From NCBI GenBank assembly GCA_964016885.1, contig OZ024740.1:357740001-357804000 (forward strand): a stretch of 64,000 nucleotides of DNA. The letters run 5' to 3'. The stretch comes from Eledone cirrhosa. Taxonomy: Eukaryota. The translations under genes and the position numbers were made by a program. The notes beneath the pieces were generated by a model that ran no database searches, was not told the DNA's origin, and worked only from the letters and a program-made list of their open reading frames with translations. Below, in pieces: positions 1 through 64,000 of the stretch. How positions within the stretch are numbered: position 1 is the stretch's first letter; each line of letters starts with the position of its first letter.

Positions 1-299
1 TAAATATACTCCAAGTATTTGTCGAGTGCTTTTATATCAGTTATAAATATTTACTAGTTGTAACCCAACAATTTTAAATATAACTTTACATATATATATA
101 TATATATATATATATACGAAAGGCTTCTGTGCAAATTCTGCCTGCTAAATACGATGGTGTTGTTCGGTAGAAACGATAGTATTTTGAAGTCAAATGACTA
201 AGTATATATGATGCTGATATACTAATCCCTGTTTAGCAATACCCATGGTAGGAAGAGTAATCAGTTGGGAGATAATATTTACATTTTATATCCAGTGTC

Positions 300-695
300 C
301 TCTCCAGTGATGATGCCACGGTAAAAATACACCCCGCTCACTTTGTAATGTGGTAGTACTGGTGCTACGAATAAAAGCATTCAGTCCACACTGTAAGGTG
401 GTAGTGCTGGTGTGACAACAAAGCATCCAGTCCATCCTGTAAGGTGGTAGAGCCAGAGTCGTGATGAGTTTTCCTAGTACATGATGTAAAGTGGTTGGCA
501 TTAAGAAGGGCATTCAACTGTAGAAACCAAGCTCTCAGTACATGCTGTAAAGCTGTTGACATGAAAAGTGGCATCCAGTCAGAGAAACCAAGCAAGACAT
601 GGTCACTTGATTAGTCTATCCACAAAACGTGACAATCTATCTAACCCATGCAAGCATGGAAAATAGATGTTAAATGGTGATGATTGATGATGATT
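300..695 (+). mobile_element. Decayed RTE 3'-UTR/tail fragment
   Basis: GTAAAGTGGTTGGCATTAAGAAGGGCAT motif, CCATGCAAGCATGG hairpin and GAT-rich tail, shared with the 3' ends of the RTE copies elsewhere in the window. Confidence 0.65.
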
Positions 696-841
696 TCTTA
701 GATGCATCAACTTGAACCAGATTATGTTTACTCTTTTGGTACCAATTTGATGCAGATATTTTTTCATAAATGTTGCATACACAAGGTTAATTACTTCTTA
801 ACACCCTGTAGTGAATTAGAAGAAAATATTTTAAAATGTGT

Positions 842-1027
842 TAGTTTATTCAAATGTTTATCGTACTTTACCTGTGGACATTTCATTGCAAAATTGAGCA
901 GAAAGACTTTAATTTTTAATGTGCTACAGTCATAGTTTATTCAAATGTTTATAGTATCTTTACCTGGGGACATTTCATTGCAAAATTTAGCAGAAAGACT
1001 TTAATTTTTAATGTGCTACAGTTATAG
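842..1027. repeat. ~91-bp direct tandem duplication
   Basis: TAGTTTATTCAAATGTTTAT...TTAATGTGCTACAGT(C/T)ATAG occurs twice head-to-tail with a few substitutions. Confidence 0.9.
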
Positions 1028-1247
1028 TGCTGTCTTGCATTTTTCAAGAATGTCATGCAAATATGGTTTCATGTATTATAGGATGTTAAGAGATCACATC
1101 TGTTGGTCTCATTAGAGTTATTTGTCTTGCTTGCTGTTTTCAAGCACCCTTTAATCAGTTTTAATCTAGGAATTGTTTGAATTATCCCACTTGATTGAAA
1201 ATGTTCAGCTTACTATATTATGTATGGAAGACATTACAGCCCTTATA

Positions 1248-1370
1248 GCCTTTTATGTTCTGAGTTCAAATCCTGCCGAGGTTAGCTTTGCCTTTTATCC
1301 TTACGGGGTCGATTTAATCGACTTTCCCCTCCCCAGGCCTTGTGCCTAAAGTAGAAACAATTATTATTAT
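1248..1370 (+). mobile_element. tRNA-derived SINE family 1 (partial)
   Basis: B-box GAGTTCAAATCC, central GCCTTT.ATCCTTACGGGGTCGAT, and tail GGCCTTGTGCCTAAAGTAGAAAC(ATT)n, as in the other copies. Confidence 0.8.
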
Positions 1371-1371
1371 T

Positions 1372-1735
1372 TTACATCTGCTTTTCCATACTTACATGGG
1401 TTAGACTGGCCTTTTCCAGCACAGCATCCAACCCCTCATTACATTCTTTAATCATCTCCTTTGCGAGTTTCAGCAATTTCAGATCAGCTCTTACCACCTC
1501 TACTCAGATCTTGCTTAATCTTTCACAACTGCAGCTACCTTCCAGTGGGATTTCTTGACACTTCTTCACCCAATGATTATCATCCATATGCATCAGATGT
1601 CCATACCAACACAGTCTTCTCTCGTGTACACTATATCTGATTCCTCTTATATCCATTTCTTTTAGCAGCTCATCTATACTTCATCATTCATGCACATTAA
1701 CATTGCACATCCATAAAAGCATGCTTGCTTCTTTG
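1372..1735 (-). mobile_element. Old RTE LINE 3' fragment
   Basis: Minus strand resembles the LRWYGHVMRM...W region and terminal hairpin of the intact RTE copies. Confidence 0.7.
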
Positions 1736-1811
1736 TATTTAATATAGAGAATACGCCCTTAAGGTTTTTGTCCTCATCACTACCTCACCTCTCTCATCAT
1801 CATCACCTCTC

Positions 1812-3350
1812 TCATCATCATCATCATCATTTTACGTCCGCTTTTCTCTGCTTGCAAGGGTGGGACAGGTCCTATTCAGAACAGCATATCTCCACTTGTC
1901 ACGGTCCTTCGTCATCTTCACCGTGAGCTTCAGCGATCTGAGGTCTGCTCTAACCACCTTCGCCCATGTTTTTCGTGGTCTACCTCTACCATGTCTTCCT
2001 TCAACTGCATTTCCTGGCACTTCTTCACCTATCGGTCATCCTCCATGCGCATCACATGTCCATACCATCGCAGTCTCCTCTCTCGCTCACGACACAGTTT
2101 CTCTCTCAACACATCTATGCTCGGTCGGTCACGCACATTGACATTGCACATCCAACGGAGCATGCTTGCTTCATTTCTCTCCAGCCGTCGCATATCCTCT
2201 GCAGTTGCTGCCCATGTCTCACTACCATGCAGCATCGCGCTCCTCACACAGGGATTATATAACTGGCCTTTCGTACGCAGGGAGAAACCCTTCTTTGTCA
2301 GCAGAGGAAGCAGCTCCCTAAACTTCTTCCAAGCCGTCCTTATTCTAGATACTATGGCCTCGGAACACCCGCCTCCCATGCTAATCTGATCTCCTAGGTA
2401 CCGGAAGTTATCAACCACTTCTATAGCACCCACCTGCATTTGAAAAATGTGTCTATCAATGCAACTTCTACTGTCAAATGTCCCTGTACATCTACTCCAT
2501 ACGTATTTCTCCCTACCTGTTAGTTTGCCTGCTATCCCACTACATCTCTTGTGTACGCAAGATCTGCATTGTGTGCATTTTATAGAATTTATGCCAACTG
2601 GGATTTCTGTGCATTTCTTTAAACAGCTATCATTTTTCCATATACATCACGTATCTATACCATTGCAGTCTTCTCTTTTGCACACATCCAGTTATTCTTA
2701 TGCCAAGTTTTTTCTGTCAGCTTGCTTATGCTACATTGTCCATACACATTAGCATTACATATCTATTGGAGCATGCTCGCTTCATTTCTTTCTAGCCTTC
2801 ACATGTCTTTTGCAATCAACATTGTAGTTTGCATGCAGGCATCATACATCCAACCCTTCATTCGGAGGGAGATACCAGTTCCTGAAACTTGTTCCAGCTT
2901 GTTCTTACTCTGGCTATCACTCTTTCAGAGTAATCTCCCCAACTGTTGATTTGGTCATCTAGGGAAGAAAAGAAGTCAACGACTTCTAAGGAGCCTCCCT
3001 GGCAACTGAGAGTATCTACTTCACATGTGTTCTTAGTACTTACTTCTCTTGTGTATCTGCCACAAACAAAGTCTATCTTGTCTGTTAGGCTTTAGAATGT
3101 GCACCTTATTGAATTTCTGCCCACCCTTTTCTGACATATCAAAGATCACTTCCCTGATGGTATCAGTCTCCTGACTCTTTACTACTTAAGACTTTGTTAA
3201 GTTTACTTTGAGGCCATTCAACTCTAGGTTATTCTTCTATGCCTTGGAATTTTGCCTTTAAGTCTCGTGGATTCAACTATGAGGACTAGGTCACCAGCAC
3301 ACATTAGTTCCCAATGAATGCCAGTTTAAAACTTTTTAGTGATGACTAGC
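1812..3350 (-). mobile_element. RTE LINE subfamily B 3' fragment (to ~2610) followed by more decayed RTE pieces
   Basis: ORF 2029..2439 FRYLGD...WKKFRELLPLL...MLHGSETW...RLRWYGHVMRM; ORF 1832..2020 GRPRKTW; (GAT)n tail at 1813-1830. Confidence 0.85.
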
Positions 3351-3505
3351 CCTAGTATATGTGTGTGTGTGTGTGTATATGATAAGAAGAACAAATATAT
3401 GTATGTGTGAGATGTCAACATGAATGGACCTGTTATTTTTATCTAAAGACATTTTTTCCAATTCCAACCCGCCCGTCCCCTCAATCTATCTTATCTCTCA
3501 TTCTT

Positions 3506-3541
3506 TCTTCTGATGAAGGACTAGCGTCCGAAACGTTAAGA
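3506..3541 (+). ncRNA. Minimal type I hammerhead ribozyme motif
   Basis: TCTT-CTGATGA-A-GGAC(TAGC)GTCC-GAAA-CG-TT-AAGA: canonical core, 4-bp stem II, stem I TCTT/AAGA, palindromic minimal stem III (AACGTT). Confidence 0.8.
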
Positions 3542-3643
3542 CCCTCTTCCTGCTATATCAAGCGTTAACCTAATATATCCCTTCTATATACTGTACTGAT
3601 TGTGTTGTTATTTCGGTTATATATATATACATGTGTATATGTG

Positions 3644-3848
3644 TGTGTGTGTAAATAAATATATATATATATATATATATACATACATCATGAATGACCT
3701 TGGGATTTGCACCTAGAAAGTTCAGGGCACAGCTTTGTGGAAGACCATCAGTTGCATAACCAGTCTCTCCTCTACATGCCAATGATGATGTACAAGGGAA
3801 AGGAAATGGCCGATACACCTTGGCACCAGTAACATATCATCATCATCG
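3644..3848. repeat. ~200-bp direct repeat, copy 1 (copy 2 at 6011-6215)
   Basis: Appears identical to 6011-6215, including TA-tract length (offset 2367). Confidence 0.9.
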
Positions 3849-4745
3849 TTTAATGTCCATCTTCCACGCTTGCATGGGTTTGGATGGGAGTTTTCCCACT
3901 TGAGGCAAGAGTGGTTGTCTTGCTCGCATAGGACTGTCTGGCGGGTTTTCTACGGCTGGATGCCCTTCCTAACACCAACCACGTTTACAGTGTGGACTGG
4001 GAGGTTTTTACCGTGTTACCTACACGGCCACATTGCAGCGTGGACTGTGTGTTTTTTTGTCGTGACACTTACACATCTGGCGGGTTTTCTATGGCTGGGT
4101 ACCCTTCCCAACATCAACCACGTTTATAGTGTAGACTGGGAGGTTTTTACCGTGTTACCTACATGGCCACATTTCAGCGTGGACTGTGTTTTTTTTTGTC
4201 GTGGCACCTACACGACCTCATTTGTTTTGGACTGGATGTTGTGGTACCAACATAACTTTACATTGAAAGGGGTGGTGTGGATGGGTGGGGGTAGTGGGAC
4301 AGGGGTGTATTTTTGTTAGAGGTGCCTACTGACTGTAGGTTTCACTTTGTACTTAGGTAAGCCGGGTCTTCTGTATTACTGTGTAGCGCCAAAGATCTCG
4401 GTCCAGTGACATTGTCTTGGAGAGGTGTAAGTGTGTGAGGTTGGAATTTATCAAGTCGTCCCAGGTTTTTTCTGGGCCTGCCTACTCCGTGGCTACTGTC
4501 TATTTTTATTGCCCTGCACTTTTTTATACAGCTGTCGTCTTTCATGCGCATCACGTGACCGTACCAACATAGCCTTCTCTCGAGTAAACAACATCTGATC
4601 CCTCTTATTCCTAATTTTTCCCTTAGTTCGTTTATGCTTTGCCGTTCACGTATATTACTATTACACATCCAGCGGAGCATGCAAGCTTCATTCTTCTCCA
4701 GTCTGCGTATATCCTCTGCACACATTGCCCAGGTCTCATTGTGTG
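3836..4745 (-). mobile_element. RTE LINE subfamily A, 5'-truncated
   Basis: ORF 4342..4725 (LEKNEACMLRWMC...WYGHVMRM...GRPRK), full 3'UTR and (GAT)n tail. Confidence 0.9.
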
Positions 4746-4842
4746 CAGAGGATACAGATGTATGTATCTAATATATATATATATATGTGTGTGTATGTAT
4801 GTATATGTGTATATATATATATATGTGTGTGTATGTATGTAT

Positions 4843-6010
4843 ATCATCATCATCATCTTTGTTTAACCTCCATCTTCCACGCTAGCATGGCTTAGACGGG
4901 AGTTGTCCCACTTGAGGCAAGGTTGGTCGGGTGACTGTCTCGCTCATATTGGACTGTCTGGCAGGTATTCTACGGCTGGATGCCCTTCCTAACACCAACT
5001 ACATTTACAGTGTAGACTGGGAACTTTTTACTGTGTTACCTACACGGCCACATTACAGTGTGGACTGTGTGTTTTTTTGTCGTGACACCTACACGATCTT
5101 GATCTCAATGTCATTATCTCATTTATTTGGACTGAATGTTGTGGTACCAACTTTACAGAGAGAGGGTGGTGTTGGTGGGAGTGGGAGGATAGAGTAAGGG
5201 TAGTGGATTGGTGTGTATATTTGGTTAAGAGGTGCCTACTGACTGTAGGTTTCGCTTTGTACATAGCAAGGCAGGTATTCTGTATTACTGCGTAGCGCCA
5301 AAGATCTCGGTCCAGTGACATTGTCTTAGAGAGGTGCAAGTGTGTAAGGTCGGAATTTATCAAATTGTCCCAGGTTTTACTAGGTCTACCTACTCCGTAA
5401 CTTCCATCAATTTTCATCGCCCTGCACTTTTTTATACACCTGTCGTCTTTCATGCGCATCACGTGACCATACCAACGTAGTCTTCTCTCAAGTAAACAGC
5501 ATCTGATCCCACTTATTCCTAATTTCTCACTTAGTTCATTTATGCTTTGCCGTTCACGTATATTACTATTACACATACAACGGAGCATGCATGCTTCGTT
5601 CCTTTCCAGTCTGCGCAGGTTCTCTGCACGCAATGCCCATGTCCCAATGCCATATAGCATTGCTGTTCGTATACACGCATCATACAATCTGCCTTTGATT
5701 TTTAGAGAGAAACCTTTTGTGGCCAACAGCGGTATGAGCTCTCTGAGCTTTTTCCATCTTGATTTGACTCTGGCTACTGTGCTTTCAGAGCACCCTCCAC
5801 CACTGCTGATTTTGTCACCCAGGTAATGGAAAGTGTCCACTATTTCTATAGAACCATCTGGGCAATAGAAGGAGCTAGTATCCTGTGGGCACTTGCTACT
5901 TATTGCACCTGAGCATCGGCCACATATAAAATCTACGTTCTTAGATAGTTTATCTGTGATCCCACTACATCTTTTATGGACAGGGCCTTGATGAACACCA
6001 ACTTTTACAC
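4843..6010 (-). mobile_element. RTE LINE subfamily A-like, 5'-truncated with internal deletion
   Basis: ORF 5040..6185 jumps from KVGVHQG directly to VHKRCSG (RT core missing), then FHYLGD...RLRWYGHV; 3'UTR and (GAT)n tail. Confidence 0.9.
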
Positions 6011-6215
6011 TGTGTGTGTAAATAAATATATATATATATATATATATACATACATCATGAATGACCTTGGGATTTGCACCTAGAAAGTTCAGGGCACAGC
6101 TTTGTGGAAGACCATCAGTTGCATAACCAGTCTCTCCTCTACATGCCAATGATGATGTACAAGGGAAAGGAAATGGCCGATACACCTTGGCACCAGTAAC
6201 ATATCATCATCATCG
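6011..6215. repeat. ~200-bp direct repeat, copy 2
   Basis: Matches 3644-3848. Confidence 0.9.
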
Positions 6216-6656
6216 TCTAACGTCCATCTTCCACGCTTGCATGGGTTTGGACGGGAGTTTTCCCACTTGAGGCAAGATTGGTTGTCTTGCTTGTGTAGGA
6301 CTGTCTGGCGGGTTTTCTACGGCTGGATGCCCTTCCTAACACCAACCACGTTTACAGTGTGGACTGGGAAGTTTTTACCGTGTTACCTACATGGCCACAT
6401 TACACCGTGGACTGTGTGTTTTTTTTTTTTCGTGACACCTACACGACCTTATTTATTTCGGACTGGATGTTGTGGTACCAACATAACTTTACATCAAAAG
6501 GGGTGCTGTGGATGGGGTGGGAGTGGTGGGACAGGGGAGTATTTTTGTTAGAGGTGCCTACTGACTGTAGGTTTCGCTGTGTACTTAGGCAAGGCAGGTC
6601 TTCTGTATTATTGTGTAGCGCCAAAGATCTCGGTACAGTGACATTGTCTTGGAGAG
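6203..6656 (-). mobile_element. RTE LINE subfamily A 3'UTR fragment
   Basis: Near-identical to 3836-4420 and to the reverse complement of 13040-13450. Confidence 0.9.
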
Positions 6657-6684
6657 ATATAAATATATATATATATATATATAT

Positions 6685-7239
6685 GTAAATATCTTTAAGT
6701 CGTTTTGAAGCCTCGACAATGCGAATGGGTAAATCTCCGGGTAACAAGATCCGGTGGTGGAGAGAGAGATGTAAGTGGGTGTACGTTGAGATGCGTGGTG
6801 TGTATGAGATGTGTAGAAGAATGAAGGAAAGAGTATAAAGGATAAAATAAAATAACAACACGAGAGAGAGTTACCTTGGGAGAGATTTAATAGTCCCTAT
6901 ATATTTCGGATTCACATCCATCAACTTGGGATTTTTCCGGGGTGGGGGAAAGGTTGTCTGTCGGACAAGTGCGAAACGCGTCCTCCGCTGTTTGTTGTTT
7001 TGAATATCTGAGGTATTCGGAAGAGCGCGCGTGCGCGTGAAATGGGGTCGGTCGGGCAGAGGTCAGCGGCCGAATGAGGGAGTGGGGTAGCGCTAGCTGT
7101 CAGTCCATTCTCTGCCTGTTTGTTAAATGTTACTGTCTGTGTGTGTGCGTGTGTTGTTGCCTTGTTCCTCTGTATTGGCAGTGTAGTATGTTCGTATGGT
7201 GGAATGCTACTGTGTGCGTGTGTGTGTGTGTAGTTGTCT

Positions 7240-7276
<37 letters not shown>

Positions 7277-7360
7277 GTTGCTGCATCGTTTGTTAGCTTA
7301 AACCAGCCATCTCATTTTGCTTCTCTCTGATCGGTTGTTTATTTGCGGTTGCAGGCGTTT
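6685..7360 (-). repeat. PLE 3' pseudo-LTR
   Basis: Direct repeat of 9935-10627 with scattered substitutions and (GT)n-region indels. Confidence 0.9.
6894..6931 (-). ncRNA. Hammerhead-like motif with atypical core (3' pLTR)
   Basis: Sense strand UCCC-AAGUUGA-U-GGAU(GUGA)AUCC-GAAA-UAUA-UA-GGGA. Confidence 0.45.
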
Positions 7361-9921
7361 TATAAAAAGCGCTTCCTTGATGCGTAATGTGCCGACGTTT
7401 CTTTCAGTCGCTAGAATTGTGACAATGGGCCTTCCGTCTTTGTTTCCGCATTTGTCTATGTGTTTCCGGAAAGACGAGGCCCTGGTTTTAGTGTGTTCCT
7501 TGATCCGGATGTGCAAAGGTCGGATTGTGCTACCTATGTAGTATTGGTTGCACCTGTCACATTCTATCTTATACACGACGTATGTGCGTAGGCAACAGTT
7601 CGCATGGCGTATCGGGCAGTCTCTGAGGGAGCATGTGTCAGTAGATTTCCCGGGTTTCCTGGAGAGGCATCTTCGCAGGGAGGGGCCCGAGTGGGCCAGG
7701 TGGATGTCGAGGCCCTCCCTCCGTATAGCCTTGCGGATAGCGTTGGTGGTATTCTCGCCCAGGTGTGGCATTTTAAGGAAGCACTTGCCTTGGGTGCCTC
7801 TCTGTCTCTGGCGTCTGGTGTCTCCTATTCTGTCTGTGATCGAGGTAGGGTACCCGTTCGTCTCCAGCACCTCGAGGAATCGCTTGGTATGAGTGACACC
7901 ACTCGCGGGATCGCTGCATCTGTTTTTGATTCGCGCGATCTCGTTCGTGATGTATCCCCTTTTGGCACTGTTAGGGAGGGCGGACTTGTAGTGGACGAAC
8001 AGGTCCCTGCAGGCTGCCTTTCGGTAGAAATTGCAGTGGATCCTTCTCTGTTCCGTGATGTTGATTCGGTAGTCGAGGAGGGGAAGTGACCCGTCTTCGT
8101 TGGGGTGTTCAACACTGAAGTCAATGTTCTCGTCCGTGTTGTTGAACGTCTCATAGATTCTGTTCGCCGTGTCTTGGGAAGATGTGAGGATGAGGATATC
8201 GTCCACGTACCTTGAGAAAAAGGCTACGGCGTTGGGGTGGCAGGCGTTGAGTGCCTTGCGTTCAAGGTTGTCCATGTTAGAGATCGCTAACACACCTGAT
8301 GGGCTTGATCCCATGGGCAATCCCGAGGTTTGTTGGTATGTTTGGTCAAGGAATCGGAAGTAGGTGTTGTCGACGACGATGGATAGGAGTTGGTGGATGT
8401 CAGTGGTGGTGAGCCCGAAGCAGTGTAGGTCGGTGGATTGAACGCGTTCCATCAGTATATTGACAGCCGGGAGTGCCGGGACCGAGGTGTAGAGAGCGAC
8501 TACATCAAGGCTGAAGGCATATCTGTTATTCCTTCTGGGGTCGGGATCCATTTGATGCAGGCGCTTCAACACCTCCTCGGAGCTGTTAACGTGTCCCGGC
8601 AAGGTGTCTAAGATGGGTTTGAGTATTCTGGCTAGGAGCCATGAAATTTTGTAGAGTGGTCGCTCCACGCTCGATACGATGGGCCTGATCTTCAGGTCGG
8701 GTCCCTGTTTGTGTGTTTTCACGAGGTGGTAGAAGGCAGGTAGTCTGCTGTTCCTCGTGAGGAGGTTGTATCTCAGCTTCTTCGAGAGCTTCCGCCGGTC
8801 GCAGATGTTGGTCCAGGCGGCGTTGATGTGCTCTTCTATCTGCGCGGGAGTGATTCCCGTGACCCTGGAGTAGAGGTTGTCATCGTCAAGGTGTTGGAGG
8901 GCCAGGGTGTTGTAGGCCTCTCTGCTGATGACGCAGAATTCTTTTCCCTTGTCGGAGGGGAGATAAATGAGGTTCTTCGATTTTAGGTTGGAGAGAGTGG
9001 TGAGTTGAGATTTGGTGAGGTTATGTGTTGTGCGTGTGTGTGTGTGTTTGTGAAGTATATCCGAGATTGAGTGTTTTAGTCTGATGAGTTTAGTGTCGAG
9101 TTCGTGGTTGGTGGTGGGGGGTGGAGTGGGTTGTCGGGGTCGTAAGTGGGGAACTTGGGGTGGGTTGCGTGGGCGCTGTTATTTTCTGTGGCGCTGTTGA
9201 TGGCGGTCACCCATTTAAGTTGGTAAGCGGCTCGACAAAAGTTGGCCTCGATGTTGAGTTTGAGTCTGTCGTCGAGATGTTGTGAGACGATGAACTTGGG
9301 TCCGAGGTGTAGGAGTTTCAGCTCGTCGCTCGTGAAGGTGCCGGTTAGGTCGGTGACCAGGTGAGTCGCATCGTTGAGGTATGGCTCGGTGTTGGTGGAT
9401 GCGGCAGTGGCGGTTGTTAAATTGTTGTTTTCCACGTGGTTTTGGTCCGTCTGTTTGTTAGTGTCGATGATCCTGTTGTGGCGTTTCGACAAGATCCACT
9501 CATATTTTCGCTTGAGCCGTTTTTTCTGGTATTGAACTCTGGAGTGGTAGCACTGGTCGATTGCTTTAGTGATTTTCAGGAGCAAGTCCCCGGGTGCTAT
9601 TGGCAGTCGATGTGTCCGCTCTGAGAGTGTCCGCTTATGGACGTGTAATTGGCGGTTGAGATGTCTCAGGATCTGTTTAACACACGTGCGATGTATGCGG
9701 TTAGTGGTGTTTTGGAAAGCTGGTGTACGTAGGCTTACTGGTAAGCGGATGTTCCTGATGGTGTTGGGGATGACATCGTTTTTTAAGCAGCGTTTAAGGA
9801 AAATAATTTGACAGCCAGCGTTGGCCCATTTCTCCGACAGTCTAAAAAGTTCCCTTACGGATGCAAACAATTCCTGGCTCAAGTGTAAGGATAAGAGAGT
9901 ATTGAAGTTTGCTTGAAGCAT
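7298..9921 (-). CDS. PLE polyprotein (N-terminal domain, RT, Cys linker, GIY-YIG endonuclease); ~870 aa with one frameshift at the G-run near 9112-9122
   Basis: FLKRC..VIP N-terminus; LPSDKG; FYHLVKTHK..RPIVS; SLDVVALYT; GLPMGS; RYVDD; LDY; VVYKIEC..C..YYIGST.R.L..R..EH; EAL.I....P..N. Manual translation of the RT frame is open from ~9115 to 7298; first ATG at 9921. Confidence 0.9.
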
Positions 9922-9934
9922 TGTGGAATAATAA

Positions 9935-10627
9935 GTAAATATCTTTAAGTCGTTTGGAAGCCTTGACAATGCGAATGGGTAAATCTCCGGGTAACAAGAT
10001 CCGGTGGTGGAGAGAGAGATGTAAGTGGGTGTACGTTGAGATCCGTGGTGTGTATGAGATGTGTAGAAGAATGAAGGAAAGAGTATAAAGGATGAAATAA
10101 AATAACAACACGAGAGAGAGTTACCTTGGGAGAGATTTAATAGTCCCTATATATTTCGGATTCACATCCATCAACTGGGGGTTTTTCCGGGGTGGGGGAA
10201 AGGTTGTCTGTTGGACAAGTGCGAAACGCGTCCTCCGCTGTTTGTTGTTTTGAATATCTGAGGTATTCTCAGAGCGCACGTGCGCGTGAAATGGGGTCGG
10301 TCGGGCAGAGGTCAGCGGCCGAATGAGGGAGTAGGGTGGCGCTAGCTGTCAGTCCATTCTCTGCCTGTTTGTTAAATGTTACTGTGTGTGTGTGCGTGTG
10401 TTGTTGTCTCGCTTGAGTGTGTGTGTGTGTGCGTGTGTTGTTGCCTTGTTCCTCTGTATTGGCAGTGTAGTATGTTCGTATGGTGGAATGCTACTGTGTG
10501 TGTGTGCGTGTGTGTGTGTAGTTGTCTCGTTTGTGTGTGTGCGTGTGTTGCATCGTTTGTTAGCTTAAACCAGCCATCTCATTTCGCTTCTCTCTGATTG
10601 GTTGTTTATTTGCGGTTGCAGGCGTTT
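9935..10627 (-). repeat. PLE 5' pseudo-LTR
   Basis: Direct repeat of 6685-7360. Confidence 0.9.
10144..10181 (-). ncRNA. Hammerhead-like motif with atypical core (5' pLTR)
   Basis: Sense strand CCC-CAGUUGA-U-GGAU(GUGA)AUCC-GAAA-UAUA-UA-GGG; stems I-III in hammerhead order. Confidence 0.5.
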
Positions 10628-10640
10628 CATATATATATAT

Positions 10641-10664
10641 ATCTATAAGAGAAAGTATGACCTC

Positions 10665-10698
<34 letters not shown>

Positions 10699-10744
10699 GA
10701 AACGGCTTGAGCTCTGCCGTCGAGGTCATACTTTCTCCTATAGA

Positions 10745-10745
<1 letters not shown>
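10641..10745. repeat. Small foldback (inverted repeat) in (TA)n
   Basis: ATCTATAAGAGAAAGTATGACCTCGAC ... GTCGAGGTCATACTTTCTCCTATAGAT. Confidence 0.85.
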
Positions 10746-10775
<30 letters not shown>

Positions 10776-10780
10776 TATAT

Positions 10781-13451
10781 AGTAGAGAAGACTATCAAGT
10801 GGCCAGGAGGGAAGCTAGGAGACAAGTCTACTTCGTAAGAAGGGAAGCTGAGGAAAGAAAGTTCAAGCATGTTCTACAACGCGAGGACCAAAAACGTGAG
10901 GTGTTCAGGATTGCTAGGCAATGTGTCAGGGAAAACCATGATATTGTCGGGGAGAAGTGTGTCCTTCATGATGATGGTGTACTTGCCATCACTGACGCTG
11001 ATAAGAAGGTAACTTGGAAGTGTCACTACGAAAGGCTACTAAATGAGGAGAATAATTGGGAGAAAGACAGTCTCCCCCTCATCGATCCAATAGAGGGACC
11101 AGCAGTGTAAGTTGAAGGTAGTATAATAAGTAAGGCGATCAAAGACATGCAGACGGGCAAAGCGGCTGGGCCTTCGGAAATAGTTGCTGAAATGCTGAAA
11201 GCATCTGGAATGGTGGGACACACTATGGTCACCCAGATAGTAAACCAAGTCATACAGAATGGGGTCGTGCTGAAGGACTGGCGTAGCAGCACCATCATTA
11301 ACTGCTACAAGGGTAAAGGAGATGCCCTAGATAGGGGAAACTATAGAGGCATTAAATTAATTGACAAGGTCATGAAGGTCACAGAAAAAGTAATAGCGCA
11401 ACTAATCAGAGAGCGAATTGATCTAGATGAAATGCAGTTCGGGTTTGTGTCAGGCAAAAGTACGACAGACGTTCTTTTCCTTGTACGACAACTACAGGAG
11501 AAGTACCTAGCTAAAAGTAAACCCCTATACTTAGCTTTTGTTGACTTGAAGAAAGCATTTGACAGAGTTCCCCGCTCCCTATCTGGTGGGCTCTTACAAA
11601 ACTAGGTGTTGATGAATGGCTTGTGAGAGCTATACAAGCCATGTATACAGAAACAGTAGCAAGGTTAGAATTAACAACGAATATAGTGAAGAGTTTAGCG
11701 TAAAAGTTGGTGTCCATCAGGGCTCCGTCCTTAGCCCCGTACTATTTATTATTGCCCTTCAGGCTATAACAGAGGAGTTCAAGACCGGCTGCCCATGGGA
11801 ACTCTTATACGCAGATGATCTAACACTCATAGCTGAATCAATGGTCAAACTAGAGAAGAAATTCCAAACATGGAAGCATGACCTAGAATCAAAAGGCCTT
11901 AAAATTAACCTGTCTAAGACTAAAGTTCTAGTTTGTAGGAAGGAAAATAGGGCGCCGGTCCCATCCGGGAAATGGCCATGCTCAGTGTGTAGGAAAGGAG
12001 TAGGCAGAAACTCCATTTTATGTCCCACGGGATGGAAGAATTTCAGCCTGCCTTAGTAGTATTACCTGGTTAAGTTCAGCCTGCCTTCTAGTATTACCTG
12101 GTTAACAATACGTGTGGTTATAGTGTGACCTACAGACCCAGATGCCTTCAGCATCTCTGCAGCTACACCCGATGGACCGGTTGCTTTCCCCATCTCCATA
12201 TCTTTGATTGCCTTATTTACTGTGCTGCTGCTGACTTGTACTGCTGGCCCCCCTATAGGGTCTACTTGGGGTAGGGTCTCTTCTTCCCATGCATTCTCCT
12301 CATTTAGTAATCTATCATAATGGCTCTTCCATGCATCTTTCTTCTCAGCACTTGTCAGAGCAAGCTCACCTTTATCATTCTGTATGCAAAGTATGGGTGC
12401 ATAAAAGATGTAGTGGGATCACAGGTAATCTAACTAAGAATATAGATTTTATATGTGGCGGGTGCTCAGGTGCAATAAGTAGCAGCAAGTGCCCACAGAA
12501 TACTAGCTCATTCCATTGCACAGATGGTTCTATAGAAATAGTGGACACCTCCCGTTATCTGGGTGACAAAATCAGCAGTGGTGGAGGGTGCTCTGAAAGT
12601 ACAGTAGCTAGAGTCAGAACAGGATGGAAGAAGTTCAGAGAGCTTATACCACTATTGGCCGCTAAAGGGTTCTCTCTAAAAATGAAAGGCAGGCTGTATG
12701 ATGCCTGCATACGAACAGCAATGTTACATGGCAGTGAGACTTGGGCATTGTGTGCAGAGGATATACGCAGACTGGAGAGGAACGAAGCTTGCATGCTCCA
12801 TTGGATGTGTAATAGTAATATACGTGAACGGCAAAGCATAAATGAACTAAGGGAGAAATTAGGAATAAGAGCAATCAGATGTTGTTTACTCGAGAGAAGA
12901 CTACGTTGGTATGGTCATGTGATGCGCATGAAAGACGACAGCTGTATAAAAAAGTGCAGGGCGATAAAAATAGACGGTACGCAGACCCAGAAAAACCTGG
13001 GATGACTTGATAAATTCCGACCTCACACACTTACACTCTCCAAGACAATGTCACTGGACCGAGATCTTTGGCGCTACACAGTAATACAGAAGACCCGCCT
13101 TGCCTAAGTACAAAGCGAAACCTACAGTCAGTAGGCACCTCTAACAAGAGTAAATCCCCGCCCCACGACTCCCACAACATCCAGTCCGAAATAAATGAGG
13201 TCGTGTAGGTGTCACGAAAAAAAAAAACACACACTGTAATGTGGCCGTGTAGGAAACACGGTAAAAACCTCCCAGTCCACACTGTAAACGTGGTTGGTGT
13301 TAGGAAGGGCATCCAGCCATAGAAAACCTGCCTGACAGTCCTATATGAGCAAGACAACCAATCTTGCCTCAAGTGGGAAAACTCCCGTCCAAACCCATGC
13401 AAGCGTGGAAGATGGACGTTAAACGATGATGATGATGATGATGATGATGAT
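10781..13451 (+). mobile_element. RTE LINE subfamily A, 5'-truncated, disrupted; carries an inverted insert at ~12028-12380
   Basis: ORFs 10694, 11147, 11616, 12289: GKAAGPS, NYRGIKL, QFGF, FVDLKKAFDRV, GVHQGSVLSP, LLYADDL, PHD-like Cys cluster, RLRWYGHV; (GAT)n tail. Confidence 0.95.
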
Positions 13452-13468
13452 AATATGTGTGTGTGTGT

Positions 13469-16400
13469 ATCATCATCATCATCATCATCACTGTTTTTTC
13501 GTCCGTTCTTTCATGCTAGCATGAGTTAGACGGGTTGTCCTGTTGTGGGCAGTGTCTGGTCGGCTGACCATGCCTTGCTCATACAGGAACTGATTTTGGC
13601 TTGATTTCTACAGCTGGATGCCCTTCCTAACACCAACCTCGTTTACAGTGAGTGCTGGGTGCTTTTTCGTGGTGCCTACACATCCACTTTACAGTGTGGG
13701 CTGGGTGCTTTTTTGCCGTGGCACCTCCACGACCAACTTGCAGTGGGAGGGTGTGGGAGCATATTGTCTATATGCTTCAGCTTGTACCCATGGGAGGTCG
13801 GGTACTCTGTATTACTGTGTGACGCCAGAGGTCACGGTCGTGTGTCATCGCCTTTGAGAGGTGTAATTGGGTAAGGTCGGCTTTTATCACCTCATCCCAG
13901 GTCTTCTTGGGTCTCCCCACTCCGCACTTTCCATTGACTTCTAGTGCTCTACACCTTTTTATGCAGCTGTCATCCTTCATACGCATCACATGTCCATACC
14001 AGCGCAACCGCCTCTCCTGCACACAGCATTTGATTCCTCTTATGCTCAGTCTCTCTCTCAACTCATTTATGCTTTGTCGTTCACGTATATTACTATTACA
14101 CATCCATCGGAGCATGCAGGCTTCGTTTCTTTCTAATCTACGTAAGTCTTCCACCTTCAGCGCCCCGGTCTCACAACCATGTATCTTTGCTGTTCGGATA
14201 CACGCATTATACAGTCTGCCTTTCATTTTGAGGGAGAAGCCTTTTGCAGCTAGCAGTGGCAGTAGTTCCCTGAACTTCTTCCATCCCGTTCTTACCCTAG
14301 TTATTGTACTTTCTAAACACCCACCTCCGCTGCTAATTCGGTCACCTAGGTAGCAGAAGCTGTCTACTGTTTCTACAGAGCCCTCCCAGAGATTGGTGGT
14401 ACTTGTTTCCTGTGGCTGTTTGCTGCTTGCTTTCCCAGCACAGCTGCTGTATGTGAAGCCTACATTCTTAATTAAGCTTCCTGAGATCCCGTTACATCTC
14501 TTGTGTACCCATTGTTTGCATTTGGGGCAGAGAATGGAGTTCTTACCTACACCTTTCCTACATACTGAGCAAGGCCATTTCCCTGAGGGGATCTGGGTTC
14601 TGTTTTCTCGTCTACTTACAAGGACCTTAGTCTTTGTCATGTTGACTTTGAGACCCTTTCTTTCTAGTCCCTGCTTCCAAGTTTGGAATTTCTTTAGTTC
14701 TACCATAGATTCAGCTATAAGTGCGAGGTCATCAGCATACAGGAGTTCCCATGAGCATCCGGTCTTAAACTCCTCCGTTATTGCCTGCAGGACTATGATG
14801 AACAGGAGAGGGCTAAGAACAGAGCCCTGGTGGACACCAACCTGTACGCTAAATTCCTCGCTATACTCATTGCTAATCCTAACTTTGCTGACTGCTCCCC
14901 TATACATGGCTTGTACAGCTTTCACAAGCCATTCATCTACTCCTAGTTTTCTAAGAGCCCACCAGATTATAGCACGTGGAACTCTGTCAAAGGCTTTCTC
15001 GAGATCGACGAATACCAGGTAGAGTGACTTACTTTTAGCTAGGTACTTTTCCTGTAACTGCCTCAAAAGGAAGAGGGCATCAGTGGTGCCTCTTCTTGGT
15101 ACAAACCCAAATTGCATCACATCTAGTTTCACCCGGTCCCTAATCAAATGTGCTATAACTCTTTCTGTTACTTTCATGACCTGGTCCATCAGCTTTATAC
15201 CTCTATAGTTTCCTCTATCGAGTGCATCACCTTTACCTTTGTAGCAGTTGACAATGATGCTACTGCACCAATCTTTTGGTATGACACCTTCTAGTATTAC
15301 CTGGTTAACAATACGTGTGGTTATAGTGTGACCTACAGACCCAGTTGCCTTCAGCATCTCGGCAGCTACACCCGATGGACCGGTTGCCTTCCCCATCTTC
15401 ATATCTTTGATCGCCTTACTACGCTGTTGCTGACTTGTACTGCTGGCCCCCCTATAGGGTCTACTTGGGGTAGGGTCTCTTCTTCCCATGCATTCTCCTC
15501 ATTTAGTAATCTATCATAATGGTTCTTCCATGCATCTTTCTTCTCAGCACTTGTCAGAGCAAGCTCACCTTTATCATTCCATATACACTTCTCTCCAATG
15601 ACATCACAATTCTCTCTGACACACTGCCTCGCAATCTTGAACACCTCCTGTTTCTGGTCCTCACGTTGCAAAACATGCATGAATTTTCTATCCTCTGCTT
15701 CCCTCCTAGCTAAGTATACTTGACGCCTAGCTTCCCAATTGGTCTCTATGTCCTGCACCCCCGTTCTTTCATTCTTTCCATGCCTGTCTCTTGGCCTTAA
15801 CTGCCTCATCTACCTTATTGTTCCACCACCAAGTCACTCTCCTCCTGCTTGTGGTCTTACTCCATCCACAGATCTCATCCGTCGCCTCTAGTAAGTTATT
15901 TTTTAGGAACTCCCAGTGCTCTTCTACATTGAATGTCTGTATCTGTTCTTCTTTACTGTCATAGGCGTTGAGTAAAATATCTTTAAATCTGTTACTGGCT
16001 GAGGGGTCTTTCAGCTTCCAGATCTTTCTTCTCTAGGTTGGCCTCTGTTTCCAGGTTCGTCTAGTTCTGACCGTGAGGTCGCTGACAACTAAGCATTAGG
16101 GAAGGCTTTTGTGTTTACGACCGTCCATCTGTCACGTCCTCTGATGAGGATAAAATCTATCTGACTAGAATGCTCCCCTGATCTATAGGTGATCAGGTGG
16201 TTGTCGGGTTTTTTGAAGTTTGCGTTACATATCGACATGTCATTGGCGTCGCAGAATTCTAGAAGTCGGAATCCTTCCTCATTTCTTGTGCCAACCCCGT
16301 GGCCTCCACGGACTCTATTGAAGCCGTCACAGTGTTTACCTACGTGTCTGTTAAAATCTCCTGCGATGATTAGGAAGTCATTGTTGTTTGTTAGAGCAGT

Positions 16401-17240
16401 AGTGTGCATTAGGGACTCGTAAAATCTATCCTTATGTTTGTCTGGCAACCCCGATTGGGGTGCGTAAGCTGATATTATTGTGGTAATTGTTTTATTCAGG
16501 ACTAGTCTGAGTTTAATGATTCTTGCATTTACCCTGTGCACTGAGATTACTTTATCTACCCACTTGTCAGCTAGTAGTATACCTACACCACCCATCCCAT
16601 CGTCATTTCCCACCCAGAAAAATTTGTAGCACTGACTTTTTCCTACAAGGACTCTAGCAGACTCTCCTCTCCATCTAGTCTCTTGCACACAGCATACATC
16701 AATTTCTTTTCGCTCTAGCATTTCTACGATTTCTCCTGCTCTTCCTTTCATTGTGCTTACATTGATGGTACCAACTCGGAGTTTTAGGCATTTGTCGACA
16801 CTCGTAGGGAAGGGTCGATTTTTGCAGGGGTGTGTGTGTGCTTCCTCTCTCTGGATTGGAGCTTCACATGGGTGCTTGGTAGCTCGCGGATTCATATTCA
16901 TTTCATCTATTAATTCAGAGTTGCTCCAATTTATTCTCAGCTCATCCGTACATAACATAGGAAAATTCAGGGCTAGTAGAACAGTGGTGGTGGTAATAAT
17001 GGCAGGGTGTGTTGGACGGGGGAGGAGAGAGTTAGGTAGTAGTAGTAGGAGAAATGGCATGCTGAGGTTTGATTGGTCGAATAGGCTATGGTGGTGTGAG
17101 GGAAATTGTGAGGTAGGCAGCCAGTCATGGCTATCAAATAACCGATAGAGGTGAAATTGTGAGGTAGGCAGCCAGTCTTGGCTATCAAATAACTGATAGA
17201 AGTGAATACACCGTGGCAAGATAACCGATAGAAATGAATA
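13469..17240 (-). mobile_element. RTE LINE subfamily C, near full length (APE endonuclease + RT + PHD), with frameshifts and stops
   Basis: ORF 16089..17219 (GTINV, CVQETRW, SAYAPQ, AGDFN, SQIDFIL = APE); ORF 13777..15489 (570 aa, RT with YADD); (GAT)n tail at 13469-13490; 5' end approximate. Confidence 0.95.
17101..17205. repeat. ~51-bp tandem repeat (2 copies plus partial) in the RTE 5' region
   Basis: GAAATTGTGAGGTAGGCAGCCAGTC(A/T)TGGCTATCAAATAAC(C/T)GATAGA twice. Confidence 0.85.
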
Positions 17241-17256
17241 CAGCTACAATAATAAT

Positions 17257-17433
17257 TGTTTCTACTTTAGGCACAAGGCCAGCAATTACCCAGTACATTA
17301 CTGGTACTTTATTTTATCGACCCCGTAAGGATGAAAGGCAAAGTTAACCTCGGCGGGATTTGAACTCAGATCGTAAAGGGACGTAACTATGCTAGAAAGC
17401 ATGGCGTCCAACCCTCTACCGACACTGCCAATT
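17257..17433 (-). mobile_element. tRNA-derived SINE family 1, full length with 16-bp TSD
   Basis: A-box TGGCAGTGTCGG, B-box GAGTTCAAATCC, Meta/MESC-like GCCTTTCATCCTTACGGGGTCGATAAAATAAAGTACCAG; TSD CAGCTACAATAATAAT at 17241-17256 and 17434-17449. Confidence 0.9.
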
Positions 17434-17777
17434 CAGCTACAATAATAATAATAGCCAGTCATAGCCTGTAGCCTTTGATGGAAAAATAGACAGATAAAGA
17501 GGCAGCATGGTAGAGAAAATGGAAATAGCGATACCTGGCAAGATTTGTATGGATGGATGGCTGGAACGTAGCTAAAACAGCTCTTAGTGATTCATTTTAG
17601 CCTTTCAGAGTAGTGTGTGTCTTATCTCTTCAATAACTTCAAGATGTGTGAGGAGGATTGGGTGAAGAGGGAAAGGGAGGTAATAGGTGGCTTAGAGAGA
17701 GATGGACCTGTATATGTGTATGGATGTATATATGTATATATATGTATATGTATGTATGTATATATACATATATATAT

Positions 17778-18648
17778 ATCATCATCATCATCATCATCAC
17801 TGTTTTACGTCCGTTCTTCCATGCTAGCATGGGTTAGACGGGTTGTCCTGTTGCGGGCAGTGTCTGGTTGGCTGACCATGCCTTGCTCATACGGGAACTG
17901 ATTTGGCTTGATTTCTACAGCTGGATGCCCTTCCTAACACCAACCTCATTTACAGTGAGTGCTGGGTGCTTTTTCGTGGCGCGTATACGTCCACTTTACA
18001 GTGTGGGCTGGGTGCTTTTTTGCAGTGGGAGGGTGTGGGGGCATATTGTCTATATGCTTCAGCTTGTACCCATGGGAGGTCGGGTACTCTGTATTACTGC
18101 GTGATGCCAGAGGTCACGGTCGTGTGTCATCGCCTTTGAGAGGTGCAACTGGGTAAGGTTGGCCCCTATCACCTCATCCCAGGTCTTCTTGTGTCTCCCC
18201 ACTCTGCGGCTTCCATTGACTTCTAGTGCTCTGCACCTTTTTATGCAGCTGTCATCCTTCATACGCATCACATGTCCATACCAATGCATCCGCCTCTCCT
18301 GCACACAGCATTTGATTCCTCTTATGCTCAGTCTCTCTCTCAATTCATTTATGCTTTGTCGTTCGCGTATATTACTATTACACATCCATCGGAGCATGCA
18401 GGCTTCGTTTCTTTCTAATCTACGTAAGTCTTCCACCTTCAGCGCCCAGGTCTCACTACCATGTAACATTGCTGTTTGGATACATGCATCATACAGTCTG
18501 CCTTTCATTTTGAGGGAGAAGCCTTTTACAGCTAACAGTGGCAGTAGCTCCCTGAACTTCTTCCATCCCGTTCTTACCCTACTTATTGTACTTTCTGAAC
18601 ACCCACCTCCACTGCTAATTCGGTCACCTAGGTAACAGAAGCTGTCTA
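17778..18648 (-). mobile_element. RTE LINE subfamily C, 5'-truncated
   Basis: ORF 18059..18850 C-terminal part is near-identical to 13777-14370; 3'UTR and (GAT)n tail. Confidence 0.92.
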
Positions 18649-18695
18649 CGTATATATGTATGTATGTATATATGTATATGTATGTATGTATATAT

Positions 18696-19302
18696 GTCAG
18701 GTCACCAGTTGGTGCTACTGGTAACATGTATCCCAGTACAACCTGTCCCATGGTCACGTCGTTGGCGACTAAACTGGCAACCCCACCAAGGTTTCTTGGT
18801 GAGGAGGGTGACTTTGGACGTCCTGCAGGACTAAAAACAAAACCTGTCAAAGGGCAAAGGAGCTCTTAACAGTCAATGGCCATCCAAAATCACCGGGAGA
18901 GATGACCTCTTAGCCTTTGTCAAGGCAGAATTCTAGGAGAAGGAAAACTCTATAACACCTGCAACTCTGATGGTATCCAATGATGTTGACTTGTTCTTCT
19001 TTTTGGTAAATATCATCTTGGTTAAGAGAGTGGGACTGGCTTTGTGCAGTGCCTTTGCTCACTATAAAAGCTTCACGGCACAGGCATTGCTTTATATCTG
19101 GAGATCTCTCTGCACTTGTCGTCACATGGTACCATGGGCCCAGCACTATGTGTCAATAATTGCCACAAGTGTAGTGTTTGTACCAGAGCTTTCAAGTCAC
19201 TGGCTGGACTAAAAAGTCACACTTGTTCAGCGCATCGGTAGGGGTTCTCCTACATGGATATTAAGTAGTGGCCGTACTCGAAAACGAGTTGGCAGCCACC
19301 AT
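18696..19302 (+). mobile_element. Unclassified GC-richer insert in (TATG)n, probably a LINE 5' leader
   Basis: Bounded by microsatellite on both sides; structured 5' end; GGAGAAGGAAAACTCT motif recalled from RTE 5'UTRs; no credible ORF. Confidence 0.4.
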
Positions 19303-19429
19303 GTATATATGTTTGTATGTATGTATGTATGTATATATATATGTATGTATGTATATATATGTATGTATGTATGTATATATGCATATATATATGCATGTAT
19401 GTATATATGTTATCTCTTTCTCTTAATTT

Positions 19430-20238
19430 CGAGTATATGTTTTTGACCGGCCACCTTCCTGGTGGCAAGGTTGTAAAAGAAAAGAAATTGTCATCCCTTG
19501 AATTGCAAGAATGTTTTGCAAATTTTGAAGGTGCCAGCTATCGCAGCCATTTGTAGACTATGAATTAGAGAGCTGCGCTTTTTGTCCGCAAATCCAGGTT
19601 CAGTCATACTTTGGTCCAAGCGGGTTGGTATATAACCCGTAGGTCCAATAATGATGGGTATGAAGCTAAAGGTGTATCTTGGATACTGGATTTGTAAACT
19701 CCTCATCAATGGTCCGTAGATGTCCTTCTCCTGTATTTTTCTGACAACGTTTACATCAAGTGGGCAGCTGATCTCCACAACAGAACACGTTTTCAATGTG
19801 TGGTCTCAAACAACAATATCAGGCCGGTTATGCTTTAATTTGGTGGCAGTTTTTATTTTCAGGTTCCACCAGTATTCCTTAGTGCCATCTGTCTCAATAT
19901 ATTCTTCCTCGTTTGTTGTTAATTTTGTTTTCCGAAGTGCGTTCCAGATGGTTCTAGCTATCCCATCGTGTCTCATGGGGAGGTAGTAGCGAGATGACAT
20001 TCTTTCGCAGGTGGCAACAATGTGGCTTACAACCTCAATCTTTGTTTTACATAGCCTACATTTATTGTCAGCTGCTGGCCCTCCCCTTTTGTGCAGCAGA
20101 TATTTAGTAGGGAGTTCTTGTTCCTCTCAAGGTGTGATGTCATAAACTTGTCGGAACTCCATGCCAGGCTTTTTGAGTGGTTTATCCCCTCTATGGTCTG
20201 TGTTTTACGTCTCAAGTATCCATGCACAACTTTTTCTG
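19430..20238 (-). mobile_element. Decayed non-LTR element 3' end with CCHC knuckle and restriction-like endonuclease (R4/Dong-like)
   Basis: KCRLCK...SHIVATC; RHD; WWNLKIKT...HNRPDIVV; VEISCPLD...EK..YGPL; IPIIIG; embedded in (TATG)n. Confidence 0.8.
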
Positions 20239-20488
20239 TATATGTATGTATGTATGTATATATGTATGTATGTATATATATGTATGTATGTATATATATG
20301 TATGTATGTATATATATATGTATGTATGTATATATGTATATATATGTATGCATGTATATATGTATATATATATGTATGTATATATGTTTATGTATGTATG
20401 TATATATGTTTATATATGTATGTATATATGTGTATGTTTGTATATATATATGTATGTATGTATATATGTATATGTATGTATATATTTA
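20239..20488. repeat. (TATG/TA)n compound microsatellite
   Basis: Direct reading. Confidence 0.95.
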
Positions 20489-20489
20489 T

Positions 20490-20785
20490 GGCGGCACATG
20501 GCTTAGTGGTTAGAGCATTGGCCTTGCAATCGAAAGGTTGTGAATTCAATTCTCAGACCGGGTGATGTATTGTTTCCTTGAGCAAGACACTTTATTTCAC
20601 ATTGCTCCAGTTTACTCAGCTGTAGAAATGATAGGGACCCCAGTCCCTATCATGCCACTGCAAAGTGGTCGTGTAGGTGCCATGGCAAAAACCACCCAGC
20701 ACTCACTGTAAATGAGGTTGGTGTTAGGAAGGGCATCCAGCTGTAAAAATCAAGCCAGAATCAGTTCCCGTCCCAAGCAGGGAAA
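20490..20785 (+). mobile_element. tRNA-derived SINE family 2 with RTE-type 3' tail
   Basis: TGGCTTAGTGG A-box, G(A)ATTCAATTC B-box-like, CCTTGAGCAAGACACTT central block, then RTE 3'UTR motif GGTTGGTGTTAGGAAGGGCATCCAGC. Confidence 0.8.
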
Positions 20786-20844
20786 ATGTTTGTATATATA
20801 TATGTATGTATATATATATGTAAAATGATGATGATGATGTATGC

Positions 20845-21475
20845 CGCGCCATTATCTGGTGGGCCCTTAGAAAACTAGGGGTTGATTAATGGCATGTGAG
20901 AGCTATACAAGCTATGTATAAAGAAACAGTCAGCAAGGTTAAAATTAACAACGAATATAGTGAAGAATTTAGCGTAAAAGTTGGTGTTCATCAGGGTTCT
21001 GTCCTTAGCCCCACCTATTTATTATTGCCCTTCAGGCTATAATAGAGGAGTCCAAGACTGGCTGCCCATGGGAACTTCTATATGCAGATGATCTAACGCT
21101 CATAGCTGAATCGATGGCTGAACTAGAGAAGAAATTCCAAACATGGAACCATGGCCTAGAATCAAAATGCCTTAAAGTTAACTTGTCTAAGACTAAAGTT
21201 CTACTATGTAGGAAGGAAAATAGGGCACAGGTCCCCTCTGGGAAATGGCCATGCTCAGTGTGTAGGAAAGGAGTCAGCAAAAATTCCATTTTATGTCCCA
21301 AATGCACAGTATGGGTTCATAAAAGATGTAGTGGGATCACAGGTAAGCTATCTAAGAACGTAGATTTTATATGTGGCCGGTGCTCTGGTGCAATAAGTAG
21401 CAAGTGCCCACAGGATACTAGCTCCTTCTATTGCCCAGATGGCTCTATATAAATAGTAGACACCTTCCGTTACTT
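20845..21475 (+). mobile_element. RTE-A-like RT/PHD segment (inverted block)
   Basis: IIWWALRKLG...YADDL...WPCSVCRKG...HKRC...CGRC (ORF 21114..21452). Confidence 0.9.
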
Positions 21476-22650
21476 CACCAGATAATGGAGCGGGGGACTC
21501 TGTCAAAGGCTTTCTCCAAGTCAACAAAAGCTAAGTAGAGGGTTTTACTTTTAGCTAGGTACTTCTCTTGTAGTTGTTGTACAAGGAAAAAAGCGTCTTT
21601 GGTACTTTTACCTGACACAAACCAAAACTACATTTCATCTAGGTCAATTCGATCTCTGATTAGTTGCGCTATAACTCTTTCTGTGACCTTCATGATATGG
21701 TCAACTAACTTAATGCCTCTCTAGTTTCCCCTATCTAGAGCATCTCCTTTACCCTTGTAGCAGTTAATGATGATGCTGCTATGCCAGTCATCTGGTATGA
21801 CCCAATTCTGTATTACTTGGTTTACTATGCAGGTGACCATAGTATGTCCCACCATTCCAGATGCTTTCAACATCTCAGCAACTATCTCTGAAGGCCCAGC
21901 TGCCTTGCCTGTCTTCATATCTTTGATTGCCTTACTTATTATACTACCTTTAACTTGCACCACTGGTCCCTCTATTGGATCGATTTGGGGCAGACTATCC
22001 TTTTCCCATTTATTCTCCTCATTTAGTAGTCTCTCATAGTGACAGTTCCAAGCTACCTTATCAGTATCAGTGAGGGCAAGTATGCCATCATCATCATTAC
22101 GGACACACTTCTCCCCGACAATATCACCGTTTTCCTTGACACATTGTCTAGGAATCCTGAACACCTCACGTTTTTGGTCCTTGCGTTGTAGAACATGCTT
22201 GAACTTTCTATCCTTTGCTTCCCTTCTTGGAAAGTACACTTGTCTCCTAGCTTCTCTCCTGGCCACTTGATAGTGTTCTCTACTTCCTCTATCCCGCCAT
22301 ACTCTCCAAGCCTACTTTTTGGCCTTTGATTGTCTCCTCCACCTTACTGTTCCACCACCAAGTTACTCTCCTCCTGCCTATAGGTCTGCTCCAGCCACAG
22401 ATTTCATCTCTCGCCTTCAGCAGGTTAACTTTCAAGAATTCCCACTGTTCCTCAATATTGTATGTCTCTAATTGATCTTCTTTACTGTCAAAAGCTTCAA
22501 GTAATATGCTTTTAAATCTGTTACTGGCTGTGGGGTCCGTCAACTTCCATATTCTTTTCCTCAGAGTAGTCCTGACTATGAGGTCACTAACTATGAGACT
22601 ATGTTGGGAAATGCATTCTTCATGGAGGAGGGATTTAATGTTTACAACAG
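21476..22650 (-). mobile_element. RTE-A-like upstream segment (tether to RT domain 3)
   Basis: ORFs 21721..22266 and 22289..22543 (TWWWN, GKAAGPS, KGKGDALDRGN), ending at DRVPRSIIW. Confidence 0.9.
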
Positions 22651-22824
22651 ATATATATATGTATGTATGTATATATATATATGTATGTATGTATAAATGT
22701 ATATATATATCATCATCATCATCATCATCGTTTAACGTCCATCTTCCACGCTAGCATTGGTTAGACGTATGTATACATATAGACATATGTATGTCTATAT
22801 GGATGTATATATATATATATATAT

Positions 22825-23751
22825 ATTTATATATCTATATCCAAAATTAAGATAAATCAAAATGAATTTAATCTAAATCAAAATTATGGGAGTCATGCCA
22901 TATCACCCTCAAAATAAGCTCTAAGATTCTAATGAATAGGTCCGAGCATTTTATAACAACTAGAAATTGATTAACATATAAATAAACACATGAATAATCA
23001 CAGGAGATAATTTTTACAAGTGTGTAAGCACACATAGCTAGGTAGGTAACTAAATAAAGTTAACTAGAACTTCAAAAGATACCATATAATATGATTAATC
23101 TTCCCTGTAAATATTCCATTAAAGAAATATATTTCACCAATTAATCGAATGCCGGTACTTGGATTTTCAACAAGGAAGAAGTCCAGCGATCTATGTTTAC
23201 GCATTAAGTTCAACTATTCATTAGAATCTTAGAGCTTATTTTGCGGGTGATATGGCGCATGCCTTTCTGGCATGACTACAATAATTTTGATTTAGATTAA
23301 ATTCATTTTGATTTATTTTAATTTTGGATATAGATATATAAATACGGCTCCTTAATTGTAGAGCTAACTCTGTTGAAAGGACTTGACTGCTGTTTCTAGT
23401 TGTCGATAACCCTATCACGCCACTGGGACGAAGCTGGTATGATGTGTGTATTTCTAGTAGATACAGCACGTGTTACTGGCCAGTCGCTGATTTGAACTTA
23501 ATGCGTAAACATAGATCGTTGGACTTCTTCCTTGTTGAAAATCCAAGTACCGGCATTCGATTAATTGGTGAAATATATTTCTTTAATGGAATATATACAG
23601 GGAAGATTAATCATATTATAAGGTATCTTTTGAAGTTCTAGTTAACTTTATTTAGTTACCTACCTAGCTATGTGCTTACACACTTGTAAAAATTATCTCC
23701 TGTGATTATTCATGTGTTTATTTATATGTTAATCAATTTCTAGTTGTTATA
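22825..23751. repeat. Interleaved double inverted repeat A-B-A'-C-B'
   Basis: A 22825-22939 / A' 23214-23343; B 22952-23213 / B' 23492-23751, near-perfect reverse complements. Confidence 0.92.
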
Positions 23752-23927
23752 TATATTTATATATATATAGGATAACAAGGTATCGTTTAAGGTAATCCAG
23801 CTAGAGGTTATGAATACTCTGTGTCGAGGATAGTTTTAACATACAGCGTCGTTTGACTCAAAAGAAGTTTCCTTAGACGGGTGGCCGGTTTAACAAAGTT
23901 CCTAGGCAGGCGGTTCTTGGAGTAATA

Positions 23928-24328
23928 ATAGCAAAAGAATGAAGAATAACATGGTCATCTGTACAATAGCGTTTATTTACAGCATTAACAATTATTTCTT
24001 TAATCAGGGGAGTTTAAAAGCTGCTGATCGTTAGAAGTTACATCACTCAACCTTAATTACAGTCGATATCTATGGACCAGCTTCACACATCGCCACCACC
24101 ATCAACTGTCAGTTGACCAACCAGACACTAAATGGTTTTGAATGGATGGTGGGATCACTGGATCGAGTCATGCTCATCGTGATTTGATCGGTATGGACTG
24201 TAATTAAGGTCAAGTGACATAACTTCTAATGATCAGCGGCTTTTAGACTCACCTGATTAAAGAAACAATTGTTAATACTGTAAATAAACCCTATTGTACA
24301 GCCAACCATGTTATTCTTCATTCTTTTG

Positions 24329-24332
<4 letters not shown>
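23928..24332. mobile_element. Foldback/MITE-like element with ~140-bp imperfect arms, next to (TA)n
   Basis: ATAGCAAAAGAATGAAGAATAACATGG...TAATTACAGTC versus GACTGTAATTAAGG...CCATGTTATTCTTCATTCTTTTGCTAT. Confidence 0.85.
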
Positions 24333-24389
<57 letters not shown>

Positions 24390-24419
24390 AACTTAAATAA
24401 TTCTTTATTTATTTATTCA

Positions 24420-25322
24420 TTTTGAAAAACCTGCTGTTGATACAACTACCAATCATCTTACATCTGCTTGTCATTGGATTCTGGCTGTTGATACTTAGAG
24501 AGCAGCATGCGTGTAGCACAAGTACTTGCTTGTGCAAATATCTCCTCAAAGTCCTATGGCAATGGGGAAGCAGAGACGTATACAGACCTAACGAGTTGGA
24601 GGTATACAGTTGCAAATTTACACACAGGTGGTTTATGGCTTTTCTAATGCTTTTGCTGGTTTTCAGAGTAATAACCGGCTTGGTCAGAATCATTTGTGAC
24701 TGGGTGTCCCTTTCAATGGAGAACACAGCTCACCCAAATCTTGGGAGTGGTCTAGAAAAGGAGGCCCAAACATTCTGTTCCATCTTCAAGCTTGTCAGCT
24801 ACCTGCAGCTGATGGTTGTTCATACCAGCAGGAAAATCAAGAAGAAGAATAGTAATTTTCAGAAGAATTTTCAAAAGAATAGAATTACATTGAATGTTGC
24901 TTCTTGGAATGTTAGAACTCTTCTTGACGGAATCATCCACAAATCCTGAACGCAGAATTGCTATTGTTGGCAGAGAATTGAGCAGGTATAATATTGATAT
25001 AGCTGAACTCTCTGAAACATCTTAGTCGTGAAGGTCATCTATTAGAGTAGAGGAGTGCTGGCTATTTGTTCTTCTGGATAGGGGACAAATAGCCAGAAAG
25101 CATTGCTGATCGAATTATGCACCTGAGAATTCCTTTTTCATGGAGATGTTTCATGACTGTATGCTAATGATGCAGATTTTGTGGCTCCCACGGGGGAGGA
25201 CATGCAGTTGATATTGGACACTTACTCAAATGCATGCACTACATTTGGGCTAAATATTAGCATAAAAAAGACAAAGGCAATGTACACTCCACCAATTGGG
25301 AAAGTGTATGTGGAGCCAGACA
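24420..25322 (+). mobile_element. BovB-like RTE relic, internally deleted (5' leader + APE start fused to late RT)
   Basis: LNVASWNVRTLLD..PERRIAIVGRELSRYNIDIAELSET, then YANDA...MQLILDTYSNACTTFGLNISIKKTK. Confidence 0.75.
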
Positions 25323-25328
25323 CTTTTC

Positions 25329-27050
25329 ATCATCATCATCACCATTTTACATCCATTCTTCCACACTAGTGTGGGTTAGGTGGGTTGTCCTGTTGTGGGC
25401 AATGCCAGGTCAAGTGACCTTGTCTTGCTCATACAGGAACTGATTTTGGCTTGATTTCTACAGTTGGAGGCCCTTCCTAACACCAACCTCACTTGAAGTA
25501 GTGGATGCTTTTTTACAGTATGTTTTGGGTGTGTTTATCGTATAGGTCACCAACACTAGGGAGGCTGTCATGACCTTGACATGACTAAAGAGTCCTCCCA
25601 ATCTTTTGTTTGGCAAGCCCTCCACAGCTGGATGCCCTTCTCATCACGAACCACTTCACAGGAAGGTAGCTGCTAGGAATGTTGGGGCATAGGAGGGGCG
25701 GGGTCGGTATAGTGATGTTGAGAATAGCTGTTAGAGATTGCTAGTGGGGGGGGGGGCATGGTGGTAGGTTAGGTCACATTTTATGCTGTGGGTTGGGTCT
25801 TCTTCAGCACCACCTTGCGGTCTTAGGTAATTTCTGTTGTGAGGTTTAGTTTTTTTACGGTCGGTCTTCACTACCTCATCCCATGTCTTTCTGTATCTGC
25901 CTCTTCTGCGGGTCGCAGCCATTGGTGTTGCTCTGCATTTATTTAAGCAGCTGCTATCTTCCATGTGCATCACATGTCCATACCAACGCAGTCTTCTCTC
26001 TTGCACAGTACATCCAAATTCTCTTATGCCAAGTTTCCTGCAGTTTACTTATGCTATGTCATTCATGCACACTAACATTACACATCTATCGGATCATACT
26101 CAACTCATTTCTTTCTAGCCTCCATAGGTCTTCTGCAGTCAAGGCCCATGTTTCATTGTCATGTAACATTGCAGTTCACACGCAAGCATCATACAGTCTA
26201 CTCTTCACTCTGAGAGAAAAGCATTTTGTTGTTTGCAGTGGTAATAGATCTTTAAACTTCTTCAAGCCTGTTCTTATTCTAGGTAAAAAAGCTGTCAACA
26301 ACTTCTATGGAGCCCCCCTAGCAGCTGAGGGAATCTATTTTACGTGTGTTCTTTGTGCTTACTTCCCCTGTGCATCTGGCGCATATAAAGTCTGTTTTTT
26401 CCGTTAGTGTACCTGCAACCCCACTACATCTCTTGTGCATCTATAATTTACATTTCTGCCCACCCCTTTCTGACATATCAAACACGGCCACATTCCTGAT
26501 GGTATCACCTTCCTGTCTTCTTTCCTACTTAATGAGACTTTTGTCTTAGCTAAATTTACTTTTAGGCCTTTAAGCTTTAGGTTCTCCTTCCATGCTTGAA
26601 ATTTTGTTTCTATCCCTCCTACAGATTCAGCTATAAGGACTAGGTCATCGTCATATAGGAGCTCCCATGGAGTGCCAGTTTTAATATATATGTGTGTGTA
26701 TGTATATACATATGTTATATTATGTGACAAGTCAGGTCCAGAGACCACGTCTTGTTCATACGGATCTGTATTTTGGATTGGTTTCTATGGCTGGATGCCC
26801 TCCCTAACACTAATCACGTTATAGTGTGGGCTCGGTGCTTGTTATCATGGCACCAAAATGACAACTTTACAGGGTGAATTGGGCAATTTTTATTGTGTTG
26901 CCAACACAACCTTTTTACAATGTGGACTGGGTGCTTTTGTTGTGTCAGATCAGTATACAGGGTTGACTTTGTGCTTTTTGTCATGGCACAGCATTGTGGG
27001 AGGTCAGATGTTAAACGTGTCTAGCTTTCATGAGCTGGGAGAGAGGGAGC
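25329..27050 (-). mobile_element. Older RTE copy plus 3'UTR fragments
   Basis: ORFs 25731..26006 (RLRWYGHV) and 26404..26748 (PWELLYDDDL, WPCLICQKG); (GAT)n tail. Confidence 0.8.
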
Positions 27051-27473
27051 AGGTAAGTGATTTTTGACATTGATAATTTGTGTAGGATATTGACGTGTGA
27101 TCAGACTATCAGAACCCCACCCTTCCGTTAAATAAGGTACACAATATGTTAGTAGAGAAGTTCTAGACCTGTAGAATTCATTTGTATATGAAATAAACAC
27201 ACACACACACACATATTTCATATATATATGACTAGAATGTTTTGTAGAGGAGATCTAATGAGACAGAAACATGTCTGTTGCTTTCAACTATTGACTTTAA
27301 AAACCAGATCCACTCTAATCTACAGAGTTTGTATTGTCTGAAAATTTTGATCAACTTATTGCTATTTCTGACTGGCTATTTTACATACAAGATCTTATTG
27401 TAGTTGTATTTAGTATACAGAATGTTCTCTCAGCCATATTGTTATTTTATTTTTTCTTAAGGACTACTGAAGC

Positions 27474-27492
27474 ATGAAACACAAAAAACTAA
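27474..27492 (+). CDS. MAP2K6: Tentative first coding exon of the MKK3/6 gene (exon 27462-27492; MKHKKL+A)
   Basis: Acceptor TTTTTCTTAAG|, in-frame TGA before the ATG, donor AA|GTTAGG (weak). Phase 1 joins the 36562 exon to give MKHKKLRPPGITLP, a basic+hydrophobic MAPK docking motif. Confidence 0.4.
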
Positions 27493-28277
27493 GTTAGGTG
27501 TACTAAATAAAAGTAGCAGCAACAGCAGCAGCCCCAACCAATGTTGCTTAAAGTAGTTTGTAAATTTCAATGGGTTAGTGAGTATGCAGCAAAATTAGCT
27601 GGACTGAAGAGAATTAAAAAAAAAGTATAGTAGTAGTCATAGAAAAAGATATATAACTGAAATAAAATTTGTGTAAAGAGTGAAAATAGTCAAGAAATTA
27701 TATTGAAAAGAGATAGAAAGTTGCAAACGCGAGTCCACAAGGTTTTGAATAACCAGCTAAAGGGTTGATATCTTGTACCCTATCACTTGTATTTTGTCCA
27801 TTGTAAATACATTTGTTATATTTGGGGAGGGTCATGCTGCTCTAATATTGCCTGAAAAATATAGTACAACACACTCACTGTTTGATTGTCGTTTCAGTAT
27901 ATTTTTATATTTCTATAAATAATTTAGCTGGCAATCCATGTTTATCATTGATTGACCAACAGTTAAAAAATATAAATATAGTATCTCAGAGTTCTTTCGT
28001 CACACATATCCGTGACATCATCAGTGATGTTGCTATGTTTCCTCCTGTTCAATACACAATTTCATATCAAAAACCTTGCAAAATAAATAAATTTAATTTT
28101 CACTTACTTAGTTCACCTATCTTTGAGAAAATATCATAGGATGAATGGGATCGTTGCTGTAAGATTGTTGTACTAAAATTAAACTCAACTCTTGTATTTC
28201 TTGTACAAGGACAATTATCTCCAAACTGATTTTCCTACTTACTTTTACTTCTACACTGCATGAAGATGAATTTTTAA

Positions 28278-28499
28278 TCCTTTAGCATTTAAACTGGCCA
28301 TATCCGGCCAGAATTCTCTCACCTCTTTCTGTTCAAAACGGTTGTAACCTGCTGCTCATATAGATGTTAAGGTATTGTTCTAAAAAATAAATAACATCAA
28401 AATCTCATAACTTCGATATTATGCGAGATAATTATGGGAGGTAAAGCCTTTACCGTGAAAATACAGTAGTAAATATAAAGTAATGTAAATGTTAAAGGG
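28278..28499. mobile_element. TTAA-target (piggyBac-type) MITE family 1
   Basis: (C/T)CCTTTAGCATTTA...TAAATG(C/T)TAAAGGG termini, TTAA/TTAG flanks; five copies in the window. Confidence 0.75.
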
Positions 28500-29949
28500 T
28501 TAGATAGTATCTCTATGATTCCAGTAAGAAAGAGCCCTCACTCATCCCAAAGAAAGATTTGATGAATTTGGAACTTTTTTATTAACTGCAGTGTATTATT
28601 GTCTTTGTTAAACCTGGTAACCATTTGCCAAATGCATTAGCTTGTAGGGCTAAATGCTTTACATCAATTAGTGATTTAAAATTCTTCTATAGCTTACTTA
28701 GTATTTCATCATTCTCAGTTAGATATACTAGTTACCAGCAGTATACTAGGATCAACTGAATCAACAATACAATCTCTGTTTAGAAACATGGTATTTCTGT
28801 TTAGTGAAATAAATAAATCATTACTAAACAGCTGTAGTCAATTCTTAACAAGCCTTCAGCATAATGATAAGCCATGTTTCTTTTAAATCTGATCTTGGAC
28901 TACACTGCAGTCATGTTCTGTGCTGTATTCTGATCAGAGTCTGGACATATTGTTTCTAGGTTACTGAACATCCTGAGTATATTTGAAGGTTTTTGATAGT
29001 GGTTGCAGTGCGGGACATAACATAGTTTTACTTTGAATGTGCAAATGTGATTTTGTAATTATCTGTCTTGAATGAGATAAGTGTGTTTTGATTATGCAAC
29101 TTTTTTACTATTGTTCTGGTTTATTTATAATTTGATATGTAGGGATGCATAGATTGAAATAGGTGGTTATGATATAACGTATATGTGACTTCAAAGGTCA
29201 GTGAAGCAATAAAGATGGGTGGTTTGCTGTTTGCAAGCTCAGAGGTGGTTGTAGTTGCAGTTGAAGAGACAGGTGGAAGAAACAAGTTGTTGTGATTGTA
29301 GCATTTTGGTATCTGTCAAATAACTTTCTTTTTGATGCAGTTTACAATATTTATATATAACAACTGCATTGTCCCAGATATGTGAGTAGTACTGCGATGC
29401 AGGTCACACTTGAATTTAATTGTCCAGCAGTTGACCAGAGCTGAAATATTTTCACATCCCTACTGGGAGTGGAATATTGACGAGTTTGATGGAGGTTAAA
29501 AGCTAGGTCTGTTTGAAGGTAAAGAAAGGGACCCAACCAGAACTTATTGCCTTGTTGAGCTGGTCTGATTGTTGATATTTCTTGCACTTGGCGAATGTCT
29601 ACACATAATGGTGAGATAAAAGCGGAAATATAGTTTGAAAATCGTTTTATTGTGTGTGTTTGTGTGAGTTAAAAGTGAAATGGGCACTAAATGCAGGTGC
29701 TTTGTTTGTAGATGTAAAAGAATTCTAGTGAGGGTTTTGTGTTGGCAGATAGTCATACAAGTAGTTTAAACAGTGGAATAGATTTTATGTGATGGAGAAA
29801 AAAGTCTAATATTTTGAGCAGAATAAATAAATTGGAAAAATAAATAAATTGGAATTAGGGAAAGAGGCAACTGCAAGATACGTTCTTGTAGATGAACTTA
29901 TTTATCATTACTGATATGACTTGAGTTCATCAACTGTTTGGGGTTTTTC

Positions 29950-32900
29950 AACAGAGTGTATCAGGCCCTCTCTTGCTTTACAGTAGCATCCTCTCACAGT
30001 TCAGCCCTTTTAATCTAAAGCCACCTGGTGGCTTTCTCAAATTTAATGACCTTCTTTGCTACCCTTGTAAAATCCAATAAGTTGAGAACCTTGTTGAGTG
30101 TGCATCCTACAAAGCCTCTACAGCTTACTTCAAAATGCTCACAGTGCGTCTACCACTCTCTGCCCTGGTACTTTGTGCATTTCCTTTCACTGACTTTCAC
30201 TATTAGTTCCAGCATGATCAGTTTTTGTTTTTTGTTTCAAATGTGATGATCATGACTAATTGAGGTAACAAAGGTATAATGCACTGGAAACTTAAACTGC
30301 TTGCCCAGATTGCTCTGCAGCTACTAGTCAGAGGCTATGTAGAAGAGACCTTGTTCTTGGTTGTAAATAGGGTTTCTCTTCACCTTTGACAATGGTAATT
30401 GATTGCTCTTGTAGTGTTTGCTGGTGCCAGTGGCAGTGCCTCTACTTCAGCGACTGCCTTAAGCACCTAATCATGTTGCCAATGATAGTGGCCCTTTCTG
30501 AGAGTCATTGGACAGGCAGCTGTTGAGATGTTCTACATATCCTTTTCCAGACTAGAGTGGGTAGAGGGTTTGGTAGGACATTGTTGACTGCCTGAAAAAG
30601 GGATACTCTCCCACTTTATCCATGCTCTTGCTACCCAAGTCCTATTGTCCTGATTGTTTGCTTTTCCTGTACGCCTGATTGTACCTCTTCTTAGATAATA
30701 TGGTATCATTCCTTATTATCCAGCTTGAATTGTTGGGAAGTATCCCAAACTTGCATTGCCAGTTAGCATGATACTTACAGGTATTTTGCCTTAAGAAGGA
30801 CTCTGCTACTTGCACACTCCTCTCCTCTCTCTAATCCCTACTTGTCCTCAACATATTTACAGCTTACAACCACTACTGGTCCTTGAAGTCTCTGTACCAG
30901 TTGCTGAAAAGTTCCTGGCTTTGAGTAAAAGAAAGTATAGGAAGATCAGTTAATTGTGATTTTCTTCAACATATTCCCCTCTCAGATTCACGCACTTATT
31001 GCGGCGGTCCTACCTCCCCTGTAAAGGTAACATCTCTATCCTTTTGTGATACCCTTAAGCCAGGAACTTTTCAGCATCCCAGCACTGCAGGATGTCTCTT
31101 GTTTATGCTACTGTAAACTCTTCAGTGAGGCCATGGAATGGGAGCTGCACGATATTACTTGCCGTATACACTGCTGCCACTTGTGGAGAAAGCAGCTGTT
31201 CTCCTTTTCAAGGGATTCCACTGTTATTAAAGGAACTGTGTAGACCAACAGAGATCACAAGACTCAGAGCAGGATAACATGTTGGTATATCAAGGCCTTG
31301 AATCTGCCAGACAGGCTTGATTTGTCAATCTTAGTAAGCCAGGCATCAAGGCCTTTATTGAACTCTTGAAGGGAAGCAGAATCTTCCCTAGACTCATAAC
31401 CAGTTCTGAAATGAGAGGGATGGCAATTACGGATATCTAAAATTGGAATTTGTTAACAACCTTCCCTTAAGTGCTATATAGCTTGACTTTTAGGCTTGAA
31501 ACTCATCTCTGCCCAGGTGATCAGTTTCTCAATATCTTGTAGTATCTACCCATTTTCTAGGATTGATGATGTTGTGATTGCCAGGTCATCCACGAATGCT
31601 CTTATCAGAGGCTATTGTACACCTGACTTGGATCAAGAGCCTCTGTATTGCACCTAGGCTGACTTGACTCCCATATTTATGGCAAGAGCATAAAGAATTA
31701 TAGAGATGGTACAACCTATTATTATTCCTTTCCCAAGTTAATGTTAGTGAGGTGTTTCTGACCCAGAAGTAACCATCAACCTAAAATTATTGTAGTAATT
31801 AAGGATCAGGTCCTTGATTTTGCTGGGACCATGGTGGCAATGCAGTACAAACTCACTTAATTTATGTGGTATGGATCAATAGACATTTGCTAGATCCAAC
31901 CACAACTAGGCCGCCTTTGTTCTCATGAGTTTTTTCTGACAACTACATCATATTGCTCCACCAATTAACCAGGAATCCCATCCTTCTGCACCGAAGAGTT
32001 TGATGTAGCTCTTTCTGAGAAAAAGAGCTTAGTCTTTGGGGCACAAATGCTGAAATATGCTTTTTCCTTCTACACTTAGCAGTGAGTTTAACCAGAATTG
32101 ATGGATGTTCTTTGAGGATCCAAACTCTATCGGTACACAGTCACTGGTCAGCATCTCTTCTGCTGCATCACCTTCAATATCTTCCATAGGCATCTTAGGA
32201 ACTCTGAGTAGTGCTTTTAAACTATATACACTTCACTACTGAGGTATAGGGCAGAAGCAAAACTTGCTAAATGCTACATTCATGGCACCCTCAACTTTCT
32301 TCAGGCTTGTTTCTCTCAGATTGAACTTTCTTGGGTAGTGGGTGTGCCTGGATTGATGAGAGTATTATTGAGTTAAAGTTTCTGCTTTCTCATTAGTGTC
32401 ATGGAGAAAATGATTTACCTCCATTGTAGAGTCATGATGACCACTGCACCTCTCCCTGTAAAGCCAAATGGATTTGCAACAAATGTAGTTTATCACTTGG
32501 CACAGTGTTTTTCCCCCTTTTTCTGCCACTTTGCTCTATGAATAAACCTTTTCCTGGGAATGTTTCACAGGTTATCAATAGACGCTTCTCTGTTTCAGAA
32601 GATGCCTCGCATTTCTTTTTTTATGAGGTTGCAAAGCTCTTTTAAGAGTTGGTGTAGTTTTGGTGGCCCTCCTGTTCCTGGTGTATATATAAGGTTTCAT
32701 GTTATGTTTCTCAACAAGGCCACACCTCTCAAAAGTGTAAGTGATAGCTAACGGCAGTCATTATATCTACATCTTCTTTACCTATGATTTGAAAGATGTA
32801 AGCTATATCCTTGTCAAACTGCAGTCATTCACTCCAGTTACTGGTTGGCGATCACTTCCTGTTACTGATAAACTAATCTGCAGAGGTTAGGGGACCATGA

Positions 32901-33180
32901 TGTGTGGAGGGATTTAGGCTCTGTGATATGTCGCTGGGCTTCTGTGTGACTATGCTCACTTGCAGCAATCATTTAATTTGAGTCTAACAGGTTTTAAGGC
33001 CTTTTTGATTCCTGTACAATTTATTGCACATGTATCTTGTGGAAGTCTCACCCTCCCTCTCCCCTTTCAGGATCTCCTTGTGGTATTTTCTTAATGGCCT
33101 TTCAGTAGATGGGGTTTCTTTCCCATGAAAGACACAGACTAGGGTGGTAACTGTGCCATGTTTCCCGCTGTCAATTATCT
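29950..33180 (-). mobile_element. Heavily decayed Hero-like (R2 superfamily, RLE) non-LTR retrotransposon
   Basis: Manual minus-strand translation: WLDLANVY*SIPHK (~31900), GCTIS, PLIRAFVDDLAITT (~31600), WAEMSFKP, LGKQFKFP (~30300), EKATRWL*IKR (~30030). Confidence 0.8.
30895..31085. mobile_element. mariner-type MITE nested in the Hero relic
   Basis: TIRs TGCTGAAAAGTTCCTGGCTT / AAGCCAGGAACTTTTCAGCA. Confidence 0.75.
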
Positions 33181-34109
33181 GACATTATAACAGTGAAAAA
33201 TAAGGGAAGTGGGTAGCTGGATAAGTGTAAAGTGTTAATGAAAGTAAGCAATCCTTAGGTGTTCCTTTTACATTCTCTTCCCTCTATCCCTTCACTATTA
33301 TAATAATGTTTTCTCACTGTCAATTATCAAAATTTATTTATCTTGCAACATTTCATCTCTCTCCAACAAAAGATTCTACTTGAAAAAGTAGACTTTTCTT
33401 TCTGACAGCATAAACTGTATTCCATTTTTTGAACTGTTTAGAAAGTTGGCAGGTAGTAGGATACTGGAAAGTTAGTAGGGAAGCTTGTGTTAAGAGACCA
33501 GAAGGCTTGGTTTCAGTTTGGGAGGTAGGAGAGCTTGCAATTTGTATGATGCATGAATGCACCCTGCAGGTGCTGTGATGGAGGCTAAACACTAACCAGT
33601 TAGTGATGGTGGATGACTCCCATTTGAGTGTTGTAAGCAGTATTCATCACTTGTACAACCATGAGTGAACCACCTGGAAATTTTGGAGGTTGTCAGCTGT
33701 TATTTGTATGAGGTGTGTCAATCAATATATCAATAATATGGGCTGGTCACTTACCCAGCTATGTCAGTTGGGGCCAGAAGTTATTTACATTTACTGCCAA
33801 CAGCATCCAGCATAGAACTGGTGGAACTCTAGTTAATGATTTCAAGTATCAGATGGCATGTCCAGTAAGTTGATGTAGAAGTAGGTCAGATAGGAGCAGA
33901 GTAGCATCTGGATTTGGAGGTAAGAAAGTGGTCAAGTATTGGTGTACTGGTCAGTGAGACTTGTATGTAAGAATACTAACTAGTGCAGCCAGCTCAGAAT
34001 AGCCATTGGTTTTGTCTCATGTTATCAGCATTAGTGTCAGCCCTTTTAATACCAAACTGCATCTGGTTCTATGAAACAAAATTGCCTATTTTAAAGGGAT
34101 CCTACTTAA

Positions 34110-34303
34110 CCCTTTAGGATTTACACCACTCTATATATGCTATTGTATTTTCGCAGTAAAGGTTTATCTCATATAATTATCTCATATAATATTGAATCTA
34201 TGAGATTTTGATATTATTTATTTACATCAGTATGAATGGCCAGTTTGAAGAGAAAGAGGTAAGAGAATTCTGGCCAGATACAGCTGGTTTAAATGCTAAA
34301 GGG
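34110..34303. mobile_element. TTAA-target MITE family 1
   Basis: TTAA-CCCTTTAG...CTAAAGGG-TTAA. Confidence 0.85.
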
Positions 34304-34866
34304 TTAAATTAAAATTTTCAAACAATGTGATATAAGAAACATTTGTTATTACAAATACTATCTTAATATTGGAATATTTTATAATTTTAGTAGACCCCCT
34401 TGAAATTCTTCAATAATTAATTCAAATACAGTGTATCTCATTAAAAATATGGTTTTGAAAAGGTTAAGTCACTATGGGCAAGGATTCCAGAGAGAGGTGA
34501 CTTGAGATAAATGTTCTCAATGCAGCACAAGAGTAGTGAAACAACTGCTGGTGGTTGAAGTTTGAAGTGCAATAGAAACAACTGATTATGTTAATAGTGT
34601 GGAGGTGAAAGACTTTAAACTAAAGTAACTGGAAGCCTTGTTGCTGATGTCCTGGTAAGAGGAATTTGTGGTAGGGAGAGTGTATTTTATGTAAATGCAT
34701 ACACTGCTTTTATGAAGAAATGTTAATATAACAGTAGAAGCAGGTTAGAGAGAGGATGAGACTTATGACTTATACTAGAATTAAGAATGTTAGGGTGAGA
34801 ACAACTTTCATGAATGCTCAGCTGTACATGAAACTCTTCATTGAAATCAATGAACCTTTATATTAA

Positions 34867-35086
34867 CCCTTTAGCATTTAAACCGGCTGTATCCGACCAG
34901 TTCTTTTACATCTCTTTCTGTCAAACCAGTTGTAACTGGCCGCTCATGCTGATGTTAAAATAAGGTGTTCAAAATAGATAACATCAAAATCTCATAGATT
35001 CGATATCATGTGAGATAATTATATAAGGGAAACCCTTTACCGTTAAAATATAATAGTAAATATAAAGTAATGTAAATACTAAAGGG
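34867..35086. mobile_element. TTAA-target MITE family 1
   Basis: TTAA-CCCTTTAGCATTTA...TAAATACTAAAGGG-TTAA. Confidence 0.85.
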
Positions 35087-35559
35087 TTAAACTGAACAAC
35101 TCTCATGAGACATTCGTCTTCACCTGGTTTTGGCATCATTTATCTGACTTTGGATTGTATTTCCTTTATATTAGCAACCATTATATCAGTTTAGACACTA
35201 ACACATGACAATTTTCTAGAATTCTATGTATCAACCCATTTGTTAGCATGTTTCTAATGAAAAACACTGCTAATGATTTTCAAGTAATTTGAAAATAATT
35301 AGAAATTTCATCATTATTAAACTGGTGTTTAGAACAATTTAACAAAGGTTCTTACATAAAATTATGACAAAAGGTGTTTAGATAAATATAAACACCATAA
35401 AACAGTTTAATATCGTTGAGATAGGGGCAGTTTGGTATCAAAAGAGTTAATAAGGATTTCTACTAGCACATTTTGAAGATAGAAACAGTTGATTAAGTTG
35501 GTCAGTATATTACTTATTTTATTGTAAAGTGAAAAACTATGTGAAAGATAATGAGGGAA

Positions 35560-36045
35560 CCAACCATTAAACTTGACAGCAGAGTGATATACAAAGTAAT
35601 TAAGGATATGAAACTAGGGAATGCAGTTGGACCATCTGGTGTAGTTTCCAAGATGTTAAAACATCCTGTATGAGCTAGTTAGATGCATAATTATTCAAGT
35701 ATTACAGGATAGTGTCGTACCCAATGATTAGTGCAGCAGTATCATTGTAAACTGCTACAAGAGTAAAGGAGTTGCACACTCAAGAGAGTTAACTACAGAG
35801 GCATTTAGTAGGTGAACTAGGTCACAAAATTTACTGAAAGTGTTATAGCACAACTAATGAGAGTCTTGAGTTGAGTTAAATGAAATGCAGTGAGGCTTTA
35901 TGCCAGGTAGGGGTAATACTGATGCTCTGTTTCTGGTGAGACAATTGCAGGAGAACAACTTAGCTAAAAGTAAGCCACTCTACCAGGCATTTGTGAATCT
36001 GGAGAAGGCCGTTGATGGAGCCTGCTCCCTTACTCTAATCTGATC
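35560..36045 (+). mobile_element. Decayed RTE RT fragment
   Basis: Remnants of IVNCYK.KG, NYRGI, LFLVRQLQE, AFVNLEKA. Confidence 0.75.
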
Positions 36046-36561
36046 CTTATATAGATATAGAGTAAGAAAAAAAAAAAAAAAAGAGAGGGAAAGGGAGGAA
36101 GAATTAGTGACTTGATATATATGTATATATATATATATATATATATTCACATTATTATTCTGCTGAATATTGTCTATCCTCTTCTCTCAGTGTTGGTTTC
36201 TGTAAAATTTTGTTTAACATCTAGTGTTCATTCTGATGTATGAAAGTTTATGTATTAAATACTTTAAAATCCTAATGAAAGACGGCCTATGGTTTTCAAA
36301 TAATTTTGAAAATAATCAAGCATTTGAAGATAACTTATTATTAAGCTGTTGTTTGGAATATAACATAACAAAGGGCCATACGTAAAATTATGCTGGAAGG
36401 TTTGTAAATATATATATATATAAATGCTTTAAAATATATTTTTTTAATCATACAACCAAATTGCACATAAACACACTATTTCAGCTATTCTTTTATTTTT
36501 TTTTGTAATATAAAGTACTCTTTGATTCTTTTCTAAACAGATATTTTAATTTTATTTGCAG

Positions 36562-36607
36562 GACCACCTGGCATAACTTTGCCAACATCCTTACAAAATG
36601 ACTGTGT
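36562..36607 (+). CDS. MAP2K6: 46-bp micro-exon of MKK3/6 (xPPGITLPTSLQNDCV)
   Basis: TTTATTTGCAG| acceptor, |GTAAGT donor; phase-2 end matches the phase of the 45898 exon; PG-I-x-L-P resembles human MKK6 NPGLKIP. Confidence 0.75.
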
Positions 36608-38599
36608 GTAAGTAAAGGCATTTTCTTTTTCATTTCTTAATTCCTTATGTTGAAATAGGAATTAAGATTTTCTTTCTTTTCTCTTGTTCTATGTCACTTT
36701 GTGCTTGAAGATCATCAAATTCTTACAACACATGCCACTGTTTTTGATATGTTTACTTGTTACATGGATTAACATTCAATTTTTATTCTCATGCCAATGA
36801 CCCATAATCAAAATAAAAAAAATAAAAAAATAAACATTTTTTTTTTAATGTTTGCTGTCTTTTCTATAGAGTTATTGTAGGTATTGAACATATGAGCCTG
36901 CTCTGTTTAACATGTTATGTTGACAAGGTACAAGTTATGTGAAATCAGTTAAACCAAAATAAGACATTAGGAATACATTCACATTTATTATCATACAGCA
37001 ACACAAATTTCTTTCAAATACTAACAATGGTTAGTTGTACAAAATGCTTTCAAATACTAACAACACAAAAATATTTGTTTCCTGAAATTTTTGCTTAACT
37101 CTTAACATCCTGTAATGATTTAGCAGAAATATCTAAAAATAGGCTTGTTAATTCAAGTATTCATAGTGTCTTTATTAGTGGACAAACTTGTGAAAATGTG
37201 CAGTATTAGAGCAGAAACTTTTAATTTTTGTCATGGTACCAGCTCTACCTCATTATAATATCACTAGGGTGCTTGGTGTATTGGCTGGGGAGGCATTGAT
37301 GGGAGTGGGGGCATGTGAAAAAGTGTGAGTGGTGCAGGCTATATGCTGATTATCAGGGAGACATCCAGCTGTGGGAGAAGGAAGTGCTGGGTTATGGGAA
37401 TAACACTGAAGCAAGTGAGTGGTGTCTGACATATTGTGGAATGTGCCTGAATAGGTGAGTCAGGGATGTGTGTGTGAAAGGAGGGGGATATGGGTTGTGT
37501 GAGGAAGAAGAATCAGAGAAGGTCCATATGGTGAGAGAAGGGTATTTCTATTTTTTCTCCTTTGGCTAAGCTACGCACGATGCACATTGGTTTGTAGCAT
37601 TTTTTATTTGTTTATTTTTTTTACTACTTCATTTGTGTAATTCACTTGTATCTCCCTGTTTTGTTGCATCCCGTTGTGCACTGGAATAAATAGTATCAAC
37701 CTTGATGCACTGAAACTATAGTGATTTCATGAGGTTGATTGATGAGAAGGGACTGTCCATTTTCCCATTGTTTTTTCCATTGTCTTTGTCCTGTGTGCCC
37801 CACTGTTTTGGATATATATATATATAGGAGATATGATCAATCAGTAACTAGAAAATTTCAAGAGAGACATATATTTTCATAAACTTACAAAACTTCCCCA
37901 CTTCTGGAAGAGCTCCTCCCAGTCCTTCATCTGTAGTTCTATCAGGAAATAAGCTGATGCCTCCTTCAGTTCATATGTTGACTCAAATCTGTTTCCCCTA
38001 AGGCTGAAGAAGTCACAAAGAGCCAGGCCGGGACTGTAGGGTGGATGTTATACCACTTTCATCTCCCTGTTGGTCATCTAGGTGGTGATAAGCATTGACT
38101 TGTGGTTTGGCGCATTGTTCTGGTGGGACCACCACTCTCCACTGCTCCACACTCTTCTTACACACACACACACACACACACATATAACAACAACTTTTCA
38201 CTCCCACGGTTTTCACCTCCTACATATATGTTATGATGGACAGACAGAGGGAGAAACAGATTCTCTTTTATAATATAGATAGATTAAAAGAAATGGGATA
38301 TTGTTTCTTTCCAGGGACTATGTTGAAAAATATACCTCATTTGGTCATTCCATGAGAGTATCTTGGTCAGCCTATGAACTTGTCAGCTGTAGCATTACTC
38401 AAAATAACTTCACTCAAAATTAACTTTGCTCAAAATGAAAGGAACTGAACAGGGCCACTTCCCTGAAGGAATCAGAGTTCTATCTTCGCTCCTACTCACC
38501 AGCACCTTTAGTTTTGGCTAAGTTTATTTCCAGGACTTTTGATTCTAAATTCTGTTTCCATAGTCAGAACTTATTCTCTCTCTCTCTCTCTCACATATC

Positions 38600-40420
38600 A
38601 TCTGATGGATATATAAGCACCTACTTACCCACTTGCACATTGGATTTCTCACTAAACTGATAACCTACTCTAACTTTGGTGACAACACCTCTGTAAATGG
38701 CTTGCTCAGCTCTCACAAGCTGTTCATCTACACCCAGTTTCCTTAATAACTACTAGATAACAGCTTATGGTACACTGTGAAAATCTCCTCCAGGTCAATG
38801 AACGCTAGATACACTTGGTTAGTAACCTCTCTTGTAGTTGTCTCACTAGGATGTGAGCATCTGCAGGGCTTCTTGGCCCCAAACCAAACTGCATATCAGT
38901 TAATTTGGCTCTTTCCATAATTAGTTGTGTTAATACTGTCACTTTCATAATTCAGTCCATCAGTTTCATGCTTTTGTAGTTGCTCCTTTTTAGAGCATCA
39001 CCTTTTCTCTTGTAACAATTAATGGTTTTACTGCTATGCCAATCATTAGGTCTGATACCATCATATACTATCTTGACTAGCTTGACTCCTATTTCACTAG
39101 TTGATTTCAGCATCTCAGTAATAATATATGATGGTCTAGCAGTTTTCCATTTCTCATATCTCTGATTGCTTTTTTGACCCTGTAACCATCAACTTTAATA
39201 GCTGGTCCCTCTCTTGAGTCTCCTGAGGGTAGTCCCTCCATTCTTTCATCAGATTCATCAACTCCATATAACATTTTTAAGCCACTTTCTTCTCAGCATC
39301 AGTGAGGTTAAATGCTCTAGTGTCATTCCAACCACACCTCTCCCCAATGACATCCTGATTTACACTGACACACTGTTATGTGGAGCACCTTGCACCTCTG
39401 ATACATCATAGAATGTTGCCAACTTTCCTGCTTTCAGCCTCTTTATTTTCTATGTAAATCTGACATTAGCTTTTCTTTTAGCCATTTCATATTGTTCTTT
39501 ACTGCCTCCATTTTTCCAGTCCTTCCATGTCTATATCTTATCTTTAATGGCACTGTCTATAGTGCTCTTCTACCACCAGGCCACCCTTCGTCTGGCTGGT
39601 ACCTTGCTCTAGCCAGTTCTTTTGTAGAAACTTCCATTTGTCTTCAATGTCATGTGTGTCTATCTCCTCCTCCCTCTCGTACACATCGCATAGATTTTTT
39701 TCTGAACCTACCAAATTCAACAGAGAGGGTCTTTTAGTTTTCACACCTTCTTCTCCATGTTTCCTGCATTTCTGAGTTTGTTTAGCTCTTATTCTGATGT
39801 TGGGTTTGCATTCTTCTCTGAGAAAGGACCTATCATTCATGATTATTTGTCTATCCCATTTTCTAACATGCAAGAAGTCAGTTTAGCTTTCATGTTTGCC
39901 TGATTAGTAGATGATCAAGTGGCTTGCCAGATACCTGGTGTTAGTGTTGCAAAATTCTAGGAACCTTGATCCCCCTTCATTTCTCAACCCATATCCATGG
40001 TCATAATGCATTCCAAAGTTGCCATTCTGATGTTGACAAACATGGCCACTGATGTCACCTGCCAGTGATGAAGTTGCTGTCATCTTTTAATGAAATCATC
40101 TGTAAGAGGTACTCATAGAAATGGTCCTTTTGTTCTTTACTTAGCCCTGATTATGGTGCATAGGTAGAGATAATTGCTGGCATTCTATTGTTTATGCCTT
40201 TTTGAACTTTACAATTCTGTCATTTACTCTAAATTCCTCAATCATTTTATTTATCCACTTCTCAGCTAGTAAAATGCCTTCTACACCCACACCATTATCA
40301 TTTCCTTGTATTTATGCTGTTTGCCTGTGAGGAGTTTGGCTGAGGCTCCCCTCTATCTCACCTTGTGAACACAGCACACATCTACTCGTCTCCACTTAAG
40401 CATCTCCACATTAAGTGTGG
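38600..40420 (-). mobile_element. Decayed RTE (APE to RT domain 4)
   Basis: Remnant motifs for AGDISGHV, EFCN, QFG, AFIDLE; many stops. Confidence 0.75.
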
Positions 40421-42322
40421 TAACCCTGAAATATGTTTTCTGACATTAGTAGTCTTTTTTCTGTGTCTGAAAAGGAATGTTTGTGTGCAATCGCTTGATG
40501 ATGGTTAAGGGTTTCTTGCACATTGCAAGGCCAGCCACCCTTTATTGTATGCAGAATTAACATGATTAATATTAGTCCTACATAAACAATTAGTGTGTGT
40601 ATATTATAGGCTATGTTTTTCATAGTTTTTGGCAAGTTTATTTTCTTGCTGGATGCTCTTATCACCAGCCAATTTATTAATCGGACTAGGTGCATTTTTA
40701 CCACCAGTACTAGAGAGGTTGCTTGACAGGACATAAGTGTTCTCTCTAGCTTGTATTGGATTTTATTCAGAGTGATTGCTCTCCTAGACGGGTTGTCTTT
40801 GCTATGACTTATGGAGCCTATGTCTACTATGTGCAGTCTTACTTATTTGGAGTGACTGCCCTCTTAAATAGACTGCTTTCCCTGAAGTTTATTGAGTTCA
40901 TGTTCCCCCAACCCACATACAATTTTATTTATTTGGAGTTACTGCTGACTTCCCTCTGACTTACTGAACCCTTGTCTGCCTCCAAGATATACATATACTA
41001 TATTCATATATGTGTATGTATATATATATATATATATCCATACTTGTATATTACATTCATTCATATATATATATATATATATTTTATCCATACTTGTATA
41101 TTATATTCATATAATATATATATATATATACTGTATATGTGTGTGTGTGTGTGTGTGCATATATATGGCGAAACTGTCATGTGGCTTGCAAGGCTAACCC
41201 ATGCTTCAGTAGAGAAAATAGCTTTAAAATATTTGTTCTTGTGTCTTCTATCCTTCTTAATTTTGGAGAGCTTAAGAGCTCTATTTAATTCGTTATTCTA
41301 GTGTAGGATGACTCATGGGATCAATGGATTGCTTTTCTGCTTCTATTTCAGTTACACTTGTTGAGAGGGTTGGGCTATATTTGGATTTTATTTTCGATTA
41401 GATAGTTAATTCACCTGTTTAATCTATGCATGTAATATACACAGACTGGGCTGTTCTAATAAGGAAACTCTTTTGTGATAATGTGCTTATTTTAAAAGTA
41501 GGTTCAAGAAAGGTGAAAAATTTGAATTTGTAATGAAGTAAATTTTATTTCTTAATTCAGTATTCTATTAGAAGCTGTATCTAAGCTGAATTTTGCATGT
41601 TTCTCTTTTTTTTATATAACCACAGATAGGCTACTTCTTGACAAGGTTTATTAGAAAATTATACTGAATGTATTGTTGTTATGTATATAATATATATATA
41701 ACATTATGATTAAAGTTCTTTTACTTTCAATAAAATTCATTATTTTTTTTCTTACTAAATTGTTACTGTTTGTTTTTGGTATGCTTATATAATGTAAAAG
41801 TGCTATGGTATAGGTTCTATATGAGCCATTTCTGCAACCTAAAATTGATTTCTAATTGAAACATTTCACTAATGTCTGAGAAAGGCTTGAATGTTCTGTT
41901 CATATTTTCTTTCTCGTTAAGTAAATATGATTAATTCAACACCGACTTCCTTATTCTATGCTATTTTTTAAAACTATTACAAGAGTGTGGACAAGGCTAG
42001 CTGTTATTTTTTTCTTTTCTTTTTAGTACTATGGTCATGAGATTAAGTTGGCAGACTACTAGCCACATGATCTGACCATGATCTCAAATCTTACTAAGAA
42101 TATTGTATGTATTGTGCTCCTGAGAATGTTTTCTTTTTTCTCTTCTGCATAATTTCAACTTATTTTTAATATTTTTCATTTTGCCATTGAGTATTGAGAA
42201 AAATAGCAACTAACTGCTATACAACATCAAAACATTCAAATTTGTGCTAGAATGGAAAACTGAATATATGATATATGTGTGATATTTGTGTTTTTCTTGA
42301 GTGAGTTAGAGGAATAGCTTAA

Positions 42323-42514
42323 CCCTTTAGTATTTACATTACTCTATATATACTATTGTATTTTCACGGTAAAGGCTTTATCTCACATAATATCGAATCT
42401 ATGAGATTTTGATATCATACCTTAACGTCAGTATGAATGGCTGGTTACAGCTGCTTTGAACATAAAAAGGTGAGAGAATTCTGGCTGGATACAGCTGGTT
42501 TAAATGCTAAAGGG
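42323..42514. mobile_element. TTAA-target MITE family 1
   Basis: TTAA-CCCTTTAGTATTTA...TAAATGCTAAAGGG-TTAA. Confidence 0.85.
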
Positions 42515-44399
42515 TTAAGTGGATTGTCTTCAACTAGCATGTAAAGCTTTGTCAGACTTGGCTTCCTCCAGAAATATAGTTCACTTTTGACTAATCAAGA
42601 GGAAATTTTAGTATGAACAGAGGCATATGTGATTGCGTTGCACACTCATATATTTATTAGTATATAATCTAAAATAAACACATTGTGGAATGAAAAGCAG
42701 TCAACAGGTAGAAAGTATATATATTTTAAAATAATGTCTGTGTATGTGGATTTGAGGTTTATAGAATATAAATAGCTAAGATAGAATCTTGTAATTCATT
42801 TAGCCTTATGCTCTAAGGTTACTGCTAACTTACTACTTTTCTTGCTACAGGAATATTAAAAACCAAAATAAAATTGGTTACTAATTTAAGAAAAATAAGA
42901 TAGTGGCTATTTTTAACTATTATAATAATCTAGAGTAATGTAAAGGCAAAAGTTATTTATGAAGTAAAACTTGGCAATCAAACTGTAAAAGTTTTTGAAA
43001 AATAGCAAATTATTTTAGATTATTTAATGAGGAAATTAAACAGATTTACCATATATACTTGAATATAAGCCAATCCCACTATTTTATGTCCGAGAAATGG
43101 GCAAATATACAAACCTTATTTACGTAGAATTTGAAGTTGGTGAAAATCGTCAAAATATTGACCTTGAATATACGTCAACCCTCCTTCTAATATTGATTTT
43201 TATTCCTCGACTATATACAGTAGGTAATGCTCATTGAAGTCTCTTTCAGGTTTTTAATTTTATATAACAGCAATAAGATTTTGCTATGCTAAACTCCATG
43301 TTATATCATTCCAATTGCTAAATTGTTTCTGGAAGAAGGCAGGCACATCAAAACTACCCCTCTCCTCTTCTTTATATAATTCAGAAACATGTAAAAATGA
43401 AAGTTACTCTTCTTCATATTAAGTTGGTTAAATGAATTGCAACCAGTCTAGAAAACTGAATCATTAGGTTATTTAGACTACCAGCTGAAGCGTTTTAGCA
43501 ACTTTCTACTTTGGTGTTTTCTTCTCTGTAAATCCTGTGGTTGTTTCACTTACTAAGTTTAGGAGAAGTTGTTCGATTTGATGGTGATTATATTTTTAGT
43601 CTCTTATCTCGTGATTCTAATTTCAAATTATGGTTTAAAATATCTAAACTGAAGTAGCATCACAAGACTATCAGTGGTTTTGTTACAGAAATAAATGTTT
43701 TTTTTCTTTCTAAAACCATTAATTCACAATTATATCAAGCATAGTTTAAATTTGTAACATCACCAAAATCCCACCTCACAGCTTTTGTGTTATTAGGCAA
43801 CTTTGACACCTGTTTATTGAATCATAACTGACTAAGTCAGTAGAGTGTCAGCATAGTTGAAAAAAAAACAAAAAATGAACAGCAGTAGGAACATTATCTA
43901 ATTGATGGGTCGGTTTCTTAGCTTACAATGCTGAGTTCAACTACTTCTAAAGATCCACATTATGGAATGGTAGGGAATAGTGCCCTAGTGTATCCTGCCC
44001 TAATGTATCCTGCCCAAGGAACCCTGAATTGACTCAACCAGCTGCAAGTTTCATTTTTTGTTTCAATTATTTCAATTGAAATGTTTTATGTATTTATGCA
44101 ATATCTGTTGTCACATGGGATTTGACAAATAACTGTAATAACAAATAAAGCATGCAGTTTGTGTTTGCACAGTTAATCCTGTAGCACACTAAACCACATT
44201 AGCAAAACATTCTTAAAAATACAAAACAGCCCTATGACACAATCACGCTGAAAATTGACATCTTTACTGCTAATATTACAACAGACTGTCTCCTAGTAAA
44301 GATACTTACTATAAAGTCATTTCATGAAGTTAAAATATTGTGCATTAAGTAATATACCATTTATCTTTTTTAGCTTACCATAGTAATTTTATTGATTTT

Positions 44400-44630
44400 A
44401 AAAGCGCCCAGTCCACACTTTAAAGTGGTTGTGTAGGTGTAGCACCCAGTACTCACCGTAAATGAGGTTGGCGCTAGGAAGGGCAGCCAGCAGTAGAAAC
44501 CAAGCTAAAATCGGTTCTGTATCAGCATGACATGGTCACCTGACCTAGCATTGCTTACAGCAGGATAACTCGTCTAACCCATGCCAGTGTGGAAAAATTG
44601 ACGTTAAACGATAATGATGATGATGATGAT
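44400..44630 (+). mobile_element. RTE 3'UTR fragment
   Basis: GGTTGGCGCTAGGAAGGGC, terminal hairpin, (GAT)n tail. Confidence 0.75.
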
Positions 44631-44989
44631 GTTCATAGTCACACCTGACTGAGGCTGTAGACAATTGACATGTTAACATATTACTTATTTTAGTCTACCT
44701 CATTTCAGAAACATATCTTTTTACAGATGCTGCTAGCTACGATGCTGTTCTTTATAGTAAATGAGAGATGGGATGGGATGGTTTTCTATTTTCTTTTCCT
44801 GGTAGTTATGATGCCTAAGATTTATAGCAATGGGATAAATGATGTTCATGCCTTTCTTATATGCAACAAGGTGAAGTATCAAGGAAGTTAGAAAGATCTT
44901 CAACTGGAAAATTAAGACAAGCCTATGGATTATGCTAGCTTGATACTTGACACTGTATACTAAAGATGACAATTTGTATATAGACACGC

Positions 44990-45155
44990 ACATCATCATC
45001 ATCATCATTATCGTTTAACGTCTATCTTCCACGCTAGCATGGATTTAGACGGGAATTGTCCCACTTGAGGCAGGATTGGTTGTCTTGCTCGTATAGGACT
45101 GTCTGGCAGGTTTTCTACGGCTGGATGCCCTTCCTAACACCAACCACATTTACAA
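44990..45155 (-). mobile_element. RTE-A 3'UTR fragment
   Basis: Matches 3836-3990. Confidence 0.85.
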
Positions 45156-45170
45156 TACGTATATATGTAC

Positions 45171-45239
<69 letters not shown>

Positions 45240-45301
45240 GTAGAACACTGGAGGGTTATATCCGTAGTAGTAGAGCACTCAGTCCATGGGACGAGTTTGG
45301 T

Positions 45302-45426
45302 AGAAGTAGTTCCACAACAGTTAGTTCATCTTACCGAGAACAAATGTTTCACCTTGCCAATCATCAGCTCGGTCTGTGAAACATTTGTTCTCGATATGGT
45401 GAACTAACTGTTGTGGAACTACTTTT
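45302..45426. repeat. Foldback (~50-bp arms) between microsatellites
   Basis: AGTAGTTCCACAACAGTTAGTTCA...GAGAACAAATGTTTCAC versus GTGAAACATTTGTTCTC...TGAACTAACTGTTGTGGAACTACT. Confidence 0.9.
45333..45373 (-). ncRNA. Minimal hammerhead ribozyme motif (weak stem II)
   Basis: ACCGAG-CUGAUGA-UUGGCAAGGU-GAAA-CAUUUG-UU-CUCGGU: canonical core, perfect 6-bp stem I. Confidence 0.65.
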
Positions 45427-45457
45427 ATATATATATATGGAACTACTATATATATAG

Positions 45458-45815
45458 TGAAGGCGCATGGCTTAGTGGTTAGAACATTGGGCTTGCAATC
45501 GAAAGGTTGTGAGTTCAATACTCGAACCGGGTGATGTGTTCTTTCCTTGAGCACTTTATTCACATTGCTCCAGTTTACTCAGCTATAGAAATGAGATGAT
45601 AGGACTGGGGTCTCTATCATTCCACTGCAAAGTGGACGTGGAGGTGCCACAGCAAAAAAGCATCTAGCACTCACTGTAAATGAGGTTGGTGTTAGGAAGG
45701 GCATCCAGCTGTAGAAATCAAGCCAGAATCAATTCCCGTATGAGCAAGACAAGGTCAGCCGACCAGACACTGCCCACAACAGGACAACCCATCTAACCCA
45801 TGCTAGCATGGAAGA
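45458..45815 (+). mobile_element. tRNA-derived SINE family 2 with RTE-type 3' tail
   Basis: TGGCTTAGTGG, GAGTTCAATAC, CCTTGAGCA.., RTE-C-like 3'UTR ending CCATGCTAGCATGG. Confidence 0.85.
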
Positions 45816-45897
45816 ACAGATGTACACACACACACATATATCATATATATATATATATTACTGATTACATCGTATTCAATTGGTTCTTTGTTTACAG

Positions 45898-46063
45898 TAG
45901 TCCCCCTGGTAATTTGGATTCCAAAACTGAAATCAATATAGGAGGCCAAAAGTTCAATTGTGAGGCAGATGATTTGGAAAGTTTAAGTACCCTGGGTCAG
46001 GGAGCTTATGGTGTAGTAGAGAAAATGAGACATCGACCCAGTGGTAAAATCATGGCAGTTAAA
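45898..46063 (+). CDS. MAP2K6: MKK3/6 exon: pre-kinase region, Gly loop and subdomain II
   Basis: SPPGNLDSKTEINIGGQKFNCEADDLESLSTLGQGAYGVVEKMRHRPSGKIMAVK; TTTACAG| ... |GTAAGT. Confidence 0.95.
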
Positions 46064-46714
46064 GTAAGTATCTTTTTCAACATCTAATTTCTATGAAAAC
46101 ACCCTAAGAATGGGAGATTCAAAGATTGCAGGTAATTTTATAATATTGTTTTACATGGAAGAAGGAGTTGTAGTTAGCTGAGATGAATTGACTTTAACTA
46201 AAATCTGAAGGGTTTGTGGGTTGTATCTCGTGATTAGAGTTGTGCTGTTTTTCCAAGAAATTCAAATCTACATTATCCTCTACATTTAACTGTAAATATG
46301 TTCTACTGAATGTTTGATACAGCTCACTGCTGTAAGTAATGTAAACATTGTAAAATTGACAAGTATTTCATTACCTTACAGTGTTAATTTCAATTCCTCC
46401 TGTTAAAGAGGGATGGGCTCTGCCAGATGATTTATTGTACATGAAGATGAGATCTAGAAACACCTCTCTAATGAACTAATGTGTTGAAATGTTTAAACAT
46501 TTTGCGTGTTGATATTAGTCTAGAAGCAAGTTTGTTTACTGTCTTTAGAACATTCTTTGTATTAAAAAAAAATAGAAAAAAAAAGCTTAAAGAAAAATAA
46601 AATTTTGAATTTTAAAACTCAATAGTTTGACAAAAAAAATGTAAATAAATATAGCAAATTGGAAGGTTAGTTAGTTCTTTTTTTTTATCTTCCTTCATCT
46701 TTCTAGAATTTATA

Positions 46715-46943
46715 AATTGCTTTCTGATTTAGGTACAAGACCAACAATTTTGTGGTTGGGGAAAGTCGATTAAATCAATCCCAGTGCATTACTGGTACTT
46801 TATTTTATCGACCTTGTAAGGATGAAAGTCAAAGTTAACCTCGGTGGGATTTGAACTCAGAGAGTAATTTATGCCATAGAGGTGTAATCTATGCCATAAA
46901 GCATGTTGTCTGGCGTTCTACCCATACTGCCAATCCACCACCC
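46715..46943 (-). mobile_element. tRNA-derived SINE family 1
   Basis: Same A/B-box and central block; imperfect flanking duplication TCTAGAATT.ATA.ATT. Confidence 0.85.
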
Positions 46944-47122
46944 TCTAGAATTGATAGATTATTAATTCAATGCTTATGATAGAGTTCAAAGGCTATTGTT
47001 TATACCATTTTGTATTTAGTAGTGTGTTTTTATGTCATGCTGACTATAAGAGTCAGTATGCTACTGTTATATGACCTTATCTCTTCTTCACCTCCTGTTT
47101 CTTGTTTATCAATATCTAAACT

Positions 47123-47290
47123 GAGGGTCCCTTGAGGGCCACATGGGTCACGTGTTGTCTGAGGGCCACACACGACAACTGATTGCACACATTACAACTA
47201 ATTTTACAAAGATAAAACATGCTCACGCTGTAAAAACCTTTGTGTGGGCCACAGGTGTGCTTGTAAAGGGCCACATGTTTGACATGCCTG
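47123..47290. mobile_element. hAT/Charlie-like MITE
   Basis: 8-bp flanking duplication TCTAAACT (47115-47122, 47291-47298), end GTTTGACATGCCTG, repeated GGGCCAC subterminal motifs. Confidence 0.55.
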
Positions 47291-47399
47291 TCTAAACTGG
47301 TGTACTGCCTGAGAAAAACGAGTATATAGTCAGATTAGGGTGGGGTAGTGCCCATGACTTTTGCAGGTTTTATTCTAGGTTTATGAGACCAATTTAGTT

Positions 47400-48012
47400 T
47401 GGTAGCTTGGACTTTTGTAGGGCTAACATGAGCAGGCTGGAAAGAAATTCCATAGAACTGGGGTTCTGCATTGGGTGGGTACATAAAAAAATGTATTGGT
47501 GTGAGAAGAATATTTAATAATGTAATAATGTGGCTGCTACATTTAATTTTGGGAGGAGGCTACAGATGGAGAAGATGTTGAACTGAATCTTGGAAATACC
47601 ATGAAGATGTAAGTTATGAAAGCATTTTGTTACCTAGGAGACATGTTGAATGGAGAAGAACTGAGTTGCATGCTAATGAGGATGGGATTGTTGCTGAAAC
47701 TGAAAGGAGAAGTGTGTACTGCATGTGTAGGAAATGCCATGGTTTATGGGAGTGACACATGGGTGATGAATGTGGAGCAGCAGAGAAGGCTGGCATGAAT
47801 GTGAATAGGAATGGTTTGGTGGACGAAGAACACAAGCAATAAATTGCAGAAGATGATGAAAATAGAGCCACAGATAAAAGGTTTGAAAAGAAAAAGAATG
47901 AGATGGCTAGGTCATGTTTTGAGGAAGAATGAAAGCAACTGGTTGAGAGGAGTGATGAATATGAATGTAGAAAGAAGTAGAGGAAAGGGAAGACTAAAAA
48001 AGAAATGGCTAA
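47400..48012 (+). mobile_element. Old RTE 3' coding fragment
   Basis: FCYLGD, MVYGSDTW, MRWLGHVLRK, GRLKKKW. Confidence 0.75.
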
Positions 48013-48014
48013 AA

Positions 48015-48370
48015 ATAATTGTTTCTACTTTTGGCACAAGGCCAGCAATTATTCCAGTATATTACTAGCACTTTATTTTATCGACCCCGTAAGGATGAAA
48101 GGCAAAGTTAACCTCGGCAAAGTTAACCTGGCTAAAAATAATGGAGGGGGAAATGAAAGTTGGTGAGGGGAGTATAAAGAGGATATGGCTTGGCAGTATC
48201 GGTAGAAGGTCAGATGCCATGCTTTGCAGCATAGAGTTACGCCCCTTTATAGTCTGAGTTCAAATCCCACTGAGGTTCTCTTTGCCTTTCATCCTGACGA
48301 GGTCGATAAAATAAAGTACCAGTAATGTACTGAGATAATTGCTGGCATTGTGCCAAAAGTAGACACACTT
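48015..48370. mobile_element. Two SINE family 1 copies in opposite orientation (partial - at 48015-48130; + at 48184-48370)
   Basis: Family motifs on both strands. Confidence 0.8.
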
Positions 48371-48400
48371 ATATAGAGTAGTATTTTGAGTGGAGCTTAA

Positions 48401-48840
48401 CCCTTCCATTATCATAGTTCTAATGAAAGACACTGCCTATAATTTTCAAATAATTTGAAAATAATAATTTGGGGAGATTTAATTTGCTTTCTCGTTTATC
48501 TGGTGTTTGGAACATACCTTGGGGGAGGATGTTAAATAAAATTATAATGGAAGGTTTTTATATAAATATAAACACTTTAACCCTTCAGCATTTACATAAC
48601 TCTATATTTACTATTGTATTTTCATGGTAAACACTTTATTTTACATAATTATCTCACATAATATCGAATCTACGAGATTTTGATATTATTTATTTTGAGA
48701 ACAATACCTTAATGTAATATGAGCAGCCGGTTAGAGTCAGTGAGAGAATTGTGGCCGGATACGGCCGGTTTAAATGCTAAAGGGTTAAAACGTAAACCGT
48801 TCTGTATCATAGAACCAAGGATGGTTTGGTAATAAAGGAG
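48401..48840. mobile_element. TTAA-target MITE family 2 with a family 1 MITE nested at 48581-48784
   Basis: Outer TTAA-CCCTT...GGAG-TTAA; inner TTAA-CCCTTCAGCATTTA...CTAAAGGG-TTAA; related outer-family copies at ~35235, ~36215, ~49800, ~63175. Confidence 0.75.
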
Positions 48841-49362
48841 TTAAAAATGTTAGTCTCAAAAGCTCAGTTCACCTAGCTGTAAATAGATTAGCTGCTATTG
48901 GCAACATGAACTGTCATTCTCAAATGTCATTCAAAATATACCAGAATGCCTTACTCTTAACTTGGTCTCTCGTATTTTCACTATTGTTTTGCAAAGCTTG
49001 GAAACTAAAGGTAAAAGTCTGCTATCCAAGGCAACTGTTAAATATCTGTGTTGACAACAATTAATTCAAAGTATAGTTTGCTGAAGAATATCGATAAATT
49101 CAGTTGCTGGGATTAGTAGAAATTGTTACATTTAAGCTCTTGCTGTTTGCAGTTGAAGGGCAAAAGCTTAAGACAGACTTCCTACTCCTCACAGCATTTG
49201 AACTTATTGACATTCCCTGATATTCTTTTGATAAAGGTATAAGCTTCTTTTGATGTTGTTGTTGATATCATTGTTGCTTTTTTTTAATATCATCTGATGT
49301 TCTTTTGCTTTCCATTGTTCAACTTGAAATGTGTTTTGTTTCATATTATTCTTATTCTTCTT

Positions 49363-49545
49363 GTGGATTGGCAGTATCGGTCGGATGCCATGTTTTGGAG
49401 CATAGAGTTATGTCCCTTTACGTTCTGAGTTCAAATCCCGCTGAGGTTAACTTTGCCTTTCATCCTTACAAGGTCGATAAAATAAAGTACCAGTAATGCA
49501 CTGGGATAATTGCTCACCTTGTGCCAAAAGTAGAAACAATTATTC
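49363..49545 (+). mobile_element. tRNA-derived SINE family 1
   Basis: TGGCAGTATCGG, GAGTTCAAATCC, central block and tail. Confidence 0.85.
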
Positions 49546-50560
49546 TTTTCTTCTCTCACTTATTTTTAGTGTATGTATATTTGTGTGTGTATGCAGTAAT
49601 CATCCTAAAGCTCTCTTATTGTAATTGTGCAAAGGCATTCTTGTTTTCATTCTGAGTAAGTTTCCAGAGGAAACTTTCTAGTCAGCCTTCCTAATTTTTC
49701 TCCTGAAAATAAGATTTGGTGAATTATGGAAATTTTCTTCCACAAGCATGGATCAGTATTTTATTTCATTTTTCATTTTTACACCAGCAGCAATGACCAT
49801 TAACCCTTTTATTACCATATTTCTAATTAAAGATTATGATTTTCAAATTATTTATCTGGCATTTGGAACATAACTTAATAAAGGTTCTTATATAAAATTA
49901 TGATGGAAGCTTTTTAGATAAATATAAACTCTTGGAAATATACAGCTTTGTTATTGTAGATCCAGAGGTGGTTTTTAGACAGTTTGGTATCAAAAGGTTT
50001 AAACTTTTAGTATCAAAGACCAAACAAGGAAAATTTCTTCTCTGGTTGTGAATTTTATTTATTCATTTATTTTATACATTGATCTTTAAAATTTGTAATT
50101 AGAGCCATGATCCCTCATATTATTGCTACGAATCATAAAGAGTTTCTACATTTGAGAAACTTGTATATACTTTACCTTCTCGTATTCTAAGTTAAGTACT
50201 ACTGAAATTAAAATTGGATCAATTTTCATTTTAAATATACTTCTCCAACCTATCACTTTATCTTACTAATGACATTATCAACACATGTAGTTTGGTATTT
50301 TTAAGCTATAAAACATGTAGGTTCTTGAAACTTGCTTATCTCAGATTGCAATATTTGACTAATTGAATCAGCCAGGTTAGATAGTTGATGTTTTAGGCAA
50401 TCTACTTGTCAAGTATTTTATTGGGGCAAAGCAGTGATGACAAATTCATGCACGTTAAACATGTCCATATAATCATCATTTTACATCAGCCTTCCATGCT
50501 GGCATGGGGTGGGTAAATATTGTCACAGTTCAATACCAGATGTGTTAGAACAACCTCATC

Positions 50561-50661
<101 letters not shown>

Positions 50662-50837
50662 AGTCAAAAACCAAAGATGATACTTCAAATCATTTTATTA
50701 ACATCTACGCATGTTTCAATTTTAATGTAATCAGGTAACACTAAAACATTTTTAGGACATCAATATAAGATCTTGAGAATGCAAGTCCCAAAGAAAAACA
50801 AAAAACCATAGCCAATAAACTATAGATATTAAATATT

Positions 50838-53800
50838 TGTTCTAAATAGAACTACTGTGACAGTAATATCTGCGTACGCACCCCAATCCAGGCTGCCTGG
50901 CGCTATAAAAGACAGATTCTATGAGACACTGATGCTCACTACCTCCCAAATAACCGACAGTGACTATATAATTATTGCTGGCGACCTAAATGGTCACGTT
51001 GGACAACATTGTGATGGCTATGATGGAATCCATGGAGGCTTTGGGTTTGGTACTAGAAATGAGGAAGGCTCCAGAATCCTGGAATTCTGTGACGCAAATA
51101 ACCTAACTATCTGTAACACTAACTTCAAAAAACGAGACAATCACTTGATCACCTATAGATCAGGGGAACACGCCAGTCAGATAGATTATATCCTTACCAG
51201 AAGACGTGATAGAATGTCTGTTGTAAATACTAAATCCCTCCCCCATGAAGAATGCACCTCCCAACATAGACTCATAGTCAGGACAAGACGTACTCGACAA
51301 CAGAGGAGGACTATCCTCAGGAGAAAAATATGGAAGCTAAAGGACCCCACAGCCAGTAATAAATTTAAAAGCATATTACTTGATGCTTTCGACAGTAAGG
51401 AAGAGCAATTAGAGTCGTACAATATAGAGGAACAGTGGGAATTCCTGAAAGCTAACCTGCTTAAGGCGGCAGATGAAGTCTGTGGCTGGAGCAGGCCTAT
51501 AGGCAGGAGGAGAGCAACGTGGTGGTGGTGGAACAATAAGGTGGAGGAGTCAATTAAGGCCAAAAAGCAGGCTTGGAAAGTATGGCGGGATGGGGGAAGT
51601 AGAGAAGTAGAGTGGCCAGGAGGGAAGCTAGGAGACAAGTGTACTTCGTAAGAAGGGAAGCAGAGGAAAGAAAGTTCAAGCATGTTCTACAACGCGAGGA
51701 CCAAAAACGTGAGGTGTTCAGGATTGCTAGGCAATGTGTCAAGGAAAACCGTGATATTGTCGGGGAGAAGTGTGTCCTTAATGATGATGGTGTACTTGCC
51801 ATCACTGATGCTGATAAGAAGGTAGCTTGGAAGTGTCACTACGAAAGGCTACTAAATGAGGAGAATAAATGGGAGAAAGACAGTCTCCCCCACATCGATC
51901 CAATAGAGGGACCAGCAGTGTTAGTCGAAGGTAGTATAATAAGTAAGGCAATCAAAGATATGAAGACGGGTAAGGCGGCTGGGCCTTCGTAAATAGTTGC
52001 TGAAATGCTGAAAGCTTCTGGAACGGTGGGTCACACTATGGTCATCCAGATAGTAAAACAAGTCGTACAGAATGGGGTTATTCCGAAGGACTGGCGTAGC
52101 AGCATCATCATTAACTGCTACAAGGGTAAAGGAGATGCCCTAGATGGGGGTAACTATAGAGGCATTAAATTAATCGACCAGGTCATGAAGGTCACAGAAA
52201 AAGTAATAGCGCAACTAATCAGAGAGCGAATTGATCTAGATGAAATGCAGTTCGGGTTTGTGTCAGGTAAAAGTACCACAGACGCTCTTTTCATTGTACG
52301 ACAACTACAGGAGAAGTACCTAGCTAAAAGTAAACCCCTATACTTAGCTTTTGTCGACTTGGAGAAAGCCTTTGACAGAGTCCCCCGTTCCATTATCTGG
52401 TGGGCTCTTAGAAAACTAGGTGTTGATGAATGGCTTGTGAGAGCTATACAAGCCATGTATAAAGAAACAGTCAGCAAGGTTAGAATTAACAACGAATATA
52501 GTGAAGAGTTTAGTGTAAAAGTTAGTGTTCATCAGGGCTCCGTTCTTAGCCCCCTACTATTTATTATTGCCCTTCAGGCTATAACAGTGGAGTTCAAGAC
52601 CGGCTGCCCATGGGAACTCCTATATGCAGATGATCTAACGCACATAGCTGAATCAATGGCTAAACTAGAGAAGAAATTCCAAACATGGAAGCATGGCCTA
52701 GAATCAAAAGGCCTTAAAATTAACCTGTCTAAGACTAAAGTTCTAGTTTGTAGGAAGGAAAATAGGGCACCGGTCCCATCTGGGAAATGGCCATGCTCAG
52801 TGTGTAGGAAAGGAGTAGGCAGAAACTCCATTTTATGTCCCAAATGCAAAGTATGGGTGCATAAAAGATGTAGTGGGATCACAGGTAAGCTAACTAAGAA
52901 TATAGATTTTATATGTGGCCGGTGTTCTGGTGCAATAAGTAGCAGCAAGTGCGCACAGAATACTAGCTCATTCCATTGCACAGATGGTTCTATAGAAATA
53001 GTGGACACCTTCCGTTACTTGGGTGACAAAATCAGCAGTGGTGGAGGGTGCTCTGAAAGTACAGTAGCTAGAGTCAGAACTGGATGGAAAAAGTTCAGTG
53101 AGCTTATACCACTATTAGCCGCTAAAGGGTTCTCTCTAAAAATGAAAGGCAGGCTGTATGATGCCTGCATACGAACAGCAATGTTGCATGGCAGTGAGAC
53201 CTGGGCATTGTGTGCAGAGGATATACGCAGACTGGAGAGGAACGAAGCTTGCATGCTCCGCTGGATGTGCAAAGCATAAATGAATTAAGGGAAAAATTAG
53301 AAATAAGAAGGATCAGATGTTGTTTACTCGAGAGAAGACTACGTTGGTACGGTCACGTGATGCGCATGAAAGACGACAGCTGTATAAAAAAGTGCAGGGC
53401 AATAAAAATAGACGGTAGCCACGGAGTAGGCAGACCCAGAAAAACCTGGGACGACTTGATAAATTCTGACCTCACACACTTACACCTCTCCAAGACAATG
53501 TCACTGGACCGAGATCTTTGGCGCTACACCGTAATAGAGAAGACCCGCCTTACCTAAGTACAAAGTGAAACCTACTACAGTCAGTAGGCATCTCTAACAA
53601 AATACACCCCCCACCCCATCCACACCGCCCCTTTCAATGTAAAGTTATGTTGGTACCACAACATCCAGTCCGAAACAAATGAGGTCGTGTAGGTGTCACG
53701 ACAAAAAAACACACAGTCCACGCCGTAATGTGGCCGTGTAGGTAACACGGTAAAAACCTGGTTGGTGTTAGGAAGGGCATCCAGCCGTAGAAAACCTGCC

Positions 53801-53904
53801 AGACAGTCCTAGGCGAGCAAGACAACCACTCTTGCCTCAAGTGGGAAAACTCCCGTCCAAACCCATGCAAGCATGGAAGATGGACGTTAAACGATGATGA
53901 TGAT
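50838..53904 (+). mobile_element. RTE LINE subfamily A, ~3.1 kb (partial APE + RT + PHD + 3'UTR), intronic, sense to the kinase gene
   Basis: ORFs 50857, 51612, 52005 (424 aa), 53210 with SAYAPQ, AGDLNGHV, SQIDYIL, YADD; few lesions; (GAT)n tail. Confidence 0.95.
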
Positions 53905-54271
53905 TGGATGTGCAATGTCAATGTGCGTGAGCGACCGAGCATGGATGTATTGACAGAGACGCTGTGTTTAAGAGGGATAAGTTGTGTGCGGGAGAGAAGA
54001 CTGTAATGGTATGGACATGGAGGATGTTACGCACATGGAGGATGACCGCTGGGTGAAGAAGTGCCAGGAAATGCCAGTTGAAGGAAGACGCAATAGAGGA
54101 AGACCATGAAAAACATGGGTGGAGGTGGTGAGAGCAGATCTCAGATTGCTGAAGTTCACGGAGGAGATGACGAAGGACCGTGACAAGTGGAGAGATGCTG
54201 TGCTGAATAGGACCCGTCCCACCCTTGCAAGCAGGGAAAAGCGGACGTAAAATGATGATGATGATGATGAT
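53905..54271 (+). mobile_element. RTE LINE subfamily B 3' fragment
   Basis: Reverse-complement match to 1812-2155; (GAT)n tail. Confidence 0.9.
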
Positions 54272-55034
54272 ATACATGTAATCTATGGAAAATGTTTTCA
54301 TAAATTATTCAGTGGTTAAGTCATCATAAGGCATATACTGGTACTGTGAATAGAAGATTGGTGTATTGCATACAATGGAAAATATTAATGTTAGGAAGAA
54401 AATTTGTATAAATTAGTTCCATTTCCGTAATTCATTCATCTTTCTTTTTTTACAAGACCAATTTTGTTATTTCTAAAAGATTAGTGGATCATTGCTATCG
54501 ATAATGATGGTAATAATGTTGAACACATCATTTTTAGAGTCCAGGATTGATGGGTCATATATATAAGCGTTGCCGACTATATGGACAAGCATTTAGATTG
54601 AGAAATTTGTATTTTGATAAATTAATAGTTTGCATAAGTTATAGTTAATGTTGATTGTTAACATGTAGAAGTGATTAAAGATAAAAACACTTGCTTGAAT
54701 AGGGTTTCTTTTCTGAGGACTGGCTGTCCAGCTTTCCTGAGAGTTTCTTACCACTATTTCTAGGATATAATTACATAAGTGTTCAGCATATATGTACATA
54801 TGACTAAGAGGATTAAATATATGAATAACTTTGAAGAATATAATTATTTATAGGGACAAATGTAAGATTAGACTCCAGGACCTTGTGACTGGAAAGCGAA
54901 CTTCTTATTGTAGCGACAAAACTGAGATAGGAAATGCATTGTGTGTTGAGTGTGTAAATTTTAAGGAGTTACTGACAGATACACACGGCATATTATTGTG
55001 GTTTATTTATCAAGGCTTTCTCTTTCTCTTGTAG

Positions 55035-55154
55035 AGAATTACTGCCACTATTAATGGAGAGGAGGAAAAAAGATTACTGATGGATCTTGATGTATCAATG
55101 AAGAGTGGTTTATGTACTTACACAGTACAATCTTATGGAGCTTTGTTTAGAGAG
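55035..55154 (+). CDS. MAP2K6: MKK3/6 exon: helix C to subdomain IV
   Basis: RITATINGEEEKRLLMDLDVSMKSGLCTYTVQSYGALFRE; CTTGTAG| ... |GTAAGT; phase 0/0; absent from the ORF track. Confidence 0.95.
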
Positions 55155-55559
55155 GTAAGTGCTATTTTTAAAAAAATGTTTCACACTTTATTGTGATTTG
55201 ATTACACCTTTTCACATATTCTACATTGAAAACTTAGATTTTCTTTAAGTTTGCACATTAACATAGATTGCACATACAGAGTTGATTTCCATATATTTGC
55301 TGAAGTGCAACATATCACTGTTGTCATCACTATTGCTACCACCAATGCCACCAACATCATCATTATCATCCTCACCACCATCATCTCCACTACCATCATC
55401 ATCATCATTTTTATCGTTTTGTTGTTTATTTTTTCATATAGGATCAGCAACACAATATATCTCTATTTTCTTGAAGCTCTTTTAGATATGATGTTACCAC
55501 TTGAAAGCTTTTTTTTCATCATTCTTTACCATGATAACACTGGTATTTAAGTAAAATTA

Positions 55560-56095
55560 AACCAAGGCTATGGATTGTTTGTTAGGTTATTGACTTCTTC
55601 ACTAAACACTTGCCTACTTTCACTTTGCTGAAAACACCTCTGTATATGTCTTGCACAGCTCTCACAAGTCACTCATCTACACAGTTTTCTTAAGGATCAC
55701 CAGACAACATAACATAGTACCATGTTAAAGACCTTTTTCAGATCAACAAATATAGCAGTGTACACTTAGCTAGGCACTTCTAGTAGTTATTTCACTAACA
55801 AGTGGGTATCAGTGGTACTCCTTCCTAACACAAAATTGAACTGCATCTCATCTGATTTGATTCTTTCTCTAATTAGTTGTTCCAAGACTTTGTAGTTGCT
55901 CCTTTTTAGGGCATCACATTTGCTCTTCTATCAATTAATGATTATGCTACTATGCCCATTAGTGGATATGATCTCATCACATATTGCCTGGTTTAATATA
56001 TGAATGACTAACTCAAGCCCTACATCACTGGATGTTTTCAGCAACTCCATGATTACCTGGGATGGTCCAGCAGCTTTTCCTTGATGACTTTTTTA
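55560..56095 (-). mobile_element. Decayed RTE RT fragment
   Basis: Remnants of GKAAGPS, DEMQF, FVDLKK. Confidence 0.7.
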
Positions 56096-56662
56096 CCATA
56101 TAACTGTCAACTTTGATTGCTGGCCTCTCTGTTTAGGTCTACTTTTAGTAGTCTTTCATCCTTCTTCCACTTACTTTCTATATTAGAGTTTCTTCTAATA
56201 ATTTTTGAAACAAGCCAACATGCATGCAACTTTGCAAGACTAAGATGATGGAATAAGGAAGCACCCTTGCAGCCATCACAAGGCACCAACAATGACAAGA
56301 ACCTTGTTGTCAGTGCCCCAGTTTCCTCAAACTTCTCAAACATCACAGACTGAAATAGTTTGCTGATAATTCCTGGTATTTTAAAATTATATTCCATCAG
56401 CAACAGATGTGGTAGCCTTCACCTTCACTGCAGCTTTTAAGATAGGGGGGGAAGGAAAAAGAGAGTTGCTAACTCTTTTTCTCCTAAAGAATTGAAATAA
56501 AATGTTCTTACTCTCCCGTTAGTATATCTGCTAATTTCATCAGTCACTGTGGACATCGGTTGATGGATTTGCTCTAACAAGATGTGTTTACTATAATTGA
56601 ATTTCTGTAAATTATAACTGCAAAGAGATATTGGATTTAAATTCGTTCAAATTTTTTTCCAG

Positions 56663-56776
56663 GGTGATGTTTGGATATTAATGGAAGTAATGGATGCCTC
56701 ATTAGATAAATTTTACAAAAAGGTTTACACAGACACACATATACCAGAGGATGTTCTTACTATAATTGCTTCATCG
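56663..56776 (+). CDS. MAP2K6: MKK3/6 exon: hinge region
   Basis: GDVWILMEVMDASLDKFYKKVYTDTHIPEDVLTIIASS; TTTTCCAG| ... |GTAAGT. Confidence 0.95.
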
Positions 56777-57186
56777 GTAAGTAAGTTTTTTCCTGACTCT
56801 TCCTCTACCAAATTACCACTCTATTTCCTCCTTCACAGTCAGATCACACTCACTAATATTTCATCTCATGGTCATCACTCTCCTTCATCAAATGAAGACA
56901 ATACAGAGTAGAGAGAGGACTCTTTTAAACTAGTTGAAAATTCTGTAGCCTTTCTAGTGTTGGTGTCATAATAAAATGCACTTAGTACACATTGTAAAGT
57001 GGTTGATGTTACAAAGCACATTCAGCCATAGAAACATGAATTTGAAATATATTAGTTAGATGCTGTCCTCTGGCCTGTTTAGGATGAGAGTAACTTTGAA
57101 TAAATGACATGGAGCAAGACAAACTGTCCAGACCATGCTAGCATGGAAAGTGGACATGATTATTAATGATTCACTAATGTATATCA

Positions 57187-57510
57187 GTGAAGGTGCATGG
57201 CTTTTTGGTTAGGGTATTTGGCTTACAATAGTAAGGTTGTGAGTTTGATTCCTTGTAGCACGTTGTGTCCTTGAGCAAGACACTTTATTTCACGTTGCCC
57301 CAGTCTACTCAGCTGGTAAAAATGAGTTGTACCGGTAGTTTGAATAGCCAGCCTTGTCACATTCTGTGTTGTGCTGAATCTCCTTGAAGAACTACATTAA
57401 TTATATGTGTGTCTGGAATGCTCAGCCACTTGCACGTTAATTTATTGAGCAGGCTGTTCCGTTGATTGGACCAACTGGAACACTCATCCTCATAATTGAT
57501 GGAGTGCCTT
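57187..57510 (+). mobile_element. tRNA-derived SINE family 2 relative with a different tail
   Basis: GAAGGTGCATGGC, GAGTTTGATTCC, GTGTCCTTGAGCAAGACACTT, CAGTCTACTCAGCTG. Confidence 0.75.
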
Positions 57511-58694
57511 CCATATCAATTAACCAAGTTCTTGCAACTGGCGCAGCCAGTCTTGGGGTGCTACTCTAGACATTTCAGTGGGCTTTAGAAATGCCTGACA
57601 GTGCCCATCTTCTCTCCAAGTCTGAAGTATATAAGCATTAGCAAAAACACTGATTTTGCTGAGCTTACAAACAAAATCCCTTGAGATATTTGTTCTGTCT
57701 CTTACCTAGTAATCTAGTGAACCAATTATTAGCTTGTTGAAAATCTGTAACTAATGATGCTGGTCTAGTCTTGTTTGGTCTCTTCCTATCCTCATTGCTG
57801 AGGATTGGAGACCATGGACAGTTGCACCAATGCTTATCTATATAATGCTGTATGTCCATGATTCTCATTAGGAAGGAAGAGACATCAGAATGTCTTGAAT
57901 CCTAGTCCAACCATAATAAATGATATTTTTCTTTTTTGCATTTGGTGAACTATTGATGCTATTGTTCACCAAATACAAAAATAAAATAAATGTTTTATTG
58001 TATAATCCATGCATGTTTAATATAACCACAATATCTTACAACAGACAATCCAATGAGAGAGAAAGCCTCTATGTGCTAGAAATAGCAGCCGGATCTTCTG
58101 CATTACCCCATTAGCACATTAAAAGAGAAAGAACACATTGTGTAATGCAATGTTAGATGTTTTGGAAAAAAAAGTATAAGGTGGTCATGGCTAGAATACA
58201 TTTTATCTTAGATTTCCTCAGTCAGGGATGACCTATGAATACAGAAACAAACCACTGACAATATATTTATATCATTTAATATATTACCTACAATATGAAT
58301 TTGGTGAATTGCATACTCTAGTTAATTTTGTGAATGTAAGAGTGTTTGTGTGTGTGTAAATTGTAGCTCCTATATGAACAAAAATAGACTATTCAATGCA
58401 GAGTTTAATATATATATATGTGTTTCTGATAAATAAAATTAAAAACCACACGCATTATAGTGCGTTATTCATGCAAAGTGAATATTTAATAAGATATTTA
58501 CAAGAGGCATTAAAGCGAATTTGCATATTTCAAGTTCACATACAAAGCGAACAGACTGTATATATGATATAATCAGATAAAAATAAAATAGTAACTTCAA
58601 GTTTCAGTCATTCTTAAAGATTTAGCAGTTTTCGGATGATATATATGCAATTGTCTGGTATTTCATATCAGCCAAAAATGTTGTAAGGTGTAAG

Positions 58695-59974
58695 GTGCCT
58701 CAAGTGGGACAACTCCCGTCTAACCCATGCTAGCGTGGAAGATGGACGTTAAACGAGGATGATGATGATGATGATGATGATATATATATATATCATCATA
58801 TTCATCATCACCGTTTAACATCCATTTTTCCATACTAGCATGGGCTAGACCAGTTGTCCCGTTGTGAGAAATGCTGTCAGGTGACCATTTTTTGTTCATA
58901 CAGAAATTATTTTGGCTTGGTTTCTACAGATGGATGCCCTTCCTAACACTAATCACATTTACAGTGTGTACTGGGTGCTCTTTGTCATGACACCTACACA
59001 ACCACTTTACAGTGTGGGGTGGGTGCTTTTCTTTCATGACGGTGCCACCCAGTTCCACACTGTAAACATGGTTGATGTTAGAAAGGGATTCCAGCTGTAA
59101 AAATCCCAGCCAAAATGCAGTCCCGTTTTGAGCAAGGTGCAACATGGCCAATTGGCCAGACTTGCCTCATAATGATACCACCCAGTTCCACACTATAAAT
59201 GTGGTTGGTGTTAGGAAGGGCATCCAGCAGCTGTAAAAATCCCAGCCAACACGCAGTCCCAATATGTGCAAGTTACGGTGCGGCCATCTGGCCAGATGTG
59301 CTTTATAACAGGACCACCCAGTAACATGACCCCAGTATGAACAAGGCATGGTGCAGCCAACTGGCCATACATCTCTCATAATGGGACCACTCAGCTCTCA
59401 ATCTACAGTTCTGCTGATAGTGACTGTCAGACATAGATAAATAGAGAGACAGGCAGGCAGATAGATATACAGCTGTGTAGGTAGATAGATAGATAGATTG
59501 ATAGGTATGTAGAAAGATAGATTGATACGTAAGTAGGTAGGCATATGAACATGTATTTATTGTTCGAAGACCTGGGATGAGGTGATAAAAGCTGACCTTG
59601 CCCAATTGCACCTCTCAAAGGCGATGACACGGGACGAAGACCTCTGGTGTTATGCAGTAATACAGAAGACCCGACTTTCCACAGCTGAAGCATATAGACA
59701 ATATGCTCCCACTGCAAAGTGGCCGTCGAGGTGTCACGACAAAAAAGCACCCAGTCCACACTGTAACGTGGTTGTGTAGGCGCCACGGTAAAAAAGCCCC
59801 CAGTACTCACTGTAAATAAGGTTTGTGTTAGGAAGGGCATCCAGCTGTAGAAATAAAGCTAAAATCAGTTCCCGTATGCGCAAGACATGGTCACCCAACC
59901 TGGCATTGCCCACAACAGGACAACCCGTTTAACCCATGCTAGTGTGGAAGAATGGACGTAAAACGATGATGATG

Positions 59975-59975
<1 letters not shown>
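58695..59975. mobile_element. Cluster of RTE 3' fragments in both orientations (RTE-C end at 59565-59975, +)
   Basis: Repeated TTAGGAAGGGCATCC motifs, terminal hairpins, (GAT)n tails, KTWDEVIKADL. Confidence 0.8.
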
Positions 59976-60022
<47 letters not shown>

Positions 60023-60023
<1 letters not shown>

Positions 60024-60620
60024 ATTGGTGTTGGATGCTTAAAGCATCCGTATGTGGTAGGCCGTATGAGCAATCGATGTTCTCGTAGAGCAGAGTATGA
60101 TGTCACAGAAAAAAGAGAATCAGTGTTGCGATGAAAGGAATTTATTGGACATATTACAATTGTTTCTCGAATGACCAGCTTGAGGCACGGTCGATGTGGT
60201 GATCAAACCTGACTCTGAAATCGCATGGTCCTCGGATATGTCTTGATTCTACGAAAATCTGCTTCGTAGAATTGAGACATATCCGAGGACCGCCCGAGAG
60301 ACAATTGTAATATGTCCAATAAATTCCTTTCGTCACAACACTGATTCTCTTTTTTCTGTGATATATATATATATATATATATAAGGATGACTGCCTTGAA
60401 AACGATAAACATATCTGAGGGCCTTGCGAGTGCAGAGTCAGGTTCGATCTATAATAGATCTTGCCTTGAGCTGATCATCGGAGAAACATATGTAATATGT
60501 TCATAAATTGTGTTTTAATGCATCACTGATTCCTTGTTATCTATAATATTCTACTCTGCTCCATGTGAGCATCGAGTGCTCAAATGGCATACCGCCTACG
60601 GATGCATTTATTGCAACCTT

Positions 60621-60652
<32 letters not shown>

Positions 60653-61003
60653 TATCATAAATCATGTCTTTAGAATCATCAGATAATAAAATATATACTA
60701 TTTCTTCTTCTAATTAGCATAATTAACCATATAAAAAAATCAATCAGAACAAGCTATAAGAATAAATGCTCTTATGGGGAAATCTCCGACAAATAACCGA
60801 ACGTAGCCTCTATATATATATATAGTTGTTGTAAGGTTGCAATAAATGCATCCGTAGGCGGTATGCCATTTGAGCACTCGATGCTCACATGGAGCAGAGT
60901 AGAATATTATAGATAACAAGGAATCAGTGATGCATTAAAACACAATTTATGAACATATTACATATGTTTCTCCGATGATCAGCTCAAGGCAAGATCTATC
61001 TAT
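60023..61003. repeat. Cluster of related foldback elements in (TA)n
   Basis: Hairpin 60102-60362 (outer arms ~65 bp, inner arms ~29 bp); near-perfect inverted pair ~60453-60632 / ~60820-61000; 60400-60630 is a diverged reverse complement of 60023-60245. Confidence 0.88.
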
Positions 61004-61023
61004 AACTTTATGTATATGTTAAC

Positions 61024-61157
<134 letters not shown>

Positions 61158-61204
61158 TATAATATATATATATATATATACTATATATATATATACTATA
61201 ATAT

Positions 61205-61375
61205 ATGTAAATGTGGTTGGTGTTAGGAAGGGCATCCAACTGTAGAAAACCCGCCAGACAGTCCTATGCGAGCAAGACAACCACTCTTGCCTCAAGTGGG
61301 AAAACTCCCGTCCAAACCCATGCAAGCATGGAACACGGACGTTAAACGATGATGATGATGATGATGATGATGATA
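61205..61375 (+). mobile_element. RTE-A 3'UTR fragment following a long (TA)n tract
   Basis: Matches 53760-53904. Confidence 0.88.
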
Positions 61376-61559
61376 TATATATATATATATATACACACTA
61401 TAATACACATAGCAATCACTATTCCATTCTCCTCATCATCTTTTCATTTAACCCATAACCTTGAGTGGGTTTAAAGCCTTGTTATTTGGTGCCCTTGATT
61501 TAGTACCTAAAAAAAATACTCTCTGAGGATTATTTCTTTGTTGCTCATTATATCCTATG

Positions 61560-61765
61560 TTGTTAACTTCCTCCTTTGCTGTTCACTATACTCTCTGCCA
61601 TTCACCTCCTCACTACTGTTCACTATACTCTCTACTGTTAACTTCCTCTCTGCTGTTCACTTCCTTGCTACTGTTCACTTCCTTGCTACTGTTCACTTCC
61701 TTTCTACTGTTCACTTCCTGTTCACTATATTCTCTGTTGTTTACTATTTTATCTGCTGTTTACTT
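61560..61765. repeat. ~18-bp pyrimidine-rich minisatellite
   Basis: CTACTGTTCACTTCCTTG-like units, ending ~25 bp before the exon acceptor. Confidence 0.85.
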
Positions 61766-61789
61766 TAATACCCCACTTTTATATTGTAG

Positions 61790-61969
61790 GTGGTACGTGC
61801 ACTGCATTATCTCCATCAGCACCTCCATGTAATCCACAGAGATGTGAAACCATCAAATATTTTAGTTAACAGATTGGGTTTTGTCAAAATATGTGATTTT
61901 GGCATCAGTGGCTACTTAGTAGATTCTCTTGCTAACACCAGAGATGCTGGCTGTCGGCCATATATGGCA
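61790..61969 (+). CDS. MAP2K6: MKK3/6 exon: catalytic loop, DFG and activation loop
   Basis: [60 protein letters not shown]; TTGTAG| ... |GTAAGT. Confidence 0.97.
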
Positions 61970-62087
61970 GTAAGTAGAAATATTTCTCCTATTATCACCT
62001 GTTATTATGACTATTGCTTTTATCATGATGATCATCATCGCCTTTCTCTTTTCCCACTGGATATTCAACTTCCTTTTTTTCTTCCAG

Positions 62088-62165
62088 CCTGAAAGAATCA
62101 ATCCTTCAGTATCAGGAAAAGGTTATGATATAAGATCTGATGTTTGGAGTTTAGGAATTACTATG
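62088..62165 (+). CDS. MAP2K6: MKK3/6 exon: subdomains VIII-IX (gene continues past the window)
   Basis: [26 protein letters not shown]; CTTCCAG| ... |GTAAGC; 118-bp preceding intron. Confidence 0.95.
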
Positions 62166-62834
62166 GTAAGCCCTTATATATATTTGTTGTTCTACTTTTG
62201 TTCTTCACTCAGTAAGAACTGTTTGTAGTAGAAGTTTAGAAAAGATGTATTAGCATATTGATATAATATAACATAGTGTTTGAACAGAAGAATAAAAAGT
62301 GTTGTTCTGCAGAAAGATCAAATTAGAAAATGTACATAATCAATTCAGAGTCGTTTGGGCATCAGATTGAAAATTCTTAGCATTCTTTCCAGCTTTCTGT
62401 GTTCTAAGTTCAAATTCCATTGATTACCTGGGAATGAATAATTACAATTATCACTAATTGTGGACCTGAAAAGTCCGTCATTCTTTTACTGTCATTCTCA
62501 TACTGCTACTGGTTTCAGTTTTTTCAGTGTAACCATGATGGGACATCACAACTAAATAAGAGTAATTTTTTTTCCTTGGTATAAAGGGACTTAACTTACA
62601 CATAATAACCATGACAAAGGAATTTTCATTCTATTTATCTGCAATGAATCATAAGCAATCTCTTACCAATATAAGCACGCATAACCACACCGATATCCAA
62701 CGCGCTTCAGTACCGTTTTCATCTATGAAATTTCACTTACATATCAACTTGAGACTATAGTAGGGTTGGATCTTGAAGTAGGGTTGGATCTTGAACTACT
62801 TGGTTGAAAAGCAAACCTCTTCGCCATTCCTACA

Positions 62835-63127
62835 TCTGATGCTATGCTTTGTAGCAAAGAGTTACGGCCCTTTATGGTCTGAGTTCAAATCCCGCCGAGG
62901 TTAACTTTGCCTTTCATCCTTACAGGGTCGATAAAGTACCAGTAATACACTGGGATAATTGCTGTCCTTGTGCCAAAAGGAGAAACAATTATTTATCATA
63001 AACAGGATAAATAAGGATGAAAGGCAAGGTTAACTTTGCCTCTCATCCTTACAGGGTCGATAAAATATAGCTCCAGTAATGCACTGGGATAATTGCTGAC
63101 CTTGTGCCAAAAGAAGAAACAATTATT
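62835..63127 (+). mobile_element. SINE family 1 with a duplicated 3' half and short inverted junction
   Basis: B-box at ~62881; the central block and tail occur twice; AAGGATGAAAGGCAAGGTTAACTTTGCCTCTCATCCTT palindrome at ~63013-63050. Confidence 0.8.
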
Positions 63128-64000
63128 TATCATAAACATTGATTATTTCTAAAGCATGATCTCTTATCCATAAACCCTTTCATCACTGCATTTCTAATGA
63201 AATACACTGCCAGTGTGTTTCAGTTAATTTTGAAAATAATCAAATATTTGGAGGAATTTAATAAAATAACTAAGTTTTTCATAAATAAACTGATATTTAT
63301 AACATTGCTTAACATACATTTTTAAAATAAAATTATGATAAAAGGTTTTAATAAAAGGCTAAACATTTCAAAATAACCAGTTTTGTATCATAAATCCAGG
63401 GCAGTTTCAGAAGGTTTGCTTTCAAAAGGATAATCGGAGATTTGACTGTACAACTTATAGTTTAACATTGTCAGTACACAAGGGTAGGCCTTTTGTAGAC
63501 CAAAACATTCTGGTTGTATCATGCTTCTCCATTTTTTTTTCATCTTGTACCAAGAAATCCTTACTTTTGTGATCATTTCAGACTACTGTTGGGATTGGAC
63601 TAGTATTTGTTTTTAGTTTGTTTTTTAGTACATTTCTGGTGGATTACAAGTTCCAACCACCCAGAAATTGAGCTTCCTTTCTGGCCATTCACCCTAACAA
63701 TATGAAGTGGAAGTAAAAAAACAAAACCTCAATTATTCTAGCAATATATAATTTTAAAAATAAGATATGTGTAAAAAATTAAAGACCAGTAATAATCTAA
63801 AAAAAAACATGCATCTATATATAAATTTGAACGACTTCCATCTGTCTGTCCATCAACAATGTGTGTGTAAAAGGAAGGAAGGGGATGGTGAAAAAACTAT
63901 AGCAAAACAGCAGCTGGCGTTCCATTTGCTATGCTGTGTGAGTATGTGTGTGTTTGTGTAAATGTATGTGTGTTTGTGTGAATGTATGTGTATTTGTGTG

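Follow-up and report, generated by a model that had tools for sequence, protein, structure and literature searches.

In a Penelope-like element (PLE) of Eledone cirrhosa, both pLTRs carry a minimal hammerhead-like motif whose family-wide core is CAGUUGA, and comparison of genomic copies shows that this core changed stepwise, CCGACGA > CCGUCGA > CUGUUGA > CAGUUGA. The element lies in a window of 64,000 nucleotides (contig OZ024740.1, 357,740,001 to 357,804,000), to which all positions below refer. The lineage was amplified to thousands of copies while two 'invariant' core letters changed and the rest stayed frozen. Nearly all PLEs have hammerheads, although these are slow, depend on protein and can be dispensed with in vitro, which leaves their retention to be explained. 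Four natural cores on one scaffold, together with two canonical sister motifs, make a series by which the importance of cutting can be told from that of the fold. We give an even chance to the reading that CAGUUGA is the family-fixed core of a hammerhead that is attenuated, works as a dimer with help from protein and likely still cuts slowly.

The motif and its host element

The minus strand reads CCC CAGTTGA T GGAT GTGA ATCC GAAA TATA T A GGG at 10180-10145, and an identical motif except for the core, AAGTTGA, at 6930-6895. The order of parts that the initial annotation had described for both pLTRs was thus borne out. Its observation that U4 and A6 are replaced in both copies could be read directly and proved to be the family-wide state. 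The replacement of C3 that it reported for one copy is real (AAGUUGA, 3′ pLTR) but private, C3A being found in 1/99 copies of the youngest stage defined below. Typical features of the PLE min-HHR are present. Stem I is short, stem II opens with G10.1-C11.1 after one extra base, and the required G12 A13 A14 A15.1, U16.1 and H17 occur as GAAA..U A in 6/6 stage majorities. The canonical core C3 U4 G5 A6 N7 G8 A9 is replaced by one with U4A and A6U, in which C3, G5, G8 and A9 are kept. An Rfam scan of the motif gave no hammerhead model match at E<=10, and the motif folded alone was no stabler than shuffles (z -1.0 and -1.1 for the two copies). Because neither test lends support, hammerhead homology rests on position and comparison. 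By these, the motif is a homologue of the pLTR hammerheads, and since it lacks their canonical core we class it as a variant and not as an ordinary member. The putative splice donor sits 23 nt past the predicted cut, and an AG/GU donor-like site is found at the same place in 6/6 stages and in both sister families described below.

Features of the element in the window.
Feature	Position	Strand	Basis
5′ pLTR, starting with the last ORF codons (partial tandem), joined to (TA)n	9931..10628	-	sequence
3′ pLTR, stopping right in front of where the ORF starts, joined to (TA)n	6685..7378	-	sequence
N-terminal part of the PLE ORF (ATG at 9921; GPKF motif)	9076..9921	-	translation; N-terminus resembles protein P0071
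RT, then GIY-YIG endonuclease at the C-terminus (with DKG motif, Cys linker and a CxxC that separates GIY from YIG)	7298..9178	-	domain search and reading
Minimal type I hammerhead-like motif, core CAGUUGA (U4A, A6U), 5′ pLTR	10145..10180	-	sequence and family state
Predicted cut A17/G1.1, 5′ pLTR motif	between 10148 and 10147	-	predicted
Second motif copy, 3′ pLTR, with extra private C3A (AAGUUGA)	6895..6930	-	sequence and family comparison
Predicted cut, 3′ pLTR motif	between 6898 and 6897	-	predicted
Putative 5′ splice donor AAG/GUAAC (GT at 10124; copy at 6874)	10119..10127	-	inferred from sequence

Both motif copies lie inside direct repeats (6681-6980 versus 9931-10230) that are 97% alike, and the two pLTRs share 631/648 aligned bases. 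A frameshift in the window copy splits the N-terminal part of the ORF from the remainder. The ORF matched RVT_1 (E 4e-9) and GIY-YIG (E 3e-4; 21.5 bits, slightly below the cut-off of 22.6). RT followed by a C-terminal GIY-YIG, the DKG and GPKF motifs, partial-tandem pLTRs, inverted truncated copies and (TA)n targets are all present, as in EN+ PLEs. The Cys linker between RT and EN is also present, a Cys-rich linker being a described trait of the Neptune/Nematis PLE clades. The named protein relatives are from Octopus bimaculoides, at 53-54% identity.

The element is embedded among many LINE fragments (789-6660 and 10780-20000), which we take to be RTE-like; they lie on either strand and have tails of (CAT)n and (TA)n. 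Directly outside the 5′ pLTR, at 10629-10780, a short inverted repeat with AGAAAGTATGACCTCGAC arms lies between (TA)n tracts. A different repeat family in the window carries a canonical minimal hammerhead on the plus strand at 3507-3541 (CUU CUGAUGA A GGAC UAGC GUCC GAAA CG U U AAG); its relatives have stem II GGAU/AUCC, a compensatory change. On its minus strand, a further genomic locus (L232:1490-1540) has a hammerhead-like repeat that contains GAAAUAUAGGAC and whose core resembles CUGAUGG.

Family state, history and constraint

The string from stem II through GAAA and the palindrome to GGG was matched exactly 2,575 times across the genome of 3 Gb, against 0 for a reversed control. The core CAGUUGAU was carried by 2,214 of these 2,575 copies sharing stem II-GAAA-stem III, the exact match being preceded by CAGTTGAT. 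Thirty loci sampled irrespective of core gave 27 CAGTTGAT, 2 CAGTTAAT and 1 CCAATGAT. A further 957 exact matches have the shorter AUAU palindrome, with the core mostly unchanged. The canonical core followed by GGAT-N4-ATCC was matched 51 times in the genome, 0 times with a GTGA or GCGA loop, and the 20 of these matches that were fetched belong to other repeat families. CUGAUGA was found in only 1/91 copies that have a letter other than A at position 4. The initial annotation had proposed to examine whether the variant core is conserved among family copies: CAGUUGA is the family state, and local decay from a canonical consensus, the case held to refute the proposal, is excluded by the same counts. 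Copies with a non-U at position 6 number 30 and are scattered. Contigs at least 85% alike, from one sample (possibly the genome's own), contain no variant with a share of at least 10% over 10143-10180. Counted by hand, the 91 copies in which position 4 is not A fall out by loop: with the GUGAA loop U 18, C 4 and G 1, and with 4-nt loops G 30, U 22 and C 6. These loop-linked counts point to a genuine older U4 subfamily.

A loose pattern for other families with a CAGUNGA core gave 605 matches versus 995 for its control; two classes recurring among the first 100 listed (CAGTCGAC.. and CAGTAGAC..), judged on 16 such or single loci and four more of the same family, were without stem I, palindrome or PLE context and were rejected. 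A pattern with position 11.2 changed gave 41 matches versus 26 in the control, mostly scattered mutants. In metagenomes, a protein search found no related locus, and three motif matches, without a PLE ORF or the 3′ strand of stem I, were set aside as chance.

Searching with the endonuclease domains of related proteins uncovered two sister families, S1 and S2. The EN of S1 is 57-61% identical to that of the window, and its motif, in the orthologous place, is CCU CUGAAGA A GAGAU-loop-AUCUC GAAA AUUA AGG, then GGAC and a donor-like AAG/GU, as in the window element. S2 is 55% identical across the C-terminal region that was matched, and its motif is CC CUGAUGA A GGGAC-loop-GUCCC GAAA UAUU GG. Pairs 2.1:1.1 and 10.2-10.4 differ on both sides in the sister families, that is, in a compensatory manner, and a palindromic stem III/loop 3 is kept across the families (AUAU or AUAUAU in the window family, AAUU in S1, AUAU in S2). 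Because the sister motifs are canonical and their stems compensatory, the window motif is a true hammerhead homologue in which A6 was ancestral. The covariation that the initial annotation had called for was therefore found against the sister families; within the lineage the stems are frozen and compensatory changes are absent. Among S1 motif reads, in which the same locus may count more than once, 72/105 are CCGAAGA (U4C) and 28/105 CUGAAGA. In most sampled S1 motifs, U4 was thus replaced independently, and in a PLE that looks to have been active of late. S1 itself looks very young, with dozens of equal-scoring EN matches and open frames of ~900 aa.

Older subfamilies were collected by searching DNA with old copies as queries, in two cases with downstream sequence only. 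From 323 profile matches, 229 non-redundant motif-spanning copies were retained, 210 of them with enough flank. FastTree on the flanks only of these 210 copies gave a ladder, as read from the topology; with two outliers dropped, 208 copies were assigned to six stages (17, 14, 17, 42, 19, 99). The stage majorities of the core, corrected for CpG decay, are CCGACGA, CCGUCGA, CUGUUGA and then CAGUUGA three times; stage 1 is mixed, with some CUGA copies, and its position 4 is the least certain. Loop II reads GUGAA in the first three stages, then GCGAA, GCGA and GUGA, and the palindrome is AUAU through stage 5 and AUAUAU in the last stage. The order of the stages is supported by protein identity to the window, which climbs broadly along the ladder: in the best long matches 57-66% for stage 1, 64-66% for stage 3 and mostly 72-80% for stages 4-5, no long protein match having been found for stage 2.

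Constraint was measured over 24 structural or catalytic positions (stems I and II, C3, G5, G8, A9, G12-A15.1, U16.1 and A17). These had 0 changes in 120 position-steps over five steps, versus 165/945 in the flanks (Fisher p 6e-10), a contrast in which stages 5 and 6 and 12/17 stage-3 copies were collected by patterns containing motif letters, stages 4-6 were told apart by the length of the loop, and flank change is somewhat inflated where majority lines come from decayed copies. Downstream-only searches and the one-sample contigs agree with the freeze. Flank change was 81/287 upstream, 17/200 in the next 40 nt and 67/458 further downstream, and the motif was more frozen even than the conserved downstream 40 nt (p 4e-4). 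After A6U, the 24 positions had 0/96 changes, versus 134/759 in the flanks (p 4e-8) and 14/160 in the local downstream block (p 0.001). After both core changes they had 0/48, versus 69/397 in the flanks (p 4e-4); against the downstream 40 nt (5/80) the difference was not significant (p 0.16). Positions 4, 6 and 7 changed 4 times in 15 position-steps, as the flanks do. Because of the 0/120 against 165/945, the fold appears to be under selection with positions 4, 6 and 7 drifting; a sequence-level constraint would look identical, as the stems show no compensatory changes inside the lineage.

Folding, 5′ junctions and rival explanations

In predicted folding, any U4 core placed on the window scaffold adopts a slipped register that hides the cut site, with p 0.95-0.99 in the monomer. 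The slipped helix is formed by C3:G1.1 and U4:A17, with CCC-C3 facing A17-GGG. In the computed dimer of U4 cores the slipped register has -16.6 versus -13.2 kcal/mol. C4 or A4 is predicted to remove the 4:17 pair, and for the CAGUUGA dimer the slipped register is still slightly favoured (-14.8 versus -13.2). Such replacements would keep the junction open on the CCC/GGG scaffold, at some chemical cost; the U4 stage, predicted to be the worst folded, was then replaced by A4. The computed dimer has about -10.7 kcal/mol with the AUAU palindrome and -13.2 with the AUAUAU into which it grew. In the later stages loop II was also turned into a GNRA tetraloop, and both changes would favour the dimer. 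In a 260-nt context, the pairing probability of stems I and II is low (0.00 and 0.02-0.06). The slippage model explains neither the U4C of S1, which cannot slip in this way, nor A6U. The CUGAUGA revertant suggested earlier as a positive control is itself predicted to misfold on the window scaffold and would be a poor control alone. Rescue by splicing, with a CCCCAG acceptor rebuilding CUGA, was rejected: exon 2 would still open with UUGA, and the AG is absent in stages 1-3.

If RNA is cut between A17 and G1.1, some genomic copies should start at G1.1. Exactly there, 8 true 5′ junctions were identified among 13 matches, fold-backs centred on the site included. At G1.2 there were 0 independent junctions among 7 matches, and in stem II 1-3 per position, 20 over nine positions (25 classified of 37 matches). 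At C1.5, four bases downstream, 7 junctions were found among 30 fetched of 48 matches. The pile-up at G1.1 is only suggestive of cutting; that at C1.5 shows that G1.1 is not unique. Fold-back insertions whose arms meet at the predicted cut were observed in the window family and in S1 (L537/L538, L561, L458, L451), and those of S1, perfect at N1.1, occur also in the U4C-linked type; such arms are expected if two cDNAs reached the same RNA 5′ end. Two other counts were discarded. The AT-flank count of 5′ junctions (16 versus 3; S1 18) is confounded by TA microhomology, and the S1 junctions at A1.1 (22/30 fetched of 52, one hairpin counted twice) are without a positional control, and the A may be target-derived.

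An attenuated hammerhead would cut slowly, as a dimer held together by its AUAUAU palindrome, and would probably need the element's own protein to do so. Cutting at A17/G1.1 would leave a minority of the RNA with a defined 5′ end, 23 nt ahead of a putative 5′-UTR intron, while most RNA would stay uncut and act as template. A cut upstream of the ORF might possibly serve translation, by analogy with viral 5′-UTR hammerheads, which are reported to give cap-independent translation only with a catalytically intact core (PMC13725137). We count for cutting the family-wide fixation, the orthologous canonical motifs and the ladder with its freeze; natural precedents for the moved positions 4, 6 and 7 and the independent U4C of S1; the growth of the palindrome, the GNRA loop and the relief of U4 slippage by C4/A4; and the protein-dependence of the lizard hammerhead PAc, together with the junctions at G1.1. 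Counted against it are the low activity of CUGA-turn mutants, the C1.5 junctions, the comparison with the downstream block after both core changes, the lack of compensation within the lineage, the favoured slipped dimer, the low stem pairing in the 260-nt context, the dispensability of cleavage in the lizard PLE in vitro and the motif-bearing collection patterns.

The main rival holds that catalysis was lost around A6U and that the junction or dimer fold was kept as a protein binding, packaging or translation signal; we consider this quite possible, though short of even. When a hammerhead with the core CUGAUGA was screened by saturation mutagenesis, low activity was described for every single or double mutant in the CUGA turn except the 3:8 swap (PMC9901934), and CAGUUGA, for which the result is known at class level, is exactly such a double mutant. 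In a lizard PLE, cleavage was unneeded for insertion in vitro and 0 RNA-seq reads ended at the site (PMC11167929). Naiads thrive without canonical hammerheads (PMC8557442), and the catalytic residues also build the fold, so that freezing fits a non-cutting fold as well. Against its having lost catalysis, only naturally tolerated positions moved, G8, G12, G5 and A17 being unchanged over the four steps after A6U; some 5′ junctions fall exactly at G1.1; and the viral translation effect required a catalytically competent core. We judge it improbable that the letters were kept because they act at sequence level (as an internal promoter, as a start site at G1.1 or in splicing of the neighbouring intron) with the hammerhead shape as a leftover. 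The downstream 40 nt are also conserved, PLE pLTRs do house a promoter and a 5′-UTR intron, and G1.1, as a defined 5′ end, could mark a start site; however, the sister families differ in letters and share pairing and palindrome, and the motif is more frozen than the adjoining block over all steps. That the motif is a neutral, dead relic carried by a successful lineage is more improbable still. The loss of two canonical invariants speaks for it, as does the folding of isolated copies, which does not surpass that of shuffles, but this reading is already largely refuted by the lack of changes at the 24 positions, by the retention of the motif in sets from downstream-only queries and by the invariance of the one-sample contigs.

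A stronger proposal, that a natural hammerhead without the CUGA uridine-turn sequence still cuts, with protein or dimer replacing the contribution of U4 and A6, is less likely than not. If it is true, the preserved dated intermediates, including the short-lived U4 state that is predicted to misfold, would let the handover of part of the core from RNA to protein be replayed in steps. If CAGUUGA cuts, the hammerhead consensus of all descriptor searches is too narrow, and PLEs reported to be without hammerheads need re-checking. If it does not, the family documents how a ribozyme was turned into an element without catalysis.

Comparison with known hammerheads

The closest known systems are the min-HHRs of metazoan PLEs, described as slow dimers (Cervera and de la Pena 2014, PMC4209133). 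Shared with these are the position in both pLTRs, the short stem I, the extra base 9/10.1, G10.1-C11.1, GAAA, a palindromic, dimer-forming stem III and the UH site. The core differs: the window motif has CAGUUGA, whereas the one core variant given in the compared part of that study's text is U3-A8, and one of its two supplement files contains CUGAUGA 15 times and CAGUUGA, CUGUUGA and CCGAUGA not at all. The small PLE variants of Lunse, Weinberg and Breaker (cited in PMC6765202) are likewise dimer-cleaving PLE hammerheads with a reduced stem III. Literature searches, in which the set of Lunse et al. was covered through its citation only, turned up no description of a CAGUUGA core or of a comparable stepwise series.

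The hammerhead PAc of the Anolis Poseidon element is reported to cut only with PLE protein (Frangieh et al. 2024, PMC11167929) and is thus a model for protein rescue. The likeness extends to a pLTR hammerhead near the ORF start, an EN+ PLE and AT-rich insertion. In PAc cleavage has been shown, at a site 26 nt into the ORF, whereas the predicted site of the window motif lies ~225 nt upstream of the ATG; unlike PAc, this motif lies ahead of a putative intron and has U4 and A6 replaced.

The altered positions have precedents elsewhere. A U4C hammerhead supports viroid infectivity, an A6C hammerhead in phage Bcep176 cuts at <0.1 per min, and position N7 is free in hammerheads (Perreault et al. 2011, PMC3088659). 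In these cases the same two positions, 4 and 6, are altered naturally and activity is low but real. The viroid and phage variants are sporadic single changes to C, whereas the window family has two changes, to A and to U, that are fixed across thousands of copies and for which dated intermediates exist.
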